Shown: piece after piece, positions 1 through 21,872 of the stretch | How positions within the stretch are numbered: position 1 is the first letter of the stretch | How the letters are laid out: each line of letters starts with the position of its first letter | Assembly (NCBI GenBank): GCA_029838215.1 | Contig: JALGVI010000050.1 | Coordinates: 1 to 21,872 of the forward strand | Reading direction: 5' to 3' | Origin: Candidatus Helarchaeota archaeon | GTDB lineage: Archaea; Asgardarchaeota; Lokiarchaeia; Helarchaeales; RDOG01 | DNA length: 21,872 bases | Made by a program: the position numbers and the translations under genes | Notes under the pieces: model-generated | The model's database searches: none | Told to the model about the DNA's origin: nothing | Seen by the model: the letters and a program-made list of their open reading frames with translations, nothing else

Positions 1-1208
1 CAATCTTGGACAACAGATATGTTTTCTATGATTCTTTTTATTTCATGGAGGAGTTCTTCTTCCCTAACATCTTGATATGGCTCTGCGTGTATCAATATTT
101 CAAGATTCGAGATTTTCAGTTTATCTTGCAAGTATTTTTTCAATCGTGCTTCGATCTTGTCGGATATTGCGTGAACATAATCCAACGAACATCGTTTATC
201 AAGGACTGCGTGAAGGTCGAGAATGTAATGGTCTTCAGCGAACCCTAGATGAACGTGATGGCAATCCTTGACTTCAGGAAAATCCAAAACTTGCCGGCAA
301 ACATCCTCCTCGAAGGCTTCATCAAGAACATTTTTCGGTTCCACGTGAATCAACACGTCTGTTATTTCAGGAAATTCCTGTTTGACGGCAATTTCAATTT
401 TTTCGGTAATTTGATGTGATGCTTCAACCGATTGTAACGAAATCATGTCAATTCGTGCATCCATGAAGATGAATGGTCCGGAAGATCTCATTCGAATGGC
501 TTTCACACCTTCGACACCTTGCACGGACTTAATGATGACCTTAATTTTTTCAATGTTTACAGCTCTTGGTGTTTTATCCATCAGACCAGAAATGCATTTC
601 CTAATCAGTCCATAGCCTTCAAAAATCACGAATAATGAAATGATAATGGCAACGATTCCGTCAATCATGTTCAAACGCAAGAATAGAATGAAGTACAGGC
701 TCACCAGCACGATCACGTAATTCAAGATGTCGGTAAGTGAGTTCTTTGCGTTGGCTTCGAGGGCAACGGATCTTGTTTTTCCACTGACGTGGGATAGGTA
801 GCGATTTAAAAATATGTTGGAACCAATGCCAACGAACAAGATCAGAAAAGAAAGGACATTTAATGAAACATCAGCACCGAATATAAGCCTGACAACGGCT
901 TCAGAAATAATTATCCCGGCAGTGATGAATAATATCAGTGCTTGAATGGCTCCAGCCAGAAAGTCATATTTTCCGTGTCCATAATGATGTTCTTCATCCG
1001 CTGGCTTGGCAATTTGACGGATTCCCCAATAAGTTGCAAAAGCCGCAATGAGATCAAATCCCGAGTCTGCTGCCAGTGCAACGATACTCAGGCTGTTCGT
1101 GATAATGCCGATCACTAGTTTTAGAAGTAAGAGAGAAACGTGGAAAATTATGGAGATAATTGCCGCCATCATGCGTGATTTTTGATCATCATCAAGGCTT
1201 TTTTGCAT
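1..1208 (-). CDS. Cation diffusion facilitator (FieF/YiiP-like) metal transporter, 3' end truncated by the window edge, with at least 2 complete and 1 partial C-terminal cytoplasmic domains
   Basis: Not in the ORF track because it runs off the window. Manual translation from ATG at 1208 gives 402 open codons (MQKSLDDDQKSRMMAAIISIIFHVSLLLLKLVIGIITNSLSIVALAADSGFDLIAA...KPADEEHHYGHGKYDFLAG...DVLIHVEP). It has hydrophobic TM segments, the CDF PADxxHxYGHGK loop and a cytoplasmic domain ending IHVEP. Confidence 0.9.
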   Translation of the reverse strand, partial: MQKSLDDDQKSRMMAAIISIIFHVSLLLLKLVIGIITNSLSIVALAADSGFDLIAAFATYWGIRQIAKPADEEHHYGHGKYDFLAGAIQALILFITAGIIISEAVVRLIFGADVSLNVLSFLILFVGIGSNIFLNRYLSHVSGKTRSVALEANAKNSLTDILNYVIVLVSLYFILFLRLNMIDGIVAIIISLFVIFEGYGLIRKCISGLMDKTPRAVNIEKIKVIIKSVQGVEGVKAIRMRSSGPFIFMDARIDMISLQSVEASHQITEKIEIAVKQEFPEITDVLIHVEPKNVLDEAFEEDVCRQVLDFPEVKDCHHVHLGFAEDHYILDLHAVLDKRCSLDYVHAISDKIEARLKKYLQDKLKISNLEILIHAEPYQDVREEELLHEIKRIIENISVVQD

Positions 1209-1381
1209 GACTTGATTAAAGGATGGTCTCTTAAAAAGATTTAGGCACTGTTAGGAGAACCTAAATTTGAAAAAAACATGAAAATCAGGCATCGATCAAT
1301 CTAAAACGAAGATTCTTCTCGCATGATTAAACGGAAAATAAAAAAAATCCAAAAAGTCCGGAATTATCTTTTTTCTTTTTT

Positions 1382-2035
1382 TCAAGAGGCCATTGGTGAA
1401 AGATCAATAACATTTCCACATTTTCGACATTTTCCGTGTGTTAACACGTCATAAAACGATATTTTCTCGGGACACGTGGGATTGCTGCACGGAAATTTCA
1501 TCAACTTAAAGATATATTCAGGTCTTAATGGTCTTGAAGGCAATATTGGGTTTAATCGTAATTCTTTTTCAACAGTCAGACCGAACTTCTCCGCTAGTTT
1601 AATTATTTCAACATCGTCCTTACGAAACGTGAAGCTAATTTTCGTAACTTTTTTCTTAGAAAAATAATCCGACACCGTGTTTAAAAGGTTTATAGCGACG
1701 CCTCGTTTACGACTTTTTGGATGAACACCGATTCGCAGGATCTCTCCAATTATATCGTCTTTCTCTTTTATAATATCGGTAATTACAAAACCAACAAACT
1801 TATCACTTATTTTAGCAAGAAAAATTCCTTCAGGGTATTCCGCCAACTTCTCGATTTCAGCAAGAATCTTGGAATCCCTCTGGTAAATGTCAATCCATAA
1901 TCGCGATAATTCATTCGTGAAACTCTTGTTGAAATTCACGATTTCAAACCGTGCAATCGTTGGTGACGTCTGGATTTTCGGAAGCTCTTTTGGATTTTGA
2001 GATTCGACTTTTAAAAGAATAATGGGTTTTTTCAT
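1382..2035 (-). CDS. GNAT-family N-acetyltransferase with C-terminal Cys4 zinc-ribbon
   Basis: Acetyl-CoA-binding motif A IGVHPKSRKRGVAINLL preceded by FVGFV and EILRIGV strands; C-terminal C183-x4-C188...C203-x2-C206. Confidence 0.75.
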   Translation of the reverse strand: MKKPIILLKVESQNPKELPKIQTSPTIARFEIVNFNKSFTNELSRLWIDIYQRDSKILAEIEKLAEYPEGIFLAKISDKFVGFVITDIIKEKDDIIGEILRIGVHPKSRKRGVAINLLNTVSDYFSKKKVTKISFTFRKDDVEIIKLAEKFGLTVEKELRLNPILPSRPLRPEYIFKLMKFPCSNPTCPEKISFYDVLTHGKCRKCGNVIDLSPMAS

Positions 2036-2282
2036 ATTTGCTCACACATTGCGAATCGGTTATTGGTATAATCTACCATGGGAAACGATAAATGCATTGC
2101 ATAAAAAACATAAAGAAAGACTTAAAAATGGTTAATTTTGGCGACACCAGATGAAAAGTCATGCTTTTCTACTAACAAAAACATTATTCTTTATAAGTTT
2201 GAACATACTTGCATGAACATGTTTACTATTTTACAGATTCCTTTTCTCATATAATGGTTTAATGCACGGAGAATTAGAGAAA

Positions 2283-3611
2283 TCAGGTCAGTTTTTTGAA
2301 CATGTTGAGTATTTTATGCTTCAATAGCGGTCCCGCTAGGATACCCGAAAAGTTTGCAATCCCATAGACTTCATACCCACCGATATCCCGTTCATCAGGA
2401 GGATATACATATCCCACGATGTCGTTCGCAAGTTCCACGATAAAAGTGTGCTTGACAGGTGACTCTACAATGATCTCATTACCGAGTTCACTAAAAAGTT
2501 CAACGGGAACTCCAATTATTAGCACGTCATCATTAATCTTAATGAATTGGACTTCCGTTTCAATGGTCAAAGCACGTTCATGCCTTTGATAACTGAAAAA
2601 AGACAAGTTTGAGCGATTGTAAAAACGAAGAAAATTAAAAAGAACTTTTTTAATCAGGATGACGAGACGTTCGGTCATTGGAATCTTGGGATGAGTATAT
2701 GTCACGGGAATGACGAGTTTCTCGGTCATAATCTGAATTTTCTTGATTCTTTCGGTTTGGATCTCGTCGAGCACGCCCAAAATCATTTCTCCGAGTTTTT
2801 CGCCAATTCGCTTTGTATGTCCATAGTTAGCCAAGGCGTTGAAATTGGCATAGCTTCCACTCAAGTAGAAATCAAAATCGATTTCTTCATAAGAAATGTC
2901 CTGCGGAAATAAATTTGGATTGATGTCTCCGCAGGGACCGTTTAGATACATTGCAAAAACGCCGGGATGTTCTTTCTGAATTTTCCGGATTAGATATCCC
3001 GAATATTCTGCCGTGATTTGAAGGTTTGAAGGGTTTAATGTCGTTTCATGGCATCCCCAATTCGAAATGACACCTTGAATCGAGCCCTGCAAGTCGTCAA
3101 CTCGTAATATAGATAATTTATAATCGTGGCTTCTTAATGGATGCCTTCTATTGATTGCTAACCGTTCATTTACAGGTCCTTGCCAGATTCCCACTTTCCC
3201 GGGGCGTGCATTTTTTTTTGCCTGAATCGCAGATTGCACGATTTGCTTCTGCATTCGTTCGAACCACTTTACTTTTAGCGTTGGCTTCGTGAATCCTTTT
3301 AATCCCAGAAGTCCCAAAGTATCAGGACCTGAATGATTGTGCAAGGCACAAATCAAAATATTCTCGGGTTTTACACCAGTCATTCGATGGATGGCACGGC
3401 GCATCCTGTTCACGAAGGAAAGATAAAGACTGACTAGATCAGTTGCAATGATAAAGGCTTCCTTTTCACCATTGGAGAAATACCAAGCACGTGCAAAAAT
3501 ATCATCGTGTACTCCTGTTGAATATCGAATCATATATCCTCCTAGTGGAACACTATCTTCCCTAGGTGTTATTACAATTTCGGCGAATCCAACTGCGGAC
3601 TGCTCAGGCAT
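2283..3611 (-). CDS. Neutral/alkaline ceramidase-family Zn amidohydrolase
   Basis: Family motifs LGGY...GVHDDIFARA, ATDL, HNHSGP (HxHSGP), INRR, GCHETT, GPCGDINP, PVELF, GYVYP and GYE appear in the expected order. Confidence 0.8.
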   Translation of the reverse strand: MPEQSAVGFAEIVITPREDSVPLGGYMIRYSTGVHDDIFARAWYFSNGEKEAFIIATDLVSLYLSFVNRMRRAIHRMTGVKPENILICALHNHSGPDTLGLLGLKGFTKPTLKVKWFERMQKQIVQSAIQAKKNARPGKVGIWQGPVNERLAINRRHPLRSHDYKLSILRVDDLQGSIQGVISNWGCHETTLNPSNLQITAEYSGYLIRKIQKEHPGVFAMYLNGPCGDINPNLFPQDISYEEIDFDFYLSGSYANFNALANYGHTKRIGEKLGEMILGVLDEIQTERIKKIQIMTEKLVIPVTYTHPKIPMTERLVILIKKVLFNFLRFYNRSNLSFFSYQRHERALTIETEVQFIKINDDVLIIGVPVELFSELGNEIIVESPVKHTFIVELANDIVGYVYPPDERDIGGYEVYGIANFSGILAGPLLKHKILNMFKKLT

Positions 3612-3884
3612 TATTAAAAAAACTCCTAATTGAAGATCATTTCTTTAATACGAGTTAGAAAAAACTTGATAATAAATGAAATGGAGAATTTTCAACGTCT
3701 CATGATCGAGAAAAATGCATTGGTCCAACCGATTTTTCATAAACCCCGAGAACAATAGTTCGATGATGAAAGTATGTCTAAAAAACGACAATGCAGATTT
3801 ATTTATCATGAAGTTGATAATTTATATCCGATCCATCCTATCTTTTGACAAATATATTATAATTTCTGGAGGAAAAAGTTAAAA

Positions 3885-4604
3885 ATGTTTCAAAATCCTT
3901 TAATTCCATTATCTAATCCGCTTTTATTAGTCAATTTTATATTATGGTGCAGCAACACCATCCTTGCGTTTGTCGTGGTTTCCATTTGCTTTTACAAGGA
4001 TGTAAAAAGAGAAGATCTTGATGATATCGAAAAAAGAAATCTCCGCACGTGGAGTGCTTTTTTTCTGATTCTCATCACTGCTAACGTCTTGACACTAATT
4101 TGGCGTTTTCTTATGGCAGACTTTTTAATAATAAACATTTTAGAGAGAATATCAAATGTCTTAGTCATTAGTGCGAGTTTTATAAAAATAATTCATGTGG
4201 AAAAAGTCATAAACAAGATGAAATATTATAAGGGATATTATTTCACGATTATCTTAGCGATTGTCATTTTCATCCTTGCATTCATCGATCCTAATCTTTT
4301 GAAGGTCGTCAGCCCGTTTCAAACATTCTTCATCGCCATTAGTTTTGCTGGTTATTCGATATTTCCAATCATTTACTTCTACGTGAGCATAAAATCTTCC
4401 GATAACGAGCTTCGCTATAATGGATTAAAAGTTAGTGCTGGCGCAGTTTTCATCGGGTTGGGAGTTGTCATCAGACCACAAAACTTGATCGGATATGTAA
4501 ACATTCCGCCCGTATGTTATTTCATCGATTGGTTCTATATCACGGCACCAATATCAATAATTATTGGAATCATCTTGATCTATGATAGCTTTAGAAGGAT
4601 ATGA
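3885..4604 (+). CDS. Stand-alone polytopic membrane protein with about 7 predicted TM helices (possibly HisKA_7TM-like sensor module)
   Basis: The 239-aa ORF has seven hydrophobic stretches separated by short charged loops and no soluble output domain. The family assignment is inference. Confidence 0.7.
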   Translation: MFQNPLIPLSNPLLLVNFILWCSNTILAFVVVSICFYKDVKREDLDDIEKRNLRTWSAFFLILITANVLTLIWRFLMADFLIINILERISNVLVISASFIKIIHVEKVINKMKYYKGYYFTIILAIVIFILAFIDPNLLKVVSPFQTFFIAISFAGYSIFPIIYFYVSIKSSDNELRYNGLKVSAGAVFIGLGVVIRPQNLIGYVNIPPVCYFIDWFYITAPISIIIGIILIYDSFRRI

Positions 4605-4658
4605 GAACCGCGAAGAAAAGGCGTTCATTCTCATTTAAGTTTATTTCAAAGGAGTTTG

Positions 4659-4829
4659 TTAGATTTCACCAGCAAGCAATTTATCCCGGAATTCTTTTTC
4701 CTTTTTGGCTAAAGCTAATCTCGTGAAATTATTGATTTCCTCTAGCCATTTTAGCTTGTCTTCGGTAGAAAGTTTCATGTATTCCCTTATTTTCTCATCT
4801 TCCAGGGTATAATGAAAGCCTTTACTCAT
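4659..4829 (-). CDS. 56-aa small helical protein directly downstream of the nucleotidyltransferase (putative partner/antitoxin)
   Basis: Below the ORF-track cutoff. Manual translation: MSKGFHYTLEDEKIREYMKLSTEDKLKWLEEINNFTRLALAKKEKEFRDKLLAGEI*. The ATG lies 4 nt after the TAA of the upstream gene on the same strand. Confidence 0.75.
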   Translation of the reverse strand: MSKGFHYTLEDEKIREYMKLSTEDKLKWLEEINNFTRLALAKKEKEFRDKLLAGEI

Positions 4830-4833
4830 TTTC

Positions 4834-5325
4834 TTACTCGATCCATTTTTTTACTTTCTTTAATAGGTCTATATCACTTAAATCTTGTGCTCGACCAATT
4901 TCTTGTTTCATTTTTATTAAATCGTCTATTGAAACTAAAAAGATCTCGATATTTCCGACTTTTTTAACAGTTTTGCGACGAAATGCATCCGCAAAATCGA
5001 GGGAATGCACGATTAGGATATCAACCACTTTGTAGACATCAATCTTGTGATAGAAACTAAACGCCTTGAGATTTTTATCTCGTATCCATTCATTCAATAC
5101 ATTTTCATCCGCCATATCGTCAGGATTAACAGGTAATCGAGGTACATACCCTAATTTTTTTAGTACTCGATTCGTTTTAAATATATTTTCCTTATCCATC
5201 GAAATAATTAGATCGATATCTTGAGTGACTCTCGGAACTCCGTATAAATTCACGGCTAAACCGCCTATTACTAGGTATTTTATTCCATTTTCAAAGAAAG
5301 TTTCCATGATGTCAAAATAATACAT
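4834..5325 (-). CDS. Pol-beta-superfamily nucleotidyltransferase (DUF6036/AbiEii-like)
   Basis: YLVIGGLAVNLYGVPRVTQDIDLII (GG...T-x-DxD catalytic signature), VDILI third acidic residue and C-terminal SIDDLIKMK...GRAQDLSDI. Confidence 0.8.
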   Translation of the reverse strand: MYYFDIMETFFENGIKYLVIGGLAVNLYGVPRVTQDIDLIISMDKENIFKTNRVLKKLGYVPRLPVNPDDMADENVLNEWIRDKNLKAFSFYHKIDVYKVVDILIVHSLDFADAFRRKTVKKVGNIEIFLVSIDDLIKMKQEIGRAQDLSDIDLLKKVKKWIE

Positions 5326-5586
5326 CAGTCAAGTCTCCATGGAAAACGCATTCAAAATCATCTTGAAGTTTATTCGGTCTCAACTTCATATTTCTTGTTT
5401 ATTATAAAAATCGCTTCCTAATTCATGTTGTTTATTCTTTAGAATCATCGGATTCCAAAAAGGACATGAAAAAAGCCTTCAAAGCAAACGATTAGTTAAA
5501 AAAACATTTATATTTATCAAGCACGATTTTAAAATGAGAACGAGTTAAATTCGAATGGAATGATTTCCATTTAGGGGAACTTTTCC

Positions 5587-5826
5587 TTGTTTGACGAAAA
5601 AAAATTCTTTTTTGATACTGAAGATGATGATTTACGAAGAATCGCCAAAAGAATCACGGCACCAGACATATCAGAATATGTTCTGGTTCAGAGCACGGAA
5701 ATTGAAGATTTCAAGTGCGGGAATTGTGGAAAAACGATGTTCATGAACGTGTACTACAAATCGTCTCCACGAAAAACGTTAAAGAATATTAAATGTGGAA
5801 GCTGTGGCATCGAAACGTGGCGGTAA
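5587..5826 (+). CDS. 79-aa Zn-ribbon microprotein (two CxxC)
   Basis: TTG start preceded by a purine-rich AGGGGAA; FKCGNCGK...IKCGSCG knuckles; converges on the ligase gene. Confidence 0.65.
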   Translation: MFDEKKFFFDTEDDDLRRIAKRITAPDISEYVLVQSTEIEDFKCGNCGKTMFMNVYYKSSPRKTLKNIKCGSCGIETWR

Positions 5827-5844
5827 CGACCCGTAAACACGATT

Positions 5845-5862
5845 AGAAAAAAGAGAGAAGAG
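5845..5862 (-). terminator. Pyrimidine/oligo-U tract, candidate archaeal terminator of the acyl-CoA ligase gene
   Basis: The minus strand reads CTCTTCTCTCTTTTTTCT about 18 nt after the stop at 5880. Confidence 0.35.
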
Positions 5863-5879
5863 TAAGTAACGGTAGGCTC

Positions 5880-7478
5880 TTAATCGCCTTTTATTTCTTG
5901 AAATGATGCTCTATAATCCTTCTTGAGGACTTTTCCCGTGGAGGTTTTCTTGAGGATGCCTGCAAACTCGATGATACGCGGGCATTTATAATCAGCCAAA
6001 TTTTCTTCGCAGTATTTTTTGACTTCTTCTTCCGTGAGTCCTGAATCTTTTATCGGAACGATTATTGCCCGAACCGTTTCACCCATTTTTGGATGAGGAG
6101 CTCCAACAACGGTCACGTCGCTGATTTTTGGATGCTTGAAAAGAACTTCTTCTACATCGCGAGGAATGACATTTCGACCTCCAACAATTATCAGGTCTTT
6201 TTTGCGGTCCACGATGGATAAATATCCTTCTTCGTCAATGACACCGATGTCCCCGGTATAGTACCAAATGCCTTCTTCACCTTTCACGGGCTTTAGGACC
6301 TTTTTCGTTTGAGCTTCCATCTTATAATATCCGAGCATGACGCCAGGATTTTGAACGACCACCTCACCTCTTTGTCCGTTTGGCAGGATATTTCCCTCAT
6401 CATCAACTACTCGAATTTTACCGCCCGGAAATGGCAACCCGACCGTGCCGTATTTAATTTTTCCGTCCCACGGATTTAAGGCACCATACACGGAGTCTTC
6501 AGTCGTGCCAAAGCCTTCAGTTATTGGAATTTGGCGTCCATTCTTGTCGACAAAGACCTTTTTCATTCTGTCTATGAGACCAATTGGAAGTGGTGCGCCG
6601 CCCGATATCAATCCTTTCAAATTAGGACTGAAATTTCCGGCGAATTCTTGAATGTTGGGCTGTTCAAGCATTATGTGGTACATGGCAGGAACCGCCGCAA
6701 AAGCGCTAACTTCAGGATCGCAAAGAAGCTTCAGGCAGTCTTGCACGAGAAAGCCAGGAAGCATCTTTAACTTTGCGCCCGCATTTAGACAAGCATTCAT
6801 TACCGATAATCCAAAGATATGGTACATCGGTAAAACCAAAAGAGTGCTATCTGTTGATTCCATTTTAGTAGAGATCTTCTGTGCCAATCCGGCAAATACA
6901 TAATTTCGGTGCGTGTGGATGGTACCTTTTGGTGCTCCCGTCGTGCCCGACGTATAATTGAGTGAAGCCCACGAGTCAAGATCAAGGTCAACATTCAAGG
7001 GATCTGTTGACCCGGCTTCGAGAAAGTCCCAAAACATCTGCGAATCGGGAAGAGGTTTTTCACCAACCGTTATAACATGCTTTAAATGCGTCGATGTCTT
7101 TTGCGTTTTCTTAAGAGTTCGCTTTTGGTCATCGGCAAGAATTATGACCTTCAATTCAGCATGTTCTGCAATATTTGCAATTTCTTGCGGTTTCAGCATT
7201 TTAATGATGGGAGCAATCACGGCTCCTAATTGTTGACAAGCATAAAAAGAAATGACGAATTCAGGACCATTATTCAATACAATCCCAAGATGATCTCCTT
7301 TTTGAATACCCAAATTTTTTAATGCATTGGCAAATTTCAGGATTTTTTCGTGGAGATCCTTGTACGTATAAGTTTTGTCTCGGTACTCAATTGCCACGTT
7401 ATCGGGATAGTTGTCAACGGCTCTTTTCATTGCTTCATTGATGTTTTTCAAATCTGTTTTAATTTCTTCTTCTGTCAT
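5880..7478 (-). CDS. Long-chain-fatty-acid--CoA ligase (FadD-like class I adenylate-forming enzyme)
   Basis: YTSGTTGAPKG P-loop, LPMYHIFG, SGGAPL, EGFGTTE, YYTGDIG, IVDRKKDLIIVGGRNV and KTSTGKVLK motifs. Confidence 0.9.
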   Translation of the reverse strand: MTEEEIKTDLKNINEAMKRAVDNYPDNVAIEYRDKTYTYKDLHEKILKFANALKNLGIQKGDHLGIVLNNGPEFVISFYACQQLGAVIAPIIKMLKPQEIANIAEHAELKVIILADDQKRTLKKTQKTSTHLKHVITVGEKPLPDSQMFWDFLEAGSTDPLNVDLDLDSWASLNYTSGTTGAPKGTIHTHRNYVFAGLAQKISTKMESTDSTLLVLPMYHIFGLSVMNACLNAGAKLKMLPGFLVQDCLKLLCDPEVSAFAAVPAMYHIMLEQPNIQEFAGNFSPNLKGLISGGAPLPIGLIDRMKKVFVDKNGRQIPITEGFGTTEDSVYGALNPWDGKIKYGTVGLPFPGGKIRVVDDEGNILPNGQRGEVVVQNPGVMLGYYKMEAQTKKVLKPVKGEEGIWYYTGDIGVIDEEGYLSIVDRKKDLIIVGGRNVIPRDVEEVLFKHPKISDVTVVGAPHPKMGETVRAIIVPIKDSGLTEEEVKKYCEENLADYKCPRIIEFAGILKKTSTGKVLKKDYRASFQEIKGD

Positions 7479-7613
7479 TTACAAACTTCCCTGAAACGAG
7501 TTTCCATATGAATATATCATGACATATTGTCTAGAATGTGATTTTTTAAGAACTAAGTATTTAAACCTAATTGCGATCACCAATAACAACCCCCACATGA
7601 AGTAGATGATTAA

Positions 7614-8927
7614 ATGGACCTGAAGAAATTCGTAGAATTGCAATACATGAAGCATGATAAACTCGTCCGGCTTCAAGAGAAACGATTGCGCAAGATTATA
7701 AGGTTTGCTTATGAAAACACGGAATTATATCGAAAAAAGTTAAAATCAGCCAATCTAACTCCCAATGACATAAGGACGCTTGAAGATTTGCGCAAAATGC
7801 CGTTTTCATCAAAAGAAGACATCGTGAAGGATCCGTTTGCGGCGGTTGCCGATAAAAATGACCTATTCAAGCTTCATACTACGAGTGGCACTTCAGGAAA
7901 AGGTGAGACAATCGTTTTCTTCACGCGAAATGACTGGGATCATTATGTCATGCAGAATGCACGTTGCCTGCTTTCGGCAGGGTTCACGAAAGATGACATT
8001 GTTTACAACTCAACGCCATATGGAATGTTTTTTGCAGGACAGGTTCTTCATGATGGTGTCGAGGCAATTGGTGGCTTTGTCATTCCTGCCTCAACGTTGA
8101 AAACTGGTGCTGCCCACATAAATTACATAAAAAATCCATTTTTCAAGCCAACGGCTTTTATAGGATTGCCGCAGTATTTTCTACGATGGGGGTTGTGGTG
8201 GCAGAAAAATGGTGGAAATCCCCGCGAATCAACACTAAAGAAGGCATACGTGTTGGGAGAACCCGTTCCCGATCCCGTGAGAAAAAAAATTGAAGACACG
8301 TGGGACGTTGACTGCAGGATCGGTTACGGCTTGAGTGAAATCGGTGCCAGTGCAGAATGCGAAGAAAAGAACGGTTTTCACTGGTGCGAAGATGAAGTCA
8401 TCGTTGAAGTTGTTGATCCAAAGACAGGAGAACCCGTGGAAGATGGACAAGAAGGCGAGTTGGTCTACACGACACTTACGAAGACGGGAACTCTAGCAAT
8501 TCGTTATAAATCGGGGGACAAATCAGCCATACTTGGACGGGACTGTTCCTGTGGTCGGACACACGCAAAGCTACAATTAATTCAAACACGACTTGACGAT
8601 TTAATGAAAGTCAAGGGAACACTAGTGAGCCCATATACAATTGAAGATATCATGTTCTCTCAGAACATCGAGGGCTTTCTGGCAGTCATTGACAAAGAAA
8701 GTGATTTCGACGTGATTCGAATTTATGTCAAAGCCTCAGAAACGGATGATTTAAAGGATAGAATCATCACGGATTTCAAGACTAAAACAAAATTCTCACC
8801 TTCTTTCATTAAATTTGTCAAGGAATTACCTCAAATTGGACGAAAAGGAAAACGAGTCGTTGATTTAAGGAAAGCAAGTCCACTTAATGAGATCGTGAAA
8901 GAATACGAAAAGAAGACTTCAGGATAA
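7614..8927 (+). CDS. paaK: Phenylacetate--CoA ligase family protein
   Basis: Y-x-KKL...DIRTLEDLRKMPFSSKEDI N-terminus, TTSGTSGK, YGMFFAG, GYGLSEIG, VEVVDP, GELVYTTLTK, RYKSGD and RLDDLMKVKG motifs. The substrate is not proven. Confidence 0.85.
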   Translation: MDLKKFVELQYMKHDKLVRLQEKRLRKIIRFAYENTELYRKKLKSANLTPNDIRTLEDLRKMPFSSKEDIVKDPFAAVADKNDLFKLHTTSGTSGKGETIVFFTRNDWDHYVMQNARCLLSAGFTKDDIVYNSTPYGMFFAGQVLHDGVEAIGGFVIPASTLKTGAAHINYIKNPFFKPTAFIGLPQYFLRWGLWWQKNGGNPRESTLKKAYVLGEPVPDPVRKKIEDTWDVDCRIGYGLSEIGASAECEEKNGFHWCEDEVIVEVVDPKTGEPVEDGQEGELVYTTLTKTGTLAIRYKSGDKSAILGRDCSCGRTHAKLQLIQTRLDDLMKVKGTLVSPYTIEDIMFSQNIEGFLAVIDKESDFDVIRIYVKASETDDLKDRIITDFKTKTKFSPSFIKFVKELPQIGRKGKRVVDLRKASPLNEIVKEYEKKTSG

Positions 8928-8935
8928 AGATACTG

Positions 8936-8954
8936 CTATGGGGCTTCTCCGTAG
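8936..8954 (+). terminator. Short stem-loop 8 nt after the paaK stop
   Basis: CTATGGGG-CTT-CTCCGTAG: 8-bp stem including two G-U pairs. Confidence 0.3.
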
Positions 8955-9074
8955 ATAAATACTTTATATAAATTTCTCAGAATAATATCTTCCGAAATTG
9001 GAGATATATTCATTGCACAGTTGAATGAAGCTGTTAATAATTTGAGTTCGTTGAAAGATAATTTTTAAATATGG

Positions 9075-9088
9075 TTCAAATTATAAAA
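9075..9088 (+). promoter_or_regulatory. Candidate BRE/TATA box of the LVIVD gene
   Basis: TTCAAA-TTATAAAA about 40 nt upstream of the GTG start at 9129. Confidence 0.4.
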
Positions 9089-9128
9089 TATGCTAGGGAA
9101 AAGAGTATGAAATGAGTAGGATGAAATA

Positions 9129-11390
9129 GTGGTGCGTGTGAGAAATCTTTATCGTTCTATCTTAGCTTTCGGTTTTCTTTCTTTTTTTTTCGTAAGCTCT
9201 ATTTTAATAGTACATGACACGAATTTGCATCTTAATTCTCCGAAATCCATGATTAATGATCCTCCTCTTAATTTGAGGATCAAATTACAAAAGAACTATG
9301 ATACTCCATATTTGGCTAAAAAAGTTATGGTTATAGGCGATTTAGCATACATTGCGGATGGTGATTCAGGTTTAAGGATTATTAACGTAAGCAATCCTGC
9401 CAATCCTTTTGAATATGGCTTTTATGATACTCCAGGGTATGTAGAAGGTCTCAAAATTGCTGGTGATTATGCATTCATTGCAGAAGGTTTAACTCATGGA
9501 CTCCGAATTATTAACATTAGTGATCCATTAAATCCAACATCAATTAGTTCTCTAGTGACAGGTTGGGCGTATGATGTGGCAGTAGCGGGTAATTTTGCTT
9601 ATATTGCGGACTATTCAAATGGTTTAATAACGATAAATATTAGCGAACCATCTTCACCTATCGCCATTGAGACATATAATTGTCAAAATGCAAGGGGATT
9701 AGATATTTCTGGAAATTTTGCATTCGTAGCCGCGGCTGATAGAGGATTGAGAATTATTAATATTACCAATCCTTGGGAAAATACGGAGATTGGATATATA
9801 GATACCAACGGAATTGCAAATAATGTTCAAGTTTCAGGTAACTTTGCTTATGTCGCAGATGGAAGTCATGGTTTGCGCATAATTAATATATCTGATATGG
9901 TAAATCCCGTGGAAGTTGGATTTTTTAATACAACTGGAGATGCATGCGATGTTTCAATCGTAGGAAATCTAGCCTATATTGCTGCAGATGATGCAGGATT
10001 AAAAGTGATAGATATCCATGACCGAACAAATCCTGTTGAAGTTGGTTCTCTTAATACACCCGGAAATGCATATGGGATTGATATCGTAGGAAATTATGCT
10101 TATGTCGCAGATGGTATTGATGGACTATGGATCATAACTATAGCAGAGGCTGTTAATCCATCGTTGATTAACAAGCGGGGTACAAATGGAGAATCATATG
10201 ATGTATGTGTTGAGGGAGAAACTGCATTTGTTGCTGATGGAAGCGAAGGGCTTCAAACTTATTTGATGAGTGGGGCATTAAATCCAAATCATCGGGGAAA
10301 CTTAAACACGACAGGCACCTCATACGCCATTGATAATGATGGTGAAACTGTTTTCATTGCTGACGGATTAGCGGGACTCAAGGTAATTAACGTCTCTAAT
10401 TTAACGAATCCAGCTTTACTAAGTTCATATAACTCAGCTGGGGTTGCTCTTGATGTAGAGGTCGATGGAAATTTAATTTTTGTAGCAAATGAAACTAATG
10501 GACTTTCAATATTGAATGCAACTATATTATCAGATATTTCATACATTGGGGGATATGATACTGCCGGAACTACTTGTGGAGTGAAGGTTGAGAGAGATTT
10601 AGTATTTCTTGCTGATGGTGAAGAAGGATTCCTAATTCTTAATGCATCAAATCCCGTTAATCCTATTCTATCTGGGTATTTCAACACTTCAGGATTTTCA
10701 CAGGGGGTATTTATTGATGGAGATTATGCATTCATTGCTGATGGAGCTTCAGGAATACATATTTTAAATATTACAAATGTTTCGAATCCGACACTATTGA
10801 GTACCTATAACACAATCGGAAATGCAACAGACATACTTGTTGAAGGTGATTATGTGATAGTTGCTGATGGTCCAGGAGGATTGTGTATATTAGATATCAG
10901 TGATCCAAAAAATCCTTTGTTAATTGGCAGTTGCTCAACTTCTGGTGAAACTTATGGTGTAGTAAAATCTGGTAAGTTGTGCCTTGCTGTTGATCAATTA
11001 GAAGGATTAAAGATCATTCGAGTTTCTCAAAACTACGGTGAGGATTACGACAATGATGGTTTATATGGATTCGCAGAAGTATATACGTATTTCACAAATC
11101 CGAATGATTCCGATTCAGATAATGACAATCTTTTGGATGGATTAGAAGTCAATACGTATTCTACAAATCCAAATAATCCTGATACAGATGGAGATGGATA
11201 TTCTGATGGAGATGAAGTTCAAGCAGGAACTGATCCTACAGATCCCAGAAGCCATCCAACCACACCGATAATCTTAGTACCGGGATTTGATTTGATTTAT
11301 TTAGTGATTTCTATTCTAATGATTGGAATTTTGTTGAAGTCAATCAAGCAAATTCGAGAACAGGAAGACTGTATAAATGAAGATTCCTGA
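9129..11390 (+). CDS. Cell-surface LVIVD-repeat (beta-propeller) glycoprotein with Ca-binding DxDxDG repeats and PGF-type C-terminal anchor
   Basis: N-terminal hydrophobic signal; 14 repeats of about 42 aa (A[YF][IV]AD...GL.IIN[IV]S.P.NP); DYDNDGL/DSDNDNL/DTDGDGY repeats; VPGFD + TM helix + basic residues at the C-terminus. Confidence 0.9.
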   Translation: MVRVRNLYRSILAFGFLSFFFVSSILIVHDTNLHLNSPKSMINDPPLNLRIKLQKNYDTPYLAKKVMVIGDLAYIADGDSGLRIINVSNPANPFEYGFYDTPGYVEGLKIAGDYAFIAEGLTHGLRIINISDPLNPTSISSLVTGWAYDVAVAGNFAYIADYSNGLITINISEPSSPIAIETYNCQNARGLDISGNFAFVAAADRGLRIINITNPWENTEIGYIDTNGIANNVQVSGNFAYVADGSHGLRIINISDMVNPVEVGFFNTTGDACDVSIVGNLAYIAADDAGLKVIDIHDRTNPVEVGSLNTPGNAYGIDIVGNYAYVADGIDGLWIITIAEAVNPSLINKRGTNGESYDVCVEGETAFVADGSEGLQTYLMSGALNPNHRGNLNTTGTSYAIDNDGETVFIADGLAGLKVINVSNLTNPALLSSYNSAGVALDVEVDGNLIFVANETNGLSILNATILSDISYIGGYDTAGTTCGVKVERDLVFLADGEEGFLILNASNPVNPILSGYFNTSGFSQGVFIDGDYAFIADGASGIHILNITNVSNPTLLSTYNTIGNATDILVEGDYVIVADGPGGLCILDISDPKNPLLIGSCSTSGETYGVVKSGKLCLAVDQLEGLKIIRVSQNYGEDYDNDGLYGFAEVYTYFTNPNDSDSDNDNLLDGLEVNTYSTNPNNPDTDGDGYSDGDEVQAGTDPTDPRSHPTTPIILVPGFDLIYLVISILMIGILLKSIKQIREQEDCINEDS
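9297..11033 (+). repeat. 14 tandem LVIVD-type protein repeats (about 126 nt unit, degenerate at DNA level)
   Basis: Counted by eye from YDTPYLAKKV to GLKIIRVSQN. Confidence 0.85.
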
Positions 11391-12132
11391 GCTAAATTAT
11401 CCTATAATTCTATTTTTTAGCTCTATTCTTTTTATTGGATTTTTAATCCCATGCATTTTCTCAGGAATCGGAATTCTTACCAAAGTTTATATTCCTTTTA
11501 GTCGATACGGACCAAAAATAGTTAACATGATTTTTACATGGTTCACATTTATAGGAACTCTAATTTGTACTTTGATATTTGGGCCGATTTGTATTTTCTC
11601 TTGTTTTTGCTTAACAATAATTGTTCATCGATCGAATAAACAAGACAAAATTGATATTGAAAAGCTAAGAATTACAAAAGCAAAAATAAGAAATTCCCAA
11701 AAATCAAAAATAGAAACATTTGAATTATTCACTCAGCCAACAGACGCGGAATTCTATCCAAAATTAAGGACGGTAATTGGGTTAAATGCTCGGAAGTTGA
11801 TTAGATCAACGGATCCTCATGCAATTTATGGTTTCAAGGGTGGTTTGGGAAGGAAAGTGAAGTTTCAAGGATATATCCCATCTTGGGATTTGGAAATTAT
11901 AATTGATACGCGCTGTCGAGGAAAGATCATAGAGCCAGAAAATTTAGTTACCAAAATTACATTGGATGGACCAATGGACAGGATTAATGAGTTTATAGAT
12001 AAATTACTACGAACGTTAGATTTGAAACCATGGGAAAATATTAATTGGGATAAAATTAGCATGAAGTTTGGAATTTCTAAAATAGAAGCGGAGAAAAGCT
12101 GGGAACCCTTTTTTAAAAAACAAGAACGGTGA
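11377..12132 (+). CDS. Hypothetical membrane protein (2 N-terminal TM helices + soluble domain)
   Basis: The 251-aa ORF overlaps the LVIVD gene by 14 nt; it has two long hydrophobic segments in the first 85 aa and a charged C-terminal domain. Confidence 0.7.
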   Translation: MKIPELNYPIILFFSSILFIGFLIPCIFSGIGILTKVYIPFSRYGPKIVNMIFTWFTFIGTLICTLIFGPICIFSCFCLTIIVHRSNKQDKIDIEKLRITKAKIRNSQKSKIETFELFTQPTDAEFYPKLRTVIGLNARKLIRSTDPHAIYGFKGGLGRKVKFQGYIPSWDLEIIIDTRCRGKIIEPENLVTKITLDGPMDRINEFIDKLLRTLDLKPWENINWDKISMKFGISKIEAEKSWEPFFKKQER

Positions 12133-12153
12133 GCCGATATTGTGTCTAAGTGA

Positions 12154-12200
12154 GAATTCTGAATTCATTTATTGTCAATAAAATTGACAATACCGGTATT
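12154..12200. promoter_or_regulatory. Cluster of inverted repeats, candidate operator(s) upstream of the coiled-coil genes
   Basis: GAATTC-T-GAATTC (12154-12166), perfect 10-bp IR TATTGTCAAT-AAA-ATTGACAATA (12170-12192) and perfect 12-bp palindrome AATACCGGTATT (12189-12200), followed by a TTTATA at about 12207. Confidence 0.4.
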
Positions 12201-12321
12201 AAAGAATTTATAGAAGTAAGTGCATATTTAACATGAGCGAACAAGTTTTTCTGACTCAAAAAGAATAGAACTTTTGAGTTCTCTCAAATCTAAATCCAAT
12301 GATGAGATGATGACCCAATAA

Positions 12322-12732
12322 ATGACGGAAGAAAATGATGATAACAATCTGGATGCATTGGTTAAGAGTTTTTTCGACCAGATTGGTGTTTCTACGGATG
12401 AGATAGATGAAACACTCCAGCTTGCTAAAGAGACAGAGGAAACTCGCACGGAGTTTGCTTCCACTTCGCTTGAAGACATGGAACTTGACTCCACGGTTCG
12501 GCTTCGTGAACGCATTACGCTCTTAGAACAAAAAATCCAGCAAAAAAACGAGCTCATAACAAAACTAGAACTCATCGTGAGCAAGTTAAAAACACAAATT
12601 CGCACTTTCGAAAAGGACATCGCCCCTAATTTCGTCAAGACGATTAAATATTATCAACAGAAAAATGCTGACCTTGAAAAAACAATGGAAAAACTCAGGA
12701 ATTCCATATCAAATCTTAAGTCGATCTGGTAA
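12322..12732 (+). CDS. Small acidic/coiled-coil protein
   Basis: 136 aa; acidic N-terminal half, then heptad-patterned LRERITLLEQKIQQKNELITKLELIVSKL and YQQKNADLEKTMEKLRNSISNL. Confidence 0.7.
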   Translation: MTEENDDNNLDALVKSFFDQIGVSTDEIDETLQLAKETEETRTEFASTSLEDMELDSTVRLRERITLLEQKIQQKNELITKLELIVSKLKTQIRTFEKDIAPNFVKTIKYYQQKNADLEKTMEKLRNSISNLKSIW

Positions 12733-12934
12733 TTCCTTCTCGAGATAATCCTCTCTGTGAGGAAATCTGAAGTTTTTAAATAATTTTGATAATGCGGGTG
12801 GGATTTCCCCTGTTCATTAAGTATAAATATTTTCGACAAAAAATAATACGTGGTAAACAAACGTTCTTCAATAAATGGCTTTTTTGGACATGGATCTTGC
12901 GTGTTCCTTAAAATGATTTAACGAAGGTGTAAAG

Positions 12935-14344
12935 ATGAGTTACGAAATACCTTGGGACAAAATCGAAGAAAAACCGGAAAAACAACACAAGGTTATAGGA
13001 CAATTGCTTTTGGACCTCCGTGAAAAGCTTACAATGCAGGAAAACATGATTGCAAATGTGAATGAGGCACTAAAGAATATAAATGATGAAAAGAAAAAGC
13101 TTGTCGAGGAAGTTACGGCAAGAAATGGAAAAATTCTCGAGTTGGTGTCAAAAAAAATACCTGCAATGAATAAGGAAATTGAAGATTTAAAATCACAGAT
13201 ACAACTTTATGCGGTAGAGCGAGAAAAATTTGAGGCAAAAACACAGGGATTAAAAAAGGAAATTGATGACCTTTCAACCCGAATTGAAACTGCGGAAAAT
13301 GAATTGAAGGAAAAAGATCAGAAGATAGCAGAACAAAAACAGATCATGGATAAATATGAAAATCGCATAAAAATGTTGGAAGCAGAATTAGAAGAGGCTC
13401 AGAAAAGTGGAGATGGAGGAGAGGAAAAGCAGATGGAAGAAATGCGATTTTCCATTCAAGAAGAATTCGAAAAAGAATTGAAGACACTTAGAGAAAATGT
13501 ACTTTCAGCAGAGGAGCTAGAAGAAATTGAAAAACTTCGTAAGCTCCCTTCGGCAGAAGAGATTGAAGAAATGTTAATGGAGAGAGACGATGAGATAGAA
13601 CGTCTCAGCAAGCTTTTAGAAGAAAAGGAAAAGCAAGTCAATGGGTTGAATCAAACAATTGATACATTAGAAAAAGCACTTAAAGACCTCAGTTCAGGAG
13701 CACCAAGCCCTGCGAAAAGTGAAGTAATGACACCATCGGCAGGTCCAGTTAGACATGGACGTCGAGTATCCAAAAAAGTTGCTAAAGAAGTTCCCGTCCC
13801 GGAGAGTACTCCTGCAAACATCCATCCAGGGAGTAAAACAGTGGCTGTAAAACCCGTAGAGAAGGCTCCGAGAAGATCCGTTTACGTGCCGCGAGAGTTC
13901 ACATCGAAGTTCGAGCATGCCGCACCTGTCCGACACGTTCACCAAGCACCACCCCAAAAGCAAGTTTCAGAAGAACCCCCCGAGCATGAGCACTCCGTTG
14001 CGCCACCAACTCAACAAGAACCTTCATTTACGGTTTTCAGCGAGAGTTCAACAACACCTTCACGGTCTAAAAAAGCAGGAAAGCTTTCACCACAGATCCT
14101 TCAAATTTTTGATAATTTAGTTAAAGCGGTTCAAGCAGGGATCAAAGCACGCGAGCTCGGTCGAATTCTGGCAGACAGTCGCGATGAAATCGCCAATATA
14201 TATGGATTTAGCTCGACACTCAATGAAATTGGCAGAGTCGCCAGAAATTTAAATAAGGCACCCGTAAACGCAGGGATTGATGGAGAAACACAAAAAGTAT
14301 TCCTGCAAAAAATAGAAGAGTGGAAAAATCGCCTTAAAAGATAG
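12935..14344 (+). CDS. Long coiled-coil protein with Pro/Ser-rich linker and C-terminal four-helix domain
   Basis: aa 20-252 E/K/L-rich heptads broken by GDGG; aa 253-383 Pro/Ser/His-rich; aa 384-469 four amphipathic helices ending KIEEWKNRLKR; upstream GAAGGTG RBS-like motif. Confidence 0.8.
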   Translation: MSYEIPWDKIEEKPEKQHKVIGQLLLDLREKLTMQENMIANVNEALKNINDEKKKLVEEVTARNGKILELVSKKIPAMNKEIEDLKSQIQLYAVEREKFEAKTQGLKKEIDDLSTRIETAENELKEKDQKIAEQKQIMDKYENRIKMLEAELEEAQKSGDGGEEKQMEEMRFSIQEEFEKELKTLRENVLSAEELEEIEKLRKLPSAEEIEEMLMERDDEIERLSKLLEEKEKQVNGLNQTIDTLEKALKDLSSGAPSPAKSEVMTPSAGPVRHGRRVSKKVAKEVPVPESTPANIHPGSKTVAVKPVEKAPRRSVYVPREFTSKFEHAAPVRHVHQAPPQKQVSEEPPEHEHSVAPPTQQEPSFTVFSESSTTPSRSKKAGKLSPQILQIFDNLVKAVQAGIKARELGRILADSRDEIANIYGFSSTLNEIGRVARNLNKAPVNAGIDGETQKVFLQKIEEWKNRLKR

Positions 14345-14357
14345 TGGAAACACGCGA

Positions 14358-15005
14358 TTATTTACTTTTCCTTCTTTTCTCTTTCTTATCCTTTCCTAAA
14401 AATGAATGAACAATATCGTAGGCTTTCTTTATTCCAAGATGATAATCCAATTCTTTAAGGTAGTTATCAAGTATTGTTGGTTTTCCCTTTAGTGCTTTTT
14501 GAACTTCATCAGCCATGTTTAGGTTCTGAAATTCGTTAATGAAGTCATCGTGTTCCTTTTTTAATCGGCTATAAATCCTTTTCTCGATGTCTTCCTTTAG
14601 TTTTTCTAAATCTTTCTTTTGAAGCTTGCTATATTCACCTTGAGTTATGTTGTCGATAATTGGCTTTATTTCGACTTCGTCCAGCCTTTTTGATCGCCCT
14701 TTTGTTGTTTTGAATGGAACTGATGCTTCCAGTATTTTTTTATTATCAAATAATTGCTTGAATAAAAATTTTCTCTTGTCTTCTAATTCCTGTAGTTTTG
14801 CATATTTCCTTGCATCATCTTCGATGTTCCAGCTAAGATTTTTTATCACGTCTCTAACGGTTCTATCAGGATGCTTGTCGGTAATATGAATTTGTCCTTC
14901 GATAATGTCGGGGAAAACGGAATTACAAATCTTGCACTTGCATTTTATTAAATACCTTTGTCTTTGAATTAATTTAATTCTCTTTTCTGCCAGGGATTTG
15001 CTCAT
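14358..15005 (-). CDS. C2H2 zinc-finger / helical protein, third gene of the topoisomerase VI operon
   Basis: CKICNSVFPDIIEGQIHITDKH = C-x2-C-x3-F-x8-H-x4-H. The ATG at 15005 overlaps the top6A TGA as ATGA; the track start at 15011 is a TTG. Confidence 0.75.
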   Translation of the reverse strand: MSKSLAEKRIKLIQRQRYLIKCKCKICNSVFPDIIEGQIHITDKHPDRTVRDVIKNLSWNIEDDARKYAKLQELEDKRKFLFKQLFDNKKILEASVPFKTTKGRSKRLDEVEIKPIIDNITQGEYSKLQKKDLEKLKEDIEKRIYSRLKKEHDDFINEFQNLNMADEVQKALKGKPTILDNYLKELDYHLGIKKAYDIVHSFLGKDKKEKRRKSK

Positions 15006-16237
15006 ATCCAATCCCCCGTTGCCAGTTTTGTCGGCAAGTAAGTTTCTGTAAGGAATTCAATTCCGTGAGAAGAAAGTGCCTGGATTTCGGCTTTCTTTTT
15101 CAGGCTTTTCATCAATTGCAGGTCTTCAACCCATCTGGGATTTTGTTTTACGAATGGTTCTTCAAGCATTTGGTCGCATCGATCTAAATCCGAATCGGAC
15201 ATGTCAAGTCGGCACTCTTTTGGGATCCTGTATGTTTCCAAATCGCGGCTGAGAACGCCAATCAGGTGCATTTTCGGTGTTGCGACAAATGGAGATTCAT
15301 ACGATAGTCTTTTACTCCCCCTCAAATAAACACTGTAAATGTAATGTCCGTATGGATCGGAATCAACCAAACAGAATACAGGCAACGTCAATTCTTTCGA
15401 AAGCTTCCGTAAAAACATTCGCGTGGCGATATCTGCCGATCCTTTTCCCGTTAGAATTATGCAGGGATAATCATTCCACCATTTTTCTTCAGAAAGTCGG
15501 ATGAGCGCTGCATCCTTTTCGACTACAAGTATGAATTCGGCATCAGACTCGACAATTTCAATGGTATCGAGCATGGGTGTAATGCTCCAGCCACCCGTCC
15601 CTAATTTTTGAAGGTCAATCACGTCTCCTGCATTTCGAATCTTTAGACGCCCTATACACATGCCCTTTGCAGAAGCAATGACGTGAGTGGAGTTCCGGAT
15701 GCACCGCAGCATTGCTGCCATATCTTCAATGCTTTTATCGCTATTTTTCTGGTCTTGATAGAGACCCGCTGCCATGTAATACATTTCACGCTTTGTTGTA
15801 TGCTTGTTCTTGACAAGAATTTCATTCGTATCCCGAAGTATTCGTATCAATCTCGTTGCATCCATTACACTCCCAAGATGGTGAAATGGTCTCTGCGTGA
15901 TTTGTTCTCCCAACAGAAGCAAGTCATGTTCTTCATTATAAATGATATTTTTTGATGAGCGGGATGGAATTTCAAAAGTTGGGGACCCGCTTGTAAGAAT
16001 CTCGCGATATATTTTGTCTGCAACATCATAAAGACGTTCTAGCGTGTCCTCACGTCTCAAATCGTCTACTTTAACAACATCGGGAGGCAATTTTGGAATT
16101 GTCGACTCTTCTTCTTCCAACTTTTTTCTTATCATATGTAATTTGAAGAATTTGTTAGAAATTTTGGATATCTTTTCTTTCTTTGAGGTTTTTGAAGTTT
16201 TTTTAACTTTTTTTGGTTTCGGAGTTCGAGCGGACAT
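15002..16237 (-). CDS. top6A: DNA topoisomerase VI subunit A (Spo11 family) with Lys-rich N-terminal tail
   Basis: IPSRSSKNIIY, TTKREMYY (catalytic Tyr motif), VEKDA and DSDPYG TOPRIM motifs, and KKAEIQAL. The start is placed at ATG 16237 because GGAGG lies at 16246-16250; the track start is 16252. Confidence 0.95.
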   Translation of the reverse strand: MSARTPKPKKVKKTSKTSKKEKISKISNKFFKLHMIRKKLEEEESTIPKLPPDVVKVDDLRREDTLERLYDVADKIYREILTSGSPTFEIPSRSSKNIIYNEEHDLLLLGEQITQRPFHHLGSVMDATRLIRILRDTNEILVKNKHTTKREMYYMAAGLYQDQKNSDKSIEDMAAMLRCIRNSTHVIASAKGMCIGRLKIRNAGDVIDLQKLGTGGWSITPMLDTIEIVESDAEFILVVEKDAALIRLSEEKWWNDYPCIILTGKGSADIATRMFLRKLSKELTLPVFCLVDSDPYGHYIYSVYLRGSKRLSYESPFVATPKMHLIGVLSRDLETYRIPKECRLDMSDSDLDRCDQMLEEPFVKQNPRWVEDLQLMKSLKKKAEIQALSSHGIEFLTETYLPTKLATGDWI

Positions 16238-16238
16238 T

Positions 16239-19200
16239 TCATTCGCCTCCATTCATGTCTAAATCGGAATCGGTATCTTCTTGTATGATGATTTCCTCCT
16301 CTTCGTCCAGCATTTCTTCTTGGGTTTCCGCTTCCCCAGGAATCGTGATGATCTCGGGTTCTTCGAATTCTTCTTCTTCGTCTTCGACTTCTTTTGCCAA
16401 TCTCCACACGGGAATTTTTATTCCTTCGACTTCCCTCTTTTCCATTAGAACCCAACCGCGTTCGACGAGATTATTCAAAATTTCGTCAATCATGTGCTTT
16501 GCTACCTTACTCGTGTTTTCAGACAGACCCAGATCTTCCATTATTTCGGACCGATTCTCCCAATGGGTCGATAATATGCTTAAAATGTCTTTTTCGACTT
16601 CTCGCTTGATCGGTTCGGTCAATTTCTCTTCGATCGTGTCTTGGCTAAGACCGTTTTCCTTGTATCGGCCAGATCTTTCGAGAATCGTGCAAAGAGATGC
16701 AGCAAATTCCTTCACGTTACGTAATAGCAAAGATGCACGCCTGGCTCGGCGGCGTTTCTTCTCACGTTTTGTGATATAATTTCTCAATCTACGTCCAACT
16801 TGCTCTATTGCAAGTTTTATCTCTTTCTTGAGGTTTTCATCATCAGCCAACGCTTGTTTCGATTGAGATTTAAACATCACGTGCACGAATGGACCCGACA
16901 CGTTGATGATCACGCGTATCTTTCCTCGAGGTAACCTATTTTCAAACGTGTCTACTTTATAATTCTTCCAATTGACTTCAGCGGCGGCTTTCCAAATTTG
17001 ACAATCGGAATTATCCCTGAGTTTAGGGGTTCTATTGACAAACCTAAAAATAACATCAGTTGCACGCGATGCGGGCTTGATGTCTCCGCCATAAGCAACG
17101 GCGACTTCGACTCCAAAAGCCAGTCCTTTTCCACTGGTCGGGTTTCGCGTTTCGGCATCACAGAAAGCAGGATTAAATTCTTTCTCTATCACTCTAATGA
17201 GGTTTTCAGCACCAACGGGAACAACCGTATCGGTTGGCGGGGCTAAATATTTTTCAGAAATGAAGGACTGATACAATGCATTCACGTGTTCTTCATCAAG
17301 TGAAGAGGGATCAAGCATTTCGAGGCTGTTTGACCCTCCCAACGAATCGTTTGTCTTATCAAGAATTGCTTCAATTTCAGCGGATGAAAGATTTGAAAAA
17401 CTTCGTTTTATTGCAGTCTGGATTTGTTTTGTATTTGCTGTTGACATTATTTCTTTTAGATTATTGAGTGAAATAGAAGCAGGACACTTTGGCAATGTCA
17501 TCATTTCATCATAAAGAACCCTTAGCTCTTTGCCCGTGAGTTCACTTAGAGACTTATCGTTCACGGATGAAAAGCCCAACGCTTTTGTAATCGTTGCGAG
17601 GAGATCATTACGTGCTTTTGACTTGATTTCTTTATACTTATTTCGAAGAATGCTTGAAATTGTCTTGCTTGCATTTTCTTTTAATGTCTTCGTGAAATCA
17701 TCAAATAATATGGTTGGAACAATTTTTTCAAGTTCGGCATGAATGATTTGAGTTTCTTTTTTCTTCAATTCTGAAACAGGAAGAGAGTTCAGACTTTTAT
17801 ATCCGAGTTTTTTGTCAGCGTTCTCAATTATTTTTTTTATCATATTCGTGTTTATTGAACAAAAATCCTTTGATAAGAAATCCGAAAAACTCTTGCCATT
17901 TTCTTTAGCAAGCGTTTTAAATCTCTTGAAACTGATCGAATATGGACAGTTAATTGATTCTCTAACAATTTCTTGTATTGTTTTAATTTCTTCCTTGGAG
18001 ATTTCACCAACTTTCTTTTTCGGCTGCCCGTATTTATTCATGATCTTTTTGACATAATCTCCTGAAACATCCTTGTAATTCTTCTTCAAGTGAGCATCAA
18101 GTTTTTCTTCAGGTGTTTCTTCCATTTTTTTTAGAACGACGTCGGCGGAATTTCTTTGAAAACAGTCCACCTTTGAAGTTATGTTACGATATAATGCCCT
18201 TAATTGCCTATCATCTAATTTATCGGGCGAGACGGAAAAGATGTTTACAGATGTTCCAAGAGCTTTGTTTGCATTTTCGATTATAGTTTTTGCTTTTTTC
18301 TTGCTCATTCGGACAAAATGTTCGGAAAAAAGCGAGACCAAATCAGCATGAGGATTATTTCTCAGGAGTTCTTGAAAATCACCAATGGAAACACTTGATG
18401 GATGGGGTTTTGCGTAATTGGGTTCTTGTGGGAACGATTGAACTTTCCGTGGATAGATCGTGGTGGTTCCGTAGGTATCGATAAATACTATGTTAACATG
18501 TCCATTCAACAGTGCTGTTTGACGAATATATTCATCGGCATAACCACGTATGTATCGTTTATTCTGGTAAAATAGTTTAACATACGTCCCGTGCTTGAAC
18601 CGAGTTCTAAATTCATCGGGTTCTAATTCATATTTCTTTTCATTTTTTTCTGTCGTGTAGAACGCCGAGATGGTTGCAGCAGGTTGACTGGCATGACGAG
18701 TGATGACGACGATCGGTTTTGCACTTGTATTCTGCGCATCTGAGAATGCAGATGATGCACCAAATCCCTGAGATCCTCTCGTTTGTTTTAAATTTTTGCT
18801 CTTTGATGAAGCCAGATATAACCCGAATTTTTCCAGATCTTCCTGTATCATCCCTATTCCGTTATCGAGAATTTCAAAGCAAAACAACCTTACATCTTCA
18901 GACTCATCGAGTGTCTCAACTTTTTCAATCTCGCGCAAGCGTATGATTAAAATGGGCTCTTTATCGATGACATCAAAAACAGGTTCTATGAAGTTGTGAA
19001 ACTGTCTTACCAAAGTCTTTTTCGAAATATCGTGAAAATCAAAATCTTCCAAGACTTTGGAAATTTCGCCTTTTTCATTTTTTTGAGGTGGATTCCACTT
19101 AAAATTAAAGCCCTTGTCAATGCGGTATGCTTTTTCCTTCCAATATGCTGTTTCTATGGCATCCAAGGAATTATCAATAAATTCTACCGCATATTGGGTA

Positions 19201-19955
19201 TGCTTGTGATATCCAAAGTCAAAACCAACAAGTTGGGTTCTTTTTCGCATGAACTCGGCGATTCCTCCTTGTCGAATAACGCCTTTTTCGGTTTTTTCGG
19301 AAACAGATTCTTTCTTGGTTGTTTTGCGTTTCACGATTCTCTTTACGGGAGTTTTTCGCCTCGAATTACGCGCTTTTTTCTTAGGTTGTTTTTCAACAGG
19401 TTTTTCTTTTTTAGTTTCTATTGGCACCGGTTTCTCCTTTGGAGTTTCAACTTCTACTGGAGCTTCTTCAATTACGGGCTCCGACTTCTCTTCCGATTCA
19501 ATTTCAATTTTTGGTTCGGGCATCTTTACTTTCTTGGTAGAGCCCTTTTCAGGTTTTAATTCAACAGAAGCCGCAGGTTGAATTTTTGTAGGAATTTTAT
19601 CTTCAATTGTAAGAGTTTTTTGAATCGGTTTTTGCGTCTTTTTCTTTTTTATTTTTGATGTCTTGACAGGTTTTGACTTTTTTTTCTTGGGTTTTTCTTT
19701 CATAGAAGGTTTTTTCGGGATTTCTTGGACGAGCTTATATCGAGTATCTTTTTTCGCCCCTTTTACCTTAATTTTATCTTGTAATTCAAGCCTTTTTAAT
19801 TGTTTTTTAAATTGGGCACCTATCTTGCGGATCTCTTCTTTCGTCTCGCCTTTCTTTATCACTTTCTTGACCAGATCACCCAGTGATAACCATTCTTTGG
19901 ATGAGCTTAATTCCTCTAAAGTCTGTAAAACGATATCTTGAGTTATTAGGGGCAA
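16239..19955 (-). CDS. top6B: DNA topoisomerase VI subunit B, greatly extended (1238 aa)
   Basis: GHKL motifs VEFIDNSLDA, DNGIG, SSK...QTRGSQGFG and HGTYV; KPHP-H2TH; transducer APPTDTV, EVAVAYGG, RFVNRTP, VNWKNY and FKSQSKQAL. TTG start with GGACGTGA 4 nt upstream. Confidence 0.95.
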   Translation of the reverse strand: MPLITQDIVLQTLEELSSSKEWLSLGDLVKKVIKKGETKEEIRKIGAQFKKQLKRLELQDKIKVKGAKKDTRYKLVQEIPKKPSMKEKPKKKKSKPVKTSKIKKKKTQKPIQKTLTIEDKIPTKIQPAASVELKPEKGSTKKVKMPEPKIEIESEEKSEPVIEEAPVEVETPKEKPVPIETKKEKPVEKQPKKKARNSRRKTPVKRIVKRKTTKKESVSEKTEKGVIRQGGIAEFMRKRTQLVGFDFGYHKHTQYAVEFIDNSLDAIETAYWKEKAYRIDKGFNFKWNPPQKNEKGEISKVLEDFDFHDISKKTLVRQFHNFIEPVFDVIDKEPILIIRLREIEKVETLDESEDVRLFCFEILDNGIGMIQEDLEKFGLYLASSKSKNLKQTRGSQGFGASSAFSDAQNTSAKPIVVITRHASQPAATISAFYTTEKNEKKYELEPDEFRTRFKHGTYVKLFYQNKRYIRGYADEYIRQTALLNGHVNIVFIDTYGTTTIYPRKVQSFPQEPNYAKPHPSSVSIGDFQELLRNNPHADLVSLFSEHFVRMSKKKAKTIIENANKALGTSVNIFSVSPDKLDDRQLRALYRNITSKVDCFQRNSADVVLKKMEETPEEKLDAHLKKNYKDVSGDYVKKIMNKYGQPKKKVGEISKEEIKTIQEIVRESINCPYSISFKRFKTLAKENGKSFSDFLSKDFCSINTNMIKKIIENADKKLGYKSLNSLPVSELKKKETQIIHAELEKIVPTILFDDFTKTLKENASKTISSILRNKYKEIKSKARNDLLATITKALGFSSVNDKSLSELTGKELRVLYDEMMTLPKCPASISLNNLKEIMSTANTKQIQTAIKRSFSNLSSAEIEAILDKTNDSLGGSNSLEMLDPSSLDEEHVNALYQSFISEKYLAPPTDTVVPVGAENLIRVIEKEFNPAFCDAETRNPTSGKGLAFGVEVAVAYGGDIKPASRATDVIFRFVNRTPKLRDNSDCQIWKAAAEVNWKNYKVDTFENRLPRGKIRVIINVSGPFVHVMFKSQSKQALADDENLKKEIKLAIEQVGRRLRNYITKREKKRRRARRASLLLRNVKEFAASLCTILERSGRYKENGLSQDTIEEKLTEPIKREVEKDILSILSTHWENRSEIMEDLGLSENTSKVAKHMIDEILNNLVERGWVLMEKREVEGIKIPVWRLAKEVEDEEEEFEEPEIITIPGEAETQEEMLDEEEEIIIQEDTDSDLDMNGGE
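17241..18401 (-). repeat. Five tandem H2TH-like protein repeats (72-80 aa) inside Top6B, aa 519-905
   Basis: Units start PSSVSIGDF / FQRNSADVV / PYSISFKRF / PTILFDDF / PASISLNNL. They share the F/Y-x2-[MVIL]-S/N/K...K-I-I/M core and end with [LI]-x3-[EQH]-[LIV]-x2-[LI]. Confidence 0.8.
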
Positions 19956-20054
19956 AAAATCACGTCCAAACTCTTCCGGTGAAGATTCAATTCAAACATG
20001 CTATAAACTCACGAAAACTTGTAAATACGTGATCAAAATTGAAGATTTTTTATT

Positions 20055-20070
20055 ATTATAAATTACTTGG
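20055..20070 (-). promoter_or_regulatory. Candidate BRE/TATA of the top6B operon
   Basis: The minus strand reads CCAAGTAA-TTTATAAT about 100 nt upstream of the TTG, implying a leader containing the GGACGTGA RBS-like site. Confidence 0.35.
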
Positions 20071-20123
20071 GAGTCCGAAATTTTTAAAATTTTAGAACAT
20101 CAATTACACGGTACTTACACGGA

Positions 20124-20141
20124 TGTTAAGGAAGCTTAACA
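20124..20141 (-). terminator. Perfect 7-bp stem-loop 4 nt after the coaBC stop
   Basis: Minus strand TGTTAAG-CTTC-CTTAACA. Confidence 0.35.
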
Positions 20142-20145
20142 GATG

Positions 20146-21444
20146 TCATGTCGTGACTGCAGGGGCTTTTTTACCTTGTAAGTCTTCTACAATTTTATCA
20201 ATAATTTCTGATGCAACAAGTGCCTTCTGTTCTAAAGGAATGTGTTTATATGTTTTATCAGGGTTGATTATGTAGATTTCATTAGTTTCATTGACGAATC
20301 CTCGTTTTTCCTTACCCACGTCATTAGCCACCATTAAATTCAGGTTATATTTTATCATTCCCTTATATGCCTTATCAATCATTTCTTTCTCCGTAACGTT
20401 GAATTCAGCCTTAAATGCACAGATGTAAACGTCAGGATCGGTAATGCGGGCTTCTGAAACACATTTCGGCGTGGTTCTAAGCTTGAGTGTCAGACCACCT
20501 GGCTGCTTTGACCGGATTTTTGTACCAGTGTGGTGTTCTTCTGGAGTATAATCAGCGATTGCCGCCGCACAAACGAATGCATCATATTTTGTTTCTTTTA
20601 GTTCGCGAATTACTTCATTAATCAGCTGTTCCGTGCTTTCAATGTTTATTACTTTTACATTTTCATATGCGGGTGGTTCAACGGTTCCCTTGCCATACAC
20701 AATCGTTACAAGATCTGCACCTCGTAACACGGCTTCTTGTGCGATGGCAATGCCCATTCTTCCAGATGAAGGATTGGTAATGAATCGTACTCCATCAATA
20801 TATTCTCGCGTGGGACCTGCCGTGATGAGGATTTTCCTTCCGACCAAGTCCCTTTTTGGAACATTTTTGATAATCTTCATTACATCATTTACGATCTCGT
20901 TAACATGAGCAATCTTGGCTTTATTTTCTTCAATCCTTGGACCGAGAAAGGTCACTCCCAGCTCCTTCAAGGTCAGGATATTCTTTTTGACAATGGGATG
21001 ATTATACATTGAATAATGCATCGCAGGAACAATTACAATGGGAATTTTTGCACCAAATCCAGTCGTCACGACCGTAGTTACGGGAGTATCATCTATTCCA
21101 CAAGCTATTTTAGAGATAGTATTCGCCGTAGCAGGACAAATTAGGAGCAAGTCCACGTTATCCAAGACGTCACCCGCAAGTGCCACGTGTTCCACGCTAC
21201 CCGTGAGTTCGGTAACGACGGGATTTCCCGATGCCCAATGCAACAAGTTCGGATTCATCAATTGTTGTGCGGCCTTCGACATTACTACATACGTTTCAGC
21301 ACCTAATCGCATTAATTCTCGAATGATGTAAACCGTTTGAATAATTGCGACAGATCCCGTGACGCATATGCAAATTTTTTTTCCTGCTAACAAACCCTTG
21401 GGATCCATGATATCCTTAGAAGGATGACGTTTCTGCATGGTCAT
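20146..21444 (-). CDS. coaBC: Bifunctional phosphopantothenoylcysteine decarboxylase / phosphopantothenate--cysteine ligase, archaeal type
   Basis: [75 protein letters not shown] and [10 protein letters not shown]. Confidence 0.95.
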
Positions 21445-21610
21445 TCAATCCATTTAATGCTCATGTTTTTCTATCATATTACTGATTGAAAATAAGAATA
21501 AATAGTTTACCGTTTTTAAATGGCTGGAAAAAAAATGATAAAAAAAGGAAGAAGATTTTTGAAGTTCTTGTTAAGTTTTCGGTCTTAACGGCATCTAAGA
21601 TCCGGAGTTT

Positions 21611-21872
21611 TTATCTATTGTCCTTTCTCTTTTTCTTTTCTTCTTCATCCTTGTGTAATAGTTCTTTGCCAAATTCCTTGATCGCAGAAATGAACCCTGC
21701 CAATAAGGTCGGGTCCACCGTTTCTTCAATCTTGAAGTTAAAAATATCAGTACTACTGTGCTTGTGGATCACGGTGAGGTATTGCAATTTTGCTAAATCC
21801 TTTACAGGAGCCAAGATTGCTTTCTTTTTGGCGGTTTTTCTTGCCTTCGATTTTCGACGCTGTCGGACAATA
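21611..21872 (-). CDS. 3' end of a gene (5' truncated): basic stretch followed by a partial longin-like domain
   Basis: The frame is open to the window edge: IVRQRRKSKARKTAKKKAILAPVKDLAKLQYLTVIHKHSSTDIFNFKIEETVDPTLLAGFISAIKEFGKELLHKDEEEKKKRKDNR*. Confidence 0.75.
   Translation of the reverse strand, partial: IVRQRRKSKARKTAKKKAILAPVKDLAKLQYLTVIHKHSSTDIFNFKIEETVDPTLLAGFISAIKEFGKELLHKDEEEKKKRKDNR

Follow-up and report, generated by a model that had tools for sequence, protein, structure and literature searches.

A topoisomerase VI operon with a five-H2TH B subunit and a candidate third subunit in a Lokiarchaeia (Helarchaeales-like) Asgard archaeon

Introduction

The DNA analysed here, a stretch of 21,872 nucleotides hereafter called the window, belongs to a Lokiarchaeia (Helarchaeales-like) Asgard archaeon and carries a three-gene topoisomerase VI (topo VI) operon of unusual architecture. 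On balance, we favour the view that this locus encodes a housekeeping topo VI, probably a normal A2B2 enzyme carrying out ATP-driven strand passage, which would have gained lineage-specific additions: multiplied H2TH units, charged and winged-helix ends, and a third subunit. Most archaea depend on topo VI as their essential decatenase/relaxase, and the meiotic Spo11/TopoVIBL machinery for making breaks descends from it, the Asgard enzymes being the closest prokaryotic relatives of the Spo11/TopoVIBL line. The initial annotation of this DNA did not know the combination of modules as described, and no description of the five-H2TH, three-gene topo VI design was found in the literature searched, full texts included.

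Organization of the Operon

The genes top6B, top6A and ORF3 (Table 1) are located on the minus strand and are translationally coupled. The stop codon of top6B is the TGA at 16239-16241. Two start codons are available for top6A: the ATG at 16252, which produces a 14-nt overlap with top6B, and the ATG at 16237, which is situated 1 nt past the top6B stop and is preceded by a GGAGG motif. The junction between top6A and ORF3 is an ATGA overlap; a TTG at 15011 was rejected as the ORF3 start, the true one being the ATG at 15005. These overlapping or abutting starts and stops confirm the gapless three-gene operon that had been proposed.

Table 1. Position of the genes and domains of the topo VI operon within the window
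Feature	Coordinates	Strand	Description
top6B	16239..19955	-	1238 aa, topoisomerase VI B subunit; TTG start right behind an in-frame TGA
top6A	15002..16252	-	416 aa, or 411 aa from ATG 16237; Lys-rich N-terminal tail aa 1-60 (16073-16252)
ORF3	14358..15005	-	215 aa, clade-specific C2H2-motif protein, candidate third subunit
N-terminal winged helix, Top6B aa 1-76	19728..19955	-	AF2 and fold search
Lys/Pro-rich disordered linker, Top6B aa 77-225	19281..19727	-	43 K, 18 P, net +25; pLDDT ~30
GHKL ATPase domain, Top6B aa 226-511	18423..19280	-	HATPase_c_3 match, N-box/G1/G2
H2TH R1, Top6B aa 512-597	18165..18422	-	canonical N-terminal copy, basic; R549 = M. mazei K268 equivalent
H2TH R2, Top6B aa 598-669	17949..18164	-	hhalign vs R1/R3/R4/R5/canonical E 1e-7 to 4e-6; four helices
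H2TH R3, Top6B aa 670-746	17718..17948	-	hhalign vs canonical H2TH E 3e-15; four helices
H2TH R4, Top6B aa 747-823	17487..17717	-	hhalign vs canonical H2TH E 2.5e-9; four helices
H2TH R5, Top6B aa 824-901	17253..17486	-	canonical C-terminal copy, acidic; leads to K902 and transducer
Transducer, Top6B aa 902-1094	16674..17252	-	WKNY 996-999, K1033, long stalk helix 1040-1094
Putative C-terminal winged helix, Top6B aa 1095-1188	16392..16673	-	AF2 secondary structure and conservation
Acidic tail, Top6B aa 1189-1238	16242..16391	-	50 aa, 25 D/E, zero K/R
ORF3 Cys/His motif, ORF3 aa 22-45	14871..14942	-	C22-x-C24-x2-C27-x3-F31-x8-H40-x4-H45

Catalytic Cores

Every catalytic motif is present in Top6A and Top6B, so that both cores are intact, as the initial annotation had stated. 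The ATP-binding motifs of Top6B comprise the N-box (E258/N262), G1 (D364-G-x-G368) and G2 (G394-G399), whose residues hardly vary among 59 aligned sequences, and the GHKL domain contains an insertion of about 45-65 aa behind the N-box (aa 267-333). In the transducer, the W996-K-N-Y999 motif is present and the switch lysine K1033 aligns with K427 of S. shibatae. Top6B matches Pfam PF09239 with 139.5 bits (cut-off 24) and the NCBIfam equivalog NF003218 with 370 bits (cut-off 274), the latter in five stretches. The TIGR01052 score (320) is under its cut-off of 380.7, and this match is broken into three stretches, most likely because the inserts split it. The protein also matches the PDB chain 2q2e_B (E 1.9e-55), and structure comparison gives a VIA Z of 29.6 with 1mu5 (rmsd 7.0, 416 aligned) and of 25-30 with Top6B structures.

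With respect to Top6A, the catalytic residues are R155-x-x-Y158-Y159 in the 5Y-CAP domain and E245 and D297-x-D299 in the Toprim domain. The best PDB match is 2zbk_A (E 2e-59), in which Y158/Y159, E245 and D297/D299 are aligned, and the Pfam matches are PF21180 (194.6 bits) and PF04406 (57.2 bits).

The H2TH Array

Between the GHKL and transducer domains, Top6B carries an array of five H2TH units (aa 512-901); the alignment with M. mazei Top6B flanks a gap of about 325 aa. The first and last units match the canonical H2TH by hhalign with E-values of 1.8e-32 (R1) and 3e-16 (R5), and pairwise profile comparisons of the units, including the lone H2TH found in short Asgard Top6B proteins, give probabilities of 88-99.9% and E-values from 1e-6 to 1e-32. 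AF2 models the region as five equal four-helix units with pLDDT 85-93. The four extra H2TH-like repeats noticed initially are therefore well founded, since hhalign and AF2 agree on five homologous units. The array is common to 28 protein clusters, namely that of the window and 27 others, and in the tree, 22 of the 26 such clusters included group with good support in one clade.

The distribution of electric charge differs among the units. R549 of R1 is invariant in 59 sequences, and K902, directly after R5, is the equivalent of M. mazei K308; no residue equivalent to K268/R549 is present in R2-R4 of the window protein. Across orthologues, the median net charge of R1 is +5, and helix 3 of this unit begins with a conserved K/R. 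R2-R4 are mildly basic, with the basic columns kept at that position, and the net charge of R5 is consistently negative, with a median of -6 in 28 orthologues. Some of the added modules are thus unlike DNA binders, because R5 is acidic and R2-R4 are just mildly basic. These charges, together with the loss of the K268 equivalent in R2-R4, indicate that the extra repeats may be structural spacers instead of DNA binders. The initial claim that putative DNA-binding modules had been added holds in part: several modules of nucleic-acid-binding type are present, but not all of them look DNA-binding, R5 being acidic and the finger of ORF3 being placed on Top6A.

The H2TH domain of M. mazei topo VI grips the bent G-segment by its distal arms and links closure of the ATPase gate to bending and cleavage (PMC5922973, PMC13040014), a task that recent biochemical and cryo-EM work assigns to the single H2TH. 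A single H2TH would have become five by internal tandem duplication, and the resulting array could provide a longer or re-routed DNA-arm interface and therefore hold more DNA per enzyme.

Winged Helices and Charged Segments

Both ends of Top6B are predicted to carry a domain of H-H-H-hairpin topology. At the N-terminus, AF2 gives helices 6-17, 25-32 and 39-58 and strands 62-65 and 72-75 (block pLDDT 82-96 in the full-length model), and the domain is kept in nine orthologues. The putative C-terminal winged helix (helices 1105-1127, 1135-1142 and 1150-1165; hairpin 1169-1176/1179-1186; block pLDDT 79-92) is kept in 15 orthologue clusters; its Pfam winged-helix matches are sub-threshold only, and it is assigned by secondary structure alone. 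The two winged-helix-like domains of the initial annotation thus stand, both being confident in AF2 and conserved. The predicted structure has a pTM of 0.53, which makes the relative placement of its domains unreliable.

A fold search with aa 1-76 retrieved winged-helix PDB domains exclusively, for instance 1w1w_E (Z 9.7), 6qpq_D (Z 9.5), 6l9z_S (Z 8.6), 1hst_A (Z 8.4) and 4i99_C (Z 8.2). Kleisin, LACTB2, Z-alpha, Fur, E2F-DP and H1/H5 winged helices tie at Z 8-9.7, the values for H1x, H5 and H1 structures being 8.0-8.6, and the Pfam Linker_histone profile scores 14.6 bits, under its cut-off of 22.4 (E 0.038). The order of a winged helix followed by a 149-aa segment rich in lysine matches that of linker histones H1/H5, a resemblance in layout only. 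Consequently, the label "chromatin-protein-like" is not supported: the fold at the N-terminus is a winged helix of generic type, with H1/H5 tying with other families and Linker_histone below threshold.

The presence of Lys-rich segments on both subunits was also verified, in the Top6B linker and in the Top6A tail (15 K in aa 1-60), as was that of the acidic tail of Top6B, which is kept in the closest relatives only (P0005, P0006 and P0008). The winged helix and basic linker at the N-terminal end of Top6B and the Lys-rich tail of Top6A might tether the enzyme non-specifically to DNA or histone-based chromatin. The second winged helix and the acidic tail (-25) at the Top6B C-terminus could belong to the same tethering set, and the tail could mask basic parts of the enzyme or bind basic partners.

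The Third Gene

ORF3 codes for a protein with helical middle and C-terminal parts, a basic C-terminus and an N-terminal Cys/His motif that fits the PROSITE C2H2 pattern PS00028 (C-x2-4-C-x3-hydrophobic-x8-H-x3-5-H). The residues C22, C24, C27, F31, H40 and H45 are invariant in six ORF3 orthologues, and no Pfam match was found at E <=0.1, zf-C2H2 included. The C2H2 finger protein of the initial annotation is therefore real as a motif.

The ORF3 family has seven members, as determined by a profile search of 1.84 billion proteins. Orthologues are situated directly behind top6A in five other loci (L006, L007, L008, L009 and L010), which come from two families of one taxonomic order, and in six loci the start codon of ORF3 overlaps the stop codon of top6A. 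ORF3 was not found in the two genomes searched of sister family f2, the G240 top6 locus having no such gene after top6A, and no homologue of convincing significance was detected in 74 genomes of families f4 and f5 (best E about 1e-3). ORF3 is not essential to this type of enzyme, since it was not found in family f2.

Prediction of the ORF3-Top6A complex gave ipSAE values of 0.65, 0.00 and 0.62 (median 0.62), that is, one of the three runs scored 0.00, as did the best of three controls. Among solved complexes, 58 of 80 reached this ipSAE mark, against 2 of 110 mismatched pairs, a calibration that holds only roughly here because own alignments (six rows for ORF3) and three chains were used. At least 50% of the contacts agree among runs, with a partner pLDDT of 67 or more. 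Binding of ORF3 to the C-terminus of the Top6A Toprim domain is supported by this prediction without being demonstrated. ORF3 would then be a third subunit, whose conserved N-terminal 90 residues dock on the last helices of that domain. The zinc finger had been counted among the DNA modules; this was not confirmed, as it is predicted to sit on Top6A and would not be free for DNA.

Alternative Interpretations

The long top6B could be an artefact of assembly or gene calling (a chimeric contig or fused neighbours), and its source is indeed a metagenome-assembled genome of 170 contigs with 6.2% estimated contamination. This explanation can practically be dismissed. An identical 1238-aa protein (P0004) has been recorded from a contig that, at 9,373 bases, is smaller than the window; collinear orthologues of 45-61% identity exist in more than 25 clusters (NCBI, JGI, ENA and Logan assemblies); synteny is kept in L006, L007 and L008; and the reading frame is uninterrupted and encodes confidently folded domains. 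A misassembly, which the initial annotation had considered, is excluded because 27 other clusters carry the five-H2TH array. It is also very improbable that the three genes specify a specialised or degenerate type IIB enzyme, such as a Spo11-like break-maker or a defence component. Relatives of topo VI do make breaks in meiosis and in MksBEFG/Wadjet/Gabija defence (PMC13040014), and Spo11 complexes typically possess extra subunits. However, the ATP-binding, switch-lysine, WKxY, tyrosine and Toprim residues are all intact in the window enzyme, the locus keeps a housekeeping synteny, adjoining coaBC, and defence genes were not found adjacent to the operon. Moreover, its Top6A and Top6B are the sole pair in the host genome (94% complete), whose type II topoisomerase inventory consists of one Top6A and one Top6B, with no GyrA/GyrB detected. 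Since this genome also contains histone-fold genes (seven) in addition to a single topo VI and no detected gyrase, a housekeeping role is the most likely one.

A different question is what the additions do. They could mainly be protein-protein adaptors or regulators, the winged helices, acidic tail and ORF3 recruiting topo VI to SMC/kleisin-like complexes, the replisome or histones, or controlling its activity, and the H2TH array acting as a rigid spacer arm. Kleisin C-terminal domains (1w1w_E, 6qpq_D, 4i99_C), which bind proteins and not DNA, come out on top in the fold comparison with the N-terminal winged helix, although their Z-scores tie with those of DNA-binding winged helices (H1/H5, Z-alpha, Fur, E2F-DP). 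The acidic tail is unable to bind DNA and the ORF3 zinc-finger helix is predicted on Top6A rather than on DNA, but the +25 linker and the Lys-rich tails are typical of non-specific DNA binders. The charges of R5 (acidic) and R2-R4 (weakly basic) would suit a spacer; nevertheless, basic columns are conserved in R1-R4 at the helix with which H2TH contacts DNA. No partner was identified, and we consider the adaptor explanation unlikely. Turning to DNA engagement, the initial annotation inferred that the window topo VI might wrap, bridge or compact DNA or target specific chromatin, and this stands as an inference. In its fullest form, which is possible if rather doubtful, Helarchaeales-type Asgard archaea would have a true three-subunit type IIB topoisomerase, with a zinc-finger protein clamped on the Top6A Toprim C-terminus and a five-H2TH DNA-holding arm, that engages far more DNA than the ~70 bp of canonical topo VI by wrapping or bridging onto histone-based chromatin.

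Comparison with Other Topoisomerases

Topo V, with its HhH repeats, and the GyrA C-terminal domain, with its acidic tail, likewise join a topoisomerase core to small DNA-binding modules in tandem or to a regulatory tail of acidic residues; they are unrelated families of different folds, and their likeness to the window enzyme is an analogy only. Canonical archaeal topo VI (S. shibatae 2ZBK; M. mazei 2Q2E, 9O8P/9O0G) shares with the window the A and B subunits, the GHKL, H2TH, transducer, 5Y-CAP and Toprim domains, and the catalytic and DNA-contact motifs. However, the window Top6B is about twice the usual size (1238 aa versus 530-621 aa): in place of a single H2TH there are five units, and two winged helices, a basic linker of 150 aa and an acidic tail are present in addition. 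The Ig-like C-terminal domain of M. mazei is missing from it, and the loop that is KGRR in the canonical enzyme reads xRGY. Further differences from canonical topo VI are the Lys-rich N-terminal tail of Top6A and the third gene of the operon.

Asgard archaea as a rule possess an elaborated Top6B; judging from the sequences compared, the exact window architecture is restricted to one Asgard clade. The suspicion that the design might be widespread is thus justified for the general tendency but not for this combination. The giant Top6B proteins of the Heimdall/Hod group (2,300-4,300 aa; G026, G259 and G054), from the same phylum and with an equally intact core, also add many small helical modules of nucleic-acid-binding type. 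They possess a single H2TH and an HhH-type array behind the transducer, whereas the window protein multiplies the internal H2TH and adds winged helices, and the two types fall in separate clades of the tree. Lokiarchaeales-type Top6B proteins (1,000-1,280 aa) belong to the same class as the window and have the H2TH region enlarged at the same place, but their H2TH is split by a non-H2TH insert of about 150 aa and, in several of them, HeH/Rho_N/Ish1-type motifs (precomputed Pfam) replace the winged helices.

Extra small subunits are needed or carried by other type IIB enzymes as well, namely plant topo VI, with RHL1 and BIN4, and the Spo11 core complex, with its accessory subunits (PMC9665070). 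The window resembles them in co-encoding an extra protein, predicted to bind the A subunit. As judged by its lack of a Pfam family and its only seven relatives, no sequence relationship of ORF3 to RHL1/BIN4 was detected. The predicted sites also differ: the Top6A Toprim domain for ORF3 and the TopoVIB C-terminal region for BIN4/RHL1, as modelled by Brinkmeier et al.

If the three-subunit reading is true, the eukaryotes' archaeal relatives, considering also the HhH-array and HeH-type forms of sister lineages, would repeatedly have made topo VI multi-subunit and chromatin-anchored before the Spo11/TopoVIBL complexes. The possession of a globular C-terminal domain by Top6B has been reported to be linked to gyrase being present (PMC9348778); the host genome is a counter-example, because it has such a domain and gyrase was not found at 94% completeness. 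The five H2TH units, winged helices, charged tails and candidate third subunit are natural variants with which DNA-arm length, bending and accessory factors in type IIB control can be probed. Published Top6B surveys trim the sequences to the core, and large lineage-specific Asgard architectures have thereby been overlooked.

Organization of the topo VI operon and its catalytic cores

Three genes, top6B, top6A and ORF3, occupy the minus-strand span 14358-19955 of the window. The genome (3.6 Mb in 170 contigs) is 94% complete with 6.2% contamination, and the closest protein matches of the window are labelled Lokiarchaeota or Helarchaeota. The B/A junction reads GAC ATG AAT GGA GGC GAA TGA A ATG, so that top6A starts either 14 nt within top6B or 1 nt past its stop codon, the later start being preceded by GGAGG. 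An ATGA overlap is common to top6A and ORF3 and places the start of the latter at ATG 15005, not at the TTG given by the ORF finder; database record P0124 has the same length of 215 aa. Both flanking genes of the operon are kept in three other loci (L006, L007 and L008), with coaBC upstream on the same strand and the convergent coiled-coil gene downstream. There are no tRNA genes in the window, and no PIP-box-like motif in its Top6A, Top6B or ORF3.

Features of the topo VI operon, its products and its flanks
Feature	Nucleotides	Strand	Residues	Remarks
coaBC	20146-21444	-		Flavoprotein/DFP; upstream of operon
Spacer				190 bp, AT-rich; between top6B and coaBC (same strand)
top6B	16239-19955	-	1238 aa	
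N-terminal winged helix		-	Top6B 1-76	Helix-helix-helix-hairpin; block pLDDT 82-96 (full-length model)
Lys/Pro linker		-	Top6B 77-225	Disordered; 43 Lys, 18 Pro
GHKL insertion	18956-19156	-	Top6B 267-333	~45-65 residues
Crossing-sensor loop position	18542-18556	-	Top6B 467-471	xRGY (YIRGYAD)
H2TH unit R1		-	Top6B 512-597	R1-R5: extra residues and flanks
H2TH unit R2		-	Top6B 598-669	
H2TH unit R3		-	Top6B 670-746	
H2TH unit R4		-	Top6B 747-823	
H2TH unit R5		-	Top6B 824-901	
C-terminal winged helix		-	Top6B 1095-1188	Predicted helix-helix-helix-hairpin; block pLDDT 79-92
Acidic tail		-	50 residues after second winged helix of Top6B	25 Asp/Glu, no Lys/Arg
top6A	15002-16252	-	416 aa	
Lys-rich N-tail		-	Top6A 1-60	15 Lys
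ORF3	14358-15005	-	215 aa	From ATG 15005
Coiled-coil gene	12935-14344	+	~400-470 aa	Convergent, no family; downstream of operon

The initial annotation had described a three-gene operon in which both cores look intact, and this description holds. Top6B scores 139.5 bits against PF09239 (curated cut-off 24) and 370 bits against NF003218 (curated cut-off 274), and the Methanosarcina mazei and Sulfolobus shibatae proteins align with it in blocks. Its catalytic motifs (N-box E258/N262, G1 D364xGxG368, G2 G394-G399, WKNY 996-999 and the switch lysine K1033) are invariant or near-invariant in a 59-sequence Asgard alignment. The AF2 model of Top6B matches 1mu5 with Z 29.6 (rmsd 7.0, 416 aligned residues), 2zbk_B with Z 27.1 and 9o0g_D with Z 27.9; this fold search with the full-length model returned mostly Top6B, GyrB and MutL cores and is uninformative on the appendages. 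Top6A aligns best to 2zbk_A (E 2e-59) and keeps R155-x-x-Y158-Y159, E245 and D297-x-D299.

Two local departures were observed in the Top6B core. In the GHKL domain, an insertion separates the N-box from the first core strand; it contains helices at 297-303 and 312-326, is partly of low confidence, and is kept across the five-H2TH clade with the consensus WK....Y.L. The KGRR crossing-sensor loop of M. mazei aligns to xRGY, which is also the Asgard consensus at this position, so that only one of the basic residues, of which three were tested in M. mazei, is kept.

The five-H2TH array of Top6B

In M. mazei, the H2TH domains use R263, K268 and K308 to touch the distal arms of a G-segment of ~70 bp that is sharply bent; when H2TH is mutated, ATP turnover is no longer coupled to strand passage and short duplexes are not cleaved (PMC5922973, PMC13040014). 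For AMPPNP-dependent cleavage the M. mazei enzyme needs a duplex of at least ~70 bp, and its holoenzyme has been solved by cryo-EM on a minicircle. The M. mazei Top6B aligns to residues 362-556 of the window protein and then resumes only from 881, which indicates about 325 additional residues within the H2TH region. Self-BLASTP detects no internal repeats in Top6B, and profile methods are required to recognize the H2TH units; the extra repeats have no family of their own in Pfam or NCBIfam.

The four extra H2TH-like repeats that had been read from the sequence are borne out by these methods, giving five units in total. R1-R5 share the pattern [CP]PxSIS...F...L.EN..K...L...F..IS...K.II....K.LG...(S)EL...E...LY. 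Alignments of each repeat from 28 orthologues match each other and the single H2TH of short Asgard Top6B (680-760 aa), with hhalign probabilities of 88-99.9% and E values of 1e-6 to 1e-32, and AF2 models the array as five equal four-helix units (pLDDT 85-93). The canonical DNA-contact residues are split between the two ends of the array: the equivalent of M. mazei K268 is R549 in R1, which is invariant in 59 of 59 sequences, and that of K308 is K902, directly after R5. Among the orthologues, R1 is basic with a median net charge of +5, R2-R4 lie at +1 to +2 and keep a Lys/Arg where helix 3 begins, and R5, at -6, is acidic.

Winged helices and charged segments

Both ends of Top6B carry a helix-helix-helix-hairpin in the AF2 model, in agreement with the two winged-helix-like domains first proposed; neither has a Pfam or NCBIfam family, the only matches being sub-threshold winged-helix ones. 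Residues 1-85 folded alone reach a mean pLDDT of 79, and all PDB matches of this N-terminal domain are winged-helix domains, with tied neighbours: kleisin WHD (Z 9.7), LACTB2 (9.6), H1x (8.6), H5 (8.4), E2F-DP, Z-alpha and Fur. Foldseek gave no match at E <=0.001 for the module, the best being H1x (E 0.044) among many winged helices, and an H1-specific identity is thus unproven. As modelled, the domain is a winged helix, not specifically of the linker-histone type. The label of chromatin-protein-like appendages is not supported for this domain, which is a generic winged helix.

The Lys-rich tails on both subunits and the acidic tail are present as first noted (see table). Low-complexity tails of Top6A and ORF3 differ from orthologue to orthologue. 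For instance, the Top6A of genome G303 (L009:2-1810, +) has a long N-terminal extension of PPAEVKK-type repeats, in an open frame of more than 600 aa ended by the contig edge.

The third gene

ORF3 belongs to no Pfam or NCBIfam family. It fits the PROSITE C2H2 pattern, as had been suspected (C24-x2-C27-x3-F31-x8-H40-x4-H45), with an extra kept C22. A word-index homologue search retrieved only ORF3 itself, so that orthologues had to be sought by synteny and profile search. Five further loci have one directly 3' of top6A, its start codon overlapping the top6A stop: a Lokiarchaeota MAG (L006, 39% identity), a Logan contig (L007) and genomes G302, G303 and G297, the last three from the family of the window (f1) and family f3. 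The Cys/His ligands, F31 and the following helix are invariant in the orthologues. No ORF3 homologue was found in either of the sister-family f2 genomes searched (G240 and G304), the top6 locus of G240 having no ORF3-like gene after top6A, and 74 genomes of families f4 and f5 gave no convincing match (best E about 1e-3). Among 1.84 billion representative proteins, a search by profile yielded seven members only; judged by these searches, the gene is narrowly distributed. The G302 protein (L008:1770-2456, -) ends in ~30 Glu/Asp residues, whereas the window ORF3 has a basic end, and those of G303 and G297 contain an acidic insert of ~100 aa.

In a three-chain complex prediction (Top6A 40-416, Top6B 885-1195 and ORF3 as partner), ipSAE values were 0.65, 0.00 and 0.62 (median 0.62), the best of three controls being 0.00. 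Of 80 solved complexes 58 attained this level, as did 2 of 110 mismatched pairs, a calibration that is only approximate for self-made alignments and a three-chain job. Contact agreement among runs was at least 50% and partner pLDDT at least 67. Confident contacts are predicted between Top6A 336-342, 366-376 and 396-414 (the last Toprim helices) and ORF3 5-20, 34-42, 51-55 and 68-86, including the finger helix. This prediction supports the binding of ORF3 to Top6A but does not show it.

Possible roles of the additions

The genome encodes one Top6A, one Top6B and seven histone-fold genes, and neither GyrA nor GyrB was detected at 94% completeness. It is therefore most likely that the cell has no type II topoisomerase other than this topo VI, which would act on histone-bound DNA, and a non-housekeeping enzyme is unlikely. 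It is likewise unlikely that the operon is an assembly artefact; the junction of top6A and ORF3 recurs in the other loci.

With the basic contact helix of R1 and the mildly basic three units that follow, the H2TH array could offer a longer or re-routed path to the DNA arm. The basic linker and tails would raise non-specific DNA affinity, and the acidic tail might shield these segments or engage basic proteins, for example histones. In the main rival reading, the Top6B additions and ORF3 are protein-protein adaptors; in its favour, the N-terminal winged helix has kleisin-like neighbours, R5 is acidic, and the zinc finger is predicted to serve in Top6A binding. The observation made in the initial annotation is confirmed and its interpretation partly supported; that the enzyme may also wrap, bridge or compact DNA is conjecture.

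Globular C-terminal domains of Top6B are reported to correlate with gyrase (PMC9348778). The globular domain of the window protein (16392-16673), in a genome 94% complete with no GyrA or GyrB detected, is a possible exception.

Distribution of Top6B architectures

Asgard Top6A and Top6B have been described with an extra helix and a CTD (PMC9665070), and some Asgard lineages have topo VI paralogues (PMC12680538). The non-subscription topo VI papers searched mention no multiplied H2TH, Top6B winged helices or archaeal third topo VI gene, in line with the initial annotation, to which the combination was not known as described. In 301 genomes of the phylum, elaboration proved wide, the open frames that surround the transducer ranging from about 500 to 4,300 aa, but the five-H2TH form is that of one clade. 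By its sequence, the window topo VI is a variant, kept within one Asgard clade, of an enzyme already known. It belongs to a broader tendency of Asgard archaea to elaborate Top6B, which apparently has not been described.

Long Top6B (950-1350 aa) form more than 200 clusters, nearly all from Asgard MAGs. Among the proteins listed, a repeat HMM separates four classes: five H2TH units (28 clusters, including that of the window), short proteins of 680-760 aa with one H2TH, a large class of Lokiarchaeales proteins (1,000-1,280 aa) in which an unrelated insert of ~150 aa interrupts the H2TH, and giant forms. In a core-domain tree (FastTree) the classes stay coherent, and 22 of 26 five-H2TH proteins form one well-supported clade; the root is at midpoint and no direction of change is claimed. 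A single origin of the array is compatible with these sequences. Within this class, the N-terminal winged helix is confined to the order of the window and the acidic tail to its closest relatives, while the C-terminal winged helix occurs in most members, some of them with a Cys4 domain after it, and is lacking in four.

Multiple H2TH copies were ruled out for the Lokiarchaeales proteins, whose H2TH is interrupted. In these (P0033-P0123), the conserved, charged, non-H2TH insert sits after helix 3 of the single H2TH, which is the site of the extra repeats in the window's clade, and several members have precomputed HeH, Rho_N or Ish1 (SAP/LEM-like) or HC2 matches. The H2TH region thus looks like a hot spot for insertions. 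The 1,348-aa Top6B of G240 (L005:3594-7640, +; order of the window, family f2) shares the N-terminal winged helix and the Lys-rich linker with the window protein, but its insert differs, with two Cys4 zinc-ribbon-like motifs and GIGKxTL HhH-like modules, and is not matched by the H2TH-repeat HMM.

The giant Top6B of G026 (L011:2812-15366, -) has 4,184 aa, with a normal core and, after it, an array that matches RAD51D_N and RNA_pol_A_CTD (HhH-type). Those of other Asgard families measure about 2,300 aa (family of G259, L003) and about 3,500 aa (family of G054, L004). A quick HMM recovered at least 13 units. All three combine a normal core of ~520 aa with a huge C-terminal array matching HhH-type Pfam families.

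What the first reader, a model, noticed from the sequence alone, without database searches (positions are those of the whole stretch)
17241..18401. Five tandem H2TH-like domains in Top6B instead of one
Seen: between KPHP (aa 516-519) and APPT (aa 905-908), where canonical Top6B has a single H2TH domain, there are about 390 aa comprising five diverged repeats (approx. aa 519-598, 599-670, 671-746, 747-824, 825-903). Three end in Cys. Established: the H2TH domain contacts and helps bend the gate DNA segment. Inference: an array could engage a much longer DNA arc, altering crossover recognition or allowing gyrase-like wrapping. The divergence between repeats argues for old duplications rather than an assembly artefact.
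Basis: partly seen in the sequence, partly recalled or inferred. Interest (0 to 1): 0.75.

Follow-up and report, generated by a model that had tools for sequence, protein, structure and literature searches.

The report
Topoisomerase VI-B with five H2TH domains
This Asgard archaeon's only topoisomerase VI ATPase subunit has five tandem copies of the small DNA-contacting H2TH domain where known enzymes have one; the design is conserved, I found no paper describing it, and its function is untested.

Summary
Window 16239-19955 (-) encodes a 1238-aa Top6B with conserved ATPase and transducer motifs, followed by top6A. Between the GHKL and transducer domains, aa 519-903 form five tandem units of 72-80 aa.

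- **Sequence:** four units are related by plain sequence (z 3.2-15.4). The second (R2) is seen only by profile. All five match a profile of 55 canonical Top6B H2TH domains (hhalign 97.6-99.1%).
- **Structure:** AlphaFold2 gives five four-helix units (pLDDT 82.9). The most diverged unit, R2, superposes on the M. mazei H2TH domain (Z about 11, rmsd 1.8 A). The R3-R4 model matches the S. shibatae H2TH domain (Z 10.4).
- **Conservation:** 28 orthologues keep exactly five units with nearly fixed lengths. Units group by position in a tree, and there are no DNA-level repeats. The duplications are therefore old, not an artefact.
- **Distribution:** in the sampled class, the array was found only in the window's own order (Helarchaeota-labelled).
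- **Likely DNA contacts:** R1-R4 are basic and R1 keeps the canonical DNA-contact arginine. R2 has Asp there, and R5 is acidic.

The most likely function is an extended arm for the bent G-segment's distal DNA, which is inference. Gyrase-like wrapping is unsupported. I found no paper on tandem H2TH domains. This scan earlier reported other Asgard Top6Bs with C-terminal HhH arrays, a different design.

The parts
16239..19955 (-). top6B gene, 1238 aa (P0001). It is the only Top6B transducer match in the genome.
   Evidence: PF09239 1e-40; PF13589. NF003218 at 370 bits, above its cut-off of 274; one match in a 94%-complete genome.
19263..19955 (-). N-terminal extension, aa 1-231 (small helical domain plus a Lys/Pro-rich tail). 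It is lineage-variable and not part of the array.
   Evidence: for the sequence; orthologue lengths range 14-295 aa with 30% identity.
18411..19262 (-). GHKL ATPase domain, aa 232-515, with conserved N-box, G1 and G2 motifs. It carries about 70 extra residues (aa 271-361) relative to M. mazei.
18162..18401 (-). H2TH unit R1, aa 519-598. It has the strongest basic face: R549 (equivalent to M. mazei K268, 100% Arg), K552, K554 and K556.
   Evidence: 99.1% to canonical H2TH.; net charge +3.8 on average.
17946..18161 (-). H2TH unit R2, aa 599-670. It is the most diverged unit, with Asp at the K268-equivalent column.
   Evidence: weak on single sequences; 97.6% to canonical H2TH; model residues 93-165 match M. 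mazei Top6B 236-308 at Z 10.3 (9o8p_B, rmsd 1.9 A, 72 aligned) and Z 11.3 (9o0g_B, rmsd 1.8 A, 73 aligned; wider printed range)..
17718..17945 (-). H2TH unit R3, aa 671-746.
   Evidence: 98.1%; the R3-R4 model (pLDDT 89.8) matches S. shibatae H2TH 230-309 at Z 10.4, rmsd 1.9 A over 77 residues. Which of the two units was aligned is not reported.
17484..17717 (-). H2TH unit R4, aa 747-824, with a KGIGK-type turn in the orthologue consensus.
   Evidence: 97.9%..
17247..17483 (-). H2TH unit R5, aa 825-903. It is net acidic, lacks the K268-equivalent basic residue, and leads directly into APPTD and the transducer.
   Evidence: NF003218 aligns 825-1123 to profile positions 239-513; 98.7%; net charge -4.1 on average..
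16587..17240 (-). Transducer domain and stalk, aa 906-1123. The switch Lys (KSQSKQA) and WKxY (NWKNY) motifs are conserved.
   Evidence: PF09239 at aa 906-1072..
16239..16586 (-). C-terminal extension, aa 1124-1238 (small helical domain plus acidic tail) and the stop codon. It is not part of the array.
15002..16252 (-). top6A, 416 aa, overlapping the end of top6B. It has the 5Y-CAP and Toprim domains.
   Evidence: PF21180 1.7e-57 and PF04406 1.5e-15.

Best explanation
Shown: the gene encodes this archaeon's only detected Top6B, with all ATPase and transducer motifs conserved. Its single H2TH domain has been replaced by five tandem H2TH-fold domains. The five arose by old internal duplications in one Asgard lineage, and both the number and the length of the units have been held fixed since. 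Inferred: the array is a shaped arm on the outer face of each B subunit that lengthens the enzyme's contact with DNA beyond the roughly 70 bp that canonical topo VI holds. R1 is the best-conserved basic unit and keeps the canonical contact arginine. R3 and R4 are basic and probably add contacts. R2 and R5 have lost that residue and more likely serve as structural connectors; R5 probably packs against the transducer. In the canonical enzyme, H2TH contacts couple ATP-driven B-subunit dimerisation to G-segment bending and cleavage. A longer arm would therefore be expected to raise the minimum DNA length, or the preference for bent or plectonemic DNA. It should not change the strand-passage chemistry.
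For: Identity of the units:
- Profile matches to canonical H2TH are 97.6-99.1%.
- The AF2 model shows five four-helix units, pLDDT 82.9 and pTM 0.63.
- Structural matches to solved Top6B, Fpg/MutM and S13 H2TH domains reach Z 8-11 at rmsd 1.8-2.0 A.

Constraint on the array:
- 28 orthologues have arrays of 410-423 aa including flanks.
- Per-unit length sd is 0.4-0.6 residues (1.8 for R4), while the protein termini vary from 10 to 295 aa.
- Units cluster by position in a tree.

Enzyme integrity:
- The N-box, G1, G2, switch Lys and WKxY motifs are conserved across the class.
- top6A is adjacent, and this is the only Top6B match in a 94%-complete genome.

DNA-binding reading:
- R1-R4 are net basic, +1.7 to +3.8 on average.
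- R1's conserved basic residues sit at profile columns 31, 34, 36 and 38, the two-turn and helix-3 face. Column 31 is M. mazei K268.
- M. mazei R263, K268 and K308 contact DNA arms in cryo-EM (PMC13040014).
- H2TH mutants lose DNA bending and short-duplex cleavage (PMC5922973).
Against: No DNA-bound model or experiment exists. R2 carries Asp (93%) at the key contact column, and R5 is acidic with only two conserved basic columns, so at most three or four units look DNA-competent. The inner units are the least conserved (32-37% identity against 48-51% for R1 and R5). I could not read model coordinates, so the shape of the array is unknown: rod, arc or closed bundle. The array's two ends must both join the GHKL-transducer junction, which may force a compact fold rather than a long arm.
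Confidence: 0.55

Rival explanations
1. The extra units are a scaffold or spacer. Only one unit (R1) does the canonical DNA-contact job. R2-R5 form a rigid platform for protein partners, such as chromatin proteins or the small zinc-finger-like protein encoded after top6A, or simply reposition R1.
For: R2 and R5 have lost the K268-equivalent basic residue and R5 is acidic. Strict conservation of unit lengths suggests that geometry matters more than surface. The same protein carries other appendages at both ends. Plant topo VI is known to need accessory proteins (PMC9665070).
Against: R3 and R4 keep conserved basic residues at or near the H2TH turn. Every H2TH family matched by fold binds nucleic acid: Top6B, Fpg/Nei, S13 and sIHF. 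No partner has been identified.
Confidence: 0.27
2. Gyrase-like wrapping. The two arrays guide the G-segment arms over the ATP gate so that a contiguous T-segment is presented. This would give a chirality bias or even a supercoiling activity.
For: No GyrA (PF00521) was found in this 94%-complete genome. In M. mazei topo VI the DNA arms already arch upward and partly over the enzyme (PMC13040014).
Against: There is no evidence of a chiral wrap. The fold is helical H2TH, unrelated to the GyrA C-terminal beta-pinwheel. [quoted passage not shown] Two of the five units look DNA-incompetent.
Confidence: 0.07
3. The array binds RNA or another ligand, or is drifting toward loss of function.
For: S13 uses the same fold on rRNA. 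The inner units have low identity.
Against: Five units are kept at fixed lengths in all 28 orthologues at 28-63% identity, with invariant residues in every unit. The array sits inside an essential DNA enzyme.
Confidence: 0.06

Closest known systems
Canonical archaeal Top6B (S. shibatae 2ZBK/1MX0; M. mazei 2Q2E and the DNA complexes 9O8P/9O0G)
   Same: Same domain order: GHKL, then H2TH, then transducer. The same catalytic motifs are present and the partner top6A is adjacent. Each unit superposes on the solved H2TH domain at rmsd 1.8-2.0 A.
   Different: There are five H2TH units (385 aa) instead of one (about 77 aa). There are extra terminal appendages and a GHKL insert. The turn residue equivalent to K268 is kept fully only in R1.
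Mainstream Asgard Top6B (MAGs labelled Loki-, Thor-, Hermod- or Hodarchaeota; for example P0050, P0078, P0093)
   Same: Also about 1100-1300 aa, with an enlarged region between GHKL and transducer.
   Different: That region is 232 aa. It is one H2TH domain split after helix 3 by an unrelated insert of about 140 aa, not a tandem array.
Other H2TH proteins: Fpg/MutM/Nei glycosylases, ribosomal protein S13, sIHF (SCO1480)
   Same: The same small helical fold, used to grip the nucleic-acid backbone; Z 7-9 to unit R2.
   Different: Every structural match covered a single unit of at most about 77 aligned residues. No solved chain aligned across two or more units.
Giant Asgard Top6B with C-terminal HhH arrays (earlier notes of this scan, unpublished) and Methanopyrus topoisomerase V with tandem (HhH)2 domains (from my own knowledge)
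   Same: A topoisomerase core joined to an array of small helical DNA-binding modules.
   Different: Those arrays use a different fold (HhH) and are appended after the core. Here the enzyme's own internal H2TH domain is multiplied in place. I did not test the earlier notes.

Membership tests
Topoisomerase VI subunit B (type IIB) | GHKL/Bergerat ATP-binding motifs (N-box Glu/Asn, G1 DxGxG, G2 GxxGxG) | tested here: met
   EFIDNSLDA, DNGIGM and GSQGFG are present. The key residues are 100% conserved in 26 orthologues. PF13589 matches, and the domain aligns to 2q2e_B and 2zbk_B.
Topoisomerase VI subunit B (type IIB) | Transducer domain with the switch lysine and WKxY motif | tested here: met
   PF09239 at 1e-40. 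KSQSKQA and NWKNY are conserved.
Topoisomerase VI subunit B (type IIB) | Curated whole-protein family score | tested here: met
   NF003218 scores 370 bits against a cut-off of 274. TIGR01052 scores 320 bits, below its cut-off of 380.7, as expected for a protein interrupted by the array.
Topoisomerase VI subunit B (type IIB) | Partner Top6A with 5Y-CAP and Toprim domains | tested here: met
   The adjacent overlapping gene at 15002-16252 (-) matches PF04406 and PF21180.
Topoisomerase VI subunit B (type IIB) | ATP-dependent strand passage | not testable with these tools
   This needs the purified A2B2 enzyme.
H2TH fold (Top6B, Fpg/Nei, S13, sIHF) | Sequence-profile homology of each unit to canonical Top6B H2TH | tested here: met
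   hhalign probabilities for R1 to R5 are 99.1, 97.6, 98.1, 97.9 and 98.7%. After iteration, an HMM dominated by single-copy Top6Bs finds all five units at E<1e-4.
H2TH fold (Top6B, Fpg/Nei, S13, sIHF) | Four-helix fold that superposes on solved H2TH domains | tested here: met
   R2 scores Z 10.3-11.3 at rmsd 1.8-1.9 A against M. mazei 236-308. The R3-R4 model scores Z 10.4 at rmsd 1.9 A against S. shibatae 230-309; which of the two units aligned is not reported. R1 and R5 were not separately superposed, but they show the same helix pattern.
H2TH fold (Top6B, Fpg/Nei, S13, sIHF) | Basic DNA-contact residue at the two-turn motif (M. mazei K268) | tested here: inconclusive
   R1 has Arg in 100% of orthologues. 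R4 has Lys one column earlier in 71%. R3 has Lys/Arg in a minority (40-59%). R2 has Asp in 93%. R5 has none.
Gyrase-type DNA-wrapping domain (GyrA C-terminal beta-pinwheel) | Beta-pinwheel fold | tested here: not met
   The array is all-helical.

The most novel reading that the evidence does not exclude
The paired five-domain H2TH arms wrap a much longer stretch of the G-segment (well over 100 bp) around the closed ATP gate. This would make a type IIB topoisomerase that presents its own contiguous T-segment, and so has a built-in chirality bias or supercoiling activity in a genome where no gyrase was found.
Probability: 0.07. Interest if true: 0.9.

Novelty: new variant of a known kind. Interest (0 to 1): 0.6.

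Why it matters
The H2TH domain is the element that lets topo VI sense and enforce DNA bending and couple ATP use to cleavage (PMC5922973, PMC13040014). A natural enzyme with five of them, held at a fixed number and spacing, is a ready-made test of how the length of the DNA-arm contact sets substrate choice in type IIB topoisomerases, the ancestors of the meiotic Spo11 complex.

It also adds to a pattern. Asgard archaea, the closest known relatives of eukaryotes, have elaborated this enzyme in several independent ways. This order has the tandem array, most other lineages have a split H2TH, and earlier notes of this scan report C-terminal HhH arrays in Hodarchaeales-type genomes. I found no paper describing tandem H2TH domains.

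Tried and rejected
- **Assembly artefact or recent repeat:** rejected. There are no DNA-level repeats, and 28 orthologues from other assemblies share the design.
- **A 1, 3, 5 series of unit numbers** (PHP-to-APPTD distances of about 77, 232 and 389 aa): rejected. The 232-aa class is one H2TH domain split by an unrelated insert.
- **Foldseek on the whole 410-aa array:** only weak E-values (0.4-1). The top rows were annexins at rmsd 17-18 A, which I regard as meaningless. The Top6B H2TH rows had probability 1.00 over 65-77 columns.
- **Search for a solved multi-unit H2TH arrangement:** none aligned beyond one unit.
- **Homodimer prediction of the array** (two copies): no verdict, score 0.00. 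This is evidence neither way.
- **Haloarchaeal long Top6B:** none was among the proteins fetched. The 780-1090-aa single-H2TH proteins I checked (P0146, P0155, P0165) match intein-containing models, so the comparison was not made.
- **The four invariant cysteines as a Cys4 metal site:** considered. C670 and C824 occupy the position of H518 of the PHP motif at unit starts. A predicted beta-bridge puts C670 near C699. Without coordinates I cannot tell whether all four converge, so this is left open.
- **Shape of the array and its position on the enzyme core:** not obtainable.

Full report
**The gene and its surroundings**

The window is low-GC (about 38%). On the minus strand, 16239-19955 encodes a 1238-aa protein, P0001. 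Its end overlaps a 416-aa gene at 15002-16252.

Pfam finds a GHKL ATPase match (PF13589, aa 360-446) and the Top6B transducer (PF09239, aa 906-1072, 1e-40) in P0001. It finds the Top6A 5Y-CAP and Toprim domains in the downstream protein. NCBIfam's Top6B equivalog NF003218 scores 370 bits against a cut-off of 274, matched in five separate stretches.

Neighbouring genes are ordinary chromosomal ones: CoaBC upstream, acyl-CoA-synthetase-like genes, and an LVIVD-repeat protein. This is the only Top6B transducer match in a 94%-complete, 3.6-Mb assembly. Close homologues carry Helarchaeota, Lokiarchaeota or Promethearchaeota labels.

**Is the repeat real?**

K516-P-H-P519 and A905-P-P-T-D bracket 385 residues. 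The five proposed units align to one another without adjustment.

- On single sequences, Smith-Waterman scores against 300 shuffles give z 3.2-15.4 for all pairs among R1, R3, R4 and R5. The lowest is R4-R5, at z 3.2 with 2 of 300 shuffles reaching it. R2 is marginal, at z 0.7-3.1.
- I sliced each unit out of an alignment of 28 orthologues (A2) and compared the profiles. Each unit matches the others at 93-99% hhalign probability. Each matches a profile of 55 single-copy canonical Top6B H2TH domains at 99.1, 97.6, 98.1, 97.9 and 98.7% for R1 to R5.
- An HMM iterated until single-copy Top6Bs dominated it still finds all five units at E<1e-4.
- There is no DNA-level tandem or long direct repeat.

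**Fold**

AlphaFold2 on the array with the 28-row alignment gives mean pLDDT 82.9 and pTM 0.63, with five consecutive four-helix units.

- In the VIA alignments, the best-matched part of the model is residues 93-165, which is R2, the unit most diverged in sequence.
- R2 superposes on the M. mazei Top6B H2TH domain (236-308) at Z 10.3, rmsd 1.9 A over 72 residues (9o8p_B). 9o0g_B gives Z 11.3, rmsd 1.8 A over 73 residues, with a wider printed range.
- It also matches the S. shibatae H2TH domain (231-307), Fpg/MutM H2TH domains (Z about 8), ribosomal S13 and sIHF.
- A separate model of R3-R4 (pLDDT 89.8) matches the S. shibatae H2TH domain (230-309) at Z 10.4, rmsd 1.9 A over 77 residues. The next unrelated hit scores Z 6.1. 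The tool does not say which of the two units was aligned.
- No solved chain aligns across more than one unit.

All five are homologous by profile.

**Conservation and history**

Twenty-eight cluster representatives, at 28-63% identity over the array, have the same five-unit architecture. Their arrays are 410-423 aa including 14-residue flanks.

- In 26 full-length orthologues, unit lengths are almost invariant: sd 0.4-0.6 residues, and 1.8 for R4. The N- and C-terminal extensions vary from 10 to 295 aa.
- Mean pairwise identity is 0.63 for GHKL and 0.71 for the transducer. It is 0.51 and 0.48 for R1 and R5, and 0.32-0.37 for R2 to R4.
- In a tree of all units plus canonical H2TH domains, units group by position. 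The five together form a clade apart from nearly all canonical domains, with support 0.83-0.89 on a short alignment.

The duplications therefore predate the divergence of these lineages, and the number five has been held since.

**Distribution**

- In 150 other genomes sampled from the same GTDB class, R2-R4 were found only in the window's own order: 3 of 6 genomes there and 0 of 144 elsewhere.
- Among GTDB species representatives, four loci carry the full array. Two MAGs each labelled Odinarchaeota and Baldrarchaeota have a match of single-domain length.
- Among the proteins fetched, the PHP-to-APPTD distance falls into three classes: 70-86 aa (canonical), about 232 aa (59 proteins, the mainstream Asgard form) and 380-400 aa (29 proteins, this form).
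- The 232-aa class is not three units. It is one H2TH domain split after helix 3 by an unrelated insert of about 140 aa.
- A sister family in the same order has a different, 1348-aa Top6B (P0264, labelled Helarchaeota). It probably has two or three H2TH-like units, at hhalign 96%, 72% and 95%. This rests on three sequences only.

**What the units look like functionally**

The literature establishes the role of the canonical H2TH domain. It touches the distal arms of a G-segment bent by more than 180 degrees. In M. mazei, R263, K268 and K308 contact DNA. H2TH mutants lose nucleotide-dependent bending and short-duplex cleavage and uncouple ATPase from strand passage (PMC5922973, PMC13040014).

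I mapped these positions through the HMMER alignment and the unit profile. K268 corresponds to profile column 31.

| Unit | Column 31 and nearby | Mean net charge |
|---|---|---|
| R1 | Arg in 100% (R549), plus conserved Lys/Arg at columns 34, 36 and 38 | +3.8 |
| R2 | Asp in 93% | +1.7 |
| R3 | Lys/Arg in a minority (40-59%), plus columns 38-39 | +2.2 |
| R4 | Lys at column 30 in 71%, within a KGIGK-like turn | +2.2 |
| R5 | no basic residue | -4.1 |

The array is thus not five equivalent DNA readers. R1 looks like an enhanced canonical unit. R3 and R4 are plausible extra contacts. R2 and R5 look like connectors.

The enzyme's catalytic motifs are conserved throughout the class: N-box, G1, G2, switch Lys and WKxY.

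**Mechanism**

My best reading, at about 0.55, is an extended, geometrically fixed DNA-contact arm. It would lengthen the G-segment interface and so shift the dependence on DNA length, bend or supercoiling. The steps from fold and charge to DNA binding are inference.

- A scaffold or partner-docking role for most units is the main rival, at about 0.27.
- Gyrase-like wrapping has no support beyond the absence of GyrA from this 94%-complete genome. Gyrase has a patchy distribution in Archaea (PMC9348778), so its absence here predicts nothing. I put this reading at about 0.07.

One structural caveat applies. Both ends of the array must return to the GHKL-transducer junction, so the array may be an arc or a compact body rather than a rod. 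I could not inspect coordinates.

**Novelty**

Full-text searches found no description of tandem H2TH domains. The papers checked were two Top6B phylogeny and structure surveys that include Asgard sequences (PMC9665070, PMC11302465) and the archaeal gyrase/Top6B co-evolution paper (PMC9348778).

Earlier notes of this scan describe giant Asgard Top6Bs with C-terminal HhH arrays in other genomes. That is a different fold and position, and I did not test those notes.

Noticed in passing
P0050, P0078 and P0093 (proteins); loci L010-L044: Most Asgard Top6Bs fetched (59 proteins, labelled Loki/Thor/Hermod/Hod) have a 232-aa H2TH region. It is one H2TH domain split after helix 3 by an insert of about 140 aa, with a beta-like segment and a Lys/Glu-rich helix. 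I found no paper describing it.
   Followed up: partly
L049:1094-5140 (+), protein P0264: A sister family in the same order has a different, 1348-aa Top6B with two or three probable H2TH-like units, at aa 815-894, 916-961 and 1016-1078. Its relative P0266 (2053 aa) also carries HhH-type (PF14520) matches.
   Followed up: partly
P0217 (716 aa): An unrelated Top6B shows two full H2TH profile hits (aa 314-382 and 445-510). The second appears to lie inside the start of the transducer.
   Followed up: no
window 18873-19145 (-), aa 271-361: The GHKL domain has about 70 extra residues between the N-box and the G1 box relative to M. mazei Top6B (residues 57-77).
   Followed up: no
window 18528-18557 (-), aa 467-476: The loop equivalent to the M. 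mazei KGRR crossing-sensor reads [RK]Y[IRK]RGYAD throughout the five-unit class. The two arginines after the glycine are replaced by Tyr-Ala.
   Followed up: partly
window codons for C598 (18162-18164), C670 (17946-17948), C699 (17859-17861) and C824 (17484-17486): Four cysteines are invariant in all 28 orthologues. C670 and C824 sit where R1 has H518 of the PHP motif. A predicted beta-bridge places C670 next to C699. A metal site or redox pair is possible but untested.
   Followed up: partly
window 14358-15011 (-): A small gene directly downstream of top6A has no Pfam match. Another first-reader note reads it as a C2H2 zinc-finger accessory-subunit candidate.
   Followed up: no
window 19263-19955 and 16242-16586 (-): Top6B also has an N-terminal helical domain with a long Lys/Pro-rich tail and a C-terminal helical domain with an acidic tail. 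Both vary greatly in length among orthologues (10-295 aa).
   Followed up: no

Follow-up and report, generated by a model that had tools for sequence, protein, structure and literature searches.

A linker-histone-like layout at the N-terminus of an Asgard archaeal topoisomerase VI B subunit: a predicted winged helix with relatives at the C-termini of other Top6B proteins

Results

The topoisomerase VI locus

The analysed stretch of DNA, referred to here as the window, comprises 21,872 nucleotides from a Candidatus Helarchaeota archaeon and contains a giant gene for the B subunit of topoisomerase VI (Top6B). The coordinates of its features are given in Table 1. The encoded protein matches the transducer domain PF09239 (E 1e-40) and the GHKL domain PF13589 (E 4e-7) in Pfam, and it reaches 370 bits with the NCBIfam model NF003218, above the cut-off of 274 bits. 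Directly downstream lies the gene for Top6A (15002-16252; Toprim, E 1.7e-57). The open reading frame is therefore Top6B, with GHKL ATPase and transducer domains and the gene of its Top6A partner adjoining. A related-locus search of genome contigs led to three unrelated archaeal Top6Bs.

Top6B frames are giant across the whole class and stay open for 1000-1300 aa. The motif GIAEFMRKRTQLVGFD, which marks the start of the canonical core, is kept in all Top6Bs of the class; in the families f4 and f5 it is found 12-56 residues downstream of the preceding in-frame stop. Neither GyrA nor GyrB was found in the genome of the window (G000) or in G001, a genome of the sister genus. In gyrase-free genomes topoisomerase VI is probably the sole type II topoisomerase. 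The enzyme is also the ancestor of the Spo11 machinery, and its known DNA-sensing elements (KGRR loop, H2TH domain and stalk) are all located within the core.

Table 1. Position of the Top6B gene and of its features in the window
Feature	Position	Strand	Basis and remarks
Giant Top6B gene	16239..19955	minus	1238 aa, putative TTG start; Pfam and NCBIfam matches
N-terminal winged-helix domain (predicted), aa 1-76	19728..19955	minus	opens with motif LPLITQD
Lys/Pro/Glu-rich low-complexity linker, aa 77-225	19281..19727	minus	composition; presumed disordered
Conserved island QKTLTIEDKI inside linker, aa 112-121	19593..19622	minus	aligns with QKTLVIEDII in P0003
Second basic block with KKKAR and KTPVK, aa 182-215	19311..19412	minus	charge profile, net +6 and +8 per 15 aa
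Start of canonical Top6B core	19221..19280	minus	motif GIAEFMRKRTQLVGFD at aa 231-246
C-terminal winged-helix-like domain, aa ~1118-1188	16392..16604	minus	positional equivalent of the C-terminal winged helix of the class
Acidic C-terminal tail, aa 1189-1238	16242..16391	minus	composition; net -25, no Lys or Arg

Coding evidence for the N-terminal extension

The extension ahead of the core is kept in three orthologues, namely the protein of the window, that of G001 (L018/L050) and P0003, a protein of 1271 aa from a Logan assembly (locus L016) with the same coaBC-top6B-top6A synteny as in the window. It is coding and under constraint at the protein level. In all three diverged orthologues the reading frame runs without a stop across the entire extension; 6-11 stops are present in the two remaining frames. 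Comparison of the 76 winged-helix codons of the window with those of L016 yields identities of 38/76, 50/76 and 26/76 at codon positions 1, 2 and 3, respectively. Among the 31 winged-helix residues that are identical between the two proteins, 17 are encoded by different codons.

Start-type codons occur in frame at TTG1, GTG32, ATG85, ATG145, GTG177, GTG208 and ATG236. The native 5' region includes an overlapping uORF of 18 codons. TTG1 alone leaves the winged-helix domain whole, the next candidates being GTG32 and ATG85, and its position is that of the conserved Leu with which the motif of the winged-helix family begins. Hence TTG1 is the putative start of Top6B, and a short isoform from GTG208 could also be produced. 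It is very improbable that translation begins only downstream, for instance at GTG208, so that the extension is untranslated or restricted to a minor isoform and the N-terminus is as short as in f4 and f5. TTG is indeed a weak start, the orthologues likewise offer no ATG, and GTG208 is in frame 23 codons ahead of the N-strap motif, resembling the N-termini of f4 and f5. However, about 230-260 codons stay open in three diverged lineages, in a genome of 38% GC, and the identity near random at the third position but high at the second, together with the differently encoded identical residues, points to selection on the protein. The position of TTG1 at the conserved Leu also argues against a downstream start.

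Fold of the N-terminal domain

Residues 1-95 were modelled with AlphaFold2 from an alignment of two sequences (window and P0003), and the model is of moderate confidence (mean pLDDT 68.9). It comprises helices at residues 6-17, 25-32 and 39-58 and a beta-hairpin formed by residues 62-65 and 72-75. According to this model, residues 1-76 are a winged helix consisting of three helices and a beta-hairpin wing, as the H15 fold requires. The order of helices and wing in the original prediction is reproduced by the model, but helix 3 begins about 10 residues earlier than proposed there. The domain is basic, with a net charge of +8 over 76 aa. The corresponding model for G001 was poor (pLDDT 45.7) and was left out of the fold searches.

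A Foldseek search of the PDB with the model of residues 1-95 gave no match at E <= 1e-3. The top rows were Fur, the C-terminal domain of LACTB2, H1x (rank 3, E 0.055), Scc1-C, MecI and CzrA. Neighbours by ESM features and by shape in the ESM Atlas belong to prokaryotic winged-helix families such as BlaI/MecI, DpnI_C, BLACT_WH, HTH_24 and ScpA; the Atlas feature scores are all below 0.9, and these neighbours are leads only. The structure searches thus agree on the winged-helix superfamily and single out no family within it. Sequence and profile searches of the PDB returned no significant or informative match, whether with aa 1-82, with an alignment of the three N-terminal winged helices (G000, P0003, G001; hereafter A2) or with an alignment of nine C-terminal winged helices from Top6Bs of the class (A5).

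The lysine-rich linker

The linker between the winged helix and the core (149 aa) contains 43 Lys, 5 Arg, 18 Pro, 22 Glu and 1 Asp, resulting in a net charge of +25 and in fractions of 29% Lys, 12% Pro, 15% Glu and 3% Ala. The lysine count, the many prolines and the motifs KKKAR and KTPVK noted originally were all confirmed. From aa 80 to the end of the AlphaFold2 model at aa 95 the pLDDT is below 50. Charge is distributed unevenly, with basic blocks at aa 92-106 and 182-211 on either side of an acidic block (aa 152-181, net -7). Because of this acidic block, the linker is a polyampholyte rather than a simple polycation. The second basic block is located just ahead of the N-strap of the GHKL domain.

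The linkers of the orthologues are similar in length and composition (P0003, 163 aa, net +42; G001, 164 aa, net +26), and with their KPKA and AKPK repeats they look closer to H1 than the linker of the window does. Sequence around the island QKTLTIEDKI is of low complexity and poorly conserved. The island itself resembles the lead-in to the winged helix of other families (QKLPIITTDKI type). Taken together, the AlphaFold2 model, the composition and the Pfam and NCBIfam matches uphold the proposal of a winged helix and a Lys/Pro-rich tail fused to the N-terminus of Top6B.

Distribution of the extension

The long N-terminal extension is confined to family f1, i.e. to G000, P0003 and G001. Two further genomes of the same order, G003 and G006, possess charged extensions of 80-100 aa that carry no domain and occupy the position of the second basic block; their net charges are -6 in G003 and +14 in G006. 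Among the f4 and f5 genomes sampled, no N-terminal extension was present. With aa 1-82 as query, phmmer gave no match below E 0.006 among 60 relatives. The same query against 1.84 billion representatives retrieved P0003 and, besides it, the CHAT-TPR protein P0004, which was rejected as a repeat artefact since it matches via repeated TLGDIARILVSKGEVDEAL TPR units. Word-indexed searches with the A2 profile revealed no further fusions and no stand-alone copies, the latter having been suggested for a search in Asgard proteomes.

Relation to the C-terminal winged helices of Top6B

In the families f4 and f5, Top6B ends in a linker rich in Lys, Pro, Ser and Thr that is followed by a winged-helix domain of about 66 aa. 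Lys makes up 12-27% of these linkers (22-27% in seven of eight), and Pro 3-21%. The consensus of A5 starts with KLPxITTDxIL and ends with GKKxWKLK, and the N-terminal winged helix of the window correspondingly starts with LPLITQDIVL and ends with DTRYKL. Comparison of A2 with A5 by hhalign gave a probability of 93.4% and an E-value of 2.6e-7 over 69 of 70-85 columns, with a score of 39.9. The 200 column shuffles scored 10.4 +/- 2.0 and reached at most 16.6; for the reversed alignment the score was 11.9. Pairwise BLASTP of the N-terminal winged helix against single C-terminal domains reached E 0.015 and 5e-4 and aligned the LP(L/I)IT(Q/T)D start. Basic residues in helix 3 and the wing are also common to the N-terminal winged helix and the A5 family. 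A HMMER search of G000, G001, G003 and G006 with the A5 profile missed the N-terminal winged helix, and the comparison of two profiles was needed for its detection.

From the profile-profile comparison and the common motif, the N-terminal winged helix is homologous to the C-terminal Top6B winged-helix family of the class. As a consequence of this match, the module is best described as a lineage-specific appendage of Top6B. Both forms have in common the LPxITxD start, an aromatic residue in the last strand, attachment to Top6B and an adjoining Lys/Pro-rich linker. They differ in that the domain of the window, like those of P0003 and G001, is placed at the extreme N-terminus before the GHKL ATP gate, in that the order of domain and linker is reversed, and in an insertion of 9-10 residues (IKKG.TKEEI) between helices 2 and 3.

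A5 has a further relative in the C-terminal winged-helix-like domain of the same protein, although the relation is less close. With an alignment at the level of the order, hhalign gave a probability of 70%, E 4e-5 and a score of 29.1 (shuffles 10.4 +/- 2.5). In Pfam this domain has weak winged-helix matches including MCM_C (E 0.009), and no relation to the N-terminal copy was detectable (score 14.5). Since the relation to A5 is stronger for the N-terminal than for the C-terminal domain, the family is better preserved in the N-terminal copy. As both are related to A5, the enzyme of family f1 carries two copies, one at each end and the C-terminal one diverged. Presumably, a winged helix was duplicated or moved to the N-terminus in this family and thus came to lie beside the ATP gate.

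A winged helix of the A5 type is present in 142 of the 154 genomes of f4-f7, where it mostly ends Top6B frames of 1000-1300 aa. Copies outside Top6B were found in a 425-aa protein of G266 (L078), which combines the winged helix with an acidic stretch and TPR units, and in a frame of about 91 aa in G247 (L075). None of the nine members of A5 matched a Pfam winged-helix family, PF00538 included, at E <= 1. We therefore have a winged-helix family of about 150 genomes for which Pfam holds no model and which appears to be undescribed; our literature search found no paper on this family or on the N-terminal form in Top6B.

Comparison with linker histone H1

In Pfam, aa 1-80 of the window protein have sub-threshold matches to MCM4_WHD (E 0.016) and to Linker_histone, PF00538 (E 0.032). 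The latter scores 14.9 bits, and the gathering cut-off of PF00538 is 22.4 bits. For P0003 and G001, PF00538 was not listed at E <= 10. The best Pfam match of P0003 is MCM6_C (6.6e-4), and G001 has weak matches to BLACT_WH, HTH_45, HTH_24 and HTH_12. When 400 genomes of the phylum were searched with PF00538, nothing from the genome of the window appeared at E <= 0.01, and unrelated open reading frames of other genomes scored higher, up to 24 bits. With the A2 and A5 profiles, H1 chains were absent from the PDB matches at E <= 10. Among the structural neighbours, H15 domains do not stand out over other winged-helix families.

One could read the sub-threshold PF00538 match and the appearance of H1x among the Foldseek matches as the last trace of a true, very distant homology to H15, which would make the winged helix and its lysine-rich tail a prokaryotic relative of H1. 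We consider this extremely unlikely. The score lies below the cut-off, the match recurs neither in the two orthologues nor in the nine homologous C-terminal domains, higher scores are reached by unrelated frames while the genome itself is missing from the PF00538 list, and the profile and structure searches show nothing particular to H1. Moreover, the nearest relative that could be demonstrated is the Top6B-specific winged-helix family. The broader claim that the H15 module of eukaryotes arose from a Top6B winged helix with a Lys/Pro tail, here in the order of H1, or has its prokaryotic sister in it, is equally improbable.

The original prediction left two readings, a prokaryotic relative of the H15 domain or a convergent H1-like DNA tether, and it took a lack of preference for H15 over ordinary winged helices as evidence against its proposal. 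No such preference was found, and no specific H15 signal came from Pfam, the PDB profiles or the structure searches; the first reading is therefore extremely unlikely. The second one still offers the best functional guess, but its winged helix has a closer relative in the C-terminal family of Top6B. The term "H1-like" remains a fair description of the architecture, a winged helix followed by a Lys/Pro-rich tail. The similarity to H1 concerns the architecture alone and was probably reached independently.

The globular domain of H1 and H5, a three-helix winged helix with a hairpin wing, belongs to the same fold class as the domain modelled here. H1 and H5 are free chromatin proteins, whereas the three orthologues carry the module as a covalent part of Top6B. 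The C-terminal tail of H1 is a pure polycation rich in Lys, Ala and Pro, with S/TPxK sites; the linker in the window combines 29% Lys, 12% Pro and a net charge of +25 with an acidic block and fractions of 15% Glu and 3% Ala, and it contains a single TPVK site.

Discussion

Putative function of the N-terminal module

In topoisomerase VI the N-terminus of Top6B bears the strap that closes the GHKL dimer (PMC9665070, PMC5922973). Because of this strap, the N-terminus is located at the ATP gate, the point of entry of the transported duplex. In our opinion the module is probably best explained as a Top6B appendage from the winged-helix family of the class, which together with its flexible linker serves as a non-specific DNA tether and is no H15 domain. 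Judged by analogy, tethering to DNA would be the most likely role. A basic predicted winged helix of about 76 aa is joined via a presumably flexible Lys/Pro/Glu-rich linker of about 150 aa to the N-strap of the GHKL ATPase, and both basic parts could bind duplex DNA without sequence specificity. Next to its ATP gate, the A2B2 enzyme may thereby be held on DNA or chromatin. This would increase the local concentration of DNA at the gate and decrease dissociation, and as a result DNA affinity, the capture of crossings and processivity might be raised.

Alternatively, the winged helix could be a module for protein docking of the kleisin type, which either brings topoisomerase VI to a partner such as an SMC-type ATPase or folds back onto the enzyme, the Lys-rich stretch being mainly a spacer. 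The best structural matches are in fact C-terminal winged-helix domains of kleisins, which bind SMC heads rather than DNA, and the winged-helix-TPR protein of G266 would suit protein docking equally well. Nevertheless, we regard docking as rather unlikely. The kleisin domains (Scc1-C, ScpA-C) lead many DNA-binding winged-helix families by only 1.3-1.5 Z units, their identity to the N-terminal winged helix is 8-9%, and there is no signal at the sequence level. Neither a partner like the SMC ATPase heads that kleisin domains bind nor a corresponding genomic context was seen. The N-terminal winged helix is strongly basic, and the basic residues of helix 3 and the wing are those it has in common with A5. 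As to a fold-back onto the acidic C-terminal tail, this tail is absent in G001 and in all f4 and f5 enzymes that bear the winged helix. Consequently, a DNA tether remains the interpretation that we prefer.

Comparison with other topoisomerase appendages

The best functional analogy to the proposed tether is provided by actinobacterial TopA (PMC5714199, PMC7398561), in which a topoisomerase likewise bears a low-complexity tail rich in Lys. In Streptomyces, the C-terminal lysine repeats of TopA stabilise the enzyme-DNA complex and confer processivity (PMC5714199). TopA is, however, a type IA enzyme, its tail is C-terminal and lacks a winged helix, and there is no relation in sequence to the Top6B module.

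[quoted passage not shown] An example is the Ig-like C-terminal domain of Methanosarcina mazei Top6B (Corbett et al. 2007, as cited in PMC9348778). The module of the window resembles this domain and the other extensions in being a lineage-specific accessory at one end of Top6B, for which specialisation or localisation of topoisomerase VI has been proposed (PMC9348778). It differs from the M. mazei domain in its fold (winged helix versus Ig-like) and in the end of the protein to which it is attached. Furthermore, a link with the presence of gyrase was drawn for the extensions described in PMC9348778, whereas the searches of G000 and G001 revealed neither GyrA nor GyrB. Accessory appendages of the DNA-binding type are hence already known for topoisomerases; judging from the sequences compared here, the N-terminal winged-helix form on Top6B appears to be new.

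The lineage adds tethered modules of the DNA-binding type at the ends of Top6B, and one family puts a copy at the ATP gate. If the module is indeed a DNA tether, these enzymes would represent a natural experiment on the way a type IIB topoisomerase is adjusted in crossing capture and processivity through accessory domains. They also illustrate that an H1-like layout of winged helix and lysine tail can arise in an archaeal enzyme family without descent from H15, and such a layout calls for caution with claims of prokaryotic origins of linker histones.

Opposite charges at the two ends of the protein

The acidic C-terminal tail is also found in P0003, and it is missing from G001 and every other relative examined. 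A charge-matched autoinhibition between the N-terminal linker and this tail was dropped as a general model, since neither G001 nor any of the f4 and f5 enzymes has the acidic tail. In the genus of the window, the net charges of +25 in the linker and -25 in the tail hint at a self-interaction.

Top6B architecture

Throughout the class, every Top6B is roughly double the normal size, its open frame spanning 1000–1300 aa. The enlargement is therefore a class-wide property and not peculiar to the enzyme encoded in the window. At its C-terminus, the latter carries an acidic tail, the charge of which (−25) is exactly opposite to that of the Lys/Pro/Glu-rich N-terminal linker (+25). This tail was found only in the Helarchaeota genome under study (G000) and in its 1271-aa orthologue from a Logan assembly (P0003). 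It is absent from the Top6B of the sister genus (G001), which belongs to the same family (f1), and from the enzymes of families f3, f4 and f5.

The N-terminal linker evolves rapidly apart from one island, QKTLTIEDKI, which reads QKTLVIEDII in P0003. The island resembles the QKLPIITTDKI-type lead-in of the winged helix (WH) in other families, and it may be either what is left of a second copy of the domain or a short linear motif.

Several Top6B proteins of family f4 have Lys-rich C-terminal linkers containing one or two helix-extension-helix (Rho-N/SAP-like) units in front of the terminal WH.

Coordinates of features in Top6B and of related open frames
Feature	Location	Strand	Remarks
Acidic C-terminal tail of Top6B	window 16242-16391	-	net charge −25
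Island QKTLTIEDKI	window 19593-19622	-	conserved; mid-linker of Top6B
uORF, 18 codons, ATG...TAA	window 19946-19999	-	out of frame; overlaps Top6B TTG start
uORF of Logan orthologue	L016 3573-3626	+	position and length equal to window uORF
Helix-extension-helix units	L053, L054, L059, L061		f4 Top6B C-terminal linkers; example '...LTIKELRKIGDQNNISIPSRIRKAEIIEII...'
WH-acidic-linker-TPR protein, 425 aa	L078 140-1417 (G266)	+	Top6B-type WH at N-terminus
Open frame, ~91 aa	L075 380-652 (G247)	+	Top6B-type WH
ORFs matching PF00538 (n=2; about 379 and 412 aa)	G076:C1:2400881-2401051 (L062); G076:C1:2243184-2243342	+; -	other genome of the phylum

Upstream open reading frame

A short upstream open reading frame (uORF) terminates 7–9 nt past the Top6B start codon. 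The peptides encoded in the window and in the Logan locus L016, MFELNLHRKSLDVIFCP and MWDMNFSRNGMDVNSWQ, respectively, share several conservative matches. No equivalent uORF ATG was detected in the upstream region of G001. The uORF could provide translational coupling to the weak TTG start of Top6B.

Type II topoisomerase content

Searches of the whole genomes of G000 and G001 (both about 94% complete), the two f1 genomes with the N-terminal Top6B module, detected neither GyrA (PF00521) nor GyrB (PF00204). GyrA was found in five other genomes (G002, G003, G004, G028 and G052), and a query with the Top6B GHKL domain gave no match in the two f2 genomes (93% complete). Type II topoisomerases may thus be partitioned by lineage inside one order, as judged from a small sample of incomplete genomes.

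Winged helices in other contexts

The Top6B-type WH is not confined to Top6B: it is also encoded at loci L078 and L075, and the small frame in L075 may represent a stand-alone copy. The linker histone H15 profile (PF00538) matched two ORFs of G076 with 24 bits (E 1e-4 per genome), just over its gathering cut-off. The size of these ORFs suggests that the matches may reflect a WH within a larger protein such as Orc1/Cdc6.
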